A stretch of DNA of 64,000 bases. Origin: an uncultured delta proteobacterium (GTDB taxonomy: Bacteria > Desulfobacterota > Binatia > UBA9968). The notes below the pieces were generated by a model, which worked only from the letters and a program-made list of their open reading frames with translations, had not been told where the DNA came from and did no database searches. Below are positions 1-64,000 of this stretch, in pieces (within the stretch, counting starts at the first letter, position 1; the number at the start of each line of letters is the position of its first letter). The stretch covers positions 288,001 to 352,000 of the forward strand of contig CAWJZV010000046.1 of assembly GCA_963847445.1 (NCBI GenBank). The letters are read 5' to 3'. Made by a program: the position numbers and the translations under genes.

Positions 1-40
1 AGGGAATGTCGCCCGATATAAATACAACCGCAGTCATGGA

Positions 41-3000
41 TTGATCGACATTATGGACCCGGCGGGCAATCATGCCGCGCGAAATGAGTACGATGCTAAC
101 GGACGGTTGATCGCGACTATCGATGCCAATGGCAATCGCGTTGAATTCACCCACAATTTGAACAGCTCGCAGGAAATTGTACGAGATCGCCTCGGTAATG
201 TGACGGTGTTCGAGTACGACGCTGCGGGTAACGTCGCGTCCAAGACGGACGCGCTGGGTAATCGCACGACATACACCCACGACAGTCAGGGTAACCAACT
301 TACCGAGACCGATCCGCTCGGGCGGACTGCCAGTAATACGTACGACGCTCGACGCAACGTGCTCACCCGCAGGGACTTTGACGGTAATTCGACGACCAAC
401 ACCTACAATGCCCTGAATCAGGTGCTAGTAACCACAGACCCTGAAGGGCGGACGATAACCAATATCTACGACGCGAAGGGTAACCTCACGCAGATTACTG
501 ATCCGGAGGGCGGGGTTACGCGGCATACCTACGACGCCGCAGGCAATCGCCTCACGACAACCGACCCGTTGGGAAACGTGACCCGAAGCACGTACAACGC
601 TTTTGGCAACAAGACATCAGAGATCGATCCCGTCGGGACGCTGACCACTCTTACCTACGATACAAGTGGCAACGTTCTGTCGAGCACCAAGGCCGGCACG
701 CATACCACGCAGTTCCAGTATGACGCCGCGGCGCGCCTGATCAAGCTCATCGACGCACTCGGTCAACAAGTCATCACAACTTACAGCCTAGCGGGTGATG
801 GTAAAAAACCCGCATCGGTCACCGACGCCAGGGGACAGGTCAGGGCCTTGGATTACGACGCGCGCGGAAATCTTATTCGCACGGCGTATTCTGACGGATC
901 CGCGGACACCACCGCTTACGACGCCGAGAATCGCGTCGTAAGCAAAACTGACCGAGACGGCCGGTCGACCTCATTCGAGTACGACGCGCTCGGGCGCCAG
1001 ACCAAGAACATCAATCCGGATGGGACGTCGAGCACTAAGACGTACGATGCGGTTGGGCGGGCGGTCACGCAAATGAACGAACGAGGAAGTGTCACAACGT
1101 ACACTTATGCGCCTAACAAACAAACGGTGACGGATGCGATCGGCAACGCGACGGCGCATGAGTTCGATAGCAAGCGGCGGCGGATCAAGGCAACCGACGC
1201 GCTCGGGAATGTGGTACGGTTCGTCTACGACAGCGTTGGCAACCTTTTGACAACCACTTTTCCCGACGGTACGGCCAAGATCACGTCTTACGACGCTGCG
1301 AAGCGCAAGATAGCAGAAACGGATCAAGCGGGGCGGGTAACCCAGTTCGCATACGATGCAGTCGCGCGTTTAGTCCGCGTCACGGACGCCGCAGGAAGTA
1401 TCATTGCCTACACATACGATGCGCTTGGGAATCGGATCAGCCAAACAGATGCCAATAACCATACTACCCAGTTGACTTACGATTTGCTGGGTCGCGTGAT
1501 TAAACGCACGCGGCCACTCGGCCAATTCGAGACGTTTACCTACGACGCGAACGGCAACCAACTCTCTCATACCGACTTCAACGGCCAGGCGATTTCATAC
1601 ACCTATGACGCAAACAACCGGCAGGTCGCCAAAATACTACCGGGAGGGACCGTCGTTTCCTTTGCATACACGCCAACGGGACTTCGGACAGCGGCTGGTG
1701 GAGATACATACGTCTATGACGCAATGGCCCGGTTGGTCCGAGAGACCAAAGCAAATGGCGATATCCTTACCTACACCTACGATCCTGCGGGTAATCGCAG
1801 CTCGGTTACGACGCCGCAAGGAACGACGACGAGCACCTATGATGCGCTCAATCGCTTAGCAACCGTCGTGGATACTACAACCGGCACGACCAGCTACGGG
1901 TACGATGCTGTGGGCAATCTGGCATCGACCACGTATCCGAATGGGGTGACGACTACCTACGCCTACGATAATCTCAATCGCCTCAACCAGATGATTAATA
2001 GTGGCCCAAGCGGCTTGATTTCATCGTACAGCTATACGCTTGGCGCAGCGGGAAATCGTCTGCAAGTTGTCGAAGCGGGGCCGGCGACGACAGGGCGCAC
2101 GGTGTTCTATAGCTACGATAGCGTCTACCGCTTGACACAGGAGGTTATCGACGAACCGGGCGCGGCCAATGACCAGACCATTGCCTACACCTACGACGCG
2201 GTAGGTAATCGCACGCTGATGAATCGTAGCGGTGTCAGCACCGCCTACACTTATGACGCCAACGATCGCCTGCTCACCGAGGCGAGTCCTGCAGGAACTT
2301 TCACGTCGACTTTCGATGCCAACGGCAACCTCAAGACTCGTGGCAACGGGACGAGCACGGATTCCTACACTTACGACGCTGAGAACCGACTCGTGAGTGC
2401 GAATGTCCAGACCGGGGCCAATCCTGGCTCGGTGAGTTATACCTACGATGCCGACGGTATGCGCACTAGCAAGACTGCCGGTGGCATCGCCACTGCGTTC
2501 CTGCTGGACAAGAATCGGCAGTATGCCCAGGTGCTGGTGGAAAGCACGGCTAGCGCTACGGTCACTTACAGCTACGGCCACGGTCTCATCAGCCAGACAC
2601 GACCAGGGACAGGCGCACGCTTCTATCAATACGATGGACAACTTTCGACCAGGCAGCTGACCAACACAACTGGCGGCGTAACCGATACCTACAGCTATGA
2701 TGCGTTTGGAGTGCTGCTGAGCTCAACTGGATCAACACCAAATCTTTACCTATACACCGGCGAGCAACTTGATCCGAATGTTGGGTTCTACTACCTGCGT
2801 GCTCGCTACTACAACCAGGCGACGGGGCGGTTCATCTCAACCGATCCAGAAGAGGGCAATATTTTCGATCCGGTCTCCTTGCATCGATATCTCTATGCCA
2901 ATTCCAATCCCGTCACCAATTGGGACCCGTCCGGACGATCTATTTTGGCTGAGCAACTATTGGCGATTGCGTTGCGCGGAGCGTTATATGGTGGGCTTTC

Positions 3001-3493
3001 GGGTGTTGCTGTCTCACTTTCATTCACTTTAGGGAGGGGTGAAACTCCAACAGTTGGCGGGGTCCTGGTTGCGTTTGGAACAGGAGCATTCTTTGGCGCT
3101 ATTTCCGCGGTTTTTGGACCAGGGACAGGAATTGCGGCGGCAAGCGTTCCGACACTCATTACTGCGATATTGCGTACGGCTGTGAGCATAATCGAGATTC
3201 ACAAAACCAGGAACGTTTACATCAGCGACGTTGAGCTTCAAGCTTTAGCTTATTCCCCTTTGACCTTAACATCCGGTACAGCGATCGACGCGGGAGCCAG
3301 CGGAACAAAAGAGGGCGCTTTCCTCGTGCTGGTAGTGGCGGCGTTTAATTTCATAGCTGGATTCTCGACAAAGCAGTTTTCGGAGTTTGTCAAAGAGCCG
3401 ATTCTGGGGAGATCGCCAAATTCGGAGTCCGTCTTCTGGTATAAGGAGAATAAGTATCCACAGCCGATTAAAGAGATCCTTGCTGCTTTCTAA
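41..3493 (+). CDS. Rhs/YD-repeat protein with Rhs core and divergent C-terminal domain (5' end lies before the window)
   Basis: Dozens of YD repeats; core YTGEQLD...YYLRARYY...GRFISTDP...YLYANSNPVTNWDPSG; frame open from the window start. Confidence 0.95.
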   Translation: MIDIMDPAGNHAARNEYDANGRLIATIDANGNRVEFTHNLNSSQEIVRDRLGNVTVFEYDAAGNVASKTDALGNRTTYTHDSQGNQLTETDPLGRTASNTYDARRNVLTRRDFDGNSTTNTYNALNQVLVTTDPEGRTITNIYDAKGNLTQITDPEGGVTRHTYDAAGNRLTTTDPLGNVTRSTYNAFGNKTSEIDPVGTLTTLTYDTSGNVLSSTKAGTHTTQFQYDAAARLIKLIDALGQQVITTYSLAGDGKKPASVTDARGQVRALDYDARGNLIRTAYSDGSADTTAYDAENRVVSKTDRDGRSTSFEYDALGRQTKNINPDGTSSTKTYDAVGRAVTQMNERGSVTTYTYAPNKQTVTDAIGNATAHEFDSKRRRIKATDALGNVVRFVYDSVGNLLTTTFPDGTAKITSYDAAKRKIAETDQAGRVTQFAYDAVARLVRVTDAAGSIIAYTYDALGNRISQTDANNHTTQLTYDLLGRVIKRTRPLGQFETFTYDANGNQLSHTDFNGQAISYTYDANNRQVAKILPGGTVVSFAYTPTGLRTAAGGDTYVYDAMARLVRETKANGDILTYTYDPAGNRSSVTTPQGTTTSTYDALNRLATVVDTTTGTTSYGYDAVGNLASTTYPNGVTTTYAYDNLNRLNQMINSGPSGLISSYSYTLGAAGNRLQVVEAGPATTGRTVFYSYDSVYRLTQEVIDEPGAANDQTIAYTYDAVGNRTLMNRSGVSTAYTYDANDRLLTEASPAGTFTSTFDANGNLKTRGNGTSTDSYTYDAENRLVSANVQTGANPGSVSYTYDADGMRTSKTAGGIATAFLLDKNRQYAQVLVESTASATVTYSYGHGLISQTRPGTGARFYQYDGQLSTRQLTNTTGGVTDTYSYDAFGVLLSSTGSTPNLYLYTGEQLDPNVGFYYLRARYYNQATGRFISTDPEEGNIFDPVSLHRYLYANSNPVTNWDPSGRSILAEQLLAIALRGALYGGLSGVAVSLSFTLGRGETPTVGGVLVAFGTGAFFGAISAVFGPGTGIAAASVPTLITAILRTAVSIIEIHKTRNVYISDVELQALAYSPLTLTSGTAIDAGASGTKEGAFLVLVVAAFNFIAGFSTKQFSEFVKEPILGRSPNSESVFWYKENKYPQPIKEILAAF

Positions 3494-3559
3494 CAAGAGA
3501 GGACGGTGGGACTTGACAGGCTGTATGAATCTGAGTTTCCTATAGATGTTTCGACATCA

Positions 3560-3973
3560 ATGGAAGTGAACTGGCGTGCCCTAACTCTGGCCTTCGTTCT
3601 CATCGCTTCGAGTGCTCCATCGTCGCAAGCGCAACATCATCCGCTGGTCGGCACCTGGCGGTCTTCCGCGGTCACTCAGGCCGGCGAGCAGCAGGTGGAA
3701 ATCGTGATTCAAGCCAACGGGACCTATAGCCAACAGTGGCGCGGTCGGAACATCTTGAATACCTACACCGGTCGGTGGCGGGTGATGGATGGTGGGATCG
3801 TCCGCTTCGACATCGATGACTGGCAGCCCAAAGAGTGGTGCGGGCCTCTCGGCTGCACCAAGATCCTGCGCCCTCCAGGCACTACGGCTCGCATCCAATT
3901 TCAGGGAGCGAACCGCTTCCGAGCGACGCCCATGGATGGCAGCGCGAGTTTAGTCTATCAACGGGCGGGCTAG
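3560..3973 (+). CDS. Secreted small beta-rich protein, candidate Rhs immunity/accessory protein
   Basis: Signal peptide MEVNWRALTLAFVLIASSAPSSQA; LVGTW motif; directly after Rhs. Confidence 0.65.
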   Translation: MEVNWRALTLAFVLIASSAPSSQAQHHPLVGTWRSSAVTQAGEQQVEIVIQANGTYSQQWRGRNILNTYTGRWRVMDGGIVRFDIDDWQPKEWCGPLGCTKILRPPGTTARIQFQGANRFRATPMDGSASLVYQRAG

Positions 3974-4117
3974 ACGACATTCGTTCGCCATGGAGCGGTA
4001 TCGTCCTCAGCGGGAGAGCAGGTCCCGTCTATTTTCAAAGCATAAGCAGGTGATCCATTATACCTCTGCTCGAGCGGCAGACGTTTAGCGGTTCCCCTGT
4101 GGTTACTTTTGCGACCG

Positions 4118-4896
4118 CTATTTGCTAGCGATTTTAGGTTTCAGGTCATCGAAGCTGCCGCCGAAGTAGGAGACGTTGTGAAATGCTTCCTTGGCAATAG
4201 CCTCAGTCGCGGCGCGGGCTTGAGCGCCGTCCTTGCCAAAAACGATGATGCGCGTGTTGTGGTCCTCCATCGGTAATCGACCATCGTCCCTTTGCCTTCT
4301 TTACATCTGCAATTGTGACGTTGCGCGCTCCCGGAACGCTCCCGGCCTTGAACTCTTCGGGGCCGCGAGCGTCAAGAAACACGGCTGTCTTGTCCTTCTC
4401 AAGGACGTAGATCACGCCCGCAAGCTCTATTTCGGTAACACCGACCAGCGCACGCCACACGGGAATGCCTAGCTGATAGCGCCGCACGTTGGTGTATCCA
4501 GCAGCGATCAGTTCCTCTGAAAGTCGTTTGCTTTTACCGCAGAAAGGTCCGTTGCAATATAACACAATGGGCGCAGACTTATTGTTTCCATACGACGCGC
4601 CCGACCTCCGTGACATCAGACACGTACAGCGAGATCGGGACCCCCGGCTTTTCAGAAACATTGACCGCGCCGGGAATATGGCTCATGGAATACTCCATAA
4701 GTGGCCGGGCGTCGAACACCGTAGCGCTCTTCTCCGCAAGGATCTTACGGAGATCGCTGGTTGACACCTCAGGGGCCTTTTGACCGGACTCCATCAAAGT
4801 GGTCTCGTAGACGGTCGCCGGCGACTCGGCGTTGGCGCAAGTCACGACTGCGCCCAGTGCGAGCAAAAATATTATTTGGAAAAGCGTCGTTTTCAT
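4118..4896 (-). CDS. Secreted tandem rhodanese-domain protein (frameshifted)
   Basis: Signal peptide MKTTLFQIIFLLALG; DARP..EY..SHIPGAVNV, IVLYCNGPFCGKS, second domain DARGPEEF..GSVPGARN; joined across frames. Confidence 0.85.
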
Positions 4897-5069
4897 GGTC
4901 TTAGATTCCTTTTCGTGAATTGAGTTTAACAGCCACTCATTTTGCTCTCTCTCACTACTTAATCGTCTCCCGCATACATGTTTGCTCCTCCCTATCATTT
5001 GGTAAAAATTGCCACCTCTTGTACCTCGGCGTTCGGTATGCAATGAGCCTAATCAGAGAGCTGCGGAAA

Positions 5070-5115
5070 GTCCCAAAAAAAGTCCAAAGAAATTCCAAAA
5101 TGTTTCCAGAAGTTT
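5070..5115. promoter_or_regulatory. Four direct repeats at 11-bp spacing in the divergent promoter (probable wHTH regulator binding sites)
   Basis: YCCA at 5072, 5083, 5094, 5105. Confidence 0.5.
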
Positions 5116-5130
5116 CGTTCAGGTCCGGAC

Positions 5131-8077
5131 ATGCAGGAAGAACAACAATCGTTTTTTGGTCCGTTTCGGCTGGATCCAACTAACGAATGCCTTTGGCGTG
5201 GAAACAAAGAGATTCGGCTACATCCGAAAGCCTTTGTGTTGCTACGCTATCTCGTGGATCGCCGCGGTCAAATGGTGACGAAAGAGTCTCTGTTGGAGAC
5301 GCTCTGGTCGGCGGTCAACGTCACCGAAGCGGTCTTGTCGGTCTATGTTGCGGAAATTCGGAAAGCTCTCGGTGAGGACCCAAAGAAGCCCACGTTTATC
5401 GAGACACTGCACCGTAGGGGCTATCGCTTCATTGCCCCCGTCACTATTTCCCATCGGCCAGAGGCAAGTCAGAGTACGGCCGGCAGCGAGGCATTGATAA
5501 GACCGATCATGTGTGAAGCGGCTACGGTCATCGGCGCTGAGCCGATCATCGGCCGTGAAAAAGATCTATCCTTTTTGCTGGAAAAATTGGAAGCGGTGCT
5601 GCACGGGACGGGAAGCGTTGTGTTCACCACCGGTCCGGCAGGCATCGGAAAGACCCGGCTGGTACGAGAGTTCCGACATCACGCAGTGCGCTGTGGCTTC
5701 CAATGGTTCGGAGGCAAGTACGAAAAAGCTGGAAACCATCCCTATTCGGTCTGGGTAGACATGCTGAAGGGATATCTCCAGCAACGGGACGCCGCATCGC
5801 TGCGCATGCTCATGGGCCCATACGTAACGGAGCTGGCAGGCATCGTCCCTGAAGTGATGCCGCGAGAGAATGGCACCTCAAAGGTCGCGCCACAAGACTC
5901 GGGAATTGAACAGAAGCCGCCCTACTTGAGGCATGGACTCATTTTCTGGTCCAAATTTCCCGGGAGGCACCGCTTGTGCTTTTTCTCGATGATGTGCAAT
6001 GGGCAGGCTCTCTGGAGCTACTGCATCATCTGGCGAGCAACATAGGAAACCAACGGGTTCTCGCGCTGGTTGCTTATCGGGATGAGGAACTAAAGATGAA
6101 TCCGAGCCCGTGGAAGACGGTTCTCGCGATGAACCGGGAGCGGCTTTTTCATCCGCTTTCTTTGGATCCTCTCGATCAAAAAGAGGTGGCGCAGTTAATA
6201 TCGCAGAAGGTCGAAAAGACCATTGCTCCCAACCTCGTTGACGTCATCTATCAGAGGACCAGGGGGAACCCGTTTTTTGTGGAGGAAATTGTACGACTCC
6301 TCCATGAGCGAAAAGTCATAGTCGATACCGAGGCAGGCTTGGATTTGAGAGAATCGGCATCGTTAGAGATGCCCGAGTCTGTGAAAACAGTGATTAACGA
6401 ACGCGTTGAGAGGCTTGGGAAGAATGCAGTGGAGTTGCTTCGAATGGCCTCGGTCATTGGACGGGAGTTCCCATTGCGCGTGCTTGAAGAGTTCGCAGGC
6501 GAGCAGGAAGAGGAACTCATTGGCGTGATGGACCGCTGCGAAGGGTACGGGCTAGTCCACTCAATATCGGGAGTGGGAGAAGAAAAGTACGCCTTCACAC
6601 ACGACTTATTGCAGGAGGCTCTCTATGAGAGTATCGGCCCCGCGAGACGACGGCGTTACCATCTGCGAATAGCGCAAGTCATCGAAAAGCTCTATGCTTC
6701 GCGACTGGAAAACAGGTATGAGAGTCTGGCCTACCATTTCCGAGAGGGCAACAGCTTAGAAAATGCTGCTATCTATTCTCATCGAGCGGGTGTAAAAGCA
6801 GCGTCACATTTCGCCTACCGGGACGCGCTGCTGTACTTTGAGCAAGCTCTTGGGGCGCTCGAACATCTGCCCGAGGGTCGACACAAGTTGGAGCAAGCCA
6901 TCGCTATTCGGATTGACCGTGGCCCTGCGCTTATCGCCCTTGGAGGTTATTTGGCCCCAGGGGTGGAAGAAAACTACACCCAGGCGGGAAAACTGTGCGA
7001 GCAATTGGGAGAGACCACTCAACTTTTCCCGGTCTTATGGACGCTATCACGAATCCGTAACTGGCGGGGTCAATTGCCGGCAGCAAGGCAGCTAGCGGAA
7101 CAACTGCTTTCGCTTGCCCGGCGCGAACAGGACTCGCTTCGGCTATTGGAGGCCCATCACACGCTATGGGCGATCTTGCTGGACATAGGTGAGTTGGCCT
7201 CGACCAAGGACAACGCAGAGCAAGGCTTTATGCTGTACGATCGCGTGCGCCACGGGCAGCTCGGTTCCGTATACCGGCGGGCATGACGCAGGGGTGTGCT
7301 CGCGAATCCATGCGGCGAAGGCCGTATGGTTACTTTGGCTACCCGGATCAAGCTTTGCAGATAATCGAGGGCGCGCTGATCATGGCAACGGAGCTGTCCC
7401 ATCCGTACAGTTTATGGTTGGCCCTGATGGCAGCTATTTGGATACATCATCAACGCGGGGACAGGCAGGCTGCTCAGGACCGAGTGGAAAACTTGCGGGT
7501 GCTAGCGACGGAACAGGCGCATCGACGCTGGATAAGGACAGCAACTTTCTTGCAAGGGTGGCTGATGGTCGAGCGGGGTCAATGGGAGCGGGGGATAGCG
7601 CAAATGCGCCAGGGCGAGAGTGAACTGGTTATAGAGGCGAGACAGCAGACTTACTACGCGACGCTGGTGGCGCAGGCCTGCCTCAAAGGTGGGCAAACCG
7701 AACAGGCTCATAGTGTTCTGACCAAAGAGCTAGAAAGAGTTCGCGATACTGGGGTTCGTTACTACGAGGCTGAATTACATCGAATAAAAGGAGAGGTGCT
7801 GTTACGGCGCTCAGCTTCGTCTCGAAATGAGGCAGAGACGTGCTTTCACACGGCTATCGATTTGTCCCACGACCAAGGGACCAAGTCATTGGAGCTCCGG
7901 GCAATAATGAGCCTGAGTGATCTATGGCAAAAACAGGGGAAAAAAGAAGAAGCCCGGCAAATGCTTCAGGATATTTACGGTTGGTTCACTGAGGGTTTTG
8001 ACACGGCAGATCTCAAACAGGCCAAACAGCTCCTGAATGTGTTTTCCGGACGAACCCGACTCCCGGCTCCGGAGTAA
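5131..8077 (+). CDS. OmpR/CadC-type winged-helix + AAA ATPase + TPR-like transcriptional regulator (2 frameshifts)
   Basis: FGPFRLD...FIETLHRRGYRFIA; Walker A GPAGIGKT; LFLDDVQWA; GNPFFVEE; C-terminal YGWFTEGFDTADL. Confidence 0.9.
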
Positions 8078-8431
8078 TGTCAGAAATAAGCGGTAATTCA
8101 TTATCCGAACGGAGGTTCAGCTGCGCGAGTTGTTCGCTTGTTCAGGAGGACGGAAAAAGAAACCGCGGAGGCATTGTTACTTAAAAATCTACGCGGTGAA
8201 CGCCGCGACCGTTCCTTTTGGTCGCTGAGAACTTTGAGATTTTGGGAGTTACGACTAAAGAATCAGTTCGAAAAAAAAATTGCGGATGATCGCGCTCTTT
8301 GTCGTTCGTAATTGGGGCCAGTCCTTCATTTCTTCAAATTTCTCTCTGAAATTCTTTTTCGAACACTAAACCTAACCGCTACACCGGCACACGCCACGCG
8401 TCCAGTGTTTCGCAAGATTTACATTTTGTCG

Positions 8432-9223
8432 CTATGAGTTTGAAGGTAATAACCGATGTGTGATTTCGTAAAGCCAAGGATCGTTCTCAATTAGACGCGA
8501 AAAGTTTGAAAGCACTAATTTTTCGACTCTCTCCGGCGTCGATTGCCGCAATTCGGCCACCGTTTTCACAACATCGATAATCGCCTCTGGCATACCGATC
8601 TCGTCGTTTTTCTTCAACCACTTGAGCGCGCCGGGATTGTCCGTTTCGGTGAGCAATAGATGATCCGGCACCGCCTTGGCGATGTCTTTGATGTAGTCGG
8701 AATAAAGCACTTCGACGCCGATGGTAAAGTAACAGCCGAAGTCGATCATCGCTGCTAGAACATCCATCGGTCCGGAGTACCAATGGATGATCGCGCGGCG
8801 GACGTCATATTTTACAAGCAAGTCGAGGATTTCTTTTTCGCCGGCTTTGGTGTGCAGATTGACGAACTTGTTCTGCTCGCCGGCCGCGGCGATGAAGTAT
8901 TCCAAGACTTTTCTCTGCGCGGGATAGGTTGTCGTGTCCTTCACCCAGTGGAGATCCAGGCCGATCTCGCCGATGGCGGGGCTACTCTCGATATAGCGGC
9001 TGAGTTCCGGCAAACGATCGGCGTACTCAGCGGCGCGCCGGGGATGGATACCGAAGGTGGGCAGAACCAGTTCAGAGCGCTCGCCGATCTTTTGCAGCTC
9101 CAGGTACGATGGCAAATCCATCGCCGTGGCGACGGTAAAGATTTGCTGCTCGGCGATCTGCTGCAGAGCGCGATCGAGTAGAGCGCCGTATTTGTCTAAA
9201 TGAACATGGGCGTCGATGAGCAT
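8432..9223 (-). CDS. tatD: TatD family hydrolase
   Basis: IDAHVHL, GIHP, IGEIGLD, ETDNP motifs. Confidence 0.9.
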   Translation of the reverse strand: MLIDAHVHLDKYGALLDRALQQIAEQQIFTVATAMDLPSYLELQKIGERSELVLPTFGIHPRRAAEYADRLPELSRYIESSPAIGEIGLDLHWVKDTTTYPAQRKVLEYFIAAAGEQNKFVNLHTKAGEKEILDLLVKYDVRRAIIHWYSGPMDVLAAMIDFGCYFTIGVEVLYSDYIKDIAKAVPDHLLLTETDNPGALKWLKKNDEIGMPEAIIDVVKTVAELRQSTPERVEKLVLSNFSRLIENDPWLYEITHRLLPSNS

Positions 9224-9254
9224 GGTTGTTTCCGTTTCAGGCGAAGTAAAGTTC

Positions 9255-9362
9255 CGTCATGCCCGCGTACGCGGGCATCCAGGCCCGCCCTCGACCTGGA
9301 TACCGTTCTTCAACGGTATGACGGACATAGCCCGCCACCGTCCCGCGTTCGGGGGAATGACG
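9255..9362. repeat. REP-like palindromic element (GTCATGCCCGCG...GGCATCCAG...CTGGATACCG...CGGTATGAC)
   Basis: Nested hairpins; related copy at 41026-41138 and a decayed copy near 57910-58025. Confidence 0.75.
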
Positions 9363-9564
9363 ATAGTGTGAAAGTCCGGCTGCGAGTCGACACTTATAAA
9401 ATTCCTCAGCGTTTAACCTAAAGGTTGTTCAATAGTACCGGCGATCATAGTTCTCGCCGTCTGTGTCCGCAAGCATGTGTAGTGAATCGCCTTGAGCCGA
9501 CGTAAAGCTGCGTGTATCATCCGGCGATGTTTGGTTATGTTTAGTTTATAAGGATAGAAACCGG

Positions 9565-10542
9565 ATGAATTTTCTTGTTGTCGTGTTGCTCTTGCTCGCC
9601 ACAGCGGTGCCTTGCCAAGCGCGCAAGGTGTCGGTGGGTATACCAGTCGTCGACGTGTCGCAGAGCGCGCTCTATGTCGCGCGCGACCGCGGCTATTTCC
9701 AAAAAGAAGGGCTCGAGGTCGAGCTTGTTTTGATGCGTGGCGGGGTGGCCAATCAAGCGCTGATTACCGGCAACGTTGATTTCACGACGGTGCCGACGGC
9801 GGCGCTGCAAGCGGGTCTGCAAGGGGCGCCGGTGAAGGTGTTGCTCAGCACTTTCCACAAGCCGATGTTCTGGCTTTACTCACGCCAGACGATTCGAACT
9901 CCCAAGGATCTGAGCGGTAAGAAAGTCGCGGTGTCGAGTTTGGGCGCGGCGGGAGATTCGGCGTTGCGCGAGTGGCTCAAGAAAAACGGCATGGATGAAA
10001 ACCGCGAAGTGGCGATCCTCGCCATCGGTACTACCGCGACGCGGCTTGGCTCGCTGGCCACCGGCGTCGTCGATGCCGCGATGATGACCTTCCCACATAA
10101 CATCACCGCCGGAGAGCAGGGTTTTCGCGAGCTGATGTCGTTCATCGGCTCGGACATCATTCAACTGCAAGGCGCCATCGTCACCCACGATGGCTTGCTA
10201 AAATCCGATCCGAGCTTGGTGGAGAAGTTTCTCCGGGCGACGATCCGGGGACTGATTTACTATTCGACCAATCGCAGCGGCGCGGTGTCGATTCTGGCGC
10301 GCAACGCCAGGTCGTCGGAAGATCTGGCGGGCAAAGTTTATGATCTGGTCAAACCGGCGCTGACTCCTGACGGGATTCTCAATGACGATTTGCAACGGCG
10401 GGTCATGAGTCCGCTCTTGGAGCGCGTCGGGCGTAAGGATGTTTCAATCGGGCGATTTTTCGACTTTCGCGTTAGCGCGGAAGATCAATGCGGAGTTAAA
10501 GGCCGGAGAAGCCTTAGAGATTGGTTTCAAAGGTTCCAATAG
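9565..10542 (+). CDS. ABC substrate-binding protein, NMT1/SsuA-like
   Basis: Signal peptide; GYFQKEGLEVELV; DLSGKKVAVS. Confidence 0.9.
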   Translation: MNFLVVVLLLLATAVPCQARKVSVGIPVVDVSQSALYVARDRGYFQKEGLEVELVLMRGGVANQALITGNVDFTTVPTAALQAGLQGAPVKVLLSTFHKPMFWLYSRQTIRTPKDLSGKKVAVSSLGAAGDSALREWLKKNGMDENREVAILAIGTTATRLGSLATGVVDAAMMTFPHNITAGEQGFRELMSFIGSDIIQLQGAIVTHDGLLKSDPSLVEKFLRATIRGLIYYSTNRSGAVSILARNARSSEDLAGKVYDLVKPALTPDGILNDDLQRRVMSPLLERVGRKDVSIGRFFDFRVSAEDQCGVKGRRSLRDWFQRFQ

Positions 10543-10552
10543 TTCCAGATGT

Positions 10553-11878
10553 TCAATTCATGACCAGGAAAACGGTGCTTTGATCTACTGCTGGTCCTCC
10601 TAGACTAGAGTCAGTTAGCTTTTTCTTCCAGTGCTCCTGCCAGTCGGCGCCGGCGGCGAGAACTTCGGATTCAACTGTGAGTTGCGGGAAGCGGTTGGCG
10701 TCGGGCGCGCGAATCACATGCGGGCCTTCGCGGCCGGCATCGACGTCGCGAATCGCACGCAAGAGCTGGCGGCGCGCGACGATGATGGCTTTGTCGCTGG
10801 GGCCAAGGAATTCCTTGCTGCGGTCGACGATCTCGCCGCACCCTTCGACGATGGCGACATCGTGGACGTTGAAGATCCGTCCCATGCCGGAGAAGCTCCA
10901 AGTCTTCATTGCCTCGCGGTCCTGCAGGTAGCGATTACTCTTGTTGCGTTTAGGCCGGTAGCCGGGGCCGAGCTCGTCTAATATTTCTCGATCGCGCTCG
11001 ATGTCGCGCTTGTTCCATGGGCGCGCTGCGGCGAAACACGAAGTCGTAGCGCCAATGGTGCGTGTCGTCGATGGGGACATGCCAGTAAAGATTGTAGCCG
11101 TCGCCCGACATCGGTCCCGGGATCGTCGCCTTGTTGGGAAACACGTAGTTGGTCACGCGAAAAAACGTCCGGCCGTCGACATCGCGCAGGGAGAAGATGC
11201 GCACGCCATAATCGGTCTCTTCGGCGTCGATGCGCGGCGCCATGTCGGCGTCGTAGAGCGCCAGCGGCAGCTTGCCGTCGTGCCGGTCACGGTGCGTTTC
11301 AAATTATCCGGCACGTTGGCTTGGCGGTGTAGATAGGAAACGTGGCTCGGATCGAGATTGCCTTCGTTAGCCTGAAAGAAATTGCATTCATGATAAAACT
11401 TGGAGACCAGCACATGACCGGCCGGCGCGACTAGCGGTTCGTAGTTGGGCAATAGCGGCGGCTCGCCCGGTCCCATGTAGGCGAAGATAGCTCCAGCGCG
11501 CTCTTGGCAGGGGTAGGCCGGATGGCGCACTTTCTCGCAAAAGCGCCGGTCCGGCGGCTCGCAGGGTTGCTCGATGCAGCGGCCTTTACGGTCGAACAAC
11601 CAGCCGTGGTACAGGCAGCGCAGGCCGCCATCTTCCACTCGGCCATAGCTCAAGTCGGCGCGCCGGTGCGAGCAGTATTGGCCGATCAAGCCGAGCTTGC
11701 CGTCGTTGCCGCGGAACAGAACCAGATCTTCGCTCATGACCTTGACCGGCAGCGGCGCGCCGTCGCTCGGCAGCTCTGCGACGAGGGCTACCGGGTGCCA
11801 ATGACGCCGCAATAAATTTCCTCCCGGCGTGCCCGGACCGGTGTGAGTGATTAGGTTGTTGTCTTCCTGGGAAAGCAT
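10553..11878 (-). CDS. Rieske non-heme iron oxygenase, phthalate 4,5-dioxygenase-like (frameshifted)
   Basis: CSHRRADL...CLYHGW Rieske motif; EGNLDPSHVSYLH; TGPGTPGGNLLRRHWHP. Confidence 0.9.
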
Positions 11879-12087
11879 CTGGTCATTTCCGATTTTAACA
11901 TACGAGCCGTTTTTCGATCGTAGCAGGGGTTTTATCACCATTCCCGCATTGGTGGCAATCACTGTTGGTCTGCCGTCTTATGCACAGGCGTCTGGCGGTC
12001 GCGCCTTGCATTGTCGCGGAACAGGTTGGCAGAGGCGGTACGTCAATCGTCGAATAGAAAAGTGACGTGAGATGAACGGGGGTAGCT

Positions 12088-12798
12088 ATGGCTAGCAGTT
12101 GGGACAAAGTTCGGGTCGATAACAGCGATATGCCGCTTTACGTGAATCTGCCGGCGAGCGAGCGAACCGTGCCGGGTATCGTTGTCGTGCATGGACGGTC
12201 GGGTTTGGAAGACTTCATCAAGGATACCACCAAAATGTTCGCCCAGCTGGGCTATGCGGCAGTGGCGCCGGATCTGTATCATCGCGACGGCCCGGACTGC
12301 AAAGACGGCAACGACGTGCGCAAGGCGCGCCTGCGCGATCCGTCGATCATTCGCGACATCGAAGGCGCCATCGGGTTTCTCAAGAATCACAAGCAGGTCA
12401 ACGGCGGCAAGCTCGGCATCGTCGGCTTCTGCATGGGCGGGCGGCTGGTCTACCTGATGTCGGCGGCGAGCAAGGACTTGAAAGCCGGCGTGATGTTTTA
12501 CGGCAGCAGCACCATGGAGCCTTACGGCGGAGCCGGGCCCACGCCGTTCGATCGCACCCGTGAAATCAGTTGCCCGATCCAAGGCCACTTCGGCGCCGAC
12601 GATCAAAATCCCTCGCCGGACGACATGCGCAAGCTCGATGCTGAACTGACCAAGTTTGGTAAACCGCACGAGTTTCACAGCTATGCCGGCGCGGCCCATG
12701 CCTTCGTCAACTCAGGATCGACAAACTACCGTCCCCACGCTGCGGCGTTGTCGTGGCCCAAGGCGATGGAGTTTTTTGCCAGGCATCTGGTCGGATAG
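12088..12798 (+). CDS. Dienelactone hydrolase family protein
   Basis: GFCMGG nucleophile motif; GADD; AHAF. Confidence 0.92.
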   Translation: MASSWDKVRVDNSDMPLYVNLPASERTVPGIVVVHGRSGLEDFIKDTTKMFAQLGYAAVAPDLYHRDGPDCKDGNDVRKARLRDPSIIRDIEGAIGFLKNHKQVNGGKLGIVGFCMGGRLVYLMSAASKDLKAGVMFYGSSTMEPYGGAGPTPFDRTREISCPIQGHFGADDQNPSPDDMRKLDAELTKFGKPHEFHSYAGAAHAFVNSGSTNYRPHAAALSWPKAMEFFARHLVG

Positions 12799-12920
12799 GG
12801 ATCCGGAGCTCCAATCGTTCAAAACGTTCAAGCCGTTCAAATCGTTCGGGTGGCGCGGGAGACACACGGAGCCTTTTTTACCATCAATATTACTCAACAC
12901 AGCCGCATGGCGCAGAACTT

Positions 12921-13803
12921 TTAATTGCTCGACGGAGTTCCCGGCGGCAGGATATAGGGCGAGCCGACTTGTCTGAAGGCGCGAACCATTGAGGTTAACC
13001 GGCGCTCGCGGGCGGTCTTGGTAAACTCCTCGATCTCGGGCAAGCGGTCGAAGCCGGATTTTTTTAGTCCGCGCGGAACTTCCATGATCGCGTGGATGTC
13101 GATCATGCCTTTGGCGAGCATATCGGCGTTGCGCCGCACCAAAGTGTCGGGATTGTTTACGCGACCGTCGATTTCACCTCTGGCGAGCGCGATGTCCTGC
13201 TCATTTCCAGAGTAGCCAACGAGCATTTTCGGTTCTCTCAGGCCGATCATCCAGGCAAACAGGCGGCCGACGAAATAATTGGAATGGCCGACCGCCTGGG
13301 CGCCGATGCGTATTCCGGGCGCTTGGCGCAGTGCTTCCAAGCTGGCAAAGCCGGCATCGCGCCGGGTGATAAAAACCCAGTGGTAGGTGCTGTGGGCGGA
13401 ACCCAGATAGATCAGTTTGTCGAGATCGTAGAGGACCCCGGCCTCTTTCAACGCGGCATTGGCGACCAGGCCGCCGCCGATGCGGCCGATGGTGAGCCCG
13501 TCAGGCTTGGTGTTGTGAAAAATATGGTTGGCGGCCTTGGTGCCGCCGCCGCCGGGCATATATTGGTAGGCGATGGTTGGCTCGCCGGGTATATGCTTTC
13601 TCAACACCGGAATCGTCGCTCGCACCATAGTATCGGACGTGTCGCCGGGGTCGGAGGATTGCAGGATCGTGAGAGTTTTTCCCTGGTAGAACTGCGCCTG
13701 AGACAGCGCGGGATGCACCGACCACAGGTTTAGCAACAGTGTCAGCGTGAGTGATCGCCGACGGGTTTAGAATTCGTTGGGAGCATTTAGCGTCTCCTTG
13801 CAT
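12921..13803 (-). pseudogene. TctC/Bug family substrate-binding protein, 3' truncated
   Basis: FYQGKTLTI, MPGGGG..AAN, PDGLTIG; similarity ends shortly after LPPGTP. Confidence 0.7.
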
Positions 13804-13878
13804 CGATTTAAGGTTCGCCTAGGCGTAATATCGCGCAGCGGTGCAATCGTTGTCAATGTGGATTTAGTTAATCAAAGG

Positions 13879-14175
13879 TCATGAAAATTTCCGAATGACT
13901 GCTTCGATCCGTGACTTCCGCAGCTCGCGAATAGCTTCATCGATGTCGCCAACGGCGTCGCGATCCCGCCGATCTTCATGATCCTTTTCCCGCGGACGGT
14001 CTTGAAATACTTTGACGTGCCGGAGAGCTGCAGGTATTGGTCGACCCCGATGATAACGGCGCGTGGCTTTTGCGCTTTGTGACGACATAGGCTTCGCCAT
14101 GCTTGGCGACCCGGTCGATTATCTCGCCGAGTTTCGATCGAGCTTGACGAAAGTCAGGGTTTTTTCTTTCATCAT
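13879..14175 (-). CDS. Phd/YefM family antitoxin (frameshifted; no toxin adjacent)
   Basis: Reconstructed MKEKTLTF.QARSKLGEIIDRVAKHGEAYVVTKRKSH.AVIIGVDQY; AAGGAG RBS. Confidence 0.75.
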
Positions 14176-14294
14176 GACGGTCTCCTTGTGGAGACTCGAA
14201 ATGTACACTAAGTGGACGGCTCGGTCGAACTTAGAGGGGTTGACATTGTCGAACCGCTTGGAGCAAATAGGGCGCATAACACAAGGAGGTCTTT

Positions 14295-14730
14295 ATGGGA
14301 CTATTAAAAATCGAAGGCGTGACGCATTGGTCGATTCCGGTGAACAACTTGGACGAGTCGGAGAAGTTTTACGGCGATCTGCTTGGGCTCAAGCATCTTG
14401 GCCGGCTCGGCAACTTCCGGGATGTCTTGTTTTAACGTCGGCGATCACAACATTTTGCTCTGCGAGCGCTCGAAGGACGTGGACAAACCCATGTCGAGGA
14501 GCGCAACGTGCATCATTCGTTCACGGTGGCGCCGGAGACGATAGCCCAGGCGTGCAAGGTTTTCAAGGAAAGAACGTGAAGATCGACGAGCTGTACTATC
14601 GCAAGGGCGGCTATTTTCCCGGGCGTGAGCTTTACTTCTTCGATCCCAGCGGCAACCGTTTGGAGCTGCGCGATCCGACTTGGAAGGCGGGAATGCCGGA
14701 GCCATCCTTGACGAAGTCGCCAACGGGTAA
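14295..14730 (+). CDS. VOC/glyoxalase family protein (frameshifted)
   Basis: MGLLKIEGVTHWSIPVNNLDESEKFYGDLLGL...LYFFDPSGNRLEL; AGGAGG RBS. Confidence 0.85.
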
Positions 14731-14912
14731 TCAGCTGTTGGGTTCAAAACGTTCAAGTAGTTCAAAGGTTCAAGGTGGCAATTCGGACAAGACGGTTTGA
14801 GATTTCATTGCGTTCGGGTTGGCTATCCTGCACGAAATTTGGAAACGGCTTGAACGATTCGAACGTTTGAACTCGAATCGTTCAAGCCGTTTGCATTTGG
14901 CGGTTATGCCGA

Positions 14913-15756
14913 CTACTTCTTGACCGGCTCGGGCACACCGGGCAGCTTGGTTTTCTCGTTGTAGTATTCTTGCGAAAATTCCGGTTTGCGCCGTTCGGAA
15001 AAGGCGGCTGAGCCTTCGTCGTAGTCTTTGCTGTTGCGCAGGTGGGCGTAGAATTCCCGGTGCACTTCGAAGCCTTTTTCCCATCCCTGGATCTCGTAGA
15101 GCAGTTTGTCTTCGATGAACTCGACGGTGTGCTGGGCGATCAGCCGGCCGTTGCGGTTGATGGTCGTGGCCAGTTCGATGCAGTCGTCCAATAGTTTGGC
15201 CGGTTCGCAGACCTTCTGCACCAGGCCTAGACGAAAAGCGGTGTCGGCATCGACCATCTGGCCGCTGAGCGCAAACCAGTAGGCCCATCCGGTGGGCAGC
15301 TGGCAGACGTAACTCGGCCACGCGGCCAGATGCGACCAGCGCACTTCGGAGCAGCCGAATTTCGACGCCGGCACGCAGTAGCGAATATGGCATGACAGTG
15401 CCAGGCTGAAGCCGCCGCCGACCGCGTAGCCGTTGATGGCGGCGATGATCGGCTTGTGCATTTGCAGCGGGCGCAGGCTGGAGTAGCCGCGCGGGCCGGA
15501 GCGCGGTCCGGTCATTTCACCTCGGGCGAAGGCGATGTTTTCCTTCAAGTCGCCGCCGACGCAAAAAGCGTCCGCGCTGCCGGTCAGGATAATCGACCAG
15601 ACATCATCGTCGGCTTTGGCTTTTTGCCAGCATTCATCGAGCGCCCAATAAAGGTCGCGGCTGATGGCATTCTTTTTTCTCCGGGCGATTGAGCTTGATG
15701 ATCGCGATATGGGGATCGCGCTTCTCGTAAATACATAGGGGTCCTGGTTCGGCCAT
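14913..15756 (-). CDS. Enoyl-CoA hydratase/isomerase family protein
   Basis: AFCVGGDL; KPIIAAINGYAVGGG; EGSAAFSERRKPEF. Confidence 0.9.
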
Positions 15757-15871
15757 GTGTTCCTCCTGTTGTTATGATAAGGCAAAATGTAGAAATTAGA
15801 TAATTTCAGAACGGTTCAGAAGTCATTCGCGCTTCATTGTCAATTTTTACTTTATCCTGGTTGTCGAATTG

Positions 15872-17082
15872 TTAATAAAGCACCTTCTCTTCGTCCAATT
15901 TCTTGATTTCATCGTCGCTGAGACCCAGCAGGTTGCGGGCGATCTCGTGGGTGTGCTCGCCCATGAGCGGCGCGACGCCGCGGACTTTGCCCGGTGTCAG
16001 CGACATGCGCATCGGGCACGTTTTCAGTTACGACATCGCCGGCTTCAGGCTCGGTGAGGTTGACGAGAAAACCGGTGGCGGCGTACTGCTTGTCGTTCTT
16101 GAACTGATCTTCGACGTCTTGCACCGACGGCGGCGCAGACATCGACGCTTTGGACCAGCTCCATCACTTCGTAGGGATCATGCTGCATGGTCCAGCTGGT
16201 CACCCACTTGTCGAGTTCGTCTTTGTGGCGCACGCGTTGCCAGTGGGTGGCGAAATTGGCGCTGCGCTTGAGCCCTGATTTTTCCAACAGGCCGGCGAAG
16301 CGTTCCCACTCGTCTTGCGTGTAGACGGCGATCACGCACCAGCGGTCGTTGCCTTTGCATTGATAGGGGCCGTAGGGCGAGGCGACCAGACTGCGGTTGC
16401 CTTCGGGCTGGGGCTCGCGCTTGTTGACGGTGTATTCGAGATACCGCGGTCCGAGCAGGGCGGCGCCGATCTCTTGCTGGGCGTTGTCGATCCACTGACC
16501 GCGGCCGGTCTTTTTTCTTTCAATCAACGCGAGGACAACGCCGAAGGCGCCGGTGACGCCGCCCATGAAGTCGGGATGCTGCGTGCGCGGCTCGGCGGTG
16601 GCCGTGGTCGCGCCGGGGTAGTTCCACAAATAGGTCGTCGCCATGGTGTTGCCGACGTTGGGACCGTAGGTGAGGTCGGCGGCGTGGGGGCCGGAGCAAC
16701 CCATGCCTTTGACGCGGATCAAGATCATGCGCGGATTGATCATCTGCAGATCCGGCCAATTGAGGCCCCACTTTTCTAAAATGCCCAGGCCGAAGTTTTC
16801 CACCAGCACGTCGGACTTTTTCACCAGCTCTTTGACCAGCTCGCGGCCCTTCGGGGTCTGCATGTTGACGGTGAAAGATTTCTTGCCGCGTTGGAGCTTC
16901 ATGAAGTCGGGCTTCTTGTTCCACAGCTTGGGATCTTCGCCGCGATGGCCGTCGCCGCGCAGACGGGTCTCGCAGCGGATCACTTCCGCGCCGAATTCAC
17001 AGAGCACGCGCGCGACGGTGGGACCGGCGGCGCCGGTGGTTAGCTCGATGACGCGAATGCCTTCAAGGGGTAGTTGGCTCAT
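15872..17082 (-). CDS. CaiB/BaiF family (class III) CoA transferase, Asp-containing subunit
   Basis: PLEGIRVIEL, GAEVIRCE, DVLVENF, HPDFMGG. Confidence 0.92.
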
Positions 17083-17201
17083 GGAAAATTCCTTTCAAAC
17101 AATGGCTGGAAGGTTGGAGTATTGGAATGGTGGAGCGTTGATTGGGTCCGGAACCCATCACTCCAACACTCCAGTACTCCAATCACTCCAATCTCTTGCC
17201 T

Positions 17202-18406
17202 TCAGATCACTCCCTCGGCTTGCAGGGCGACGAGGTCGTCGCTGTTCATGCCGAGATCGCCGACGTAGATTTCCTGGTTGTGCTCGCCCAACAGCGGCGC
17301 GGGGCGGAAGATGCCGCCTGGAGTTTCCATCAAGCGCGGCACTGGGCCGAATTGCTTGTATTTGCCGACCATCGGATGCTCCATGTCGACGAATAGGCCG
17401 CGCGCCTTGGTTTGTTCCATCTCGACGAATTCGCCGGCGGTGTTGATCGGCGTGACGGCGATGCGGCGCTTCTGACCTTCTTCGTAAAGTTCTTCTTTGG
17501 TGTGCTTTGCACAGAATTCGGCGACGGCGCCGACGACGATGTCGGGATGTTTGCGCCGGTAGGCCATCTTTTCGAACTCCGGACCGGAGATCGACGGCGG
17601 GCTGCCCATCCACTCGACTAGGCGGCGCCATTGTTCGACTGGAATGATGAAAATGCGCGCGTAGCCGTTCTTGGTCTTGTACGGATCGTAGAGGTCGGTC
17701 TCTTCGCCTTTGCGCGAGGCGCGCGCCGGTTTGTCGCCGGTGTAACCATAGTTGGGAATGAAATAGCCGGCGATGTGGCCGCCGCATTCATGCATCGACA
17801 CGTCGATATGCTGGCCCTTGCCGCTGTCGAGCCGATGATAGAGCGCCACGGCGATGCCGAAGGCGCCGTAGGTCGACGCCATGCCGTAGGCGATCTCTCC
17901 CGGCGGCTGCAGCGGCGGTTCGCCCGGTTCGCCGGCGAGATAGAGCAGGTTGCCCAGCGCGATGCCGGCCATGTCGTTGGCTTTGTAGTCTTTCCAGGGA
18001 CCGTTCTGGCCGAAGGGTGTGATCGAAGCGACGATCAATGTCGGATTGACCGCGCTGAGGTCTGGTAGGTCAGTCCCAATTCCTTGGCGCGCGATGGCCG
18101 ATAGGTTTCGATGACGACATCGGCTTTTTTGCATAGTTCGAGCAGGATCGCCCGGCCGTCGGGCTTCTCGACGTCGAGCGTGATGCCGCGCTTGTTGGTG
18201 TTGAAGTGAAGAAAGTACAGACTCTTTTCCGGGTGCGGCTGTCGTCTTTGAACGGCGGCACGCGGCGCGATTCGTCGCCGGCTAGGCGCTTCGATCTTGA
18301 TCACGTCGGCGCCCATGTCGGCCAAGAGCTTGGTGCAGTGCAGACTGAGCGGCCCGCCCAAGTCGAGCACGCGGTAGCCGGTCAATGGTCCTGTTGGTGT
18401 TGCCAT
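17202..18406 (-). CDS. CaiB/BaiF family CoA transferase, second subunit (frameshifted)
   Basis: PLTGYRVLDL, LADMGADVIKIE, NTNKRGITLD, APLLGEHN. Confidence 0.92.
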
Positions 18407-18642
18407 GAAATTCCTCAGAGCGAAATGTAAATTGATTCGTCGCGATTCTTACTTGGATGAAAGTGGGGTGTCAAGGCGGTGACCGGGAAGTTTCGGGTTT
18501 GGGTTCGGTTCTGAAGTTACGGGAAGGACTTCACCGCCGAGGCTCGGAGTTCGCAAAGGTTGCGTCTTCGCGATGAGAATGTTTTTTGGATTTACAAACT
18601 GCTGATCGCTTGGTTAGTATCGTGACCGACAGGAGTGAAACC

Positions 18643-19650
18643 ATGATCAAGCTTGCCATCTCGTTCGTGTTGTTGATTACAATTCCATCGCCGGCCTCGG
18701 CCCAGACCATGGCGCAGATCGTCGAAGGGGCCAAGGCGGAGAAGGAGCTGTTGACCTACGCGACCACTCAGGCGCCGGTGATGAATCGCTTGGTGCAGGG
18801 GTTCAATAAAAAATATCCGTTTATCAAAGTCGAGTATTACCGCGCCGGCGCGGAAAAGATCGCCCAGCGTTTCGACACCGAGGCTGCCGCCGGGCGCCAT
18901 GTGGTCGATGTCGTCAACTTGAGCGGCTCGGAGATGTATTGGACGGCCAAGAAAGGCAACTTCGCGGTTTACGATTCGCCGGAAAGAAAGGCGATTCGCC
19001 CAAGCTATAAAGACAAGCAAGGTTTGTGGACGGCGCAGTACTCGACCATCGCGGTGATCGGTTACAACCGCAAGCTGGTGGCGCCGGCCGACGTGCCGAA
19101 GAGTTATGACGACATGCTGCTGCCGAAATGGAAAGGTCATATCGGTTTGGATCAAACCGACGACGACTGGTACATGGTGCTGGTGCATGTGATGGGCGAG
19201 AAGAAAGCGTCGGAGTTCATCCGCGCTCTGGCCAGGCAAAATGTCGAATTTCGCCGCGGCCGGCAACTGGCGGCGGAACTGCTCGCCGCCGGCGAGTGGG
19301 CGATGGCGCCGACCATGCGCATCGCCGCCGGCGAAGAGATTCGCCGGAAAGGCGCGCCGGTAGATTGGGTCGCCATGGAGCCGCTGTTTCCCAATCCGCC
19401 CAACGCTCTGGCGCTGGCGCGCCGGGCGCCCCATCCCAACGCCGGCAAGCTGTGGATCGATTACATTCTGTCCAAAGAAGTCCAGGATTATTACGCCAAC
19501 GAAGTCGGCGTCAGCGTCGGCCGCGCCGATGTGGTTTTGGCCAACGAGCGGCTGCGCAAGTTGCGCTACGGCGAGATCGACTGGCCGGTGTATTTGGAAA
19601 AGCTGCAGCACTATCAAGACGAGTGGCGCAAAATCATGAAGCCTTACTGA
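18643..19650 (+). CDS. Extracellular solute-binding protein (Fe(III)/AfuA-like fold)
   Basis: Signal peptide; GAKAEKEL; PKSYDDMLLPKWKG; APHPNAGKLWIDYILS. Confidence 0.9.
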   Translation: MIKLAISFVLLITIPSPASAQTMAQIVEGAKAEKELLTYATTQAPVMNRLVQGFNKKYPFIKVEYYRAGAEKIAQRFDTEAAAGRHVVDVVNLSGSEMYWTAKKGNFAVYDSPERKAIRPSYKDKQGLWTAQYSTIAVIGYNRKLVAPADVPKSYDDMLLPKWKGHIGLDQTDDDWYMVLVHVMGEKKASEFIRALARQNVEFRRGRQLAAELLAAGEWAMAPTMRIAAGEEIRRKGAPVDWVAMEPLFPNPPNALALARRAPHPNAGKLWIDYILSKEVQDYYANEVGVSVGRADVVLANERLRKLRYGEIDWPVYLEKLQHYQDEWRKIMKPY

Positions 19651-19664
19651 GCGCGGGAGTTGTC

Positions 19665-20722
19665 ATGTTGTTATCCAGATGGAGAGTTCTCGAAGGCGAT
19701 TGTCGCCGCGGTTTTGGTCGGTTTGCTGCGACATTGCCGGTGTCGCCGCGCAATCGTCGTTCTTCGACGGCAAGACGATCAGATTGATCGTCGGTTATCC
19801 CGCCGGCACCACCCATGACATCTGGGCCAGGATGGTGACGCCTTACTTGAAAAAATATCTCCCCGGCAATCCCGATTTCATCGTTCAGTCGATGGCCGGC
19901 GCGGGCTCCATGGTGGCGGTCAATTACATCAACGGCGTCGCCAAGCCGGACGGCCTGACGCTGGCGACGTTTAACGCGGCGCTCTATTTCGAGCAGTTGA
20001 TCGGCCGCAAGGAAGTACAGTTCGACTGGCCCAAGCTTGGCTGGATCGGCAGTTCGACGCCGGCGACGCGGCTCTTCTACATCCGCGCCGATCATCCCTT
20101 CTCGACAATTGCCGACCTGCGCCGCGCGACCGATCCGCCGAAGTGCGGCTCTGCGGGGCGCGGCGGCAGCGGCTATATTTTGCCCAAATTGTTCGAGGAA
20201 GCCCTCGGCCTCAAGCTGGCGATCGTGACCGGTTATCCGGGCGGCGGCGAAGTCGATCTAGCGATCGAGAAGGGCGAAGTGCAATGCAACTCCACTTCGC
20301 TCTCGGTTTATTTCGGCCGCGAACCGTTTCACACCTGGCGCAAGAAGAACTTCGTGCGCGTGCTGATTCAGACCGGCAACAAACGCGATCCCCGGCTCGC
20401 CGACGTGCCGACGATTTACGAGCTCATGGATCAGTACAAGACGCCGGAGGCGAGCCGCCGTTTGACCGCGGTGTTTCTCGACGCCGGACGTTTCGGTTCC
20501 TGGCCCATCGCCGCTCCGCCGGGGGTTCCTGGCGAGCGCGTTAAAATGTTTCGCGACGGTTTCGTCAAAGCGCTGAGCGATCCGGCCTTGCTGGCGGAAG
20601 CCGCGAAGAAACAACTGGAGGTCGAAACCATTCGGGGCGAGGAGCTTGAAAGCCTGGCCAAGGAAGTGATGGCTCAGCCCCGCGAGGTGGTCGAGCGGCT
20701 GAAGGATTTGCTGGCCAAGTAG
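19665..20722 (+). CDS. TctC/Bug family substrate-binding protein
   Basis: FFDGKTIRLIVGYPAG; MAGAGSMVAVN; GYPGGGEVDLAIEKGE. Confidence 0.9.
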
Positions 20723-20767
20723 TAACGATGCGACAACACTTTTTGACTACTATCGGGGATAATTTGC

Positions 20768-20903
20768 GCGGCTTGGGCAAATTTCTCGATGCGCCAAAGC
20801 CAAGAGGGCGGGTTTCAAACCCGCCCCTACGACTCCCGATTCTTTTTTTGCGCCCTCTGCGTTCTTTGCGGCCATGCTTTTTTTCGGTCGCGGCTTCGCC
20901 GCG
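20768..20903. repeat. ~130-bp composite MITE-like repeat, copy 1
   Basis: Closely similar to 62775-62899 and to the inverted copy 44273-44396; contains a GTAG-type REP hairpin plus a 9-bp-unit arm. Confidence 0.85.
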
Positions 20904-21896
20904 TGCACAACGCGCTTGCTTGTGCAGTGGCTATCACGGCAATTCTATTCACGGTAGTCTCCCGGACCGGTTCGTGCCGCCGACAAACTGCGCGTCGCCT
21001 TCGTCAGTCCGAGCGTCGCCTTGTCGCTGCCGTGGGTGGCTAAAGAGCTGGGGATTTTGGCCAAGTATGATTTAGTCGCCGAGATTCTGCTGATTACCGG
21101 CAGCCCGCGCTTGGTCCAAACGCTGATCTCTGGCGATGTCGATGTCGTGTTCGCCGGCGTCACGGCGCTCACGCGCGCGCGTCTGCGCGGCGCGGAGGTG
21201 GCGATACTCGGCGCTTCGGCCAACCTTTCGAGCCAGAAGTTGATGGTCATTCGCAGCTCGAAGGTTCGCCGTCTCGAAGACTTGAAAGGCGCGACCATCG
21301 GCGTGTCGCAGTTCGGTTCCGAAGCCGACACCTTCACGCGCAATGCGCTGGCGACGGTGGGACTCCGGCCGGACCGAGATGTGACGATTCTTCAGCTCGG
21401 CGGCCATCAGCAGGTTGCTGCCGCCATGGCGGCGGGAAAATTGGAAGCCGGCGGTTTGGGCGGACTCGCGGCGCTCACCGCGGAGCGCGCCGGGGCGCGG
21501 CTTCTCAGCAGCGCCGCCGAGCTGAAGATTCTTTCGCCCGCCGGCACCTTCGCGACCACGCGCGGTTATATTCAGCGCAAGAGAAGCGTCGTCGAGCGGC
21601 TGATGCGCTCGTTCGTCGAAGCGATTCATTATCTGAAAACCAACCGGAACGGTTCCATCGCTTTGCTGCAAAAGTACCTGGGCGGGCTGAGCGCCGTGGA
21701 GGCGGCTTATCTTTACGACGAGCAGGCCGATTTGTTAGAACGATTGCCGGCGCCCAATGAGAAGGCGCTCCAGGCCGTGCTCGGGCGCGAGAACGATGCA
21801 AAGTTGAAAACCATGTCGCCGGCGGATTTCATCGACGCGAGCTTTTTTAGAGATATTGAAAAGAGCGGCTTGATCGAGCAGTTGTACCGGAAGTAG
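20903..21896 (+). CDS. ABC substrate-binding protein, NMT1/SsuA-like (5' frameshift)
   Basis: LPWVAKELGILAKYDL; DLKGATIGVSQFGS. Confidence 0.85.
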
Positions 21897-22012
21897 TGGG
21901 TTAGCGATGTTCGTGCGGCGAGCATGCGCATCAAGAAGAGTGTCTCGCGCAAAGGGCGCCAAGGACGCAAAGGGAATGACTTCAGAGAAGCCAGCTCACG
22001 GGAAATCCGGAT

Positions 22013-22040
22013 GTAGGGGCAGGTTTGAAACCTGCCCTCT
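22013..22040 (+). repeat. GTAG-type REP hairpin
   Basis: GTAGGGGCAGGTTTGAAACCTGCCCT. Confidence 0.75.
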
Positions 22041-22122
22041 TGGAATGCTCGCAATTGCAATGCTGTTTCGAAGTTGACGATGGAATATTAACCCGGCCTC
22101 CAAAACACGAAAGGAGAAAACC

Positions 22123-22485
22123 ATGGCACGCATAGGACATATCGCATTACTGACCAAGGACACCGAGAAACTCGCGGCGTTCTACAAGACTTCCTTCGGT
22201 CTCAACGAGGTCGCCCGCAGCGGCGAAGCCAGCGAACATGGCAGAGCGATCTATCTCTCCGACGGCCATATCAATTTGGCGATCCTTCCGGCGCGCAACC
22301 GGCGCGAGGGGATCTATCACTTCGGCATGCAAGTGGAAGACGTCAAGGGCGCGACGCAAACCGCGCTTGCCGCCGGCGCCACCGGCGGCACGGCGAATCT
22401 CCCCAAGGATGGACGCTTCGCCGAAACCTTCGTGCTCGATCCGGTGGGGACGCGGGTGGATTTGTCGCCGGGGTGGAAAGTGTGA
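22123..22485 (+). CDS. VOC family protein
   Basis: IGHIAL; YLSDGHINLAIL; GIYHFG; DPVG. Confidence 0.9.
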   Translation: MARIGHIALLTKDTEKLAAFYKTSFGLNEVARSGEASEHGRAIYLSDGHINLAILPARNRREGIYHFGMQVEDVKGATQTALAAGATGGTANLPKDGRFAETFVLDPVGTRVDLSPGWKV

Positions 22486-22592
22486 CCTAGCTTTGCACTC
22501 TAGCTTCTTCGACCGCGCCAGTTCGCTGCATGAGGCGACGCTATTACAACGTTCGTTAGCGCATCGATATGCGTGAAATGATGGAGCAGGTT

Positions 22593-23597
22593 ATGCAATC
22601 CAACAAATTCATCAGGGTCTGTTTGTTGACAGCTATGGTTTTATTGTTTTCACGCGCGCAACTCCATGCGCAGCCGGCGCTTGAACGAATCAACGCGATC
22701 TATGCATCACTTGCCGGCGATCATGCCGCGCTTTACGTGGCCCAAGAGATGGGCTTGTTCCGCAAGTACGGTCTGGATGTCAATCTCAGCTACACCGCGG
22801 GAGCGGCGCAGGTGATTCAGACCATGATGGCCGGCGAGAATCAGATCGCGACGGCTGGCGGCAGCGGCGTGGTCGACGCCGATTTCGCCGGCGCGGATCT
22901 GGTCGCGGTGGCGGGCATGGTGAACATGCCCGCCTTCTATATCGTCGTTCAACCTGAGATTAAATCGATTCAAGATTTGCGCGGCAAACCGGTGGGCGTC
23001 ACCCGCTTCGGCTCGTCCACCGATTTCACCATGCGCTATATTCTGAAGAAGGCCGGTCTCGAGCCCGACAAAGATGTGCCGTTGCTACAAATGGGCGGCC
23101 AGCCGGAACTCGCGGTGGGAATGGAAGCGCGGCGGATATTTGCCGCGCCGATGACGCCGCCGGCGCTGCAAAAGACGCTCAAGGCGGGAGCGAGGATCCA
23201 GATTCCACCGAAAACTATCGGTCTCAGTTTTCCTCACGTCGGCATCGTCGTGCGCAAAACTTATCTCACCGCGCACCGTCAGGTCGTGAAGAATTTCATT
23301 TCCGGCTATTCCGAGGGCGTCGCCATGCTGCAAAAAGACAAGGAGGGGAGCAAGAAAGCGATCGCAAAGTTTCTCCAGACCACCGACCCCGAGGTCCTCG
23401 AAGCGAGTTGGCAGTTCGGCGTCGACGTCATCGAACGCATCCCCAATCTCGATCCCGAAATGTTCAAGCTCGTCCTCGAAGAGCGCGCGCAAACCCGCCC
23501 GGAAGCCAAGAAATTTAAACCCGAGCAGTTTTTCGACGACAGTGTGGTGAAGGAGTTAGAGAAGGAAGGGTTTTTCAAGAAGATCTTTGCGCGGTGA
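22593..23597 (+). CDS. ABC substrate-binding protein, NMT1/SsuA-like
   Basis: Signal peptide; GLFRKYGLDV; DLRGKPVGVTRFGSSTD. Confidence 0.92.
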   Translation: MQSNKFIRVCLLTAMVLLFSRAQLHAQPALERINAIYASLAGDHAALYVAQEMGLFRKYGLDVNLSYTAGAAQVIQTMMAGENQIATAGGSGVVDADFAGADLVAVAGMVNMPAFYIVVQPEIKSIQDLRGKPVGVTRFGSSTDFTMRYILKKAGLEPDKDVPLLQMGGQPELAVGMEARRIFAAPMTPPALQKTLKAGARIQIPPKTIGLSFPHVGIVVRKTYLTAHRQVVKNFISGYSEGVAMLQKDKEGSKKAIAKFLQTTDPEVLEASWQFGVDVIERIPNLDPEMFKLVLEERAQTRPEAKKFKPEQFFDDSVVKELEKEGFFKKIFAR

Positions 23598-23658
23598 AAC
23601 GGAGATTCAGCAAAGTGTCGGCCTCGTAAGATAGCTCTTGCCAACGAAGAGATTTGCT

Positions 23659-24765
23659 ATGGCATACTACATAGATCTTTTCTCACCCGAGACTTACGAA
23701 GCGTTCAAGCGCTCGCCACGCGATATCTCGGGTTTTCGAATACGCCACAAGGGGATGGCCGAACGAATTAAGTCGGGGGACCTATTGGTTTGTTATATGA
23801 CTCGGCTCTCGCGATGGTTTGGCGCGCTCGAAGTTACTGAGGGTCCATTTATAGACGATAAGCCGATCTTTGTTCCAGAAAACGATCCATTCGTCGTGCG
23901 ATTCCGGGTGCTCACATTGGTATGGCTAGACGTAGACAGGGCTATTCCGATTCATGATGACGAAATCTGGAATGGTCTCTCGTTCACACGAGGTCTGGAA
24001 CATGGTTCCACTGCTTGGACTGGGAAAGTTCGAGGTAGTTTAGTCCGCCTCGAAGATCGTGATGGACAGTTCCTAACGCGAAAAACTTCAAGCTCAAACC
24101 GTGCAAGGGAAGACGTACGCGGTCACCGAGGATGATGCGCGAAAGCTGGCTACGCACACAGTTAACCGTCCAGACAAAGTCGTAACTGTGTCAGTACCGG
24201 AAGATTATGGTTCCGCGGAGGATTTCGAACCTCAAGAGGAAATCACAACTCGGGAGTCGACCAGAATCCAAGCTCTAATTGCGAGCATCGGCGCTCAAAT
24301 GGGTTTAGCCATTTGGCTGCCGCGAGCGGATCGTGGTGCTGTGTTGAGAGAGTGGAAAAGCGAATCGCACAACCTGCTTGCTCGCCTTCCGTTAAATTAT
24401 GACGACACAACTCTTCGCACGATTGAGCAGATCGACGTAATTTGGTTGCGCGGACGCTCGATTGTCAGAGCTTTCGAAGTGGAACATACGACATGCAGTC
24501 TACTCGCGGCATACTACGCATGGCTGATCTCCTGGCGCTGCAACCAAATATGGACATTAGACTTCACATTGTGGCGCCGGTCTCCAAACGCGATAAAGTC
24601 TTCTCGGAGATTCGACGCCCAGTTTTTTCATTACTTGAAAGAGGCCCGCTTGCGGACAGTTGCACGTATCTGTCGTACGATAGTCTTCGCGAGCTTGCAG
24701 CCGACAAGCACCTCGCACATCTTTCGGATAGCGTACTTGATGAATATGCGGAAGAGGCTGAGTAA
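23659..24765 (+). CDS. EVE-domain protein fused to a PD-(D/E)xK-like endonuclease domain (2 frameshifts)
   Basis: N-terminal YYIDLFSPETY...IKSGDLLVCYMT (EVE/PUA-like); C-terminal IDVIWL...AFEVEHT...GILRMADL; lower GC than flanks. Confidence 0.8.
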
Positions 24766-24934
24766 GGCCGAATGATAAAAGGTAATGACACGAGGGGCAG
24801 AAATCCCATCGGGCCCAGATCTGGAAATTAAGCATGCCTGTAGGGGTTTGGACTAGAACTCTACGAAAATCCCTGCGCCAATAACAGCGCATGAATCCCA
24901 TTTGAATATCTCTGCGAAGTAAACTGTAAGCCGG

Positions 24935-24970
24935 GCATGCGGTCGCGTTTTTCAGGGCGCGACCGCATGC
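24935..24970. terminator. Strong hairpin between convergent genes
   Basis: Perfect 13-bp stem GCATGCGGTCGCG/CGCGACCGCATGC. Confidence 0.6.
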
Positions 24971-25007
24971 TCCGGCCTGACAATCGATCTCACTCGTGAG
25001 GCGAATT

Positions 25008-25298
25008 CTACTTCACTTCGTAACGCTTGACGGTGGCGCGCCCGCCTTGCAGGCCGCGGGAGTGTTTCTGAATCTCCGTGTGGGCTTCGCTTTTTCGATA
25101 CTTGTCGATGCTCGCCTGACTGTCCCACTCGGAATAGGAGATGAATTCGCCGCGCTCATCGGCGCATTCCAATAGTTTTTCGGACAGACATCCCGGTTGC
25201 TTGATCATGAGAGGGGCGCAGTGGTTTTTCCACAGGCTGATCGCTTGCGAAACCTGATCCGGCTTTACGGTAACGAAAATCATTCTGACAATCGACAT
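25008..25298 (-). CDS. Antibiotic biosynthesis monooxygenase (ABM) family protein
   Basis: VTVKPDQ; QPGCLS; FISYSEWDS..YRKSEAH; AAGGAGG RBS. Confidence 0.85.
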   Translation of the reverse strand: MSIVRMIFVTVKPDQVSQAISLWKNHCAPLMIKQPGCLSEKLLECADERGEFISYSEWDSQASIDKYRKSEAHTEIQKHSRGLQGGRATVKRYEVK

Positions 25299-25663
25299 AA
25301 TGACCTCCTTGTCAATAAATCAAAGCCAAGACACTTACTTGCTGGAAGATTGTGCGGCGAATTACCTGGTCAGTAGCTTAATGAGCACAACCCTCTTTTG
25401 TCCCTCCTTTCGAATCTACTCTTTAAATTACCATCTATCACAAGATAGGGAAGAACCATATTAATTTTACCAGCAACATTGTCGGCTGGACAATTGTCCT
25501 GGCAGACAACGATTTGCAATCGTGGTAATCAAAACTGTGGAAGTCGCCTGAAGCACGGAAATACTCGCGCGAAGGTTTCAAGGACTGCCCAGCGATTGTG
25601 GACTTCTAATTAGATTCTCGGCGGCATTGGCGGTGTCACGCAAACGGATCAAAAGGAGGGAAT

Positions 25664-26029
25664 ATGTCGATCAAGCTGAATCACACGATTGTGCCGGCAA
25701 AGGATAAAGAGGCGGCGGCGAGTTTCTTCGCGCAGATTTTTGGCCTCAAGTACGATGGGCCGATGGGTCATTTTGCGCCGGTAAGGGTTAACGAGGAGTT
25801 GACGCTGGACTTCGATAACGCCGAGTCGTTCGAGCCGCACCATTATGCATTTCACGTCAGCGATGAGGAATTTGACGCGATCTTTCAGCGTATTCAGAAA
25901 GCCGGTATTACCTGGGGCAGCGAGCCGCGGAGTCCGACGAATCGCCAATTGAATACTCGCAAGGGCGGGCGCGGAATTTACTTTCATGGTTCCGACGGCC
26001 ACTTGCTCGAACTACTCACACGCGCTTAA
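25664..26029 (+). CDS. VOC family protein
   Basis: LNHTIVPA; HHYAFHVSDEEFDAIF; GGRGIYF..DGHLLEL. Confidence 0.92.
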   Translation: MSIKLNHTIVPAKDKEAAASFFAQIFGLKYDGPMGHFAPVRVNEELTLDFDNAESFEPHHYAFHVSDEEFDAIFQRIQKAGITWGSEPRSPTNRQLNTRKGGRGIYFHGSDGHLLELLTRA

Positions 26030-26146
26030 CGACGGGGTTTGATCAGAACAGATAACAAGATCGGGCTTTGCTTCCAGGTATTATCGTAACGCAGCTTGGC
26101 GATCAGATCTCGACAGGCGCCCGTTCCGTTTAGCTGCCCCAGAATG

Positions 26147-26185
26147 ACGCGGGGGCGCGAGGTTGGCGTCCTCGTGCCCCCGCGT
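26147..26185. terminator. GC-rich hairpin between convergent genes
   Basis: ACGCGGGGGCGCGAGG/CCTCGTGCCCCCGCGT. Confidence 0.6.
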
Positions 26186-26223
26186 TTGGGCTATCGTGCT
26201 AATGCGGTGATGATCGAGCAGAA

Positions 26224-27821
26224 TTACTGGCCGCGCGTCGCCGGATCGACGCCGGCGAATTTCAAAAAGTCGATCATGCGAAAACTCTCCGGCGTGCCGC
26301 CAAAGGTTGGCAGCGTGGGCAGCCAATTGCGCTGCGAGTTGAGATAGGAATCGTCATCGAGTTGGAGCAAGCCGATGAATACCTCGGCGACAATGCGTCC
26401 GCCGACCGGACCCAGGCGCAGGCCGTCTTCCATCAGTTCCGCTTCTTTCAGGATGTAGTAGAAGAGCGGCGTCGACTCGACGAAGCTCGGCAAGATCGCC
26501 TTCAACTCGCCCAGATCGCTGTTGCTCAACTGCGGCACTCCCATGGCTTTGGCGATCGCCTGGCCCGACGGCACCTCCCAGGTCAAGGTGCGCAGGAGAT
26601 TGCGCGTCATCAGCGATGTGGGTGGTGTGCCGCTGAAAATCGTTTGCAGCGGTAGGTTGAACAGCGGCGTCGAGATCTTGGTGTCGATCCGTTTATTCGG
26701 ACGGACATCGGCTTCGAATCCAGGAAAATTAAAAAATGTTTGCCAGCCGATGAACCGCCGCGGTGCGCGCGCGCCGCCGCGTAGATCGATGGGATCGGCC
26801 TGGCCTTGACCCGCGGGCTCGAAGACCATGCCGAAGAACGGCTTACCGTTGTCGCCCGCTAGATTGGCGCGGTAGGACGGCCGGATCATGCTGTGACCGA
26901 AACGATAACCGATCTGAAACTCCACTGGAATGAACGCCTCTTCGCGCGGGCGGTAATACTTTCGACCGCCTTTCAACACCGTGTCGACCATGGGTTGACC
27001 GACGAACGACGGGTAAAAACTCGTGCAAGTATCATCCACTGGTAATGCCAAATGGCGAGGCGGCGCGCCCGGTGAAAAGCGTTGTAGTTATTGATTCTCG
27101 GATGCTGTGCGCGCACCAGATCGACGGCGTTGTTGTGAAATTTTAACAATGCCGCCTGGAGGCCTGAAATTATCATATTCTCGTCGTTGCGGGGATCGGC
27201 AATGATCGCCGCGTTGGTCGTGGGATTGCGCGGCAGGTCCTCGAATAGCCCGCTGTTCTCGACCAGAAACTTGATCCGGTCGTCGGTACGATACAATCTC
27301 GGCGAGTCGGCCGGCCCGCCGCCATAGACCGAGTCGAGGTCGAAGATCGGAATACGCGCGTTTGGGGATCTTCTAGGGATGGCTGGAATTCCCAAACGAG
27401 TCGTCTGGTCAAAGGTCATGTCATGGTCGAGAAATTGCCCCATGAAGGTCGTGCCGGCGGTATGCTCCGGGTTGTTACGGTTGCCGTTACTCAGAGTTAA
27501 ATCGGTGATCAGCAGGATCGGTCCCTTGGCAAGGTCGTCCTTGGCGTCGAGGATGCCGCCAGGCTTGCCGAGTTCGGTCAGCGCGGCGCGCACTGTGTCC
27601 GTGGCTGCGGCGAATGGCGCGAGCCGAAACATTCTACCGAAGTTGTCGCCTTCCGAATGTTCTGGTCGCCGTCCCCGTTCTTCGTCTTCAGCTGCCCTTC
27701 CTGATGGTACTCCTAGGGCAGTAAGAGCCCAGGCACTTGCCGCTCCCGTGCCGACTTTTTTCAGGAACTGCCGGCGGCCGAGATCGACCCTCGCGACGTG
27801 TTTTAGTTTTTGTTTGTTCAT
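26224..27821 (-). CDS. Tat-exported heme peroxidase, peroxidase-cyclooxygenase superfamily (1 frameshift)
   Basis: GRRQFLK Tat motif; GQFLDHD; LDSVYG; DPRNDEN; YRFGHSMIR; LGPVGGRIVAE. Confidence 0.9.
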
Positions 27822-27951
27822 AAATTTCTCTCCTCTTCTTGTGTAGTCAAACTTCTACGGCTCCGACGCGGCCCATCGTCGGCGGGATCGAGTTCGTTGT
27901 ACGTTCGCACTGCCCGGATATTGATTGTTTGCGGAGTTCGAGCGAAAGAGC

Positions 27952-27967
27952 AGCAATTAGTCGGCCA
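27952..27967 (-). promoter_or_regulatory. Sigma-54 -24/-12 promoter candidate for the peroxidase
   Basis: Minus strand TGGCCGACTAATTGCT (GG-N10-GC). Confidence 0.45.
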
Positions 27968-28243
27968 TTGGCGCGGTTGTTTATTCCGCAACGGACTAAA
28001 ACTATCGATGCGCTAAAAGCGTAGAAATTGACGCGCGGTCGTATAAACTGGGAAAAAATTTGTCTTGGCGCGCAGCGCAGCGGCGCCTGATCGAACGCGG
28101 CAACGGACAATATTGTTTGTCGTCAACTCAGAATGAGCAGAGAGCGCCGATTACAAAGTTCGCAGCCGTGCTCGACATCCCATCGCTTCTTGTTATATGG
28201 AATGCGTATTATTAATTTTGAAAGGAAACCCGGAGTTCGACTT

Positions 28244-29246
28244 ATGATGATTCACAAGATCTGCGCATGTTTTTGTCTGTCAATGATGTTGTTGTTGAGT
28301 GCCCGCGCCGAGTCACAGGAGAAAAAACTCGACCGTTCTGCGTGTCGGCGGCGGTTCGGCGTCGGCGGCGCAGATGACGATCTGGTTCGCTAAAGAAGCC
28401 GGTTTCTATGAGAAGCATGGGCTCAATGTCGAGGTGATTAGCATTCCGGGTAGTTCGCTGGCGATACAAGCGATGTTGTCGGGGGAGTTGCCGATCATTC
28501 AAGCCGGCGGCGCCGGCCCGATTCAAGCCGCGCTTTCGGGAACCGACACGGTGATTCTTGCGACCATCGTGAAAAAATTTAACTGGTGGATTTTCGGCCA
28601 ACCGAATATCGCGCGAGTGGAGGACTTGAAGGGCAAGATTTTTGGCGTGACCCGCTTCGGCACCCAGTCCGATCTGGCGTCGCGCATTGCTCTACGCAAG
28701 GCCGGGCTCGAGCCGGAGCGGGATGTGACGATGATTCAAACCGGCGGGCCGGCGGAAACCGTAACCGCCATGGCTGCGGGCCGGGTCAACGCGGCGGCGA
28801 TCAGCCCGCCGGCGACGCTGCAAGCGAAGCGATTGAAGCTCAAGGATTTGATGGATCTGACCACCCTCGATGTCGAATATCACGTCAATGGCGTGGTGAC
28901 GACGCGGCGCTACTTGAAGGCCAACGAAGATATCGCCCGGCGTTTTCTGCGCGCCTATACCGAAGGCGCGGTGCGCGGCATGAAAGACAAGGCCTTCGCG
29001 ATCAAGACCATGGGCAAGTATTTTCGCACCGACGACAAAGAGGTGCTCGACGAAACCTACGAGCTCAGCATCAAGAACGGGTTCACCGTGCCGCCGTACC
29101 CGGCGGGCATTCCCGGTCTCTTGCAAGATTTGGAACGAACTATGCCCAAAGCCAAAACCGCCAAGCCTGAGGAGTTTATCGACAATCGCTTGGTGCGCGA
29201 AATGGATCAGAGCGGCTTCGTGAAGTCGCTGCTGGCGGCGAAGTGA
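28244..29246 (+). CDS. ABC substrate-binding protein, NMT1/SsuA-like (5' frameshift)
   Basis: WFAKEAGFYEKHGLNV; DLKGKIFGVTRFG. Confidence 0.9.
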
Positions 29247-29267
29247 GGCCGAGCATTGGGAAAATCA

Positions 29268-29430
29268 TCCCGCAAAGGCTAAGTGACAGGTTAGAGGCCT
29301 GTCATCCCGAGCGAATGCGAGGGATCTAAGATGGATTTCTCCCTATCGGTCGAAATGACATAGCCCTTATTTTCCTTTGCGCCCTTAGCGTGCTTGGCGC
29401 GAGATATTCCGAATCTCGGTTGCCGCGGGG
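29268..29430. repeat. Composite element: 9-bp-unit arms around a GTCATCCCGAGCG...TCGAAATGAC REP-like core
   Basis: Related to the two inverted units at 49370-49727. Confidence 0.75.
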
Positions 29431-29478
29431 CCCGGGTAACCGTTCGTAGTGAATTCAAATCCTCTGTAGGAGCAGTCG

Positions 29479-30453
29479 ATGGCGCTATCCACTGACGATA
29501 AATTTCGCGTGACGCTACTCGGCACCGGCGCGCCGCCGCCGCGCTTGGATCGTTTTGGGCCGAGCACATTGGTCGAAGTCGGCAAGCAGAACTTTATTTT
29601 CGACGCCGGTCGCGGGGCGATGCAGCGGCTCCATCAATTGGCCATTCCGTTTAGCGATATCACCGGGCTTTTTCTCACCCATCATCACTCGGATCATGTC
29701 GTCGGCTTTCCCGATCTCTGGCTCACCGGCTGGATCGGCCGGCCCTGGGGGCAGCGGGCGCAGCCGTTACCGGTTTACGGTCCCGAAGGAACGCGGCAGA
29801 TGATGGAGCACCTGCCGCTGGCGTTTCATGTCGATATTCGCGTGCGCAGCCGGAGCTATCCGCCGGACGGCGTTAAACTGGACGCCCGCGAGATCCGCCA
29901 AGGCGTGGTGTTCGACCATGACGGCGTCAAGGTCAGTGCGTTCGAGGTCGATCATGGCGGCGAAGAGTTGCCGGCCTATGGTTACCGCATCGATTACCAA
30001 GGGCGCTCGGCGGTGCTGTCGGGCGACACCACGTTCAACGAAAACTTAATTCACCACGCTCAGGGTGTCGACTTGTTGGTGCACGAGGTGACCGCGGCGG
30101 CCGGCAGCGCGGCGGAGAATCCGCAGCAACTAAAACGGATCGGCGCCAACCACACGACGCCGGAGCAGGCCGGTGAGGTATTCGCGCGGGTGCGGCCGAA
30201 GCTGGCGGTTTACAATCATCTGTTGCTGTTCGGCAGCGCACAGCCCGAAGATTTGATCCCGGCGACGCGAAAAAAATATGACGGACCGTTGATCGTCGGA
30301 TCGGACTTGCTGCAGATCGAGATCGGCAGCGAGATTCTCAGCAGACCGTTCCGGCCCAAGATTTGGTCAGTGAGGACGGCAGCGGCGCCAGTTTTCCGGA
30401 GATGCGAGTCCGGTGCACGCAGGAAATGCCGGACATTGCCTCACAGCTGTTGA
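29479..30453 (+). CDS. MBL-fold hydrolase, RNase Z/AtsA-like
   Basis: LLGTG; THHHSDHVVG; SGDT; LVHE; HTTP; 3' end uncertain. Confidence 0.9.
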   Translation: MALSTDDKFRVTLLGTGAPPPRLDRFGPSTLVEVGKQNFIFDAGRGAMQRLHQLAIPFSDITGLFLTHHHSDHVVGFPDLWLTGWIGRPWGQRAQPLPVYGPEGTRQMMEHLPLAFHVDIRVRSRSYPPDGVKLDAREIRQGVVFDHDGVKVSAFEVDHGGEELPAYGYRIDYQGRSAVLSGDTTFNENLIHHAQGVDLLVHEVTAAAGSAAENPQQLKRIGANHTTPEQAGEVFARVRPKLAVYNHLLLFGSAQPEDLIPATRKKYDGPLIVGSDLLQIEIGSEILSRPFRPKIWSVRTAAAPVFRRCESGARRKCRTLPHSC

Positions 30454-30501
30454 CTAGCGGTGAGTTGCTGGGATAACCCAATCTAAGGAAATATCGATCG
30501 A

Positions 30502-31497
30502 ATGAAAGCAATTGTTAAATGGCTAATTTGCTTGGGCTGGTTTGCGCTGGCGTCGATCGCGTCTGCCGCCGCGCTCCTCGAGCCGGTCACCATCGGCTAC
30601 TCGACTTTTTCCGGCGCCTACCTGCCGCTATGGATTGCTATTGAAGAACGATTGGGCGCTAAATACGGTCTCGATATGCGGGCGATCTATGCCGGCCGAA
30701 TCAGACCGCAACAGCTCCTGGCAAGCAATGAAGTGCCGTTTGTCATGGCTTCAGGCACCGGCGCTCTCACTTCGCATATTCTCGGCGTCAAGGACCAAGC
30801 GATCATCTTGGTGACGATCAACAAGGTCAATTCGGCGATTTTCAGCAGACCGGAGATCAAGCGGGCCGAGGATCTGCGCGGTAAAACCATCGCCACCGGC
30901 CGCCCCGGCGCCTTCGGCGATACCATGGTGCGCTATGTTTTGCGGGCCAAGCTTGGGCTCGTGCCGGATCGCGACGTGAAGATGCTGCCGATGGGCGAAG
31001 CGCAGTTGGCTTTCCCTGCGCTGGAACGCGGCGTCGTCCAGGCGGCGTCGTTGACCATGCCGTTTACCTTGATCGCCAAGAAAATGGGCTACCGGGAGTT
31101 GATCGACTACGACCAAGCAGGGGTCGTTTATCCGTACAACACAGTCACCGTGCTGCGCCAGACGGTGGTGAAAAATCCCGATCTAACCGAGCGCGTTCTA
31201 AAAACGCTCATCGATGGAAGTCATATCGCCAAGACCGAGCGGGAGAAAAGTTTGGCGGTGATGAAGAAATACATGCGCGGAACCAGCGACGATATCTTGG
31301 AAGAAACCTATCGCTACACTAAGAGCGTAAGCGAAGAGGTGCCGACGCCGTCGTTAGAAATCATCAAGGCGGCGCTGGAAATTCTCTCCTATGAATACCC
31401 CAAAGCGAAAGACACCGATGCCAACCTGATCATTGACACCACGATCATGAAACGCATCGAGCAGAGCGGCTTTATCAAAGCCTTGTATAGAAAATGA
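30502..31497 (+). CDS. ABC substrate-binding protein, NMT1/SsuA-like
   Basis: Signal peptide; DLRGKTIATGRPG; paralog of 32804. Confidence 0.92.
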   Translation: MKAIVKWLICLGWFALASIASAAALLEPVTIGYSTFSGAYLPLWIAIEERLGAKYGLDMRAIYAGRIRPQQLLASNEVPFVMASGTGALTSHILGVKDQAIILVTINKVNSAIFSRPEIKRAEDLRGKTIATGRPGAFGDTMVRYVLRAKLGLVPDRDVKMLPMGEAQLAFPALERGVVQAASLTMPFTLIAKKMGYRELIDYDQAGVVYPYNTVTVLRQTVVKNPDLTERVLKTLIDGSHIAKTEREKSLAVMKKYMRGTSDDILEETYRYTKSVSEEVPTPSLEIIKAALEILSYEYPKAKDTDANLIIDTTIMKRIEQSGFIKALYRK

Positions 31498-31565
31498 AAG
31501 CTTGGAGTGGTGCTAGACTTCGATAAGCGTGTGCCACAACGCCTACGATCGATGTAACCGATAAA

Positions 31566-32588
31566 ATGCTTCGACTTCGCTACAGCGCAATCTATTCAAC
31601 TTTCGCCCTCGCTTTTTATCTGCTCCTTGGTGGGCCCGCTAATGCGGCTTCCGCGCCTTCGAAGATTTTCTTTGCCTACGGAACTCTGAGTGCGCGGCTG
31701 GTTCCTTTCTGGATTGCCGAGGAACAGGGATTCTTCAAAAAGTACGGCGTCCCGGCCGAGCTCGTATTCGTGCGCGGCGCGTCCACGCTCATGGCTGCGC
31801 TGGCTTCGGGAGACGTGCCGATCGGAGTGACCGGCGGAACTCCGGCGCTCGGAGGTGCGGCGGCGGGCGCTGATCTCACGATCGTCGCCAACGTTGCCAA
31901 TCGCGTTAACGTCGAAGTGATGGTGCGACCGGGGACGAAGAGCGTCAACGATTTGCGCGGTAAGCGCTTCGGCTTGCAAAGTTTCGGCGGCACCACTTGG
32001 CTTTACACCATGTTGGCGTTGGATCAGCTAGGCTTGGACCCGGCGCGCGACAATATCCGTCTGTTGGTGGTTGGCGATCAGAACGTTCTCAATCGCGCGC
32101 TGGAAACCGGAACCATCGACGCCTTGGTTCTCAGCACTTCGGTCTTTAGCCGCGCTTTGAAGGAAAAGGGCTTTCCCACTCTCAGCGAGCTTAAATTGGT
32201 GATTGCCGGCATGACAGTCGTTGTGAGAAAATCCTTGGTCCAGCAGCAACCGGGGGTGGTCGAAAATTTGCTCAAGGCACAAATCGAGGGCCTTGCGTTC
32301 ACGCTCAGCCCGCGCCACAAAGCCACGGTCTTAGACACCATCAAGCGGCGCATCAAAGTCGCCAATCTCGACCTGGTCGAACAAGACTTTAAAGAAATCG
32401 TTCAAGAGTTCGAACGCAAACCGTATCCTTCCCTCGATGGGCTGAATAATATTCAGCGCTTGCTGAAAGGTCAAAATCCCAAGCTGGCGCAACTCAAAGT
32501 GGAAGATGCGATCGACGACCGGTTCGTTCGTAAGCTCGACGAGACTGGCTTCATCGACAAAATGTACGCGTCGTACGGTCTGAAGTAA
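31566..32588 (+). CDS. ABC substrate-binding protein, NMT1/SsuA-like
   Basis: WIAEEQGFFKKYG; DLRGKRFG. Confidence 0.92.
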   Translation: MLRLRYSAIYSTFALAFYLLLGGPANAASAPSKIFFAYGTLSARLVPFWIAEEQGFFKKYGVPAELVFVRGASTLMAALASGDVPIGVTGGTPALGGAAAGADLTIVANVANRVNVEVMVRPGTKSVNDLRGKRFGLQSFGGTTWLYTMLALDQLGLDPARDNIRLLVVGDQNVLNRALETGTIDALVLSTSVFSRALKEKGFPTLSELKLVIAGMTVVVRKSLVQQQPGVVENLLKAQIEGLAFTLSPRHKATVLDTIKRRIKVANLDLVEQDFKEIVQEFERKPYPSLDGLNNIQRLLKGQNPKLAQLKVEDAIDDRFVRKLDETGFIDKMYASYGLK

Positions 32589-32803
32589 ACGCCATTGCGC
32601 GAGTGCGATTGGAGTCAGCGAGCCGGCCGAGTTCCGATGCTGCAGATTGCTGCGCGCGGATTTTTTAAAGTGTTTGCTGAAAAATGTTTGCTGATAAGAG
32701 TAAGGTGTAACGCATACAGGCGATTTTTCGCCGCGCTTTACATTGACTAAATCCGGCCACAGTGATAACCGGCAAGGATAATTGCTTGTAGTTTGGAAGG
32801 CAC

Positions 32804-33808
32804 ATGTTTAAAGCCAAAAACTTTGTCGGCAACTCTCTCATAGTCATCTCGTTGTTTCTGATCCCTGAGGTTCGCGCGGCCGCGCGCCTCGAACCATTGA
32901 CCGTCGCTTACTCCAATTTTACCGGCACCTATGCGCCGCTCTGGGTGGCCGTCGACGAGAACCTCGGCGCTAAATATGGTTTGGATTTGAAAGCGATCTA
33001 CGCCGGGCGGATTCGGCCGCAGCAGTTGCTCGCCACCGGCGAAGTGCCGATCGTGCTGGCCACCGCGACCGGGACGATTACCTCGCATATTCTCGGCGTG
33101 AAAGATCATGTGTTGGTGGCGACGATCACCAACAAAGTCGGCACGTCGATATTCGCCCGCGGCGATATCAAAAGCGTCGAAGATCTCAAAGGCAAGACCA
33201 TCGCCACCGGCCGGCCCGGGGCGTTCTTGGACGCGACCGTGCGCTACGTGCTGCGGAGCAAATTCAATCTGATGCCGGACCGCGATGTCAAACTGTTGCC
33301 CACCGGCGAGCCATCCCTCGGTTTGCAGGCCCTGGAGCGGGGAGTGGTCGAAGCGGCGGCGATGTCGAGCCCGCATATGTTTGTCGCGCGCAAAGCGGGA
33401 TTCAGGGAGTTGGCCAGCTTCGACAAGTTGGGCGTCGAATATCCTTACACCAGCGTGGTGGTGCTGCGTCAAACGGTGGTGAAGAGCCCGGACTTGATCG
33501 AGCGCTTCCTAAAGACCATCGTCGAGGGCATTCATGTCTTCAAAACCAACAAGGCGAAAACCATGGCGGCCTTTAAGCGCCACATGAAGGGCGCCGACGA
33601 TGAGATCCTCGAAGCAACCTACCAGCATAGCCGCGCGACTTTGGAAGATGCGCCCCATCCGACCCTCCAGTCGGTGAAAGTGGCGCTGGAAATGTTGGCG
33701 TTGCAATATCCGCAAGCCAAGCAGACCGACCCGAATCCCATCGTCGAACCACTGTTTATGAAGAAGATCGAAGACAGCGGCTTCATCCGGGCGCTGCAAA
33801 AGAAGTAA
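32804..33808 (+). CDS. ABC substrate-binding protein, NMT1/SsuA-like
   Basis: GAKYGLD..AIYAGRIRPQQLLA shared with 30502. Confidence 0.92.
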   Translation: MFKAKNFVGNSLIVISLFLIPEVRAAARLEPLTVAYSNFTGTYAPLWVAVDENLGAKYGLDLKAIYAGRIRPQQLLATGEVPIVLATATGTITSHILGVKDHVLVATITNKVGTSIFARGDIKSVEDLKGKTIATGRPGAFLDATVRYVLRSKFNLMPDRDVKLLPTGEPSLGLQALERGVVEAAAMSSPHMFVARKAGFRELASFDKLGVEYPYTSVVVLRQTVVKSPDLIERFLKTIVEGIHVFKTNKAKTMAAFKRHMKGADDEILEATYQHSRATLEDAPHPTLQSVKVALEMLALQYPQAKQTDPNPIVEPLFMKKIEDSGFIRALQKK

Positions 33809-33813
33809 ACGCC

Positions 33814-34692
33814 ATGGCCGACAGCGACGAGATTCTCTATCACAAGCAGCGCCAGGGCGTGCTGATCACGCTCAACCGGCCGGCGGCGATGAACGCGGCG
33901 ACCCGGCCGATGTTGCACAAGCTCGGCGCGGCGCTCGACGATGCCGTCGCCGATGCGCAAGTGCGCGCCATCGTCCTCACCGGCTCGGGCCGGGGATTTT
34001 CCACCGGCATGGACCAGGGCGGCGGCGCGGCGCACCGGCGCGACATGGACTGGCCCTACGGTGTGCGCGCCGGCGAGAGCGCGGCGGACTTCATCGACAA
34101 CTACCGCGGCCATGAAGCGATCTTCATGCGCATCTTCGAGTGCCCAAAACCGGTCATCGGCGCGATCAACGGCTGGGCCATGGGCGTGGGCTCGTGGATG
34201 TCGCTGTTCACCCACATCACCATCGCGTCCGAACAGGCGGTGTTCGCCCAGCCGGAAGTGCGCCATGGCTCCAATACGGGATTCATCTGGACCTTGCTCG
34301 CCGGCTTCAAAGACGGTCTGCGCTACTCGCTCACCGGCGACCACATCGACGCCCAGGAAGCGCTGCGCATCGGCTTGGTCAATCAAGTGGTGCCCGCCGA
34401 CCGGCTGCTCGACGAGTGCTTCGCCATCGTCGAGCGCATCGCCCTGGTGCCGCCGGAGACCGTCAAGCTCAATCTGCAACTGGCGACCATGGGCATGCAG
34501 ATGATGGGCTTCAAAGACGCCTGGACGATGGATGGGCAACTGTCGGCGGCGGCGCATACGCTGCTACGCGAGGAGCTGCGCCGGCCGCTCGATGAAAAAA
34601 GAAAGGCCGAAGGAACCAAAGCTTATTTGCAGATGCGCGATGGGCCGTTTCAACCGGAACCGTTTGGGCCGCGCGCCAAGCGGCGCGATTAA
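33814..34692 (+). CDS. Enoyl-CoA hydratase/isomerase family protein
   Basis: LITLNRPAAMNA; KPVIGAINGWAMG; QPEVRHG; LTGDHIDAQEALRIGLVN. Confidence 0.92.
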   Translation: MADSDEILYHKQRQGVLITLNRPAAMNAATRPMLHKLGAALDDAVADAQVRAIVLTGSGRGFSTGMDQGGGAAHRRDMDWPYGVRAGESAADFIDNYRGHEAIFMRIFECPKPVIGAINGWAMGVGSWMSLFTHITIASEQAVFAQPEVRHGSNTGFIWTLLAGFKDGLRYSLTGDHIDAQEALRIGLVNQVVPADRLLDECFAIVERIALVPPETVKLNLQLATMGMQMMGFKDAWTMDGQLSAAAHTLLREELRRPLDEKRKAEGTKAYLQMRDGPFQPEPFGPRAKRRD

Positions 34693-34702
34693 GCGCGCCG
34701 CT

Positions 34703-34808
34703 GGTTCAAAACGTTCAATTCGTTCAAATCGTTCAAAATGTCGGAGGAGCAGGCTCCGATAACCTCCGAGACGACTTGAACGATTTGAACTTTTTGAACG
34801 GCTTGAAC
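34703..34808. repeat. Inverted arms of (CGTTCAANN)n 9-bp units
   Basis: GTTCAAAACGTTCAATTCGTTCAAATCGTTCAA...TTGAACGATTTGAACTTTTTGAACGGCTTGAAC. Confidence 0.9.
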
Positions 34809-34833
34809 TCCGGGGAGATTGAAAGAAAGAATT

Positions 34834-35703
34834 GTGACCAACTTCGAAACGATTCTATTCGAGAAACAGCGCCGCGGCGTGTTGATCACGCTCAACCGGC
34901 CGGCGCTGCGCAATGCGCTTAACCGAGCAGATGAAAGACGAGTTGCGGGCGGCGTTGGAGTTGGCGCGCGACGATGAAGCGATTCGTGCCGTGGTGCTCA
35001 CCGGCGCCGGTGGGCTGTTTTCCAGCGGCGACGATATGAACGAGTCGCTAGTCGGGTAAGCCGGCGTGGCCCTATGGTATTGCCGAAGGCAGCGCGTTGG
35101 TGGATGTTTATAATCGGCTGCGCGACCGGGCGCGGCAGGAAAAGATCGACGAGCAGCTCTATCGCTGGCAGTTTCCCAAGCCGATCATCGCCGCGGTGAG
35201 CGGTTGGTGTCTCGGTTCGGCGTCTTGGCTGGCGTTGTCGTCTCATCTGACGATCGCCGCGGATGATGCCGTCTTCGGCCAACCCCAGGTGCGCCATAGC
35301 GATGGCACGGACTTTATCTGGACGGTGCTGGGAAAGTTCAAGAACGCTTTGCGCTACGGCCTCACCGGCGATAGTGTCGACGCCAAGGAAGCGCTGCGCC
35401 TGCGCCTGGTCAACAAAGTCGTGGCGAAAGATCGGCTGCTCGACGAATGCTTCCGGCTGGTCGAGCGCATCGCTCTGGTGCCGCCGGACACCGTGAAGAT
35501 CAATTTGCAAAAGGCGACTTCCGGTTACGAGATGATGGGTCTCGGCAAGGCCTGGTCGCTCAATGCCGAACTGTCGGCGCTGGCGCAGTTGTCGCGCCGG
35601 GAAGAATTTTATCAACCGTTGGAAGCGGCGCGCGAGCAGGGCGGGTGGAAGGCGTTCTTTGCAACTGCGGGATGCGCCGTTTACAGCGATCGAAAAGAAA
35701 TAA
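34834..35703 (+). CDS. Enoyl-CoA hydratase/isomerase family protein, paralog of the upstream gene (frameshifted)
   Basis: ILFEKQRRGVLITLNRPA; QPQVRHS; ERIALVPPDTVKINL. Confidence 0.85.
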
Positions 35704-35778
35704 GATTCAGGATTCGTTCAAGCCGTTCAAATAGTTCAAAACGTTCAAATCGTTTCGGATTGGGAAAGGAGAGACGTG

Positions 35779-36811
35779 ATGGGATACTCGAAGTTTCGTT
35801 GCCTGCTGGCCGTTACTGCTGTCGCTCATCTCGTTTGTGACATGACTGCGGGGCGCAGGCGACCGACCCGAAGATCGTCGAGGCGGCGAAGAAGGAAGGC
35901 GGCGAGATCGAGGCTTACGTCACGCTGCGCACCGATACGGCGCAATATATTTGGAAGATGTTCGAGGCCAAATATCCGTTTCGTGAAAGTGAAGCAGTAC
36001 AAGGCCGACAGCGACAAGATGCTCCAACGCTTGGCCACGGAGTATCGCGCCAAGAAGTATCTCGTCGATGTGCTCAACTTTGGCGGCGGCTTTCATACTC
36101 AAGTGTTGATCGAGCACGGCATCGCCGGCGCGTACCTGTCGCCGGAGACGAAATACTTTGCGCCGGCGTTCAAAGAGAAGAGCGGTCTGTGGACGACGCT
36201 CTATTACAACCCGTTGACGATCGTCTACAACACCAAAGCTGCTGGCGCCCAACGAACGGCCCAAAGACTGGTTCGATCTTTTGCATCCGCGCTTCAAGGG
36301 CCGCTTGGCCATCGAGCAGGAGCAGGTCACTTGGTACGCCGGCATGTTGAAGCGCTACGGCGTGGAAAAGGGCAAACAATTCATGCAGGGCTTGGCCAAG
36401 CATGATCCGCGTCCCGAGCAGTCGTCGCGCGGTAATGCGCTGCTTGCCGCCGGTGAGTTTGCCGCTTACATCGGCCGCGGCCATGTCGCGGAGATGTTCA
36501 AAAAAAAGGGCGCGCCGGTGGACTGGATCAAGAATCCCGATCCGTTGGTCGTCCAGCCGGCGACGGTGCAGATCGCCAAGCATGCGCCCCATCCGAACTC
36601 GGCCAAGCTGTTGATCGACTTCATGTTGTCCGAGCAAGTTGCCGAACTATTGGCCAAAGAGCAGCGCTTGCCGGGGCGCAGCAACGCCGCCGGGCTCGAT
36701 CCGGCGTTCAAGGAGATCAACGCCGAAAAAATCCTGCCTCTATCGATCGAAGAGGTGCAGGCGAACTTTCGAAAATATTTGGAAGAGTATAGAACATATT
36801 TCGGCAAGTAA
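35779..36811 (+). CDS. Extracellular solute-binding protein (frameshifted)
   Basis: EAAKKEGG; APHPNSAKLLIDFMLS. Confidence 0.85.
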
Positions 36812-36826
36812 CCGAGCGGGTGGACA

Positions 36827-37212
36827 ATGGCAAAGGCAACGGATAGAGCGAAAACCGGTAGTGTGACGATCGCCACGGTGCGCCGGCGCGAGGAAGCGCG
36901 CCAGGTAGCGACGCGGCTGGAAGCGGCGGGTATCGAGTGGGCCATCGTCGAAGAACGGCTGACGGTTCCAGCCAGCGGCGGCCGGTACCGCCCCGGCGGC
37001 ATCAAAGTGCAGGTCGACCGCAGCGACGCCAAACGGGCCATCGAGCTGTTGCGCGAACAGCATGCCGACCGCGCCTGCGCCGGAGAATCGCTCGTTCCGT
37101 GTGGGCGCCAAGCGTCAGGTGCAGGCCGACGGATGGTGGCGCACGGCTCTGGAAGCGGGCGTCAATTCTTGCCTTGGCGACTTTATTGGCGATAGGATTT
37201 TTTCTGGATTAA
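36827..37212 (+). CDS. DUF2007-like small protein with C-terminal hydrophobic tail (frameshifted)
   Basis: EARQVATRLEAAGIE...IKVQVDRSDAKRAIELL. Confidence 0.7.
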
Positions 37213-37236
37213 AATTATTTAGAAATGAGAAACTAA

Positions 37237-38277
37237 ATGCTCGATGGCAAACTGCGTATCGCTCCGACCTGTTATCATGTGCTGCATCAAGTGCCGGTGA
37301 TGACCGCCCATGAATTGAACTTTTTCTACGACGAGGGGCTCAAGACCGCCGACGGTTCTCTCGGCTACGAAATTCTCACCGACTCGATGGTGCCGTTCGG
37401 CTTGGAAAAGCTCGGCATCTCCCAGGCGATGAAGGAAAAGTCGGTGGATATCGCCCTCGACGTCCAGTCGCGCACGGTATTTTATCAGCGCGCCCGGGGG
37501 GCGGATCTCTATGTTATCTCCGGCTGGCGTAATCAGCACACCAACGTCTGGGTCGCGCCGCCGCATATTAAGTCCCTCAAAGAATTGAAGGGCAAGCGGG
37601 TCGGCATCAGCGATTTCAACAGCATTCGCCACTGGGCGATTCAGATTCAACTCAAAAAGGCCGGTCTCGATTTGGAGAAGGACATCGAGTGGGTGCGCAT
37701 CGGCGTCAACTCGCGGCTGCATCTGGACGCGATCCGCAGCGGCAAGGTCGAGTGCGCCCCGGTGCCGCCCTGGTACGCCAAGGAGTTGCAGGCCGAGGGG
37801 TGTAACGCGCTGGTGTCGCCGGCGGATCAGTATCCCGACGGACGGCCGGAGCGCATCATCGCCGCCACCGGACGGATTCTCGAAGAGCGCCCCGACTTGG
37901 TGAAGGGGTTTCTCAAGGCGATGATCCGTTCCTACTGGTTCGTGCGCGACATGCCGAAGAACTACGAGTATATTTCCAACCTGGAAAAGCGCTTGCGCTT
38001 GCGCAGCCCCGATCCCGAAGAACGTATCGTCAAACATTTGCGCTCGGCGCAGGACTTGGAAGCGATGCCGTTCCCGTTGGACGGTCGCGCCACCGGCTTT
38101 GAAGATATGCTCAAGGAAGAGGAGCGGCTCGGTGAGCTGAACTACGATGTCCCGGCGATCAGCGATGTGGTCGCCCAGGACTTATGCGACGAGGCGTTTC
38201 GCGAGCTGCGGGCGCGCAAGGATTTGGATGAAGAGTTCCAGCGCTTAAAGGTGATTGAAAAACGCTGGGGGTATTAG
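37237..38277 (+). CDS. NMT1/SsuA-fold protein lacking a signal peptide
   Basis: ELKGKRVGIS, LKKAGLD fold motifs; N-terminus MLDGKLRIAPTCYHVLHQVP. Confidence 0.85.
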   Translation: MLDGKLRIAPTCYHVLHQVPVMTAHELNFFYDEGLKTADGSLGYEILTDSMVPFGLEKLGISQAMKEKSVDIALDVQSRTVFYQRARGADLYVISGWRNQHTNVWVAPPHIKSLKELKGKRVGISDFNSIRHWAIQIQLKKAGLDLEKDIEWVRIGVNSRLHLDAIRSGKVECAPVPPWYAKELQAEGCNALVSPADQYPDGRPERIIAATGRILEERPDLVKGFLKAMIRSYWFVRDMPKNYEYISNLEKRLRLRSPDPEERIVKHLRSAQDLEAMPFPLDGRATGFEDMLKEEERLGELNYDVPAISDVVAQDLCDEAFRELRARKDLDEEFQRLKVIEKRWGY

Positions 38278-38376
38278 CGGCTTGCGCGCCAGTTCAAATC
38301 GTTCAAGCCGTTCAAAACGTTCAAATCGTTTTGGATGGTCTTCGTGCCGCGACTGGTAGACGAGAGTGAGAGTCTA

Positions 38377-39425
38377 ATGAGAACAACGAAATCATCGATA
38401 CTTTCAAATCTATCGGTTTTATTTCTGTGCGGTGGACTGCTGGCGAGTTCAACCGTTCACGCGCAGAACGCGAAGACTTTCTTCGACGGTAAAACATCAC
38501 GTTCCTGGTCGGCTCGTCGGCCGGCGGCGGCACGGATGTGACGGCGCGGTTGATCGCGCGCCATATCGAACGCCACTTGCCGGGCAAGCCGCGCATCGAT
38601 GTCGCCAACAAACCGGGGGCGGGCGGCATGATCGCGGCCAATGAGCTCTACAATTTGAAGAAGCCCGACGGTCTGAGCATCAGCACGCTCAACACCGGCG
38701 CGCTGTTCGCGACGGCCACCGCTAACGAAGCGATCAAGTTCGATCTGCAAAAGTTTCTCTGGGTCGGCCAGGCGTTCGACGACGCTCAGGTGCTGTATCT
38801 CAAGACTTCGACGCCCTACACCAGCTTCGATTTGATCAAAAAGGCTAACCGCGAAGGCAAGCAGCCCAAGATGGGCGCTCAGGCTCTCGATCACACCAGC
38901 AATGTCGTGGTCAAGATCGCCGAGCAGATTTTCGGCTTGGACTTCACGGTGATTCCCGGTTATCCCGGCACGCCGCAGATTCTTCTCGACATCGAGCGCG
39001 GCGCTCTCGATGGCCGCGCCCAGGGCATCGGCTCCTTGATGTCGACCCGGCGCGAGTGGATCAAAAACGGCTACATTAAAATTTTGGCGACCTCGAAAAG
39101 ACGCCGCGACCCGCGCATCCCGGAGGTCGCCTCCATGGAAGAGATCGCGCCGGCGGGCAGCAAAGGGCTGCTCAACGCGCTATACGCCGGACAAAATCTC
39201 GCCCGTTCGGTGGTCTTGCCGCCGGGCGTGCCGGCGGACCGGGTGAAAATCTGGCGCGATGCCTTCGCCGCCATGACCAAAGACGAGGCCTTCAACAAAG
39301 AGGCTGAGAAACTCGGCCTCGAAGTCGAATTGATCCGCGGCGAAGAGATGAATCGCGACATCGAAGCCACGCTGCGCGATAAGCGCTTGATGGATCTCTA
39401 TCGCATGATCTCCTCGGCGAAATAA
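38377..39425 (+). CDS. TctC/Bug family substrate-binding protein (frameshift)
   Basis: FFDGKT; KPGAGGMIAAN; PDGL; GYPG. Confidence 0.88.
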
Positions 39426-39503
39426 AGAAAGGCAAAAGGAAAAAGTAAGAAGTAAAAACTGATAGATCGATCGAATTTTGCCTTTTTACTTTTACCTTTT
39501 GAA
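39425..39503. repeat. Inverted arms of 7-bp units (AAAGGCA/AAAGTAA)
   Basis: AAAGGCAAAAGGAAAAAGTAAGAAGTAAAA...TTTTGCCTTTTTACTTTTACCTTTT. Confidence 0.75.
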
Positions 39504-39508
39504 TTGAT

Positions 39509-40947
39509 TTGACTTCTCTCGCCATTCTCATCGATTTCGGCAGCACGTTTACCAAAGTCAGCGCGGTGGATCTGGCCAGCGCCCAGCTGCTCGGGCGCAG
39601 CCAATCGCCGTCGACGGTGCTCACCGATGTGCGCGAGGGATTGTTGCGCGCGTTGGTTTCCCTGCACGAGCGCCATCGTCTTTTCGATGAAACGCCGCAA
39701 GATTTATCGATTCTCAACGATAAATTCGTTTTGGCGTCGAGCAGCGCCGCCGGCGGCTTGCGCATCGTCGTCGTCGGCAACGTTCCCGGTTTGACCGTCG
39801 AAGCGGCGAACCAGGCGGCGCTCGGTGCCGGCGCCAAAGTCGTGGGCGCGACGGCGTTCAAGTTGAACCCGAGCCAAGCTTGCCGATCTCGAACTGCTGC
39901 GCCCCGACATGATTTTGCTGACCGGCGGCGTCGACGGCGGCGACGCGGCGACGATTCTCCACAATGCGGCTCTGCTAGCGCAGTCGTCGCTGGCGGTGCC
40001 GATCGTGGTCGCCGGCAATCGCCTGGCGGCGGAGGTCGTCGCGGATTTATTGCGGCGCGGCGGCAAGGAAGTGGCTCTGTGTCGCCAACGTCATGCCCCA
40101 CGCCGGCAAGCTCGACGTCGAGCCGGCGCGCGAGGCGATCCGGCAAATCTTCATGGCGCGTATCACCCAAGCCAAGGGGCTCGACGGCTTGGCGGGGATC
40201 GTGCCGGTGGTGTTGCCGACGCCGATGGCGGTGCTGGAAGGAGTGCGCCTCGGCGCCGAAGGCGCGGCGGCTGAAGCTGGTTGGGGCGATATGCTGGTGG
40301 TGGATGTTGGCGGGGCGACCACCGATGTTCACTCCATCGGCTACGGTCATGCCGGCGGCGAGAACGTGATCGTTCAAAGCATGGCCGAAGCTTATGCCAA
40401 GCGCACCGTCGAAGGCGACTTGGGCATCCGATATAACGCCGGCACGATTTTCGAACGAGTCGGTGCAGCAACGTTACTGGAGGATTTACAGCGCGACTTC
40501 GGCCACATCGCGGTGACCGGCGCGATGCTGCGCGGCTACGTCGAACAAATCGGCCATGACACCAGCACTCTGCCGCAAGCCGACTGGCATGGCGCCGCGG
40601 ATGCAGTGCTGGCCCGCGCCGCGGTGGATATCGCGATTGCGCGCCATGTCGGCCGGCGCGAACGGATCGTCGCCCGCGAAGGCGAGGCGTGGCTGCATTA
40701 CGGCAAAGACATGCGCGACACGCACACGCTGATCGGCACCGGCGGCGTGTTTGTCCATAACCCGAGCGCGGCCTTCATTCTCGCCCAGCGCGAGCAATCG
40801 GATGACCGCGTGCAGGCGCTGCGGCCGCGCCAACCAAGAATTTATTTGGACAGGTCTTATCTGCTCTATGCCGTGGGTTTGCTTGCCCAGGAGTATCCGT
40901 CGGTGGGGCTGCGGCTCTTTCAGCAGCATATGCAACAGATCGGTTGA
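39509..40947 (+). CDS. glmL: Glutamate mutase L (GlmL) family reactivase-like ATPase (frameshifted)
   Basis: IDFGSTFTK; SSAAGGL; LLTGGVDGG; PTP.AV; VDVGGATTDVHS; KRTVEGDLG. Confidence 0.85.
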
Positions 40948-41025
40948 GCGGCTTTCGGTTTCCGTGCGCTTGATGTCTCGCCAGGGGATCGTAGAAACCT
41001 CTCTCGTTCGGACAATGTCAATGTT

Positions 41026-41138
41026 CGTCATGCCGGCGCAGGCCGGCATCCAGACCCATCATCCACCTGGATACCGTTTTTCAACGGTATGACGGACGCT
41101 GTCCGTCACCTGGATTCCCGCGTGCGCGAGAATGACGG
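41026..41138. repeat. REP-like palindromic element, same family as 9255-9362
   Basis: Shared CGTCATGCC...GGCATCCAG...CCTGGATACCGTTYTTCAACGGTATGACGGAC. Confidence 0.8.
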
Positions 41139-41199
41139 AAATAGCAATCTCATTACGTTCGGTAAACGCAGAACCAGATGGCTTCGAGCCAACGGTTGT

Positions 41200-42076
41200 T
41201 TACTTGATCTTCGCGGCGATCTCGGCGAGCCGATCCATCTGGTCTAAATCTTCGGCGCAGGGGCGCAGGATGAATTCGTCGACGCCCATGTCGGCTTGGC
41301 GCTTGATCGCCGTGCGCACGGCTTCATCGGAGGCTGGCAGAGTGCGCAGTCGTTTGGCGGCGAGCTCGGGGTTGTAGCCGTAATTGTGATTTATGTAGTG
41401 ATTCGCGTGATCCTGGGCGTTCGGGGCCGAGGGCGAAATAGCTGGCGCCGACCCAGCGCGGCCGGCCTTGGCGCTTATGCTCTTGCCACGCTTGTAAAAT
41501 ATTTTGCCAAGTCTTGAGCAGCGCTTCCGGCTCGCCGCCGCCGGGGGCCATGTAGCCGTCGCCCCATTTGGCGATGCGTTGGACGATCGCCGGCACATAG
41601 CCGCCGATGAGCAGCTCCGGTCCGCCAGTGCGTACCGCCGGCGGACCGATGGCGCCGGTGTCGGCGGATAACTCCGCGCCGGACCAAAGTTTGCGCAGCA
41701 GTTCGTATTGTCTCTCTGAGCTGCGGCCGCGCCGGTGAAAGTCCGTGGCGCTGGCGAGATAATCGTTTTTGCGCACGCCGATGCCGACGCCAAGTATCAA
41801 TCGACCGCCGGAGAGGGTGTCGATGGTCGCGGCTTGGCGCGCTAACAAAGTTGTCTCGCGCGTCGGACCGATGACCACGCTGGTCATCAGGCCGATGCGT
41901 TTGGTCGCGCCGGCCGCCATGGCCAGCACGGCGAGCGGCTCCAGCGCCTGTGAGACGACGCGATCGGTCACCGCCACACTGGAGAATGGCCCGGCGTCGG
42001 CGCGGCGGATCCATTCCAACATCATCTCGCCCGACGCCGAGGTGACTCGGCTGGGTAGTCCTAAAGCGATACGCAT
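41200..42076 (-). CDS. LLM class flavin-dependent oxidoreductase (frameshift)
   Basis: TDRVV; LARQAATIDTLSGGRLILGVGIG; RIAKWGDG. Confidence 0.9.
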
Positions 42077-42429
42077 AAAATCTCCGTAAAGGTTTCACCA
42101 CGAAGGTCCGAAGTTCGCTGACGACTCACCGCAGAGACACCGAGGCCGCAGCGTAAAGAGTTTCTGATGAAGATATTTTCGAACTCTGTGAACTCAGGCC
42201 CTGCGATGAAATCCCAACTTCGTGTGCTGCGGCTCTGCCGCGCTGGGAACTCGTGGTGAATAATTATCCTCACCAAACTTCCAAGGATTCCCACCAACGT
42301 GACAAGTTATCCAGCTCAGTCACGTTAAGTCAAACTATTTCGACCGGCGATTTTAGCAATCTCCGCCGGCCATGCTATTCTGGAATTTGTGAACTCACTG
42401 CGCCATTCGATCCTTCCTAGGCCGGCTCG

Positions 42430-44252
42430 ATGAAAAGTCTCGCACAGCAGTTCAACGAGCTGCGCTATTCGTTCGTGCACACGCCGCAAGCGATTCGCTT
42501 TGTTTGGCGCAGCAATCATTGGGGCATCCTCGGTCTGGCTGTGCTGACGCTGGCCGGCGCGTTGTTGCCGGCGGCGCAGGCTTGGGTCGGCAAGCTGATC
42601 GTCGACGGCGTGGTGGCGGCGATCCAGCATGGCCAGGAGCATGAACAGGCGAAGTCGGTTTTTTACTATCTGGTCGTTGAACTGCGTACTGATCCTGTTC
42701 AGCACTGGGGTGATCCAGGCGCGCCGGCTGATTCAGCAGCTCACCCAACTCAAGCTCGCCAACCAGATTCGCGGTGAAATCATCGGCAAGGCGCTGACCC
42801 TGGACTTGGCGTTTTTCGAGCACCCGGAGTATTACGACAAGCTGCAAAACGCCCGGCGCGAGGGCGGTTACAAACCGGTGGAGCTGATCAACGATACCTT
42901 TCAGATCGTCCAAAATGCCATCACGCTGGCGTCCTTCGCGGTGTTGCTCTTGCGTTTCAGTCCGTGGCTGGTGGCGATTCTGGTTGTGACCAGCATCCCG
43001 GCGTTCATCGCCGAGACGCGCTTCTCGGGGCAAGGCTTTCGCCTGTTGACCCGGCGCGCACCCGAGAGCCGGCAGATCAACTATCTGTCCCGGCTGTTGA
43101 CCGAAGACTCCTCGGCCAAGGAGATCAAGCTTTTCAATTTGGGCGGCACGTTGCTGACCCGCTACATGACCCTGTTCGAGAAGTTTTTTCGCGAGGATAA
43201 GGCGCTCGCTTGCCGGCGCGCCATCGCCGGATTCAGCCTCGGCTTGATTGCGACGCTGGGCTTCTACGGCTCCTACGCCTGGATCGTCTGGCACACGGTG
43301 CAGAGCAGGATCTCGCTCGGCGATATGACGCTCTATCTGGCGATCTTTCGCCAGGGCCAGACGACCTTTCAATCGATTCTCTACGCTGTCAGCAGTATTT
43401 ACGAGAACAATCTGTTCATGTCGAATTTCTTCGAGTTTCTCGGCATGACGCCGCAATTGGCGATCGCCGCCCAGCCCAAAGTATTGCCGGCGACGCTGCG
43501 CGGCGGCATCGAGTTTCGCGATGTCGGTTTTCGTTATCCGGACAATGACGCAATGGGCGCTGCGCGGCGTCAATCTGATCATCCGGCCAGGCGAGAAGAT
43601 CGCGCTGGTCGGCCACAACGGCGCCGGCAAGACGACCCTGATCAAGCTCTTGAGCCGGCTCTACGATCCCACCGAGGGCTCGATCTTGATCGACGGCATC
43701 GATCTGCGCGAAGTCGATCCGCTCGCCTTGCGCCAGAAAATCGGCGTGATCTTCCAGGACTTCGTGCGCTATCACGTGCCGGTGAAGGAAAACATCGGCT
43801 TCGGCCAGATCGACGCGGTGGCGGATCTGGACCGGATCATCGAGTCGGCGCGCAAGAGCGGCGCCGATACGATCATCGACGGCTTGCCGGAAAGTTATGA
43901 CACCATGCTCGGCCGCTGGTTTCACGGCGGCCACGAGCTTTCCTTCGGCCAGTGGCAGAAGATCGCTTTGGCGCGGGCGTTCATGCGCGACGCCGAGATT
44001 CTCGTGCTCGACGAACCGACGGCATCGGTGGACGCCCAATCCGAGTACGAGATCTTTCGCCACTTTCAGGAGTTGACGGCGGGGAAGATGGCGATCCTGA
44101 TCTCCCATCGCTTTTCGACGGTGCGCATGGCCGATCGCATCGCGGTCATCGAAGGCGGCGCGATCAGCGAGATCGGCAGCCATCAAGAGCTGGTCGATCG
44201 CAAAGGCACCTACGCCCATTTGTTCAGCCTGCAGGCGGAAGGCTATCGCTAG
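42430..44252 (+). CDS. ABC exporter, fused permease/ATPase (frameshifted)
   Basis: TM domain; GHNGAGKT; LSFGQWQKIALARA; LDEPT; ISHR. Confidence 0.92.
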
Positions 44253-44272
44253 CGTCGTTTCTCGCGCTGCTG

Positions 44273-44396
44273 GCGCGGCAGAGCCGGAACTGAAAAGAAG
44301 AATGGCCGCAAAGAACGCAAAGGGCGCAAAAAAGTATCGGGGCGGGTGTGAAACCCGCACTCTTGGCTTTGGCGCATCGAGAAATTTGCCCAAACC
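44273..44396. repeat. ~130-bp composite MITE-like repeat, inverted copy
   Basis: Reverse complement of the 20768 and 62775 copies. Confidence 0.85.
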
Positions 44397-44714
44397 AGAC
44401 GAATTATCACGGATAGTACATACGTGGGGTCCCGTGCAAGGGGCGAGGCGCGCCTTGTCCCTGGGACTGATTCTTGTGCTGTTCGCCGTCGATATGCGAT
44501 TGTTGAGTCGCTTTAACATGCGGCTGCATAGGGATGGGCTTATCACCGGATTCACTGCGCATCGATATAGCGAAGGACGAGGTCGATCCCAAGAGCCGGC
44601 GCCGCGACGGCGTCAATTATCTCGACACCGATCAATGGCTGGCGAAGAAGCCGTGCTCAAAGTCGTCGACGACGCCTTGGCGGCGGCGGGAAAAAATAGC
44701 TCTAGAGGAGAAAT

Positions 44715-45477
44715 ATGAAACTGGCAACCTGGAACGTCAATTCCCTTAAAGTGCGTCTGCCCCATGTCTTGGAGTTTCTCGATCGGCACAAACCCGATGC
44801 GCTGTGCTTGCAGGAACTCAAGCTCGAAGATGCAAATTTTCCGCTGGCGGTTATCAACGCGGCGGGTTATCAGGCGGTGTACTCCGGCCAGAAGACCTAC
44901 AACGGCGTGGCGATACTGTCACCGACGGCTGCGGCTGACGTGAGCGCGGGTATCCCGGGCCTGGACGATCCGCAAAAGCGCGTGCTCGCAGCGACGGTGA
45001 ACGGCGTGCGCGTTGTCTGCGTGTACATCCCCAACGGCGAGGCGGTCGAATCTGACAAATACAAATACAAACTCGGCTGGCTGCAGGCGCTGATCACTGT
45101 GGTTGAAACAGGAATTGGCGGCCTATCCCAAGCTTGCGCTGTTGGGCGATTACAATGTCGCACCGGAGGACCGCGATGTTTACGATCCCAAGGCTTGGGC
45201 CGGCAAGGTGTTGTTTAGCGACCCGGAAAAAGCCGCGTTCAAAGATATGATCACCCTGGGGCTGACCGATAGTTTCCGCATGTTCGATCAAGCCGACAAG
45301 TCCTACAGCTGGTGGGACTACCGCATGAACGGCTTCAAGCGCAACCTAGGCCTGCGCATCGATCATATCCTGCTCTCAGCGGAACTGGCGAAGACGTGCA
45401 AGAGCTGCAGCATCGACATTGATTTCCGCGCCAAAGAGCGCCCTTCCGACCACGCGCCGGTGATCGTGGAGATTTAG
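44715..45477 (+). CDS. xth: Exodeoxyribonuclease III (1 frameshift)
   Basis: [10 protein letters not shown]; LCLQELK; [11 protein letters not shown]; WWDYR; GLRIDH; PSDHAP. Confidence 0.95.
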
Positions 45478-45488
45478 GATTCGGAATT

Positions 45489-46013
45489 TTAACCGCAAAG
45501 GACGCAAAGAACACAAAGTAAAATGACGGAACTAGAAATCAAAGCACTTATGTGATCGAGTTGTGCGGCAAACCGCGTACGACATTCACATATATCTTGG
45601 CACATGGTCACCTGGAGAAAGTTTATGAGAACGCTCTTGTCCATCGACTTCGGAAGGCTAGAATTAATGTGAATCAACAACATCCCCTCAGCGGTTGTCG
45701 ATGAAGATGGGACTTCTTGGGTGAGTATTTTGCGGATTTGTTGGTCGAAGATGTTTTGATCGTCGAGCTGAAAGGGCGCGAGTCACTGGCCGCTGAACAC
45801 GAAGCGTCAAGTTCTGGCGTATTTACGTCGGAGCTAAACTTGAACACGGCTTTACTTATCAATTTTGGTTCGCCAAAGTTCGAAATCCGAAAGTTTGCAC
45901 TGGTCAAAGCTCGCCGATGACATCAACTCATTACTAGAAAAGCTACGTTAGTCGAGTGTCGCTGACTTTCAGATCTGCCACATTTTTGCGTTCTTTGCGT
46001 TCTTTGCGGTTAA
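45489..46013. mobile_element. GxxExxY gene bracketed by 29-bp terminal inverted repeats of 9-bp units
   Basis: Left TTAACCGCAAAGGACGCAAAGAACACAAA; right is the reverse complement with 2 mismatches. Confidence 0.65.
45523..45920 (+). pseudogene. GxxExxY protein (many frameshifts)
   Basis: AYDIH..LG.GHLEKVYENALVHRL...GEYFADLLVEDVLIVELK...LLINFG. Confidence 0.88.
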
Positions 46014-46025
46014 CAATCCTTTTCT

Positions 46026-47147
46026 TCATTCGAAGTTATACATTCGCGCGCAGTTGTCCCAGAGCCATTTGCGTTTCATCTGTTCGGTGAAGGGTTGCTC
46101 CAGGAAGGTGTCGATGGCGTGGGGATATTTTACGTCTAGGTGCGGGTAGTCGGTGGAGAAGACCATGTTGTCTTCGAGGCCGTACTCGGGGATGTGTTTG
46201 GCGGTGACCTCGTCGCACTCCACGGCGCCGTAACAATTGCGCTGGAAGTATTCCAGCGGCGTCATCGTCAAATCCGGATATTCCGCCACGCCGGTGGTCT
46301 CGGCGTATTCGCCCATGCGCCACAGGAGCCAGGGCACCCAGGAACAGTTGCCTTCCAAGAACGCCACTTTCAGTTTGGGGAAGCGTTCCATGACGCCGCC
46401 GAAGATCATGTCGCCGCAGGCGAGCATATTCGCAAATGGAAAGCCGAAGGTGTTGAACATCGAGAAGGTCGAGCAGATGTGGAAGAACGCCGGCTGGGGC
46501 AGATAGACCCGGCCGGCTTCGTGGAAGCCCACCGGTAAATTCAACTTCTCGCACTCGGCCCAAAGCGGATCGTAGTAGGGGTCGCTCCATTTCTTGTTGT
46601 TGACATGATTGGGCCGGATAAAGATGCCGCGGAAACCGTATTCTTTCACGGTGCGGCGAATCTCTTCGATCGATCCGCTGATATCGTGCGGAGCGACCAT
46701 GGCGACGCCGAACATGCGCTTGGGGTCAGCCTGGGCGAAGTCGTGCAGCCAGTCGTTGTAAGCGCGGGCGATGGCGGTGGCGAAGTCGGGGTCGAGACCG
46801 TCGATGCCGAGTGCGGTGAGCGCCCGGGTTGGAAACAGAAAGGCGATATCCAGACCTTCTTTATCCATGGCTTGGAGTTGCGACACGCCGTCGAAGTTGC
46901 GTTTGCCGGCTTCGCCATATTTCTCATCGAAAAAGTCTTGACGGTATTTCGCCAGGGCGGGGTTTTCCGGCTGGCGCGGGATCGGCAGGACTTTGCCGTC
47001 GACCTCGATGCCGAGATCGCGGAAGGCGCGGTTCAATCCCTTGGGCGCGCGGTCGAGGTATTTTTTATCGATGTAGCGCTGCCATAGATCGGCGGGCTCG
47101 AAGACATGCATGTCGGAATCCATCGCTTTAAAACCGTTCTTGGCCAT
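46026..47147 (-). CDS. Amidohydrolase family protein (amidohydro_2)
   Basis: DSDMHVFEP; ARAYNDW; RFPKLKVAFLE; STDYPH. Confidence 0.93.
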   Translation of the reverse strand: MAKNGFKAMDSDMHVFEPADLWQRYIDKKYLDRAPKGLNRAFRDLGIEVDGKVLPIPRQPENPALAKYRQDFFDEKYGEAGKRNFDGVSQLQAMDKEGLDIAFLFPTRALTALGIDGLDPDFATAIARAYNDWLHDFAQADPKRMFGVAMVAPHDISGSIEEIRRTVKEYGFRGIFIRPNHVNNKKWSDPYYDPLWAECEKLNLPVGFHEAGRVYLPQPAFFHICSTFSMFNTFGFPFANMLACGDMIFGGVMERFPKLKVAFLEGNCSWVPWLLWRMGEYAETTGVAEYPDLTMTPLEYFQRNCYGAVECDEVTAKHIPEYGLEDNMVFSTDYPHLDVKYPHAIDTFLEQPFTEQMKRKWLWDNCARMYNFE

Positions 47148-47216
47148 TCTGTTTCTCCTTAAGTTAGATGGTGATTCAGGTTTGTTTGGACAGTGTGTTA
47201 GGTACGCGTGTTTGGT

Positions 47217-47294
47217 TCACCACGAAGGCACGAAGAGCACGAAGGTCGGAATAATATTTCCCAAACCTTCGCGTCCTTCGCGCCTTCGTGGTGA
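47217..47294. repeat. Inverted arms of (CACGAAGNN)n 9-bp units
   Basis: TCACCACGAAGGCACGAAGAGCACGAAGG...CCTTCGCGTCCTTCGCGCCTTCGTGGTGA. Confidence 0.85.
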
Positions 47295-47325
47295 GAAGTT
47301 CTTCACAGTAAACCTGGGAGTACGA

Positions 47326-48399
47326 TTATTGCACCGGCGATAAATACTTCAGCTCTTCCTTCATCTTGGGCGGCAGCGACAGCACTTCGTCAACCCACTT
47401 TTCGCATTCTTCGCCGGAGACGTAGTTGATGTCGAGTTTCAACTTAGCGGCTTGGGCGAGGAAATCGCCGTCGGCCAAGGTCGCCTTGAAGGCGCGCCGG
47501 AGGATTTCCAAGCGCTCTTTCGGCGTGTTGGGCGCAATAGTGAACGGGCGCGAGTATTCCATCTGCGCCATGTAGGCGCGATAGGCGCGCAGGTGATTCT
47601 CGTCTTTGATCGCCTCGCTGACGAGGGTCACGCCTTTCGCTTCAGCTTCGGGCACGCGGGCGTGCAGGATGAACGGAATCAAACGGTCGTCGCCTTTGCC
47701 GTCGAGCAAGTCCTTTTGCGTCGCCAAGATCGAGTCCCAGTTGGTGCAGTGGCCGTCGACCTCGCGGCGCTGCAAGGCGATCTTGATTTGCGCCGTGCCC
47801 TGGTAGCCCGATACCACGGCGAACTTGCTGCCGAGGGTTTTATTTAGCAAGAGCGGCATGTCGATGCTGTGCGAGCCCGGTCCAGTGCCGCCCATGCGCA
47901 GCGGTTTGGCCGATTTGACGATCTCGTCCATGGTCTTCGGCCCGGCGAAACCCATCACCAGGCATACCGGCACGCTCTTGCTCGGCGCGCCGAGCCAGCC
48001 GAACTTGCGCGCGTCGAACTTGACGTTGCGATCGCCCATCGCCTGATTGAAAACCAGCGCGCTGTTCCACATGCCGACGGTCAAGCCGTCCGGCTTGGCG
48101 TTATTGAAAATATAATTGGCCGCCACCAAGCTGCCGGCGCCGGTCATGTTGTCGGCCACGGTGGTCGGCCCGCCGGGTATATGTTTGCCGATGTAGCGCG
48201 CGATGGTGCGCGTGTAAGTATCGTAGCCGCCGCCGGCCGCCTGGCCGACGATGAAGCGAATGGTTTTGTCTTTGTAGAAATCTTGAGCGAGAGCCGGTTG
48301 AAGATTCGCCAGCAACAGCGACAGCCCGAGCGAACGCGCGACCAAAGCGCGGGAATTGGCCAGAAATTGGCTTTTCGAACCTAGCTGTCTGGATATCAC
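47326..48399 (-). CDS. TctC/Bug family substrate-binding protein
   Basis: FYKDKTIRFIVG..AGGGYD; NMTGAGSLVAAN; PDGL. Confidence 0.92.
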   Translation of the reverse strand: MISRQLGSKSQFLANSRALVARSLGLSLLLANLQPALAQDFYKDKTIRFIVGQAAGGGYDTYTRTIARYIGKHIPGGPTTVADNMTGAGSLVAANYIFNNAKPDGLTVGMWNSALVFNQAMGDRNVKFDARKFGWLGAPSKSVPVCLVMGFAGPKTMDEIVKSAKPLRMGGTGPGSHSIDMPLLLNKTLGSKFAVVSGYQGTAQIKIALQRREVDGHCTNWDSILATQKDLLDGKGDDRLIPFILHARVPEAEAKGVTLVSEAIKDENHLRAYRAYMAQMEYSRPFTIAPNTPKERLEILRRAFKATLADGDFLAQAAKLKLDINYVSGEECEKWVDEVLSLPPKMKEELKYLSPVQ

Positions 48400-48640
48400 A
48401 AACGGCCTCCGTGGCTTATACCATGTCTCTCTTGTGGCGTCTTTGAAATAGTAATCAACAAATCGGCATGAAATTTCAATAGTTCACGTGGATTACCGCG
48501 TGCCCGTGAATGACGAAAAAGAAAAAGTTGACTTCAATTGCGGCGCATTCTTGTGGCACCGCCTGCCATAGTTTAGTCTAAAAGTAAGAGATTCTTCGCC
48601 TGCGGTTCTTGTGCAGTTGTCGCCAGCGGGAGGGTATACG

Positions 48641-49301
48641 ATGAAAACTCGACTAATTTTGTTTGCTGATTGCGGTATTTGCGCTGTTCTCTGTGGCGAC
48701 TACCGTGCATGCCACCATGCAGGACGATGTCGACCAGGCGTTATCGATTATCGAGCGTTTTGGCGAGATCCCGGAGACGGCGATTCCGCCGGCGGTCATG
48801 CGCGACGCCAAGGGTGTGGCGATCTTCGCCATGACCAAAGCCGGTTTCGTGGTCAGCGGCAGGGGCGGAACGGGAGTTGTCCTGGCGCGCACGCCGACGG
48901 GTTGGAGCGGTCCCTCGGCGATCGGTACAGGAGGCGTCGGAGTCGGCTTCCAAGCGGGGGTGCAGGTCACCGAGCACGTGATGATTCTCAACACTCCGGA
49001 GGCGATCAAGGCTTTCACACAAGGCACCAATTTTACACTCGGGGCCAATCTAAGCGTCGCGGTGGGTCCGGTCGGTCGTTCAGCCGAGGCCGGTGTCGCG
49101 CCAAAGGCCGCGATATACACTTACAGCCGCAGCCAAGGAATTTTTGCCGGAGTGTCCCTGGAGGGCACGGCGGTTGCCACCCGCTATGAAGCGAATGAGG
49201 AGTTTTACGGCAAGCCGGTCTATCCGGCCGATATTCTTGAGGGTAAGATTACGCCGCCGGCGAGTGCGCAGAAACTGTTGGATGCGCTGGCGAAATACTG
49301 A
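48641..49301 (+). CDS. Ysc84/SYLF lipid-binding domain protein (5' frameshift)
   Basis: KAGFVVSGRGGTGV; WSGP; GFQAG; YSRSQGIFAGVSLEG. Confidence 0.9.
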
Positions 49302-49369
49302 CTCCGCCGCTGATCCGAGTTGTCAGGGATAAGCCGGTTGCGGGATGGATCATTCGATGGCTCGGATAT

Positions 49370-49727
49370 TTCTCCCGCAAAGGCGCAAAGGCGCTAAGTG
49401 ACGGGGCAAGGCCCGTCATCCGAACGGCAACGGAGGGATTAAGAGAGATTTCTCCCTTCGGTCGAAATGACATGATGCTCTTGTCTACGTGCTTTTGCTC
49501 TGCTTGGGCAAATTTCCCGGTGATCTAAAATGCTCGAACACGGGGATTGACTCCCGCCAAGGCGCAAAGTACGCCAATTTCGGAATCGTTGTCATTTCGA
49601 CCCTTGGGAACTTTCTCGATCCCTCGTGTCCCCTCGGGATGACGGGCATCGCCCGTCACCTTTGCGGCCTTGGCGACTTTGCGGGAGATATTCCGAGGTT
49701 CGGTTGCGACGCGGGCCGTGCTGCGCT
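49370..49727. repeat. Two inverted composite elements (9-bp-unit arms plus REP-like core)
   Basis: TCCCGCAAAGGCGCAAAGGCGCTAAG...TCGAAATGAC and its inverse ...CTTTGCGGCCTTGGCGACTTTGCGGGAGA. Confidence 0.75.
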
Positions 49728-49762
49728 GTCGTTTTGTTGCGAAGCTTGATACAAACGACGGC

Positions 49763-51058
49763 GTGCAAGCTTTGTCCGACTCTGAACCGCCCATCAAACC
49801 TGCGAAGTTTTTCTACGGCTGGACCATTGTCGCCGTCGGTTTTCTCGCGCATATCGCCTCCGCTTTTACGATTTCGAGCACGCTCAGTGTCTTTCTCAAA
49901 CCGTTGTCGAGCGATCTTGGCGTCTCGCGCGGTGTCTTTTCCCTGGTTCGCTCGGGCGAAGTTCTGATCGGCGCCGTGGCCGCGCCGCTCGTCGGCACGC
50001 TGCTGGATCGTCACGGTTGTCGTGGACTCATGGCCGCAGGCGGGGTTATCGCGGGGCTGGGCTTGCTGCTGCTCGGCCAGGTGCGGGATTTTTGGCAGTT
50101 TCTCTTGGTCCGCTGGCTGATTCTCAGTCCTGGCGACACGCTCATGGGGAACATGGTTGTGAACGTGACGATCTCGCGCTGGTTCATCCGCATGCGCGGC
50201 CGCGCCCTGGCGTTCGCGGGCATGGGCCACGGCCTGGCCAAAGTATTGATGCCGCTGTGCGCCGCGTCGCTGATCGCCTACGCTGGCTGGCGCGGCACCT
50301 GGGTGGTATTCGGCCTGTTAACCTTGACGTTGGTGGTCGGACCGTCGCTGCTGTTCATGCGGCGAAGTCCTGAGGACCTGGGTTTGCTTCCAGACGGAAA
50401 ATTGGCCGCCGACAATGACAGCGGCGGGGTGAAAGCGGATGGCAAGAATAAGAAATCCAATCGAGCTGCAACCGACGACGTCGAGTGGACGCGCGGCGAA
50501 GCGCTGCGCACGCCGGCTTTCTGGCTCATCGTCACGACTTTCGGCGTCGCCCATATCGGCGTCAGCGGGCTCAATCTGCACGTCTTCTCCTTCGTCAGCG
50601 ATCAAGGCCATCCGGCGACGGTCGCTGCCCTAGTCATGAGCACCATCGCGATCATGCAGTTCAGCACGCCGATCGTCTGGGGGTTGTGCGCCGAGCGCAT
50701 CAGCATCGGCCGGGTCATCATGGCCAAGTTCGTGATTCAAGCCGCCGGGATTTCCTTGGCTCTGTCTGACCCTGGGTTGGTTTCCCTCTATGCCGGGTTT
50801 TTTCTATATGGCATCGGCATGGGTGGAACGTCGATACTGGCCGAATTGATCTGGGCCAACTACTTTGGCCGCGTTTCCCTCGGCAAGATTCGCGGTTTAG
50901 GCTCCTTGGTCACCCACGGCTTCAGCGCCGGCGGCCCGCCGTTTTTCGGTTTTCTCTTCGACGCCACGCAAAGTTATATGCTGTCGTTCACTATCTTCGT
51001 CGGCCTGCTGATCGTTTCAGCGGTGCTGAGTTTGTTCCTTCGGCCGCCGACGAAGTAG
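49763..51058 (+). CDS. MFS transporter
   Basis: FYGWTIV; GTLLDRHG; ISRWF..RGRALA; many TM segments. Confidence 0.9.
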   Translation: MQALSDSEPPIKPAKFFYGWTIVAVGFLAHIASAFTISSTLSVFLKPLSSDLGVSRGVFSLVRSGEVLIGAVAAPLVGTLLDRHGCRGLMAAGGVIAGLGLLLLGQVRDFWQFLLVRWLILSPGDTLMGNMVVNVTISRWFIRMRGRALAFAGMGHGLAKVLMPLCAASLIAYAGWRGTWVVFGLLTLTLVVGPSLLFMRRSPEDLGLLPDGKLAADNDSGGVKADGKNKKSNRAATDDVEWTRGEALRTPAFWLIVTTFGVAHIGVSGLNLHVFSFVSDQGHPATVAALVMSTIAIMQFSTPIVWGLCAERISIGRVIMAKFVIQAAGISLALSDPGLVSLYAGFFLYGIGMGGTSILAELIWANYFGRVSLGKIRGLGSLVTHGFSAGGPPFFGFLFDATQSYMLSFTIFVGLLIVSAVLSLFLRPPTK

Positions 51059-51096
51059 AGGTGTTGGCAAATACGAAGTTCGCTTTCCAGAAATCG

Positions 51097-51460
51097 TTAT
51101 TGGCGCAAATCGTCTTGTTGTAAAAGTCTGCGACCCTGCGCTTTGCAGACCCTTTCTCTTCGCGAACCGGTCGTAAATAAACCGAGCGCTACGAAAGCCG
51201 TACCTACAAGAAACGTCAACTTCAAGATAATCTCAACGCGATAAAGTAGCTCATCGATAGGAGTTGCTTCGATCCCATCATTGGAAAGCAATGTCAGGTA
51301 TGACTTTCCTAGGCGTCCCATAAAAAGTGTGTGAAAAATCTCGGCGATGGCAGGACCTGCTTTATTTGCACGGCTTAGAAATTTGATCAACATGATTACG
51401 TTGATTGATATTGCGCCGGCGAATCCGAAGATAGTGAGATTTACACCCCAAGTTTAACAT
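51097..51460 (-). CDS. Hypothetical small membrane protein (low GC; start uncertain)
   Basis: ORF with two hydrophobic segments if a 5' frameshift is corrected. Confidence 0.35.
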
Positions 51461-51673
51461 TGTTTATTTTATGGCCTTTCCACAGGAAAAGGCTCTTAGC
51501 TCTTGTCGCCCCAGATGGGCGTAGACCGGTGTGATAGTTTGTTTGACCGGGGCAAGCGCCATGGTCAATCCTACGCTTCTACTCGATTCTGTTAAATTCC
51601 GCCGTTTCCATATTGGTGGTCAAGAAAATTAGCGTCAAGTATTTTATTTTTGTCCTTCTGTATACTTAGTGCT

Positions 51674-52000
51674 TCACGCTACGCGTTTGCGGAGGGGTTG
51701 GACGGTAAGCTGCATTCCCATGGCGCGGAGCACAGCCCTCAGGCTTTTCAGTTCCGGATTGCCTTTCGACGAAAGCGTGCGGTAAAGGCTATTGACGTTC
51801 AACTCGGCATCTTGGGCGAGTTTCTGTACGCCGCCAAAAGCTTTGGACATACGGCGCAGCGCGAGCATTAATTCTGCTTGGTCGCCATCTTTGAGTATGG
51901 AGTTCAAATACTCAGCTGCGAAAACCGGGTCTTTGCGAAAACTTTCTATCGTTGCCTCTTCATGGCTGCGGGATATTGCTGATTTTGATTTTCGGCTCAT
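51674..52000 (-). CDS. Addiction-module antidote, HTH (HI1420-like/HigA-type)
   Basis: FAAEYLN...LALRRMSKAFGG...LYRTLSSKGNPEL; start overlaps the toxin stop. Confidence 0.9.
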   Translation of the reverse strand: MSRKSKSAISRSHEEATIESFRKDPVFAAEYLNSILKDGDQAELMLALRRMSKAFGGVQKLAQDAELNVNSLYRTLSSKGNPELKSLRAVLRAMGMQLTVQPLRKRVA

Positions 52001-52317
52001 GGCTTCCTCCGCTGGTAGTCGCGCCAATGCGAAACGGCTTGTTTTATGTCCGCCTCCTGCGTGCGTTTTGAGCCGCCACAAAGCAAAAGTACGACGGCCG
52101 TTCCCTCCCGGGCGTAATACACTCGGTAGCCAGGACCCAAGTCGATTTTCAATTCCCAGACCCCTGCCTGACAGAATCTGTGATCGCCAAAATTCCCGGC
52201 TTCTAACCGGTCAATTCGTCGCTGAACGACAACTCTCCCTTTCATATCTTTGAGATCGTCAAGCCACTGTTGATACGGGTCGTTACCCGAGGCAGTGAGA
52301 TAGTGACGTATTTCCAC
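51997..52317 (-). CDS. RelE/ParE superfamily toxin (HI1419-like/HigB-type)
   Basis: RIDRLEAGNFGD; GVWELKIDLGPGYRVYY; LLLCGGSKRTQEADI. Confidence 0.93.
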   Translation of the reverse strand: MEIRHYLTASGNDPYQQWLDDLKDMKGRVVVQRRIDRLEAGNFGDHRFCQAGVWELKIDLGPGYRVYYAREGTAVVLLLCGGSKRTQEADIKQAVSHWRDYQRRKP

Positions 52318-52321
52318 TTGA

Positions 52322-52350
52322 GCAATTTTAGCTTATAAGCGAATAATTGC
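52322..52350. promoter_or_regulatory. Palindromic operator of the TA operon
   Basis: GCAATT-TTA-GCTTATAAGC-GAAT-AATTGC just before the toxin start. Confidence 0.6.
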
Positions 52351-52590
52351 AAGCCGAAAGCGTGGAGGAGTGAAACAGCGAGAAGTGCAGCTCCCATCTC
52401 AATTCATTTTTACCGGTCGTTTCCCTTCGTTACCAATCCCACCTGCTGCCGATTATCTCGAAGTCGTCCAATATTGGACAGACTGCCTTACCGAGTCAGC
52501 GTATAATTTTTATGTAGTCCGAAACGGCGGGTTCGCGAGGGAAAAGTTACTAATCGCGGCAATTGTTGACGGTTAGCGAAAGGCTGTTGC

Positions 52591-52866
52591 ATGTCCCAAT
52601 ACAAAGGTCATCCCATTTACGGGATTGGAGTCCGTGGCGCGGGGAAAGAATGGCATTGCCGGGGTTTGATATTTAGCTCCGAAGATAAGGTGACGGAGCT
52701 CAAAAAATTGGACTGCGCCGAATTAACTTTTAAGACAAGAAGCAAAGCCGAAGCGCACGCGCTCAAACTATGTGAAAAATGGATCGATCTGCAAAGCGGG
52801 GAAATCGAATCAAGCAGTCCTATCAAGTCGGTGCCCGTGAAAGATCGTACGCTCGCGATGGGGTGA
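52591..52866 (+). CDS. Hypothetical protein
   Basis: 91-aa ORF, YKGHPIY...AEAHALKLCEKWID. Confidence 0.6.
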   Translation: MSQYKGHPIYGIGVRGAGKEWHCRGLIFSSEDKVTELKKLDCAELTFKTRSKAEAHALKLCEKWIDLQSGEIESSSPIKSVPVKDRTLAMG

Positions 52867-52927
52867 TATCCAATCGGCCGCCTTGAGTTTATTTCTCGAC
52901 CTGTCATACCCGCTTCTCCGCCACCCC

Positions 52928-52952
52928 AGGGCGTATAGCAATACGCCCCTAC
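52928..52952 (-). repeat. GTAG-type REP hairpin
   Basis: Minus strand GTAGGGGCGTATTGCTATACGCCCT. Confidence 0.75.
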
Positions 52953-53092
52953 GTCGGACTGCCCTCAAGATTCGTTGCATTCATCGCGGTAACCCTCCGC
53001 TTGTGATTCTCTTCTGGTTGCGCGACTCGCCCCCGATTGACAGTAGCGCATCATAAAGTATAGCTAAATTCGTGACCGAATAAGGAGATGAC

Positions 53093-54079
53093 ATGAAAAC
53101 TAGGTCGTTCGTTATTGTTTTGCTATTGCTGGGCGTTGGGACGTTGACTGAGCGGTGTTTTGCCAAGGATCGGCTGGTTATCGGTTACACGGCGATCACC
53201 GGTATCAAAGCCGGGCTTTGGGTCGCGGAAGACGCGGGGATTTTCGACAAGCATAATATTCAGGCTGAGCTGCTGTTGGTCACTTCGGCATCGAAAATGG
53301 TGCAAGCCATGCTCGGCGGCGATGTGCCGTTCGCGGCGGCGGGCGGCAATGCGGCTGTCGATGCCAATCTCGCCGGCGCGGATATGGTCATGCTCGGCGT
53401 ACTGGCCAAAGTCCCGGCGTTTTACATCATGGCGCTGCCGGAGATTAAAACTATCGAAGACTTGCGCGGCAAGCCGGTGGGGGTGACGCGCTTCGGTTCG
53501 TCCACCGACTTCACCATGCGCTATCTTCTGCGCAAGCATGGCCTGAATCCCGACCGCGATGTGACGATGATCCAGGCGGGCGATTTGAACGCGGCGGCGG
53601 CGATGCTCAAGACCAAGGCGATCTATGCGGCGCCGTTCTCAAGCCCGGCCAATCTACGGGCGCAGGAGGCCGGTGCCCGCTCGCTGCTCAACATGGGCAC
53701 CGCCGGCGTCTATTTCCCGCACGATGCTTTGATGGCCCGCCGGGCGTTTATCAATGGCAATGAAGATTTCGTCCGCCGGGCGACCCGGGCCTATTCGGAA
53801 GGGGTGCATCGCTTGTTCACCGATCCGGCCGCGGGGAAGCGCGCGGTACGGAAGTACGCGCGCACCAGCGATGCGAAAATCGTCGATGCGGTCTATCAAT
53901 ACGCCATCGATTACATCGAAAAGATTCCTTACAACTCGCGCGAGGCGGTGCAGGAAGTTTTGAATCAAGCGGCGGTGCGCAATCCCAAGGCGAAGGAAGC
54001 CAAGCCGGAAAGTTTCTACGACGACAAGTATGTCCGCGAGTTGGATAGTCAAGGGTTTTATAAACAACTGTGGAAATGA
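53093..54079 (+). CDS. ABC substrate-binding protein, NMT1/SsuA-like
   Basis: Signal peptide; DLRGKPVGVTRFGSSTDFTMRY shared with 22593. Confidence 0.92.
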   Translation: MKTRSFVIVLLLLGVGTLTERCFAKDRLVIGYTAITGIKAGLWVAEDAGIFDKHNIQAELLLVTSASKMVQAMLGGDVPFAAAGGNAAVDANLAGADMVMLGVLAKVPAFYIMALPEIKTIEDLRGKPVGVTRFGSSTDFTMRYLLRKHGLNPDRDVTMIQAGDLNAAAAMLKTKAIYAAPFSSPANLRAQEAGARSLLNMGTAGVYFPHDALMARRAFINGNEDFVRRATRAYSEGVHRLFTDPAAGKRAVRKYARTSDAKIVDAVYQYAIDYIEKIPYNSREAVQEVLNQAAVRNPKAKEAKPESFYDDKYVRELDSQGFYKQLWK

Positions 54080-54180
54080 ACTGGAGCGATGGAGTGTTGG
54101 AGTAATGGAGGATTGAGGATCGAGGATGGATTTGCGAAATTGGCGGCGCGAACGTCGATAATCGCCATGGAGGATAGATT

Positions 54181-55697
54181 ATGAAACGGCTGTTATTGGG
54201 ATTGCTGCTTCTGACCGTTTGTACTGGTGGCCACGCTGCGCCATTCCGGCGCGGCGGAGACGCGCATCTCCATCGGCGTGACCGAGACCATGGACACTTT
54301 CAATCCTTACGCCGACAGCGTTTCTTTGATGTATAGCGTCTGGTGCCAGGTGCTGGGCTGTCTCGGTACCTATGATTTCGACAAGGGGCAGCATGTCGGC
54401 TTGGTGCTGGAGCGCTGGGAAGTCAAGGATCCCAACAACTGGTTGTTCCATGTGCGCAAGGGGCTCAAGTTTCATAACGGCACGCCGGTGACCGCCCATG
54501 ACATCGTCCACTCCATGGGCCGGACGCGCAAGGACCCGCAGAGCAAGCAGACCCAGAACATTGCGGCGGTGGCGAGCGAGAAGGCGCTCAACGACTACAC
54601 CGTTCAAGTCACGACGAAAATTCCGACGGCGCCGTTGCTCGATTATCTCTTCGACCGGATCATCGTCACCAGCAAGGATCTCTACGACAAGCATGGCGCG
54701 GAAGTGGCCGACAAGCAGTATCCCTTCGGCGCCGGACCGTACAAATTTCGCGAGTTGATCCCCGGACAGCGTCTGGTGATCGGCAAAGACAAATCCCATC
54801 CGATGTGGAAACAGTATCCGCAGGCGCCCGATGAAATCGTTTTTCGCATCATGCGCGAACCGGAGCAGCGGGTGACGGCGCTGCTGAACAACGAAATCCA
54901 GATCGCCCAGTTCGTGCCGCCGCATCTGCGCGAGCGGGTCGAGCGCAGCGCCAATCACAAGATCGTTAAATTTCACACCGCTGAGCTGATGTTCCTGGCG
55001 ATGATGCCGAAGGTCAAGCCTTGGGATAACAAGCTAGTGCGCCAAGCGGTGGCCTACGCCATCGACCGGGATACGATCATCAAGACGATTTTGCGCGGCG
55101 AAGCGTCGCGCCTCGACGGGCCCGATTGGCGAAGGCCAATATGGCTACGATCCTAATCTCAAGCCGAAGTACACTTACAATCCGGAGAAGGCCAAAGAGT
55201 TGTTGAAACAAGCCGGCTATCCCAACGGCGTCGACGTCGAGCTGCAAACTCCGGTGGGTCGCTACACGCTGGACAAGCAATTGAGCGAAGCGATGATCCC
55301 CATGCTCAACGCCGCAGGTTTCCGCGCCAAGCTGGCGACGCCCGAGTGGGCGACCTTGTGGGCCAATGTGCAAGTGGGCAAGGTGCCGTTTTACTACATG
55401 GGCCGGGGCGGTGTCGTCGACCCCAGCGCGGCGTTGGCGCAGTACTTCGAAACCGGCGGCTCGCCGCGCATCGGCTACTCGAATCCCAAGGTCGACGAGT
55501 TGTTGAAGCAGGAACGGCAAACCTTCGACCCGGCCAAACGCAAGAAAGCCTTGGCCGAGGCGATGAGCGTCATCACCGACGAAGCACCGGCGCATTTCCT
55601 CTGGCGCCATCAGTTGCTCTTCGGCATGGCGAAAAACGTCGACTACCGGCCGCTGCCGAGCGAGCGGATCTTCGGCTGGAATATGAAGGTGAAGTGA
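54181..55697 (+). CDS. ABC substrate-binding protein, family 5 (peptide/nickel-like; frameshifted)
   Basis: KFHNGTPVTAHD; GAGPYKF; VRQAVAYAIDR; YNPEKAKELL. Confidence 0.9.
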
Positions 55698-55707
55698 GAG
55701 GGGAAGA

Positions 55708-55827
55708 ATGGAGTGATGGAGTAGTGGAGTAGTGGAGTGTTGGGTGGGCCGAGGATCGAGGATGGATGATGGTAGTGGCGGTCGGGTCGCGGTCTTTTCC
55801 ATTACTCCAACACTCCAGTACTCCAAT
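55708..55827. repeat. Inverted arms of (TGGAGTRN)n 8-bp units with a nested 7-bp GAGGATC run
   Basis: TGGAGTGATGGAGTAGTGGAGTAGTGGAGTGTTGG...TCCATTACTCCAACACTCCAGTACTCCAA; relatives at 17113-17192 and 54082-54131. Confidence 0.85.
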
Positions 55828-55889
55828 TTGCTCCATGACCATGTCGCAGTCTAATTGCGCATACTTTCGAGTAAGCAAAAGGATCATCG

Positions 55890-56528
55890 ATGTCTATTTT
55901 GAAGAGTCAGGTCGTGGCGAAAAACTCGGGCGCGGCGTTTGAAGTGTTGAAAGGGCAGCGGATACGGATCGCGGGGCGGAGTATTGTCGACTTCGTGGCG
56001 TTCAATCTGCGCGATTTGACCGAGCGTTTCGATCAGGCGCGGACCAAGACCAATCAGGTGAAGATCTTTATCAGCACCGGCGACGTTCTCTATTCGAAAA
56101 GAAACAATCCGATGATGACCATCGTTGCCGATACGTTTGCCGAAGGGCGCCATGACTTGCAGAAGGGCATGTGCAGCCGCAAGCGATTCGAGATGGTGGC
56201 CCAGGGGCAGTCGAAACGGGTGTTCGCCGAAGGCGTCGATATCAATCCCAAGACGGCGGAGGAGATTCCGACCCATGGTTGTTGGGAGAATTTGAGCGGG
56301 GCGGTGCAGCCGTGGAATATTACGCCGGACGATGTGCCGAGTCCGTTCAATATCTTTCAGTGCATGCGCATCGACCCCGACACCGGCGTGATGTACGACA
56401 CCATGATCCGGCCCAAGGATGAGGCCCATGTGGATTTTCGCGCCGAGATGGATTTGCTGGTGGCCGCCAGCGCTTGTCCGGAGTCGGGCCGCGGGCAGGC
56501 GATCCGGGTGGAGATTTACGACGAGTAA
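55890..56528 (+). CDS. DUF1989 / urea carboxylase-associated family protein
   Basis: VDFVAFN; HDL...C; HGCWENL; PFNIF; AEMDLLVAASACP. Confidence 0.88.
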   Translation: MSILKSQVVAKNSGAAFEVLKGQRIRIAGRSIVDFVAFNLRDLTERFDQARTKTNQVKIFISTGDVLYSKRNNPMMTIVADTFAEGRHDLQKGMCSRKRFEMVAQGQSKRVFAEGVDINPKTAEEIPTHGCWENLSGAVQPWNITPDDVPSPFNIFQCMRIDPDTGVMYDTMIRPKDEAHVDFRAEMDLLVAASACPESGRGQAIRVEIYDE

Positions 56529-56685
56529 TCGGAGATTTGGCCGCAAAGAACGCAAAGTTCGCAAGTCACCACGAAGTGCACGAAGATCACGAAGGTGAGG
56601 ACTAATTGATTCCGAACTTCGTGTCCGTCGTGCCTTCGCGGTGACGAGGAATTTGCGTGATCAGAGCAATCTGGTGAAAGGCAAT

Positions 56686-57862
56686 ATGGCAGGAACAACT
56701 TTTACTTTTAACAATCCCCATGTCGAGCGGGTGATCTCGGGGCAGGGCTCGTTGGGCAAGTTGGCGCGAGGAAGTCGAGCGGCTGGGCGGCACGCGGGCG
56801 CTGGTGTTGATCTCGCCGTCGGTGGCGAAGACCTTTCTCTTGGACAAGGTTAAAGCCGGGCTCGGCGGTAAATGCGTGGCGGTGTTCGATCAGGTGAAGC
56901 CGCATTCGCCGACGGAGTCGATCGAAAAGGCGGTGGAGCTGGCGCGGGGTGCGAAGATCGACATTCTGGTCAGCGTCGGCGGTGGCAGCGCCATCGACAC
57001 CGGCAAGGGCGTGGCGGCGCTGTTGGCCGAGGGCGGTGCGCTGCCGCGTTTCGGTGTGCGCTTCACGCCGCCGAACAAAAAAGAAGTGCCGCCCATGCCG
57101 GCGCCGAAAATCCCTCACATCGCGATTCCGACGACTCTCTCCGGCGGCGAGTACAGTTACTCCGCCGGCATCACCGAGGGCGGCAAGAAATTCATCGTCG
57201 CCGATCCCAAGCTGGCACCGAAGACGGTGCTGCTCGATCCCGAAGCGGCGGCGACCGCGCCCGGCCGTTTGCTGGCGGCGTCGGGCATGAATTCGCTGGC
57301 GCACTGCGTCGAAGCGGTTTATTCCACTGAGACCCAGCCGCTGACGGAGGCGTATTGTCTTACCGGTATCGGTTTGCTCGCGCGTTACCTGCCGCGGGCG
57401 GTGGCGGATTCATCGCTGATCTCGAAGCGCTCAGCCATGTCCAGGTGGCGGCGTGTTTGTCCGGCATGGGTGTTTACAGCGCCTGGACCGGCATCCATCA
57501 CGCCATCGTCCATGTCATCGGCGGGCGCTACAAAGCGCCGCACGCGGAAATTCACGCCTTGATGTTGCCCTACGGCATGCGCTGGAATTTGGATGTGGTC
57601 GCAGCGCCATTACCTGCGGATGGCGCGGGAGATCGGCATCGAAGCCGCGAACGAAAAGGAATTGGCCGCCGCCGTGCCGGAATACGTCTACGGCATGAAT
57701 CAAAAAATGGGCCTGCCGCTCAAGCTGCGCGATCTCGGCGTGCCGCGCGATGGCTTGAAGCAGTTGTCGGTGGATACGCTGGGCGATTACAGCATTCACA
57801 CCAATCCCAAACCGGTGCGCAACGCGGAACAGGTGCTCGAGGTGCTGGAAGCGGCGTGGTGA
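56686..57862 (+). CDS. Iron-containing alcohol dehydrogenase family protein (frameshifted)
   Basis: GGGSAIDTGK; IPTTLSGGE; LAHCVE; HHAIVH; HAE. Confidence 0.9.
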
Positions 57863-58077
57863 GGTGAATGGATTTGTTTTTATCTCTCGCAAAGGCGCAG
57901 TACCGATGGTACGTCACGCCGGTGAAAACCGGCTCCGTCTTCGTTGCGAATTAGCGGCGGAAAATCCTGCATACCTGCCCTCGCCCGGATCAGGTACCGG
58001 GGCGATGCTCTAGCCGGTAAGACGAAGAGAGCTCCGCGATGCCAGCTAATCTGAATGTTCTGGGTATGCACCTCCAC

Positions 58078-59274
58078 ATGACTCCTCAAGAAGCGATCAA
58101 GATCGTCAATCAGTTCGCCAACGATGACGAGATCGACAGTCTGCTCGTCGACCTGCTCCGCGCGCCGTCGCCGCAGACGGAACTTCAGGAAGCCGATCCC
58201 AATCTGAAAAAGTTCGTCGCTGGCTTCGTTGCGCCGCGGTTGGAAATGCTGACCGGAAGCGCAGCGGCGCTCGACGGCATGGGCAATTTGTTGTGGCAGT
58301 CTGGTGCGAATACCGGCGAGCCGGGCTTGCTGCTCATGGGTTACGCCATGACGTTTCCGGCGGGCGGCATGAAAGAGCCGTTCTCGGGCGCGATCGTCGA
58401 CGGCGCGCCGTTCGGCATTGCCGGCAACTGTGCGATGGGCCGCGGCGCCTGCGAGCAGAAGGGCGCGTTGGCGGCGATGATGTATGCGGCGGCGATCGTC
58501 GCGCGATCCGCAGGTGAAAGCTGCGCGCGCCGTTGTATCTCGCCGTCAGTTTAGCCGGCGAGACTGGCCGTCATGATGCGGCTAAATTTATTCTTGAAAA
58601 TAATCGGATTACCGCTAAAGCCGGCATCGTCGGTTTGGGAACGGCCAATCGCATCTGCCTCGGCAACAAAGGCCGGATCGATGTCGAGATCACCGTGCGC
58701 GGGAAGTCAGCGCATAGCAGCATGCCCTGGGACGGCATCAACGCCGTCGACGGCGCGCGCAAAGTGTTGGAGCGTCTCGATCGACTGAATCTCGGTCGCT
58801 GAGCATCCAGGTCTGGGCAAAGCGACGTTGACGGTGACGCAGATCAAGAGCGCGCCGGATATCAGCCACACGGTTCCGGACACTTGCCGGATCACACTCG
58901 ACCGGCGGCTGCTGCCGGGTGACGATCCGGACGTCGCATTGCGTGACATTCAAGATGCCGTGGCGGATTTGCCGCCGTGGTCGGTCGAAGTCACACGCGG
59001 CGCGTTTATGTATCCGTCCGAGGTTGGCGCCGATTGTGCCGTTGCAGCAGCCGTGCGCCGCGCTAGTCGCGCATTGAAAGGACAAGACGGCGAAGTCTTT
59101 TATTCACCAGCGGCATTGGATGCTGGTTATCTCAATCAGCGCGGCATCGAGACGATCATGTTCGGGCCGGGCGATCTGCGCTTTGCCCACACCGATGAGG
59201 AAGTTGTGTCGTTGCAGGAAGTGCGCGACGCGGCACGGATTTATGCAGCGACGGCGTTGGAGTTGCTAGCGTAG
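58078..59274 (+). CDS. M20 peptidase/ArgE-DapE-like hydrolase (frameshifted)
   Basis: GRGACEQKG; GKSAHSS; DRRLLPG; FGPG; AHTDEE. Confidence 0.88.
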
Positions 59275-59342
59275 CTAATGTGATATCCGAGCAGGGGGAC
59301 TGCAATTAAGGGAAACTTTTAGGCATTGAGATCGATCATAAC

Positions 59343-59435
59343 GCCCAACGATGCGCTTGAGTGGTGGCGGTGGAGCGGCGCGACAAGGTGCCGCAAGCTC
59401 GCTCACGGTCGTCCGCTTTCAAGCGCTGGTTCGGT
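59343..59435 (-). mobile_element. Integron attC site (93 bp) downstream of the TA pair
   Basis: Minus strand ACCGAAC-CAGCG-CTTGAAAG...CTCAAG-CGCATC-GTTGGGC: 5/6-bp spacers, paired L boxes, G-T wobbles and bulged T on the opposite strand. Confidence 0.65.
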
Positions 59436-59444
59436 CACAACAGC

Positions 59445-59803
59445 CTAAGCGACCTGGGCGAGTGCAACGAGGATCTCGATTGATTCAAACGGCACAGCAG
59501 ACCGTACCGATTTTCTTCGGAACGCTCCACCAGACCGAGCTCCAGCAAGCGCGACACGTCGGTGTGCACATTGGAATAGTTGCGCTCCGCCGCCTTGGCG
59601 AGTGCGTAGACAGTGCAAGGGCCGACGCGACGCAGCACATCTAGCAGGTCAAGCCGCGCGGGAGTGAGTTCAGCAAAAAGCGAACGCGCTGACTCAAAAC
59701 TCAAATGTAAATCGGGCGAGCGACCTTGCCCGGCACCGGCAATCTGCTGTGCAACAGACCGAAAAATTGAACCCTTGCGGGCTATCTCGATTATCGCCTT
59801 CAT
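59445..59803 (-). CDS. HTH antitoxin (HVO_A0114-like), 3' frameshift
   Basis: LSFES..LFAELTPARLDLL...TVYALAKAAERNYSNVHTDVSRLLELGLV. Confidence 0.85.
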
Positions 59804-59806
59804 AAG

Positions 59807-60085
59807 TTACCTCCAGCCCTCGACATCGAACCTAAAGTCTTCGAGCAGTTGCTCTACTGTGGTGAAGACGTAGTCTTCCTCTCGCTCTCCAATATGCCGG
59901 TGGTCCCCCTTGCCGTGTTCGTTGTCGTACCGAATCCGGCTGGATCCGGCTGCGCCGTAGAACAAGCGGTACTTGTACCGGTGAGTACTCGGCGGCAGCG
60001 GTTCGGGTAGTTCCCAGATGACGATCTCAATAATCGAACCGTCGTCGCGGAATTCCTTAGCGTGGGCGAGGAGGACCGCTGGCAT
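59807..60085 (-). CDS. DUF6516/TumE-family toxin
   Basis: IEIVIWELP; HRYKYRLFYG; RYDNEHGKGDHRH; LLEDF. Confidence 0.85.
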   Translation of the reverse strand: MPAVLLAHAKEFRDDGSIIEIVIWELPEPLPPSTHRYKYRLFYGAAGSSRIRYDNEHGKGDHRHIGEREEDYVFTTVEQLLEDFRFDVEGWR

Positions 60086-60196
60086 GTATTGCACCGTAGC
60101 AATATACGTGTACCGCGTCTACTAGGAGCCCGACTACCAGTAGACGGATTAGCTTTTTTCCATATTAAAATCTGCAAGCGAGGCCGCAAATATGGT

Positions 60197-60495
60197 CGCC
60201 GTGGTCGGTAGAAGTCACACGCGGCGCGTTTATGTACCCGTCCGAGGTTGGCGCCGATTGTGCCGTTGCAGCGGCCGTGCGCCGCGCTAGTCGCGCATTG
60301 AAAGGGCAAGACGGCGAAGTCTTTTATTCACCAGCGGCGCTGGATGCGGGTTATCTCAATCAGCGCGGCATTGAGACGATTATGTTCCGACCGGGCGATC
60401 TGCGCTTTGCCCACACCGATGAGGAAGTTGTGTCGATGCAGGAAGTTCGCGACGCGGCGCGAGTCTATGCTGCGAGCAGCGCTTGAGGTGCTAGC
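60197..60495 (+). repeat. Direct duplicate of the M20 gene 3' end (58973-59270)
   Basis: ~300-bp alignment with mostly third-position differences. Confidence 0.95.
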
Positions 60496-60616
60496 TAAGG
60501 TGAATACGGCATTGGCGAGGTTTATTCAAGTACATTCACGCCTGACGCTATCGGCTTCCTGATCGGCGCTGGACTTCGAGTGCTTGCCAGTTAAATCCGG
60601 CAACGGCAGATTATTG

Positions 60617-61566
60617 ATCTAGCAACGCCTGAACGCTAAGGCCGTCGTATGGCCAGCAGAGTTAGATGTTGACTCGACCAATGTCTGAATGTGCTTAGCT
60701 GACACCAGCTCGGAGATTAGGCCATGATGTATCAACCTCGCGAAGTTGCACGAGTGTCGGTTCTTGATCCATTCCCAAGCGATCCTTGAGGAGCATTCCT
60801 TGCCACGCTTAAGAGAGGTCTGACCTTTAGGACCAGATGGGTGGGACGGGTATCCCGTGCATTCTGTGCTACTGACGTGAAGTGGTCGGATAGTGTGCGT
60901 GCGCTCTATGTCACGTCCCGCATCTCTGTTCACAGCTCTCAATGTGGTGCCATGCAGCGTAGGATACTGCGTGCGTGTTTGACATCAATTCGTCTGCAAA
61001 GTCGCGGGCTAAGGTAGGTCTGTTCTACCGGTCAAAGTACGTGAATATACGGTATCTGCAATGGCATTCATCACCTTGCCGCAGTCTTGTAGTCCGCGGA
61101 CCAGCAACAGGTGGCTCGTTTTTCGGATGCAGTCAAGAGCTTGTGCCGCAAGGACTCGCCCTCAATTTGCACGGTCCGCTGAACCCATACATAATTCTGA
61201 CGGGTTCAGATCTTCTTAAGGCGCTGAATGTGAGTGTCTGGACCAAAGATTCGGCTGTGCCGTGACTGTGCTTCGCATGCAAAGAGGATGGCGTACCGAA
61301 TATTCAGCGACGGTGGGGAATCCGGCTGCGAATGCAAGAAGGCCGATGATTTTGCTGCAGACAGTTGTCGATGTCGGGCAATAGTGCGACGAGAAGCTGA
61401 AGCTAGCTCTCTTAACGTCAACAACATGAAAACAAGGTAAGGCCGGAATCCGTACTTATCGCTCAGTTCTGGTAAACCAAGTCCTGCGCGGACTTCATCC
61501 AGTCGAGTGGATTAAATGGGTTTGCGCATTGGGCGAGGAACTTCGAATTGAAAACAACAATCTAAC
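60617..61566 (-). mobile_element. Putative second gene cassette carrying a decayed ORF
   Basis: Minus strand starts GTTAGAT (61566-61560) and has the complementary ATCTAAC (60667-60661) followed by an imperfect hairpin. Confidence 0.4.
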
Positions 61567-61656
61567 AATATCGCGACCTCACCCCTTGTCGGTTGCCCTG
61601 CGCGAAGAGGGCCTAGGCGATGACAACTTGTTCCCTACAATTCACGCGTCAACATA

Positions 61657-62478
61657 CTACGCCGAGATTTCGAACGTCAGCAGTTGCCGCGCCGCCTTGT
61701 GATACGCTTCGGCGCAGGCGGCTTCGGTTTTTTCCGCTGGCGGGGCGACGATGCGGGCGCGGGCGGAGACTTTTAGCGGGCTGATGTCCCAGGGGTAGGG
61801 ATCGAAGATCACCGAGCCGGGGCCGTTGGGTTTGATCGTTAACGTTACGGTTTCGTCGCTGTCGTAGGAAACCCGCACGGGAGCGATTTTATATTCCTTG
61901 AATTCATTTTCGTTGGCGTAGCCGTCGCAGCAGAAGTAGAGCGACAACAAATCGAAGACTTGCAGCGCCATGTAGTTGTAGGCGAGCTCGTTCTCGAATC
62001 CCGGCTCCAATTCCATCAGTTTGCGCTTGATCTCGGCTTGCTGGCTCTCCATCTTGATTTTGGCGTCCTTGACCGCTGCGCTGCGCTCGCGCACGCGTCC
62101 CGCTGGTTCCGTTAAAATATTGTAGCGGTTGTGCCACAAGCCGGTGCGGTGCATGGAGACGATCAAAGCCGCGTAGGGATCTTGCGCGTGCAGCCATTCG
62201 ACGTTCTTCGAATACGCTTTGAGTTCCGTCGCTTCGAAGTTGGGCACCTCTTCGCGGTGCGCGTAGGGGCGGCCTTTGGCGACGTTCATCGGCGGGTTGC
62301 CTTCGAATTCGCGGTAGCCGCTGTCGTGATAGGTGGTCGCGAACACCATGGTGTCGTAGGGACGCAGTTTGGAGAAACGAGTGTTGCCCCAGTGGGCGGC
62401 GAACTGCGCCGCTAGTTCAGCGTGATCTTCTTGCAGGCTGACATACGAACGGCCGTCTTTGAGTTCTCGGATAACCAT
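61657..62478 (-). CDS. DUF3891 family protein
   Basis: QEDHAELAAQFAAHWGN; HDSG; DPYAALIVSMH; LQVFDLLSLYFC; DPYP. Confidence 0.85.
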   Translation of the reverse strand: MVIRELKDGRSYVSLQEDHAELAAQFAAHWGNTRFSKLRPYDTMVFATTYHDSGYREFEGNPPMNVAKGRPYAHREEVPNFEATELKAYSKNVEWLHAQDPYAALIVSMHRTGLWHNRYNILTEPAGRVRERSAAVKDAKIKMESQQAEIKRKLMELEPGFENELAYNYMALQVFDLLSLYFCCDGYANENEFKEYKIAPVRVSYDSDETVTLTIKPNGPGSVIFDPYPWDISPLKVSARARIVAPPAEKTEAACAEAYHKAARQLLTFEISA

Positions 62479-62774
62479 ATGCGTTCCTCCTCTGTGTTCC
62501 GATAGTGTAGGGGCGAGCAATTTTTCGACCCCAGAATTGGACCATGCCATAGTCGGCGTTGTGATTACAAATTCGATTTTTCCGATTACTGGGAAGATGT
62601 TTTCACCACGGGAACTCGCACGGTCTTTCGACGGCACTGAGTCATCGGCACAGGCCGGAAGGGCGAGCGGAAGTTCCAGAGACGGAGTTTCCTTCGAGAT
62701 CATCCTGCAGTATTTCGGGAGGAACGAAGCCGATTGGGCGAAGCCTTCCTGCTACTATCCGTGATACATTTGGC

Positions 62775-62899
62775 GCGGCTTGGGCAAAGCCTCTCGATGC
62801 GCCAAATCCGAGAGGGCGGGTTTCAACCCCGCCCCTACGACTCCCAATTCTTTTTTGCGCCCTTTGCGTTCTTTGCGGCCATTCTTCTTTTCGGTTGCG
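62775..62899. repeat. ~130-bp composite MITE-like repeat, copy 3
   Basis: Matches 20768-20903. Confidence 0.85.
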
Positions 62900-62916
62900 T
62901 GGAACCACAAATTCAT

Positions 62917-63967
62917 TTACAGCGTTCTTGGCACTTCAACTTTCAATTCTGCTGCAAGCTCAGTGAGATTGGCCCAAGTGCCTGCTTCGACTTCGACGCC
63001 ATGCTGGCGATTGTGCGCTTCGCGTTTCTTGCCCGACTCTCCCGGCAAAAGGATTTCGCTAAATCCCGGCGCGCACTTCGTCGATTTTATGAATGCGATG
63101 AGCTCGTCGACTTTGTCGTAAAAGGTTTCTAATTCTTGAAATTCTTCGACGGCGATGGCCTGGAGAAACAGTCCGTTGACGCCGTGGCCGCGGTTGTCCC
63201 AGTATTGTTTGCCCAGGCCGTTGCCGGAAAGCAGGCCGCCGAGGACTTCGGTGATCAGCGCCAGGCCCGAACCTTTGTAGCCGCCGAAGGCCAGGAACAC
63301 GCCGCGCGGCGGGCCGCGGAAGGTTTTGAAATCGGTGGTCGGGTTGCCGTGGCCGTCGAGCATGACGCCTTCGGGGATTTTTTCTTTGTTGCGGATGCGT
63401 TTCTGAATCTCGCCCATGCTCATGGACGCGGTGGCGAAATCGAGAATGATCTGACGGCCGCCGCGCGCCGGAATGCCGAACGCCATCGGGTTGGTGCCGG
63501 TGATCGGCTGCATGCCGCCGTAGAGCGCGGTGACCGCCGAGCCGACGCTGGCGGCGGCGATGCCGATCATGCCGCGGTCGGTGGCCATCTCCATGTAGTC
63601 GGCGAGCCGTCCGGTGTGGCCGGCGCGGCGCAGGCAGACGATGCCGGCGCCATGGGTATTTGGCCTTCTCGATCGCCAGCTCCATGGCGAAGTGGGCGGC
63701 GACTTGACCGATGTAATGTTTGCCGTCGACCACCGCGGTGATCTTGCCTTCGCGCTCGATGGCCGGCTTGTCTTTGATCTGATAGGTGCCGTCTTTGATC
63801 CAATTCAAATAGGGATTGACGCGAATCACGCCGTGGCCGGCGTAGCCGCGCAGCTCGCCGCGCACCAGCAGTTCAGCGACCAGATCGGCGTCGTCTTTCG
63901 CCATGCCGCCGGTGGAAAGAAGTTGGTTGCAGAAGCTGAGAAGTTGTTGGTGATCGATTTTGGGCAC
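62917..63967 (-). CDS. Ldh_2 family (malate/lactate/ureidoglycolate-type) oxidoreductase (frameshift)
   Basis: LRGYAGHG; HTGRLADY; GTNPMAFG; DFATA; FGGYKGSGL; LPGE. Confidence 0.92.
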
Positions 63968-64000
63968 TGGGTGTCCTGACTTCTAAGGAAAATGCGATTC

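Follow-up and report, generated by a model that had tools for sequence, protein, structure and literature searches.

Partnerships between a small nuclease gene and a dispersed repeat are known from the Ssn proteins with their SRM/NTS sequences and from the RAYT proteins with their REP/REPIN sequences. Ssn proteins are GIY-YIG enzymes encoded by small single-domain nuclease genes flanked by their own repeat, and SsnA cuts single-stranded DNA at these flanking repeats (Chenal et al. 2025, PMC11893778); the parts of that paper dealing with Ssn describe the SRM as itself a hairpin, report hundreds of gene-less intergenic copies whose abundance goes with the presence of the gene, and pair repeat variants with protein variants. 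RAYT proteins are tyrosine transposases related to IS200, and the sections on them in PMC5581495, PMC3116915 and PMC3733652 describe a gene typically present in single copy among its repeats, extragenic repeats that form inverted doublets, and RAYT trees that, below genus level, for the most part agree with those of the hosts. The ORF-bearing intervening sequences of 23S rRNA genes, as treated in part of PMC4990558, offer a third comparison, with a small ORF enclosed in a terminal stem of about 28 bp and a sporadic distribution. The GxxExxY (PDDEXK_3) family is of unknown function and has undergone multiple transfers (PMC3424549), and the sections of that paper on the family mention neither flanking repeats nor mobility.

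In this study, we describe a GxxExxY gene that, unlike the family as presented there, stands between inverted repeat arms, in a window of 64,000 nucleotides (the whole stretch of DNA analysed) from an uncultured delta proteobacterium. The cassette most resembles the Ssn/SRM and RAYT/REP pairs and, by analogy, would work like them while belonging to neither, because its predicted enzyme fold differs, its arms are periodic and non-palindromic, and its inheritance is not vertical. As is asked of an Ssn/SRM pair, the cassette gene is flanked on both sides by a genome-abundant repeat, and the gene-less intergenic copies, the link between gene presence and repeat abundance and the pairing of repeat with protein variants all recur here. 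Unlike Ssn, the cassette protein is of predicted PD-(D/E)xK type, its arms are tandem 9-mers that pair with the opposite arm only, its cutting is what we infer where that of Ssn has been demonstrated, and the slot swapping and flipping seen for the cassette are absent from the parts of PMC11893778 on Ssn. The preliminary description of this DNA had drawn the analogy with RAYT/REP, with a PD-(D/E)xK enzyme in place of the transposase, and this fits the profile matches and the predicted fold; the likeness extends to the single gene copy and the extragenic repeats and perhaps to the inverted doublets, whereas the cassette protein is not a tyrosine transposase, its gene tree is incongruent with that of the hosts, the GTAG/CGTC tag is missing and the arms of the cassette's own kind (type B, below) are mostly singlets. 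From the 23S rRNA intervening sequences the cassette differs in lying outside an rRNA gene, in carrying a putative nuclease and in its periodic, dispersed arms. No published description of arms around GxxExxY genes was found in a search of the main texts of openly accessible papers, and as far as that search extended the arms are a real and undescribed feature.

The cassette sits between xth and a convergent amidohydrolase gene, as the preliminary description had it, and the inverted arms reported there (45489-45517 and 45985-46013, matching at 27 of 29 positions) were recovered together with TTAA as the outermost bases of both type B arms and an ATG at 45523, 5 nt beyond the left arm (Table 1). 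Each arm indeed holds three 9-bp units, but the proposed unit CGCAAAGRA is not uniform, since the third unit reads CACAAAG on the left and CGCAAAA on the right. CGCAAAG units are likewise present at every gene-less site that had been listed, yet they belong to two subfamilies rather than to a single kind of arm. Type B arms (TAACC/TGGCC-RCAAAG, at 20855, 44303, 56538 and 62862) are of the same kind as those of the 45489-46013 cassette, and type A arms (TCTCYCGCAAAG-GCGC, at 21946, 29268-29405 and 49372-49690) are those of another GxxExxY clade in the same genus.

Table 1. Arms, gene-less repeats and genes at and around the cassette, in window coordinates.
Feature	Position	Strand	Basis or remark
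Left arm, type B	45489..45517	+	TTAAC and three 9-bp CRCAAAG units; column conservation from 53 arm pairs
Right arm, inverted copy of left (27/29)	45985..46013	-	Sequence comparison
GxxExxY (TIGR04256 / PF13366 PDDEXK_3) putative nuclease gene; frame broken in this assembly; sequence mixes two allele types	45523..45920, 3' end approximate	+	HMM match 45597-45896
xth (exodeoxyribonuclease III), host gene	44715..45477	+	Single-base frameshift near 45096
Amidohydrolase (PF04909), host gene; its 3' end is the constant slot border	46026..47147	-	
Type B arm core, gene-less	20855..20874	-	
Type B arm core, gene-less	44303..44322	+	
Type B arm core, gene-less, with a CACGAAG-type doublet following it	56538..56557	+	
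Type B arm core, gene-less	62862..62881	-	
Type A arm doublet, gene-less, around GTCAT...ATGAC palindrome; partner is a different GxxExxY clade	29268..29405	.	
Type A arm cluster with nested palindromes	49372..49690	.	
CACGAAG-type doublet, gene-less; from a related family of arms that in relatives goes with a third GxxExxY clade	47217..47294	.	

The arms are real and far above chance. The window contains 32 copies of the CGCAAAG heptamer, where shuffled sequences give 18.0 +/- 3.6, and two-unit arms of the broad CGCAAAG class number 359 genome-wide against 6 in one triplet-block shuffle. Within this broad class, 82 of 99 close pairs are arranged head-to-head as in the cassette, and type B alone forms 10 doublets among 112 arms. 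By crude ORF calls, 9 of 94 type B arms lie within ORFs of at least 150 aa and 32 of 94 start no more than 60 nt past a same-strand stop. Mismatches between the two arms of a cassette are biased, an A in the 5' arm facing a G in the 3' arm 83 times and the reverse 42 times among 53 arm pairs; such mismatches permit G-T pairs on the strand opposite the gene and could hint at a strand-specific substrate.

Further repeats accompany these arms in the same genome. GTCAT...ATGAC palindromes, which presumably resemble the repeats of the GIY-YIG Ssn nucleases, are nested inside type A arms at window positions 29290-29365 and 49400-49640, and other periodic families comprise TTGAAC-type (355 arms, with pairs mostly in the opposite geometry), CACGAAG (222) and TGGAGTA (152) repeats. 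The cyanobacterial STRR and SDR repeats are a possible parallel to the GxxExxY arms. TIGR02436 four-helix-bundle genes, with no known catalytic domain and of what we take to be the S23p family, lie between inverted arms of about 7-bp units (AAAAGTA-like, AAATTCG-like) at three loci (L224:338-715, L225:366-737 and L226:1253-1612; contigs C46, C2 and C27, respectively), and a DUF559-like gene (L227:388-747, C3) is flanked by TCCCCCTTT palindromic repeats as a further nuclease-repeat pair. Two more GxxExxY genes of this genome (L001 and L002; C18 and C27), both apparently broken, have other arms, of the AACAGGAG type and with type A CGCAAAG upstream.

That the gene encodes a PD-(D/E)xK-type protein, as had been suggested from its motifs, agrees with both the predicted fold and the conserved D and ExK. 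An intact allele reaches 114.6 and 109.3 bits against TIGR04256 and PF13366, above both curated cut-offs; PF13366 is the sole Pfam match, the only profiles matched being PDDEXK_3 / GxxExxY, with neither GIY-YIG nor tyrosine (HUH) transposase among them. Its structural model (pLDDT 94) has Cas4 SSO0001, MGME1 and phage exonucleases as top Foldseek matches, and a wide structure search returned many PD-(D/E)xK members at Z 6-8.4 (best Z 8.4, rmsd 2.5, 95 aligned), with no close solved relative in these searches. Five residues that played no part in the selection of sequences are conserved almost throughout 77 proteins (D70 in 76, E80 and K82 in 77, Q94 and Y98 in 76). The QxxxY motif is a mark of RecB/Cas4-type enzymes, several of which act on single-stranded DNA. 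Median dN/dS is 0.10, for the 9 of 78 pairs with finite dS, and judged from alignment and model the gene is a small PD-(D/E)xK putative nuclease gene under purifying selection.

Alleles of the slot without the cassette, anticipated by the preliminary description, do occur in relatives. Our survey took in 72 loci with amidohydrolase identity of at least 84% (19 from genomes and 53 from metagenome contigs), more distant loci at 66-73% being left out; removal of three loci without a gene end and two with a short flank gave 67 orthologous slots, some of them near-duplicate rows, in which the cassette is forward in 13 and flipped in 12, arms only are present in 5, and neither is found in 37. Intact alleles of 122-137 aa occupy the same slot in relatives, and presence of the cassette changed at least 11 times on the host tree. 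In one relative (G002) the gap measures 184 bp and retains both arms together with no more than the beginning of the gene, an internal-deletion derivative, and at L110 xth is joined to the amidohydrolase without any element. Among close relatives, the unit in the slot has been replaced by deeply divergent alleles, inverted, lost, or reduced by internal deletion. The outer borders of the cassette vary among alleles, and no target duplication is visible at the slot, where element-free junctions such as L110 are too divergent from filled alleles to place the insertion. TTAA as a target duplication was ruled out, as it is part of the arm and the TGGCC and TAGCC alleles do without it. No public run contained half of the sequence words screened, and no cassette-removing joint or spanning piece was listed among the contigs of four public DNA runs, which is a weak result. 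The slot of L013 (G008) holds an unrelated-looking 70-bp hairpin with ends GGCC...GGCC ATTC like those of TGGCC-type cassettes. In many relatives the gap between xth and the amidohydrolase contains a small gene, taken by eye for an ABM-type monooxygenase, and at L015, L018 and L074 a single truncated TTAACCGCAAA(A/G)G arm is found directly upstream of this small gene.

Both arms could be recovered at 20 of 25 gene-bearing slot loci, and left and right arms co-vary as TAACCAC, TAACCGC or TGGCCGC. Across these 20 rows, arm type changes twice on the gene tree, which is the minimum, against nine times on the host tree, and the gene and its arm type are inherited as one unit. The host clade G000/G003/G004 (support 100/99), which was fixed before the gene tree was inspected, is rejected on the gene tree (p-AU 1e-75), and two host sister pairs continue to be rejected when the chimeric copy of the window is left out (p-AU 6e-05 and 3e-61), p-values that are overstated owing to kin genomes and loci and near-duplicate rows. 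The amidohydrolase DNA of G003 and G004 is 94.3% identical and their cassette genes are 63.3% identical, and together with the tree conflict this contrast indicates that whole cassettes were exchanged at the slot more recently than the hosts diverged. When 13 intact slot alleles were set against 31 outside homologs, a single clade of slot alleles was not rejected (p-AU 0.46), and ordinary allele exchange within the genus can therefore explain the incongruence; repeated invasion of the slot from other phyla, hinted at by a quick tree, was not upheld by this AU test. Long co-conversion tracts were not found in the flanking genes in 100-bp bins, the one departure being a slight dip in the last xth bin for G004.

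The copy in the window itself matches its family, as had been claimed (70.5 bits against TIGR04256, cut-off 35), but it is not a readable gene, being interrupted by stops and several indels. Alignment with the alleles of relatives makes it a fine-grained mosaic of the L006 and L065 types: these two jointly cover 95.5% of its bases, a larger share than for any other of 20 alleles (83-93.5%), and its indels hold bases of both types. Six alleles of different clades have the window copy as their best single match. Frameshifts also split the ABC transporter gene (42430-44252) and xth (44715-45477). In contigs of three public runs the extra base behind the xth frameshift near 45096 is missing, so that indel errors must be present in the assembly; one contig (run X1) is also without three of the insertions of the window gene. 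The window copy is thus probably, to judge from its composition, an assembly consensus over a population with at least two cassette types at the slot. A true decaying pseudogene or a natural recombinant, in place of an assembly blend, is unlikely in view of the joint coverage, the two-type indels and the public contigs, although broken copies exist in some relatives too (G019). Calls of pseudogenes at such slots in long-read MAGs may likewise be consensus blends of swapped alleles.

Beyond the slot, a scan of species genomes yielded 80 loci of the cassette's GxxExxY clade, of which 70 were scored after three close relatives and seven short-flank loci had been dropped. An inverted match of at least 19/24 spans the gene at 54 of the 70 (one of them, L212, in the same xth-amidohydrolase slot), the corresponding counts being 1 of 192 for shifted windows and 12 of 1191 for small ORFs from the genome to which the window belongs, so that the proposed tie between arms and GxxExxY genes is upheld. 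By protein similarity the 70 loci form 52 flank groups. Most arm-bearing outside loci have the same TAACCRCARAG word, and by record title the outside loci come from Verrucomicrobiota (the majority), Planctomycetota, Acidobacteriota, Chloroflexota and others. Within the genus, different arm words (CACGAAG, TCTCCCGCAAAG, CACAGAG) accompany other GxxExxY clades. At a histidine kinase / response regulator junction, assumed to be orthologous among seven loci (L035, L040, L041, L045, L049, L057, L060), either a CACGAAG-arm GxxExxY cassette or a type A cassette of another clade is present.

The cassette's clade was found in 14 of 123 genomes of the order, with one copy each; all 10 copies of the genus lie in the same slot, as does one copy from another genus. 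Within the genus, the median count of type B arms is 73 with the gene (n=10) against 7 without it (n=21), a contrast whose nominal p of 2e-4 is overstated because the genomes are related. Gene-less arms are thus abundant mostly where the gene is present, with the clear exception of G023, where 158 type B arms were counted and 650 contigs yielded no gene. The subtype of free arms tracks the resident cassette loosely: G004 has a TAACCAC cassette, and its free arms are 43 TGGCCGC against 12 TAACCAC, so that a strict rule by which free arms follow the resident type was set aside as only a partial match. Gaps with such arms in either genome, compared between G000 and G003/G004, have a median identity of 0.54 (n=26) against 0.80 for repeat-free gaps (n=92) at similar flank identity, a comparison that is partly circular and may include consensus errors in G000. 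Orthologous gaps are often occupied by unlike repeat families, in some cases with one repeat lying within an arm of a second, and among the orthologous sites aligned to G000 (11 in G003 and 7 in G004) there was neither a clean empty/filled pair nor a target duplication for gene-less arms, the counterpart genome having in most cases a further or nested repeat at the site.

We favour, with a probability of about one in two, a single-copy nuclease-plus-repeat system in which the protein would recognise its own arm word and cut there, and repair against a similar arm would overwrite the slot. Arm recognition and cutting are what we infer for the GxxExxY protein, which would bind its word probably as single-stranded or hairpin DNA and nick or cut beside its arm; repair using a similar arm, carried on incoming DNA or located at another chromosomal site, would then replace the slot content. 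A single cut-and-repair step of this kind would account for allele swaps and inversions as well as for deletion derivatives and for gene-less arms, dispersed or nested, with no need of a transposase or a target duplication. Counter-points to this nuclease-repeat reading are G023 with its arms and no gene, the loose match of free-arm subtypes, the few type B doublets, and the TIGR02436 four-helix-bundle genes, which lie in the same genome between periodic inverted arms of other words; because these non-nuclease genes show similar arms, the layout alone needs no nuclease. The same layout around the four-helix-bundle and DUF559 genes is what one would expect if the cassette gene were passive cargo, the arms being generic recombination or RNA-hairpin signals, the nuclease acting elsewhere (e.g. 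in defence), and old alleles being held by balancing selection and exchanged by homologous recombination via the flanking genes. Such an explanation would also suit slot alleles that may be one resident clade, a single copy per genome in a fixed slot, and arm-bearing gaps that often hold other repeat families in sister genomes. We nevertheless find it doubtful, as the protein clade retains its arm word across phyla and 52 flank groups, the words of different GxxExxY clades stay distinct in one genus, and arm abundance follows gene presence.

The preliminary description had seen an autonomous element, that is, a transposon whose protein excises or copies the arm-gene-arm unit to new sites and also mobilises derivatives lacking the gene. 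Terminal inverted repeats, patchy presence in both orientations, the internal-deletion derivative of G002 and the spread of the 70 loci over 52 flank groups in other taxa agree with such a transposon, while one copy in each of 14 genomes of the order, the common slot of all 10 genus copies and of one from another genus, outer borders that differ among alleles with no visible target duplication and, weakly, the lack of a cassette-removing joint among the contigs of four public runs make it quite improbable. Because it is single-copy and no target duplication is seen, the cassette is very probably not an IS-like autonomous transposon; in that sense the term is not supported, given also the fixed slot, the TTAA that belongs to the arm and a window gene that cannot be read. 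An RNA-level element like the 23S rRNA intervening sequences, in which the arms would form a stem in the transcript and RNase III would excise the gene with the host genes unharmed, is in our judgement very improbable. The arms close a predicted long stem when an intact allele is folded as RNA (z -2.83), and S23p ORFs are described inside intervening-sequence stems in part of PMC4990558, but the slot lies between two stop codons and not inside an RNA gene, Rfam gave no match across window positions 44200-50000, G-U wobble is possible 44 times on the gene-sense strand against 89 times on the opposite strand (among 53 non-independent pairs), and most type B arms are not in doublets.

A bolder extension of the nuclease-repeat reading, which we put forward tentatively, is that GxxExxY proteins are arm-specific nucleases programmable by evolution, whose cassettes would compete for intergenic slots by cutting resident arms and being copied in by repair, in a homing-like manner with no transposase. 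Rival arm types would then displace each other so quickly that two 65%-identical alleles coexist in one population, and the nested intergenic mosaics would be the footprints of such overwriting.

The locus adds a tree-tested allelic series at one slot, together with signs of two alleles in one population, and points to a possible partnership of nuclease and repeat by which DNA between genes is rearranged. In a very widespread family without known function, each clade thereby gains a concrete candidate substrate. If the protein cuts its arms, it would join RAYT/REP and Ssn/SRM as a third independent case of a nuclease paired with a repeat, here with a PD-(D/E)xK domain of 120-130 residues, and would be a possible source of compact sequence-specific nucleases. 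If true, a large part of the intergenic repeats of these soil and water bacteria would be accounted for as well, along with the rapid turnover of their intergenic DNA.
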